Assembly (NCBI GenBank): GCA_964589775.1
Contig: CAZPUN010000042.1
Location: 1 to 8,597 of the forward strand
DNA: 8,597 nt
Direction: 5' to 3'
DNA from: an uncultured archaeon
GTDB taxonomy: Archaea; Asgardarchaeota; Thorarchaeia; Thorarchaeales; CAZPUN01
Within the stretch, counting starts at the first letter, position 1. The number at the start of each line of letters is the position of its first letter. The notes beneath the pieces were generated by a model that saw only the letters and a list, made by a program, of their open reading frames with translations, had not been told where the DNA came from and did not search any database. Position numbers and translations under genes: made by a program. Below, one piece after another: positions 1 to 8,597 of the stretch.

Positions 1-198
1 AATCAGAACGATTATTTTCTCATTTAAATGAGTGCAATTTTCATCTTTACATACGTAATCTTTTACACGTTTTGCATCTTTTGAAATCTGCAAAATTAGA
101 TCACTAATTGTTGTGCCTTCTTTTAATTCGAGATCAATTTCTCGAGCTCCACCAAGAATTTGTCTAATTGCTCCAAAAGGCTTTACGATTACTTTCAT
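1..198 (-). CDS. moaD: MoaD/ThiS/SAMP-family ubiquitin-like sulfur carrier protein (3' end truncated by window edge)
   Basis: Manual translation from ATG at 198: MKVIVKPFGAIRQILGGAREIDLELKEGTTISDLILQISKDAKRVKDYVCKDENCTHLNEKIIVLI, open to base 1. Matches the beta-grasp MoaD pattern (MKVxVKxFxxxRxxxG...GxTIxDL...IIVLI[NG]). GAGG RBS just upstream and a tungstoenzyme gene nearby. The diagnostic C-terminal Gly-Gly lies outside the window. Confidence 0.85.
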   Translation of the reverse strand, partial: MKVIVKPFGAIRQILGGAREIDLELKEGTTISDLILQISKDAKRVKDYVCKDENCTHLNEKIIVLI

Positions 199-224
199 AT
201 TTCCTCATTGATGTTTTCAGAAAC

Positions 225-237
225 TTTATTGATAAAA
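225..237 (-). promoter_or_regulatory. Candidate TATA box / palindrome upstream of moaD
   Basis: TTTAT-TG-ATAAA inverted repeat at 225-236. On the minus strand it reads TTTTATCAATAAA, about 30 nt upstream of the moaD ATG. Confidence 0.35.
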
Positions 238-259
238 TTAATGATTTTGGAATAATATT

Positions 260-538
260 TTAATCTGCAAGATCGAGAATTCTTGCCGATAGTTCAGATA
301 ATTGACGCCCTATCTTTATAAGATCCTTCTTTGTTAACTTGCCATCCTTAAGATCCTTTTCAATACGGTTCATTATTTCACTTAGCGTTAATTCATCAAG
401 AAGTTTCTTAATGCCTACAGCGTCTACAACTCTTTTAATGCCTACAGCGTCTACAGTTTCCTTTACTCCCACATGGTCTATAATATATTCTATGAAATCC
501 TTACTATATTCATGTTTCACATCTTCTAAGACACTCAT
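260..538 (-). CDS. Putative nested in-frame small protein (92 aa, RpnS-like antitoxin candidate) from internal Met182
   Basis: Minus strand reads CCA CAA AAG GTG AAA AAT ATA ATG AGT. AAGGTGA (553-547) lies 8 nt before the in-frame ATG (538-536), at the nuclease/tail boundary. Confidence 0.5.
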   Translation of the reverse strand: MSVLEDVKHEYSKDFIEYIIDHVGVKETVDAVGIKRVVDAVGIKKLLDELTLSEIMNRIEKDLKDGKLTKKDLIKIGRQLSELSARILDLAD

Positions 539-1081
539 TATATTTTTCACCTTTTGTGGTTCGAAAATAATAAATCCTATAGCTAAATCTTCAATTATTA
601 TTGGATCTTTAATTATTTGAATGTTTTCAAGTATTTTTTTGCGCCCACGTTTTGAAAATACTAAATATAAATAATCATCTATGGTTTCCGGTTTAAATGT
701 ATTACTAACTTCTTCAAGGGAAATTATTTTTACGGGTACTTCAAAAAACTTGCACTCTTTATCTAGTTTTCCTTTTTTAATTTGTATAACAATCGGGATA
801 ACTTTCTTATATTCTTCAAAGTTTTTTAATCTCTGCCAAATATACAATGACCTATATGCTAATACCTGTGCCACCGCTGTTAGTGTTGCTTTCTCCTTGA
901 ATTCGATAATCAAGACATTTTTTTCGCCATCACATGTCTGGCCTTTAATTATCAGGTCAGCTTTAAGAAGTCCTTTAGCGAATTCAGTATTCTCATTTAT
1001 TATGTTTGACAATTTAAAAAGGCGTGTATTCCTAGTGAAAATACGTTTGAGATATCCATCGAACATAGACTGTGGCTCCAA
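260..1081 (-). CDS. Rpn/YhgA-like PD-(D/E)XK nuclease-domain protein with repetitive C-terminal tail
   Basis: N-terminal FDGYLKRIF resembles the Rpn DxxFKxxF motif. Catalytic layout KADLII...LIIEFK followed by the helix AVAQVLAY, then IWQR...KVIPIVI and KIISL as in Rpn-type proteins. Start is TTG 1081 (in-frame TGA immediately upstream) or ATG 1066. Family call is from motif recognition, not a search. Confidence 0.7.
   Translation of the reverse strand: MEPQSMFDGYLKRIFTRNTRLFKLSNIINENTEFAKGLLKADLIIKGQTCDGEKNVLIIEFKEKATLTAVAQVLAYRSLYIWQRLKNFEEYKKVIPIVIQIKKGKLDKECKFFEVPVKIISLEEVSNTFKPETIDDYLYLVFSKRGRKKILENIQIIKDPIIIEDLAIGFIIFEPQKVKNIMSVLEDVKHEYSKDFIEYIIDHVGVKETVDAVGIKRVVDAVGIKKLLDELTLSEIMNRIEKDLKDGKLTKKDLIKIGRQLSELSARILDLAD
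408..482. repeat. 27-bp-period coding tandem repeat (9-aa units)
   Basis: TTAATGCCTACAGCGTCTACA is identical at 408-428 and 435-455, with a degenerate third copy at 462-482. Encodes IDHVGVKET / VDAVGIKRV / VDAVGIKKL. Confidence 0.95.
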
Positions 1082-1093
1082 TCATTGTCATAG

Positions 1094-1136
1094 ATTTATA
1101 TAATGGTTTTCTTAATAAACTAAACCATAAATAAAT
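1094..1136. promoter_or_regulatory. Compact divergent promoter region with imperfect inverted repeat
   Basis: TTTATATA at 1095-1102 and minus-strand TTTATTAAG at 1119-1111. ATGGTTT (1103-1109) and AAACCAT (1122-1128) form an inverted repeat that extends imperfectly to ATTTAT/ATAAAT flanks. Confidence 0.45.
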
Positions 1137-1148
1137 GTGGTGAACCTC

Positions 1149-1646
1149 TTGGCTAGCAAAAGTAAAATTTTACCTATCGGATTGGCAATAATTCATAAAG
1201 CACATACGCCGGATTCGTATCTGTTCATTCGCCGGAAGAACGAACCCTACAAAGGATATTGGGGATTAGTTGGCGGTAAACTTGAGGAGCATGAGCATAT
1301 TCTCGATGGTATCTTACGAGAAGTATCCGAAGAAACAATGGTAGAGAACTTAAAAATGTTGGGTTTTGCCGGGATTGTTTCTGAACATCTTGTGAGTGGT
1401 AAGGATCTTTTAGTTAATTTTCTAATTTTTGTAGCTCATGTCGTAATTGATGGAGAAATCTCGTTTGATACACGCGAGGGCGAGCTGAGATGGTTTAGTC
1501 GGGATGAAATAAAAGCGCGAAAAGATGAGTTTATTCCAAGTGATTGGAATATGTTCTTTAAATTTAACCGCCCGATTGAGAATGCATATTTTGACGCATT
1601 AATTGAAAAACTCGGAGACAAGTATGTCCTTGAATATTTTGAATAG
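1149..1646 (+). CDS. Nudix (MutT-like) hydrolase
   Basis: RRKNEPYKGYWGLVGGKLEEHEHILDGILREVSEETMV contains the Nudix box GX5EX7REUXEEX(G>M)U, with EGELRWF downstream. The ORF is open from GTG 1137. TTG 1149 is preferred because GGTGA (1139-1143) precedes it. Confidence 0.92.
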   Translation: MASKSKILPIGLAIIHKAHTPDSYLFIRRKNEPYKGYWGLVGGKLEEHEHILDGILREVSEETMVENLKMLGFAGIVSEHLVSGKDLLVNFLIFVAHVVIDGEISFDTREGELRWFSRDEIKARKDEFIPSDWNMFFKFNRPIENAYFDALIEKLGDKYVLEYFE

Positions 1647-1726
1647 AAAATGAAGAAAGCAAAGAATATTTATAATCATTTTCTGAACTTATGCGTGAAT
1701 CCGAATTATTTATTTATGTAAAAAGA

Positions 1727-1758
1727 TTGAAAATCAACAGAGCCAAGAAAAATCTTGG
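1727..1758 (+). promoter_or_regulatory. Two short inverted repeats upstream of the for gene (candidate operators or 5'UTR hairpins)
   Basis: TTGA-AAA-TCAA at 1727-1737 and CCAAGA-AAAA-TCTTGG at 1743-1758, between AT-rich TATA-like tracts (~1668-1675, ~1713-1721) and the RBS (GTGAGG 1765-1770). Confidence 0.4.
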
Positions 1759-1779
1759 TAAAATGTGAGGCGCATTAAA

Positions 1780-3642
1780 ATGACAAAAGGTGGTTGGACA
1801 GGTAAACTTCTCAGAGTGAACCTAACGGAAGGTAAAATATCTGTAGAAGATATCCCTGAAGAAATTTTATTGAAATATATCGGTGGAAGAGGTCTAGCTG
1901 TAAAATATCTTTGGGACGAACTTCCCCGTGGTGTAGATCCATTATCTCCGGAAAATAAGCTTATTTTTGCAACAGGTCCATTGACCGGCACTCCCACAAC
2001 GAGCTCTGGAAAATTACTTATTGCCGCAAAATCTCCGCTAACTGGTGGATATGGCGATGGAAATGTTGGGACTCATGTCACAGTTCATTTGAAGAAAGCA
2101 GGATACGATGCAATTATAGTTGAAGGAAAAGCACCAAAGCCAGTGTACCTGTACATTGAGGATGATAAAGTTGAATTAAAGGATGCATCTGAGTACTGGG
2201 GTAAAGGAACATTTGAAGTCATCAAGAAGCTTAAAGAAAAGCATGGATCAAAGGCAGGCTTCCTTACAATTGGTCAGGGTGGAGAAAACGGAGTTCGATA
2301 TGCTGTTGTAGTATCAGCACTCACTCGAAGTGGTGGGCGTCCCGGTATGGGTGCAGTAATGGGCTCAAAGAATCTAAAAGCTCTGGTTGTTAAAGGTACA
2401 AAAGACGTACCAATTTACAATAAAGGTGATGCTAGCAAGCTTACTCGTGAGGCTATAAAAGACCTAAAGAAGAGCGACGGATACAAAACATGGGTTGCAC
2501 AAGGAACTATGATCGCTGTTGAATGGTCCCAAGAAAACTCTGTACTTCCTGTACATAATTTCTCAGATGGTGTATATGAACACTACAATAAAATGGATGG
2601 CAACTTAATGGAAAAGGAGTATAAGAAGCGACTTGCAGGTTGTCCGTTGTGTTCAATGCCTTGTGGTAACCCAATCAGAGGCAAAGGCGACTATAGTGAG
2701 TTTGAAACTGAAATGGATTATGAAAACATTGCATTACTCGGCTCAAACTTGATGATGGATTCAATTGATCCAGTGATCGGTCTGAACTACAAGTGTGATG
2801 ATTACGGAATCGATACAATTTCAATGGGTAACATTCTCGGTTATGTCTTTGAATTATATGAAAAGGGTATTCTTACGAAGGATCACACTGGAGGTATTGA
2901 GCTCAAATTTGGCGATGGGCAACTAGCAATGAAACTTGTTGATATGACCGCTAAGATGGAAGGATTTGGCGAGTGGCTTGCTCATGGTTCTAAATGGATT
3001 GGCGAAAAGCTTGGTGGTGATGCACTAAAATATGCAGTACAGGCAAAGGGTCTAGAAGTTTCTGGATATGATTGTCATGCAGCTCCCGGTATGGCATTAG
3101 CTTATGCGACTTCGCCAATTGGTGCGCATCACAAGGATTCATGGTACATTGCACAAGAAGTTCGTGGTGGTCGATTAGACTACGAGAAGTGGAAAGCTCA
3201 GGGTGTTATCGACCTTCAGAGAATACGTGGTGGAATCTTTGAATCACTTGTTGCATGTCGATTGCCATGGGTTGAACTTGGTCTTGATCTTGAATATTAT
3301 CCCAAGTACTTCAAAGCAATTACCGGTTATGACATGTCTCTAGATGATATGAAGAAGGTTGCTGATAGAATCTATGCATTGATTCGTTCATTCTGGATCC
3401 GTGAATTCGGACACTGGAAGCGTGAATACGATTATCCACCTGAAAAATGGTTCAGTACTCAACTAAGCAAGGGACCATTAGCCGGCACGCATCTCGAATG
3501 GGATAAATACAACAAATTACTTGATTATTACTACGAAATTCGCAAGTGGAGCAAAGACGGTGTTCCAAAGAAAGAGGCACTCAAAGAACTAGGTCTTGAA
3601 TTTGTAATTCCTGAGATTGAAAAATATGTAAAAGTGGAATAA
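1780..3642 (+). CDS. for: Tungsten-containing aldehyde:ferredoxin oxidoreductase, formaldehyde:ferredoxin oxidoreductase (FOR) subfamily
   Basis: Motifs IGGRGLA, AAKSPLTGGYGDGN, GRPGMGAVMGSK, the [4Fe-4S] ligands CPLCSMPC plus ACRLPW, EMDYEN, KGLEVSGY, IGAHHK and LQRIRGG closely follow Pyrococcus furiosus FOR as I recall it. ATG 1780 has GTGAGG upstream; the ORF-track start 1765 is the RBS itself. Confidence 0.95.
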   Translation: MTKGGWTGKLLRVNLTEGKISVEDIPEEILLKYIGGRGLAVKYLWDELPRGVDPLSPENKLIFATGPLTGTPTTSSGKLLIAAKSPLTGGYGDGNVGTHVTVHLKKAGYDAIIVEGKAPKPVYLYIEDDKVELKDASEYWGKGTFEVIKKLKEKHGSKAGFLTIGQGGENGVRYAVVVSALTRSGGRPGMGAVMGSKNLKALVVKGTKDVPIYNKGDASKLTREAIKDLKKSDGYKTWVAQGTMIAVEWSQENSVLPVHNFSDGVYEHYNKMDGNLMEKEYKKRLAGCPLCSMPCGNPIRGKGDYSEFETEMDYENIALLGSNLMMDSIDPVIGLNYKCDDYGIDTISMGNILGYVFELYEKGILTKDHTGGIELKFGDGQLAMKLVDMTAKMEGFGEWLAHGSKWIGEKLGGDALKYAVQAKGLEVSGYDCHAAPGMALAYATSPIGAHHKDSWYIAQEVRGGRLDYEKWKAQGVIDLQRIRGGIFESLVACRLPWVELGLDLEYYPKYFKAITGYDMSLDDMKKVADRIYALIRSFWIREFGHWKREYDYPPEKWFSTQLSKGPLAGTHLEWDKYNKLLDYYYEIRKWSKDGVPKKEALKELGLEFVIPEIEKYVKVE

Positions 3643-3656
3643 AAATCTACTATCCA

Positions 3657-3669
3657 CTTTTTTATTTTT
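3657..3669. terminator. Oligo-T archaeal-type terminator between convergent for and purM
   Basis: CTTTTTTATTTT begins about 15 nt after the for stop codon, in a 25-bp convergent gap. Confidence 0.5.
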
Positions 3670-4717
3670 ATACTAATTTTATGCCATTAACGCGTACTGT
3701 TGGTTCTCTGATGATTTTTCCAATTTCGTAGGCTTTTATACAATAATTGTCCATTACTTTGAATAGTTTGCCCTTTTCTTCTTCTGGGATTACTAGAACC
3801 ATTCCAATACCCATATTGAATGTCTTGTACATTTCCTTATCTGAAATGTTACCCAATTTTTGAATTACTTTGAAAACAGTGGGGGGTTCTGGAAGATGTA
3901 TCTCGAATCCTAATCCATCAGGCGCAATCCGCATGAGTTTTGTGAATGCTCCGCCTGTAATGTGAGCTATTCCATGAACTGTAATTACATGAATAAGTTT
4001 TCGAATAATTTTGGTATAGATTCTAGTAGGTTCTAAGAGAATTTCACCGACCTTTTTATTTGTTTCTGGAAAAGTATCATCTACAGTTAGTCCTGCCTTT
4101 TCGAAGATCACTTTTCGAACCAGTGAATATCCATTGGAATGTATTCCGCTACTTTCTAAGCCTATAAGAATATCCCCTTCTTTTATTGTGCTTCCTGTGA
4201 TGACTTCATCCTTATCAACAAAACCATATGATGCCGCAGCAAGATCAAAACCATAACCTTCGCGATAGCCTTTTATAACATCTGGCATGATTGCAGTTTC
4301 GCCACCAACAATTGCAATTCCGGATTCTTTAGCTCCCTTAATTAGTCCTTTCATGAGTTCATCAATTAATTCCGGATTTGTCTTCTCGAGTGCTATGTAA
4401 TCTATTAGTCCTGCTGGTTCAGCTCCTATACAGATTAAATCATTTACATTCATTGCAACGCAGTCTATTCCCACAGTATCATATTTGTTCATCATCTGGG
4501 CAATTAATACCTTTGTGCCTACTCCATCGGAATGTAGTGCAAGATATCGATCGCCTATGTCTACGAGTCCCGCATAATGCCCGATTTTTGTCACTGGTTC
4601 TCCTAATTTTCCTTTTCTAAAAGTAAATGTTTCCGCGAGCGCCTTTGCAATCTTGTTGTGTGATTGCTTAATCTTACCGAGGTCTACGCCCGCATCTTTG
4701 TACGATATTTCACTCAC
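3668..4717 (-). CDS. purM: Phosphoribosylformylglycinamidine cyclo-ligase (AIR synthetase)
   Basis: Motifs SYKDAGVD, DGVGTK, GIDCVAMNVND, GGETAIMP, SSGIHSNGYSLVRK, AHITGG, TFNMGIG. GTG start with GGAGG (4731-4727) upstream. 8-bp overlap with the purB 3' end. Confidence 0.97.
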   Translation of the reverse strand: MSEISYKDAGVDLGKIKQSHNKIAKALAETFTFRKGKLGEPVTKIGHYAGLVDIGDRYLALHSDGVGTKVLIAQMMNKYDTVGIDCVAMNVNDLICIGAEPAGLIDYIALEKTNPELIDELMKGLIKGAKESGIAIVGGETAIMPDVIKGYREGYGFDLAAASYGFVDKDEVITGSTIKEGDILIGLESSGIHSNGYSLVRKVIFEKAGLTVDDTFPETNKKVGEILLEPTRIYTKIIRKLIHVITVHGIAHITGGAFTKLMRIAPDGLGFEIHLPEPPTVFKVIQKLGNISDKEMYKTFNMGIGMVLVIPEEEKGKLFKVMDNYCIKAYEIGKIIREPTVRVNGIKLV

Positions 4718-6071
4718 TAAGCCTAGCCTCCAAGATTGGTGTTAATTCATTGATTATATATTCTACTTGTTGTACTGCAGTACCTATATATGTTTCTGGA
4801 TTTAATAATTCTTCTAATTCTTTCCTAGAAATATGTTTTGCTACTTTTTTATTTTCTAACAATGCCTCTATAAATGAAATTTTTTCACGCCTTACTTTTA
4901 TTGCCGCAACTCGAAGTATCTCATGTGCATCTTGTCTGCTTAATCCCTTCTCAACAAGCTTTATCATTATACGTTCAGACATTATTAATCCGTGTGTCAA
5001 ATTCAAGTTTCTCTTTATTGATTCATAATTTAGTTCCAATCTATCCAAAATATCGATCATTTCTTTCAAAATATAATCCAACAGTACAAAATTTTCAGGA
5101 ATGATTACTCTCTCGACTGAGGAATTTGTTAGGTCGCGTTCATGCTCCAAAGCGATGTCTTGTAAAGCCGGTATTACATTTGATTGAATTACACGCGATA
5201 GACCACAAACACGTTCTGCTCTATGCGGGTTGCGTTTTTGGCTCATAGTGCTTGAACCAACCTGTTTTGCAGTAAACGGTTCATAAACTTCATCAATTTC
5301 GGTTCTTTGTAGATTTCGAATTTCTTTTCCAATTTTATATAATGTGCCAGAAACAAGTGCTAGAAACATTATTACTTCTGCATGAATATCTCTTTGCACA
5401 ACTTGGTTTGTTATTCTTGCAGCTTTGATTCCCAATTCTTTCATCATTGCTTCACGAATTTCAAAACCTTTTTCACCAAAGCTTGCCATAGTACCAACTG
5501 CACCTGATAACTTACCTACCAAAACTCGTTTTCGCATATCACTAATTCGTTCTATATGGCGAGCAATTTCATCTGCCCATAAGGCGAATTTCATACCATA
5601 TGTCGTTGGTATAGCATGCTGACCATGAGTGCGACCGATGCAAACAGTATTTTTCTCATTCTCAGCTCGCTTAAGCAGAATTTTTAAAAGTTCCAATAAA
5701 CGTTTTTCTATAACTTCGAGTCCTTGTTTGAATTGTAATGCAAGTACCGTATCTACAATATCATAACTCGTTGCTCCAAGATGTATGTATTTTCCAGCAT
5801 CTCCACACTTTTCCGCAAGTGCTTTTACTACCGCCATTATATCATGATCTATTTCGTGTTCGATCTCTTGGATTCGTTCTTTGGATACAATTTCTAAACT
5901 TGCATTTCTCTTAATGGTTTCCGCAGCCTCTTTGGGAATATTTCCAACCGCAGCATGCCCAATAGCCAATGCTGCCTCAACTTTTAGCATCAAATCAAGT
6001 CTATTCTCATAAGAGAAAATGTTTTGCATTTCTCCGGTTGAATATCGATATTCTATTGGATGAATTGGCAT
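4710..6071 (-). CDS. purB: Adenylosuccinate lyase
   Basis: Motifs HDIMA, IHLGATSYD, GRTHGQHAIPTTYG, SGAVGT, GSSTMSQKRNP, HERDLTNSS. The archaeal-type N-terminus MPIHPIEYRY starts at ATG 6071 with a GAGG RBS; the ORF-track start 6113 is likely too long. Confidence 0.97.
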   Translation of the reverse strand: MPIHPIEYRYSTGEMQNIFSYENRLDLMLKVEAALAIGHAAVGNIPKEAAETIKRNASLEIVSKERIQEIEHEIDHDIMAVVKALAEKCGDAGKYIHLGATSYDIVDTVLALQFKQGLEVIEKRLLELLKILLKRAENEKNTVCIGRTHGQHAIPTTYGMKFALWADEIARHIERISDMRKRVLVGKLSGAVGTMASFGEKGFEIREAMMKELGIKAARITNQVVQRDIHAEVIMFLALVSGTLYKIGKEIRNLQRTEIDEVYEPFTAKQVGSSTMSQKRNPHRAERVCGLSRVIQSNVIPALQDIALEHERDLTNSSVERVIIPENFVLLDYILKEMIDILDRLELNYESIKRNLNLTHGLIMSERIMIKLVEKGLSRQDAHEILRVAAIKVRREKISFIEALLENKKVAKHISRKELEELLNPETYIGTAVQQVEYIINELTPILEARLSE

Positions 6072-6093
6072 GTTCCTCGCACCATTTCCTAAA

Positions 6094-6108
6094 TTAATAA
6101 ACCCGCTA
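6094..6108 (-). promoter_or_regulatory. Candidate BRE/TATA promoter of purB-purM
   Basis: Minus strand reads TAGCGGG-TTTATTAA, 22 nt upstream of the purB ATG. Confidence 0.4.
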
Positions 6109-6157
6109 TGCATTCAGAATAAAAAATACATATATTTTTTTGGGAATAACATAATTG

Positions 6158-6230
6158 AATTATTTTTTGTTTCAAAATCTAAAAAATTTTAATTATTTTT
6201 TGTTTCAAAAAGTTTATATTTGTTCTAAAA
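6158..6230. repeat. Intergenic 20-bp direct repeat (two exact copies, one degenerate)
   Basis: AATTATTTTTTGTTTCAAAA is exact at 6158-6177 and 6191-6210. The degenerate copy AGTTTATATTTGTTCTAAAA at 6211-6230 matches 14/20. Confidence 0.9.
6206..6220 (+). promoter_or_regulatory. Candidate BRE/TATA promoter for the large secreted protein gene
   Basis: CAAAAAG-TTTATATT is a purine-rich BRE followed by TTTATA. Confidence 0.5.
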
Positions 6231-6279
6231 AGTATTTCAATGATAAATATTTCGAGTGCTAAAAGGGGACTTTGAAAAC

Positions 6280-6330
6280 ATGGACGCACGTTTGAAATAT
6301 TTAATTAGATTAGGATGTAATACATTATGA
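6280..6330 (+). CDS. Possible 16-aa upstream peptide (MDARLKYLIRLGCNTL) overlapping the next start by ATGA
   Basis: ATG 6280 is preceded by AAGGGGA (6263-6269). The TGA at 6328-6330 overlaps ATG 6327-6329. Confidence 0.25.
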   Translation: MDARLKYLIRLGCNTL

Positions 6331-8597
6331 AAAAGAACCTCGTTACATTAGGGTTTTTAATATGGATAGTCAGTATTGGCTCTATGGCAGCTACTGTAAA
6401 TGCCGTGAGCATTCCTGAAAAATCCATATTTAATAATGAGGCATCTTTAGATTTACCTGATGATGATATTGACTTTGATGACATTGTCTTTATTGCGGAT
6501 CCCAATTATGACGATTTTCGACCCATAATTGAACGTCTGCGAGAAATTCTGACATATGTCTATGAAGAGCCAAGTATTGCATGGGTAAGTTCTTCAGATG
6601 AACTCGTAAACACAATAGATCGAAATGCTATGGCTGTTGTGTATTTCCTCAATACGTCTCTTGAAGGTGTACATGTAGGAAATGAAACAGTGTCTTGGGC
6701 TGATTTTTCCGAGGCACTGATACGAAGCGATTTGACATCTCACGTTCTGGGAATTGGTGACACTGTTAAGATCGATGAAGTTATCCAGAATGTTCCCTCA
6801 AACTTGTATTATGATGGCGGAGATGTCTTAGACATCGATTTAGCATTCTTTTACGATTTATGGACACTATCCGACTTAGTTGGCGCTAAAGCATCAATAG
6901 ATGAAGCATATAATAAATCGTCTATTGCAATGAAGCAGATTGCTCTGGAATTCTGGAGTGACAACTTTAACGCACTTACATCGCGTGCATTTGACCCAGT
7001 AAATCCAACTGGAGAACTTGATTATCAGAAAAGACTTGAACAAATCGACTATGTACGTCGTGAGAAATTCCCTGAAGTTTGTGAGAAGCAATATCCAACT
7101 GAAGTTATAGATGGTGTTGAAGTTCCTGTTGAACCAGCGATTGATTTGAAATCGTATGCTGATTTTGACAGTGCAACTGAGATTCTATTATCATTCTTAC
7201 CTGAGTCTTCTGGTCTTCAGGGACCAATGGGCAATATTGTTGATTTACTTTTGGAACTTTTAATAGATACTGGTTATGATGCATTATCCATACCAAAAGA
7301 TGTTGGAAATCAAATTATTACTGGCATCAAACAAGTTTATGAACTCATTGGTGTTTTTAAAGAAGATACGAGTTCTGGTTTAAAGGCACTACTTAGTACA
7401 GTTGCTAAGAACTTTCCGTTCCCTGAAGAATATAAGAAGTACTTTGATTTATTCACAGACGCTCTATTTTCGCTTCGTGGCGATTTTGATGATGTTATGG
7501 ATGTAATCCAAACAGCGATTAATACATTATGGCCATCATCTCTTCCAGAAAATATTAAGAACATAGTTCTGGAAATTATCAACATCACGCAGGGTGTAAA
7601 AGACACAATTAATAGTTATGATTCAGTGTATAAGGCATTGGCTGCATATCTCAGTAAGAATCTCACAAAAGAATTGATCTATGACTTTCTAAATGATACC
7701 TTAGGTGTAGATGCGGCAAAGATTGAGGAATATGTTCGAACCGGAAAAGCATATTTTGATATGATTGTTGATTTTGTTCTCAACTTCAATGCCACTGACC
7801 TTGCGTACAAAATCGGCACTGAGCTACTAAGCATGGCATATGATTATTTTGATTCCACAATTGGGAAACAAATTGGAGCCAAAATTTCAGCCATCGTGCG
7901 ATTTGCATTGGCAATAGCAGGAATCACTAAGGAAAAAATAATTGATACGATGGAAGACTTGATTGCACAATATATTCCAATTAATGAATTCAAAGACCAA
8001 GTAAATGGCATTCGAAAACTTGCAGAAAACATTTCAGATACATTCAAAGATTTCTATGATGGTGTAATTACAGATATTGATGTTGTATCATCAAAGCTTG
8101 ATGCTGCGATTCGCCAGGCAATAAGTACCATTACTTACGTCGGAATTGATGGAGACATGCAAGTTCTTGCTGTAAGCCAAGACTTGATAACTTCACTTGA
8201 AAAAGCAATATTGCTTGGTATTGCGGCATATAAAGGAAATGTTGATACAAGCAAGCTACCAAAATTAGGTCAGGATATTATTAAGCCCCTACTTGGCGAA
8301 TTTGGTTTAAACACTACCACTATTGATAGTATCACCGAAAAAGTATCGCTTGCCCTAAACTTTACTATGGGCATTTATGCCGAACTAAAGAATGCGGACC
8401 AGCTCAAACAATTCATAGCGGGCAGCAAATCTAATTTTAAGAGTTGGCTCGGTGATATCAAATCAATGATTCGCACAGTTCTTCAAGAATTCATACCAAG
8501 TGATAAATTCAGTGCGTATGAATCGCAAATCAATGAGTTTATCGATATTGTGCAAACATTGATCAATCTCTACAAAGATAATGCAGATAAAAGCATT
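6327..8597 (+). CDS. Large secreted/cell-surface protein of unknown function (>=757 aa, 3' truncated)
   Basis: Manual translation shows no stop from ATG 6327 to the window end. Sec signal peptide MKKNLVTLGFLIWIVSIGSMAATVNA (VNA cleavage site), acidic linker LPDDDIDFDD, an alpha/beta domain, then long amphipathic helical segments. Ten N-x-S/T sequons counted. Confidence 0.92.
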   Translation, partial: MKKNLVTLGFLIWIVSIGSMAATVNAVSIPEKSIFNNEASLDLPDDDIDFDDIVFIADPNYDDFRPIIERLREILTYVYEEPSIAWVSSSDELVNTIDRNAMAVVYFLNTSLEGVHVGNETVSWADFSEALIRSDLTSHVLGIGDTVKIDEVIQNVPSNLYYDGGDVLDIDLAFFYDLWTLSDLVGAKASIDEAYNKSSIAMKQIALEFWSDNFNALTSRAFDPVNPTGELDYQKRLEQIDYVRREKFPEVCEKQYPTEVIDGVEVPVEPAIDLKSYADFDSATEILLSFLPESSGLQGPMGNIVDLLLELLIDTGYDALSIPKDVGNQIITGIKQVYELIGVFKEDTSSGLKALLSTVAKNFPFPEEYKKYFDLFTDALFSLRGDFDDVMDVIQTAINTLWPSSLPENIKNIVLEIINITQGVKDTINSYDSVYKALAAYLSKNLTKELIYDFLNDTLGVDAAKIEEYVRTGKAYFDMIVDFVLNFNATDLAYKIGTELLSMAYDYFDSTIGKQIGAKISAIVRFALAIAGITKEKIIDTMEDLIAQYIPINEFKDQVNGIRKLAENISDTFKDFYDGVITDIDVVSSKLDAAIRQAISTITYVGIDGDMQVLAVSQDLITSLEKAILLGIAAYKGNVDTSKLPKLGQDIIKPLLGEFGLNTTTIDSITEKVSLALNFTMGIYAELKNADQLKQFIAGSKSNFKSWLGDIKSMIRTVLQEFIPSDKFSAYESQINEFIDIVQTLINLYKDNADKSI

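What the first reader, a model, noticed from the sequence alone, without database searches (positions are those of the whole stretch)
260..1081. Candidate archaeal gene-within-gene toxin/antitoxin defence system: Rpn-like nuclease with an internal RBS producing a nested 92-aa protein
Seen: a PD-(D/E)XK core (ADLII...IEFK...Q..AY...VIPIV) is followed at residue 182 by an in-frame ATG (538) with AAGGTGA 8 nt upstream. That is a better Shine-Dalgarno than anything before the full-length start (a TTG, or ATG 1066). It is built from AAG-GTG codons, G-ending choices in an AT-rich gene, and sits where the nuclease domain ends and the repeat tail begins. Known: bacterial Rpn/YhgA proteins are toxic anti-phage nucleases (RpnL) neutralised by a separately translated, variable C-terminal fragment (RpnS), and GGTGA is a canonical archaeal SD. 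Inference: this is an archaeal counterpart with a canonical ExK active site and a different, 9-aa-repeat antitoxin module (MSVLEDVKHEYSKD...), made in excess over the toxin.
Basis: partly seen in the sequence, partly recalled or inferred. Interest (0 to 1): 0.85.

Follow-up and report, generated by a model that had tools for sequence, protein, structure and literature searches.

The report
Asgard Rpn-like nuclease with nested gene
This archaeal gene encodes a restriction-enzyme-like nuclease, and comparison with relatives shows that a second ribosome-binding site and start codon inside it are kept by selection, so it very probably also makes a separate 92-residue tail protein, as the bacterial Rpn toxin/antitoxin anti-phage genes do.

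Summary
Window 260-1066(-) is an intact 268-aa gene. In-frame ATG 538 lies 8 nt after AGGTGA (552-547), which pairs perfectly with this genome's 16S 3' end.

The protein belongs to a large family with no Pfam, NCBIfam or PADLOC match. It has a PD-(D/E)XK head (D37, E55, K57). Its nearest predicted folds are Rpn, DUF4351 and Transposase_31 clusters. The tail carries 1-11 nine-residue repeats.

In 55 Asgard homologs under 60% identical, the aligned column is ATG, TTG or GTG in 33.
- Leu there is TTG in 9 of 11 (background 17%).
- The three codons at -5 to -3 are strongly G-ending (AAG GAG GTG, an SD).
- Codons at -2, -1, +1 and +2 show no such bias.
- Synonymous resampling gives p of about 5e-4.
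- This column is the single peak of SD plus start codon along the family profile.

Other Rpn hallmarks are present: stand-alone and split copies of the tail, repeat numbers that differ between near-identical paralogs, and copies with a dead nuclease but an intact tail.

Toxicity, neutralisation and phage defence are inferred by analogy and were not shown. Verdict: a new archaeal variant of the Rpn gene-within-gene kind.

The parts
260..1066 (-). Full-length gene (L form), 268 aa plus stop, starting at ATG 1066. The upstream TTG 1081 is an unlikely start.
   Evidence: ORF list. The database gene call is 268 aa. The family consensus N-terminus is MxxDxxFK.
1076..1079 (-). Weak SD (GGAG, 9-nt spacer) before the L start.
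   Evidence: L starts of the family rarely have a 5-mer SD (3 of 33).
662..1066 (-). PD-(D/E)XK nuclease domain, residues 1 to about 135. Catalytic candidates are D37 (958-956), E55 (904-902) and K57 (898-896).
   Evidence: AF2 model pLDDT 88.7. PDB matches are NucS/EndoMS, Can2, McrC and Cas4. E55 and K57 are invariant and D37 is at least 90% conserved in 93 homologs.
539..661 (-). Helical linker, residues about 136-176. It carries the conserved motif whose codons form the internal SD.
   Evidence: Secondary structure of the model. Family columns E-V-K-E-M.
547..552 (-). Internal Shine-Dalgarno AGGTGA, built from the codons AAG GTG A(AA). It lies 8 nt before ATG 538.
   Evidence: 16S 3' end. 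Homologs show G-ending codon bias at -5, -4 and -3 only.
260..538 (-). Nested in-frame gene (S form), 92 aa plus stop, starting at ATG 538 (MSVLEDVK...).
   Evidence: The aligned column (HMM state 205, with a 1-residue offset in this gene) is ATG, TTG or GTG in 33 of 55 Asgard homologs. It is the single peak of SD plus start codon along the profile.
396..476 (-). Three 27-nt (9-aa) repeat units (HVGVKETVD / AVGIKRVVD / AVGIKKLLD). The two youngest are 396-422 and 423-449.
   Evidence: Repeat number ranges from 1 to 11 in the family and differs between near-identical paralogs.
263..395 (-). C-terminal helical tail after the repeats (…DGKLTKKDL…). It is shared with the paralogs' 'EGKITKE' tail.
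   Evidence: Alignments. Model helices 228-267 have pLDDT above 90.

Best explanation
The gene is a distant, archaeal (Asgard) relative of the bacterial Rpn 'gene-within-gene' systems.

**Two products.**
- Translation from ATG 1066 gives a 268-aa L protein. It has a PD-(D/E)XK DNA nuclease head (D37/E55/K57), a helical linker, and a tail of three 9-residue repeats plus terminal helices.
- Ribosomes also start at ATG 538, guided by the in-frame AGGTGA 8 nt upstream. This gives a 92-aa S protein identical to the tail of L.

**Shown here.**
- The fold.
- The conserved catalytic triad.
- Selection that keeps an SD and a start codon at this column across homologs.
- The tail behaves as an independent, copy-number-variable module.

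**Inferred by analogy with RpnL/RpnS (Zhong et al. 2023, PMC10400941).**
- L is a toxic nuclease that acts as an oligomer through its tail.
- S binds that tail and keeps L inactive.
- Matching repeat number gives each S specificity for its own L among paralogs.
- Virus infection releases L.

The weak SD of L against the strong SD of S suggests that S is made in excess. This was not measured.
For: **The site in this gene.**
- ATG 538 follows AGGTGA by 8 nt, and the motif is complementary to the 16S 3' end.
- It is the only SD-preceded in-frame start codon in the gene.
- Such sites occur at 1.0% of internal start-capable codons genome-wide.

**Conservation in 55 Asgard homologs under 60% identical.**

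| Position | Observation | Background | p |
|---|---|---|---|
| aligned codon | ATG 19, TTG 9, GTG 5 | - | - |
| aligned codon, Leu | TTG 9 of 11 | 0.17 | 5e-6 |
| aligned codon, Val | GTG 5 of 8 | 0.27 | 0.036 |
| codon -3, Val | GTG 21 of 26 | 0.27 | 1e-8 |
| codon -4, Glu | GAG 24 of 31 | 0.42 | 6e-5 |
| codon -5, Lys | AAG 14 of 15 | 0.35 | 4e-6 |
| codons -2, -1, +1, +2 | no bias | - | - |

- An SD 5-mer lies upstream in 19 of 55, against 3.9% at other codons (p 1e-13).
- Synonymous resampling expects 8.5 +/- 2.3 (p about 5e-4).
- The column is the single peak of SD plus start along the profile: 15 of 55, against 3 or fewer anywhere else.
- Planctomycetota members carry GGAGG(T), 6 nt, then ATG three codons further on.
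- In 93 diverse members this is the only internal Met-rich column (36 M).

**Modularity.**
- Stand-alone S copies lie downstream of L genes.
- N-ORF/S-ORF splits fall exactly at the boundary.
- One decayed nuclease has an intact 89-aa S that was called as a gene.
- The own-genome paralog on C54 has a TGA after the catalytic K, yet keeps AGGAG+ATG and has an extra S copy.

**Hypervariability.** Repeat number ranges from 1 to 11. Paralogs 87-94% identical in the head differ 6 vs 4, 10 vs 5 and 8 vs 5.

**Fold.** The head is PD-(D/E)XK, and Rpn, DUF4351 and Transposase_31 clusters are the nearest Atlas folds.

**Distribution.** The family is patchy and multi-copy.

**Complex model.** L+S scored ipSAE 0.47 against a best control of 0.00, rated 'weak support'. 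That mark was reached by 58 of 80 solved complexes and 2 of 110 mismatched pairs. At 0.60 or under it was reached by only 7 of the 80, and by both mismatches that passed. The three runs agree in at least 93% of contacts, and the partner's pLDDT is at least 77.
Against: - No direct evidence exists that either protein is made.
- The protein does not reach any Rpn sequence model (TIGR01784 18.3 bits against a cut-off of 52.1; no Pfam or PADLOC hit). hhalign against four E. coli Rpn proteins found nothing (probability 0.7%).
- Only about a third of homologs carry a strict 5-mer SD with a start codon in the boundary window (18 of 55). About 40% have no start-capable codon at the exact column.
- In this gene the Met is offset by one residue from the family column.
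- The neighbours are housekeeping genes (a NUDIX gene, a 625-aa ORF, and two ORFs of 349 and 467 aa that overlap by 8 nt), not a defence island.
- Toxicity, inhibition and phage defence rest wholly on analogy.
- The S part is predicted as several short helices rather than the single long first helix of RpnA-S (compared with PMC10400941).
Confidence: 0.6

Rival explanations
1. Two products are made from the gene, but S is a required partner or positive regulator of L, not an antitoxin. It could be a small subunit that completes an oligomeric nuclease, as Cas11d made from inside cas10d does. The system might then serve repair, recombination or some other DNA transaction.
For: All the evidence for an internal start fits this reading equally well. 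The gene sits among housekeeping genes. The best solved-structure match is the mismatch-repair nuclease NucS/EndoMS. Zhong et al. (PMC10400941) themselves cite Cas10d/Cas11d as a complementary gene-within-gene.
Against: - Copies with a broken or lost nuclease head but an intact or duplicated S fit toxin loss with antitoxin retention. They fit poorly if S needs L.
- The family is multi-copy, patchy and hypervariable in repeat number, which is typical of conflict systems.
- The NucS match covers only the catalytic domain (chain residues 126-230).
Confidence: 0.15
2. In this particular gene no separate S is made. The SD and ATG would be a relic of an earlier fusion between a nuclease gene and a stand-alone tail gene, or a chance match in a protein motif (E/K-V-K-x-M). 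The protein would simply be a nuclease with an oligomerising repeat tail.
For: - The motif E-V-K-E-M is conserved at the protein level, and amino acids alone already give 15% SD-like 5-mers.
- Fusions and fissions between head and tail clearly happen in the family.
- The window's Met is shifted by one residue, and its protein is a divergent member (92 bits against 200-320 for the others).
- No expression data are available.
Against: - Synonymous codon choice at -5 to -3 and at the start column departs strongly from background in homologs whose silent sites should be saturated. Flanking codons show no such departure.
- A relic would decay, yet the window gene has a perfect 6-nt match at a spacing this genome commonly uses.
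- The chance of an SD at a given internal start codon in this genome is about 1%.
Confidence: 0.17
3. The gene is the transposase or homing nuclease of a mobile element. This is the old annotation of Rpn/YhgA-like genes, and the many copies would reflect transposition.
For: The family is multi-copy and patchy. Several copies sit at contig ends. TIGR01784 is named 'putative transposase'.
Against: - No terminal inverted repeats or target duplications flank the gene. Only short chance-level matches were found.
- The contig ends are explained by the tandem 27-nt repeats, which break assemblies.
- PD-(D/E)XK proteins are not known as autonomous transposases, and Zhong et al. rejected this reading for Rpn (PMC10400941).
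Confidence: 0.03

Closest known systems
Rpn (YhgA-like) recombination-promoting nucleases of bacteria, with RpnL toxin and intragenic RpnS antitoxin (COG5464, TIGR01784, PF04754; Zhong et al. 2023, PMC10400941)
   Same: - A single gene of about 270-300 aa with an N-terminal PD-(D/E)XK head and an N-terminal D-x-x-F-K motif.
- An in-frame internal SD and start codon that define a small C-terminal protein.
- A variable number of short repeats soon after the internal start.
- Extra stand-alone copies of the small part downstream.
- Multi-copy, patchy distribution without transposon ends.
- Rpn clusters are the nearest predicted folds.
   Different: - It does not reach the Rpn sequence models.
- The active site is a canonical E-x-K, where the four intact E. 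coli K-12 Rpn paralogs compared have E-H-Q.
- Repeats are 9 residues rather than 4. They start about 23 residues after the internal Met rather than 8-20.
- S is about 92 aa, and the model predicts several short helices across the repeats.
- The host is an Asgard archaeon.
- No function has been tested.
DUF4351 (PF14261), stand-alone RpnS-type small proteins
   Same: Small proteins equal to the tail of the nuclease occur as separate genes next to or apart from L genes. DUF4351-rich clusters are among the nearest folds to the whole model.
   Different: Neither the 92-aa part nor 93 family members match PF14261.
NucS/EndoMS mismatch endonuclease, C-terminal domain (PDB 2vld, 5gke)
   Same: It is the best solved-structure match for the catalytic domain (Z 9.6, rmsd 2.4, 102 residues, 18% identity).
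   Different: Only the catalytic domain aligns (chain residues 126-230). The rest of the NucS chain has no counterpart in the model, and NucS has no repeat tail.
Cas10d/Cas11d and other genes-within-genes that use an internal translation start
   Same: An in-frame internal start yields a small protein identical to the C-terminus of the large one.
   Different: There the small product is a required subunit. Here decay patterns point to an inhibitor instead. The proteins are unrelated.

Membership tests
Rpn family (TIGR01784 / PF04754 / COG5464) | Match to the curated family models above their cut-off | tested here: not met
   TIGR01784 gives E 0.0017 and 18.3 bits against a cut-off of 52.1, over residues 24-99 only. 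There is no Pfam hit. Of 93 homologs, none hits a Pfam Rpn model and only the window protein touches TIGR01784. hhalign against four E. coli Rpn proteins gives probability 0.7%, but that alignment is shallow.
Rpn family (TIGR01784 / PF04754 / COG5464) | N-terminal PD-(D/E)XK nuclease fold with a conserved acidic/basic triad | tested here: met
   The model has pLDDT 88.7. PD-(D/E)XK matches reach Z 9.6 down to about 5. D37, E55 and K57 are conserved. The third residue is K here, where the four E. coli Rpn proteins have Q.
Rpn family (TIGR01784 / PF04754 / COG5464) | Overall architecture like that of Rpn proteins | tested here: met
   The nearest ESM Atlas folds are Rpn, DUF4351, Transposase_31 and HTH_Rpn_C clusters, with TM 0.53-0.60 over 180-208 residues. 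Both sides of this comparison are predicted models.
RpnL/RpnS gene-within-gene toxin-antitoxin | Internal translation start (SD plus start codon) that defines a small C-terminal protein | tested here: met
   The sequence signal is present in this gene. Selection for it is seen across homologs. The protein product itself cannot be tested with these tools.
RpnL/RpnS gene-within-gene toxin-antitoxin | Hypervariable number of short repeats shortly after the internal start | tested here: met
   Repeat number is 1-11, with units of 9 aa rather than 4. It differs between near-identical paralogs. The first repeat lies 23 residues after the start column.
RpnL/RpnS gene-within-gene toxin-antitoxin | Stand-alone copies of the small part (rpnSs-like) | tested here: met
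   Examples are L192, L194 and L019, plus the own-genome C54 copy and its downstream copy. L154 and L167 are split forms. L220 has an intact 89-aa S beside a decayed head.
RpnL/RpnS gene-within-gene toxin-antitoxin | S binds L | tested here: inconclusive
   Complex prediction rated it 'weak support', with ipSAE 0.47 against a best control of 0.00. The mark was reached by 58 of 80 solved complexes and 2 of 110 mismatched pairs. At 0.60 or under it was reached by only 7 of the 80, and by both mismatches that passed. The runs agree in at least 93% of contacts, and the partner's pLDDT is at least 77.
RpnL/RpnS gene-within-gene toxin-antitoxin | L is toxic, S neutralises it, and the pair protects against viruses | not testable with these tools
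   This needs expression, nuclease and infection assays.
DUF4351 (PF14261) | Match of the small protein to the Pfam model | tested here: not met
   The 92-aa part has no PF14261 hit at E up to 1. None of the 93 homologs hits it.
NucS/EndoMS | Two-domain NucS architecture (N-terminal domain plus C-terminal nuclease) | tested here: not met
   The structural alignment covers only chain residues 126-230 of 2vld_B. No NucS Pfam or NCBIfam hit was found.

The most novel reading that the evidence does not exclude
A large family spanning archaea and bacteria, so far unannotated and only distantly related to Rpn, uses the same gene-within-gene logic. An internal start makes a repeat-coded tail protein that controls its own nuclease. 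The family is common and multi-copy in Asgard archaea. That would make it the first intragenic toxin-antitoxin or defence system supported in archaea. It would also show that the intragenic-antitoxin principle is older and more widespread than the Rpn family proper.
Probability: 0.5. Interest if true: 0.75.

Novelty: new variant of a known kind. Interest (0 to 1): 0.66.

Why it matters
Zhong et al. and Koonin's commentary (PMC10400941, PMC10400984) asked whether antitoxins made from inside toxin genes are a wider principle than Rpn.

This work finds a family invisible to Pfam, NCBIfam and PADLOC. It gave 951 representatives at E<=1e-3 in metagenome data and occurs in 33 of 400 Asgard genomes sampled. 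It carries the full set of Rpn hallmarks, and the DNA shows selection for the internal ribosome-binding site and start codon.

- It extends the principle to archaea, in the lineage closest to eukaryotes.
- It offers a second, independent repeat 'code' (9 residues instead of 4) for toxin-antitoxin specificity.
- It gives annotators a concrete rule for nested genes that current gene callers miss.
- The codon-bias test used here can be reused to find other genes-within-genes without Ribo-seq.

Tried and rejected
1. **Word-index homolog search** found only the protein itself. The exhaustive profile search was needed.
2. **The search for related loci** with alignments A3 and A2 failed because neither has a conserved 7-10 column stretch.
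3. **A degenerate three-repeat DNA pattern** scanned over genome contigs returned 120 loci. Almost all were chance hits in GC-rich genomes. Only L081 (Planctomycetota) and L102 (Heimdallarchaeota) were real. The pattern was too loose.
4. **The first AF2 run** with 8 sequences gave a poor head domain (pLDDT 64). It was replaced by the 93-sequence run.
5. **Profile search of solved structures by sequence** gave nothing below E 0.2.
6. **hhalign of the family against RpnA alone and against four E. coli Rpn paralogs** gave nothing significant. The Rpn alignment was shallow (Neff 1.9), so this does not exclude homology.
7. **TIGR01784 in the own genome and 40 relatives** gave no hits.
8. **PADLOC** gave no hits.
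10. **The sigma-70 promoter scan** is not informative for an archaeon.
11. **The transposon reading** was rejected because the gene has no terminal repeats.
12. **The Planctomycetota sample** gave too few members (3 of 301 genomes) for bacterial statistics.
Full report
**1. The observation**

- The window holds an intact ORF at 260-1081 on the minus strand.
- Reading the strand confirms an in-frame ATG at 538-536, preceded by AAGGTGA at 553-547 with an 8-nt A/T spacer.
- The genome's own 16S rRNA ends ...GGATCACCTCCT, so AGGTGA pairs perfectly over six bases.
- The window is a whole contig (C42) of a 2.16-Mb, 35% G+C assembly.
- In that genome, 38% of ORFs of 200 aa or more have a 5-mer of GGAGGTGA 3-12 nt before an early start. 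Spacing peaks at 5-8 nt.
- Only 1.0% of late internal in-frame ATG/GTG/TTG codons have such a 5-mer.
- In this gene, ten in-frame start-capable codons exist and only ATG 538 has one. The full-length start has just GGAG at 9 nt.
- The family N-terminus (MxxDxxFK) and the database gene call (268 aa) place the real start at ATG 1066.

**2. What the protein is**

- Pfam finds nothing. NCBIfam gives only a sub-threshold touch on TIGR01784, the Rpn family (E 0.0017, 18.3 bits against a cut-off of 52.1).
- The word-index search found only the protein itself.
- The genome holds paralogs on C18/C59, C3 and C54, and some relatives have homologs.
- A profile of these, searched against 1.84 billion representatives, found 951 proteins at E<=1e-3 and 197 at E<=1e-10.
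- Ninety-three full-length members (alignment A3) have no Pfam, NCBIfam or PADLOC family. The family is therefore real, large and unannotated.
- Its invariant columns are E55 and K57. D37 is at least 90% conserved.
- With A3, AlphaFold2 gives a confident model (pLDDT 88.7, pTM 0.78).
- Residues 1 to about 135 match PD-(D/E)XK nucleases. NucS/EndoMS C-domain gives Z 9.6 (rmsd 2.4, 102 residues), followed by Can2, McrC, Card1, Cas4 and restriction enzymes.
- In the ESM Atlas, most of the nearest clusters are named Rpn family or carry DUF4351, Transposase_31, HTH_Rpn_C or DUF2887 (two of the nine rows have no name or family). TM is 0.53-0.60 over 180-208 residues.
- hhalign against four E. coli Rpn paralogs found nothing. 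Those proteins have E-H-Q where this family has E-F/Y-K.
- The conclusion is Rpn-like in fold and architecture, but not a member of the Rpn sequence family.

**3. The organism**

A homolog locus in genome G095, listed as 'same phylum', is 100% identical over 2264 nt to a contig titled Candidatus Heimdallarchaeota. The window's genome is therefore an Asgard archaeon. The family occurs in 33 of 400 genomes sampled from that phylum, with up to nine matches per genome.

**4. The decisive test: is the internal start conserved?**

In A3, the only internal column rich in Met is the one aligned with the window's I176/M177 (36 M, 22 V, 17 L, 11 I of 93). It is preceded by the consensus E-V-K-E.

I fetched DNA for Asgard homologs, aligned them to the family HMM (state 205 is this column) and kept 55 sequences under 60% identical.

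| Position | Observation | Background | p |
|---|---|---|---|
| State 205 codon | ATG 19, TTG 9, GTG 5 | - | - |
| State 205, Leu | TTG 9 of 11 | 17% | 5e-6 |
| State 205, Val | GTG 5 of 8 | 27% | 0.036 |
| Codon -3, Val | GTG 21 of 26 | 27% | 1e-8 |
| Codon -4, Glu | GAG 24 of 31 | 42% | 6e-5 |
| Codon -5, Lys | AAG 14 of 15 | 35% | 4e-6 |
| Codons -2, -1, +1, +2 | no bias | - | - |

- The favoured codons at -5 to -3 spell AAG GAG GTG, an SD with a 6-nt spacer.
- An SD 5-mer lies 3-12 nt upstream in 19 of 55, against 3.9% at other codons (p 1e-13).
- Resampling synonymous codons expects 8.5 +/- 2.3 (p about 5e-4).
- Along the whole profile this column is the single peak of SD plus start codon: 15 of 55, against 3 or fewer elsewhere. 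The N-terminal start column has 3 of 33.
- Planctomycetota members show GGAGG(T), 6 nt, then ATG three codons later.
- Silent sites between proteins this diverged should be saturated, so the pattern points to selection on the RNA and not to inheritance or amino-acid constraint.
- The signal is not universal. About a third of homologs have a strict SD plus start in the boundary window (18 of 55). One sub-clade has its Met nine residues later.

**5. The tail as an independent, hypervariable module**

- The 9-aa repeat number ranges from 1 to 11.
- Paralogs 87-94% identical in the head differ 6 vs 4, 10 vs 5 and 8 vs 5.
- The first repeat Gly lies 23 residues (IQR 22-23) after the start column. 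The S part has a median length of 94 aa.
- The window has three units, two of them still 81% identical in DNA.
- Several loci have an L gene followed by an extra stand-alone tail gene (L192, L194, L019).
- Two loci are split into a head ORF and a tail ORF exactly at the boundary (L154 by TAA, L167 by a frameshift).
- In L220 the head has decayed, while an intact 89-aa tail starting at the Met is called as a gene.
- In the own genome the C54 paralog has TGA where a paralog has Trp, two residues after the catalytic Lys. It still keeps AGGAG, 9 nt, then ATG at the boundary, and a further tail copy starts 42 nt after its stop.
- These patterns match those described for rpnS and rpnSs (PMC10400941). 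They fit loss of a toxin with retention of an antitoxin.

**6. Mechanism and its limits**

- The best reading is an L nuclease held in check by S made from the internal start, with repeat number setting specificity among paralogs.
- A complex model of L with S gave weak support (ipSAE 0.47 against a best control of 0.00). By the tool's calibration, such a pass is more often wrong than right unless the pairing was likely beforehand.
- The weak SD of L against the strong SD of S, here and across the family, suggests S is in excess. This was not measured.
- Nothing here shows toxicity, inhibition or defence. The neighbours are housekeeping genes, and no expression data could be obtained.
- Rivals considered: S as a required subunit, a relic of fusion with no S made from this copy, and a mobile-element nuclease. 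No element ends were found.

**7. Novelty**

Rpn genes-within-genes are known in bacteria, and COG5464 was noted in two archaeal phyla (PMC10400941). I found no paper in the held library that describes this family or an archaeal internal start. I rate it a new variant of a known kind.

First-reader notes of this scan flagged similar features independently in three paralogs of the same genome. I checked two of them, on C54 and C3.

Noticed in passing
L005 1180-2277 (own genome, contig C54): This paralog has an in-frame TGA two residues after the catalytic EYK, where the C18 paralog has Trp. The head is therefore probably dead. The internal AGGAG+ATG and the tail are intact. A further tail-only copy (MNNKSSPQLVSVNDNIRYAIEKIG...) starts 42 nt after the stop and runs off the contig.
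   Followed up: partly
L003 928-1782 (C18 end) and L002 1-285 (C59 start): One paralog runs off the end of C18 inside its VIDAVGLEK repeats, and C59 begins inside the same repeats. The 27-nt tandem repeats appear to break the assembly, so these two contigs probably join. The C3 paralog ends the same way.
   Followed up: partly
L154 1471-2361 and L167 1525-2374 (other Asgard genomes): Head and tail are separate ORFs that split exactly at the domain boundary. Both heads are 193 aa. One split is caused by a TAA and the other by a frameshift. They could be natural two-gene versions or sequencing errors.
   Followed up: partly
L220 2179-2770 (NCBI GCA_054386855.1, contig JBQSIP010000013.1): Only scraps of the nuclease head remain in other frames. 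The 89-aa tail starting at MTEVATL is intact and is annotated as a gene, so it may be an orphan tail protein.
   Followed up: yes
Family-wide, HMM state 8 (N-terminal start): The full-length starts of this family rarely have an SD 5-mer (3 of 33). The internal start often does (15 of 33 start-capable). In the window's genome, 38% of long ORFs have one. This could mean low L and high S translation, or leaderless L mRNAs.
   Followed up: partly
window 1094-1100 (-): TATAAAT lies about 30 nt upstream of ATG 1066. If it is the archaeal TATA box, the L mRNA would start near the ATG with little or no leader, and the weak GGAG might not even be transcribed.
   Followed up: no
window 1137-1646 (+), 1-198 (-): A NUDIX hydrolase gene lies divergent from the nuclease gene (Pfam E 7e-15). 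Downstream is a 66-aa open-ended ORF with a weak ThiS/MoaD-like hit (E 0.09).
   Followed up: no
window 6327-8597 (+): A 757-aa open-ended ORF has a hydrophobic N-terminal stretch that looks like a signal peptide or membrane anchor, followed by a long acidic, helix-rich body. It was not searched.
   Followed up: no
P0054 (1365 aa), P0063 (1064 aa): The same 9-aa repeat module also occurs several times inside very large proteins unrelated in length to the nuclease family. The repeat tail may therefore be a portable interaction module.
   Followed up: no
G400 (Planctomycetota, 10.4 Mb): This one bacterial genome has 18 matches to the family. Several have a TAA inside the match, and some lie in tandem on contig C19. 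That resembles the rpn gene arrays described in bacteria.
   Followed up: partly
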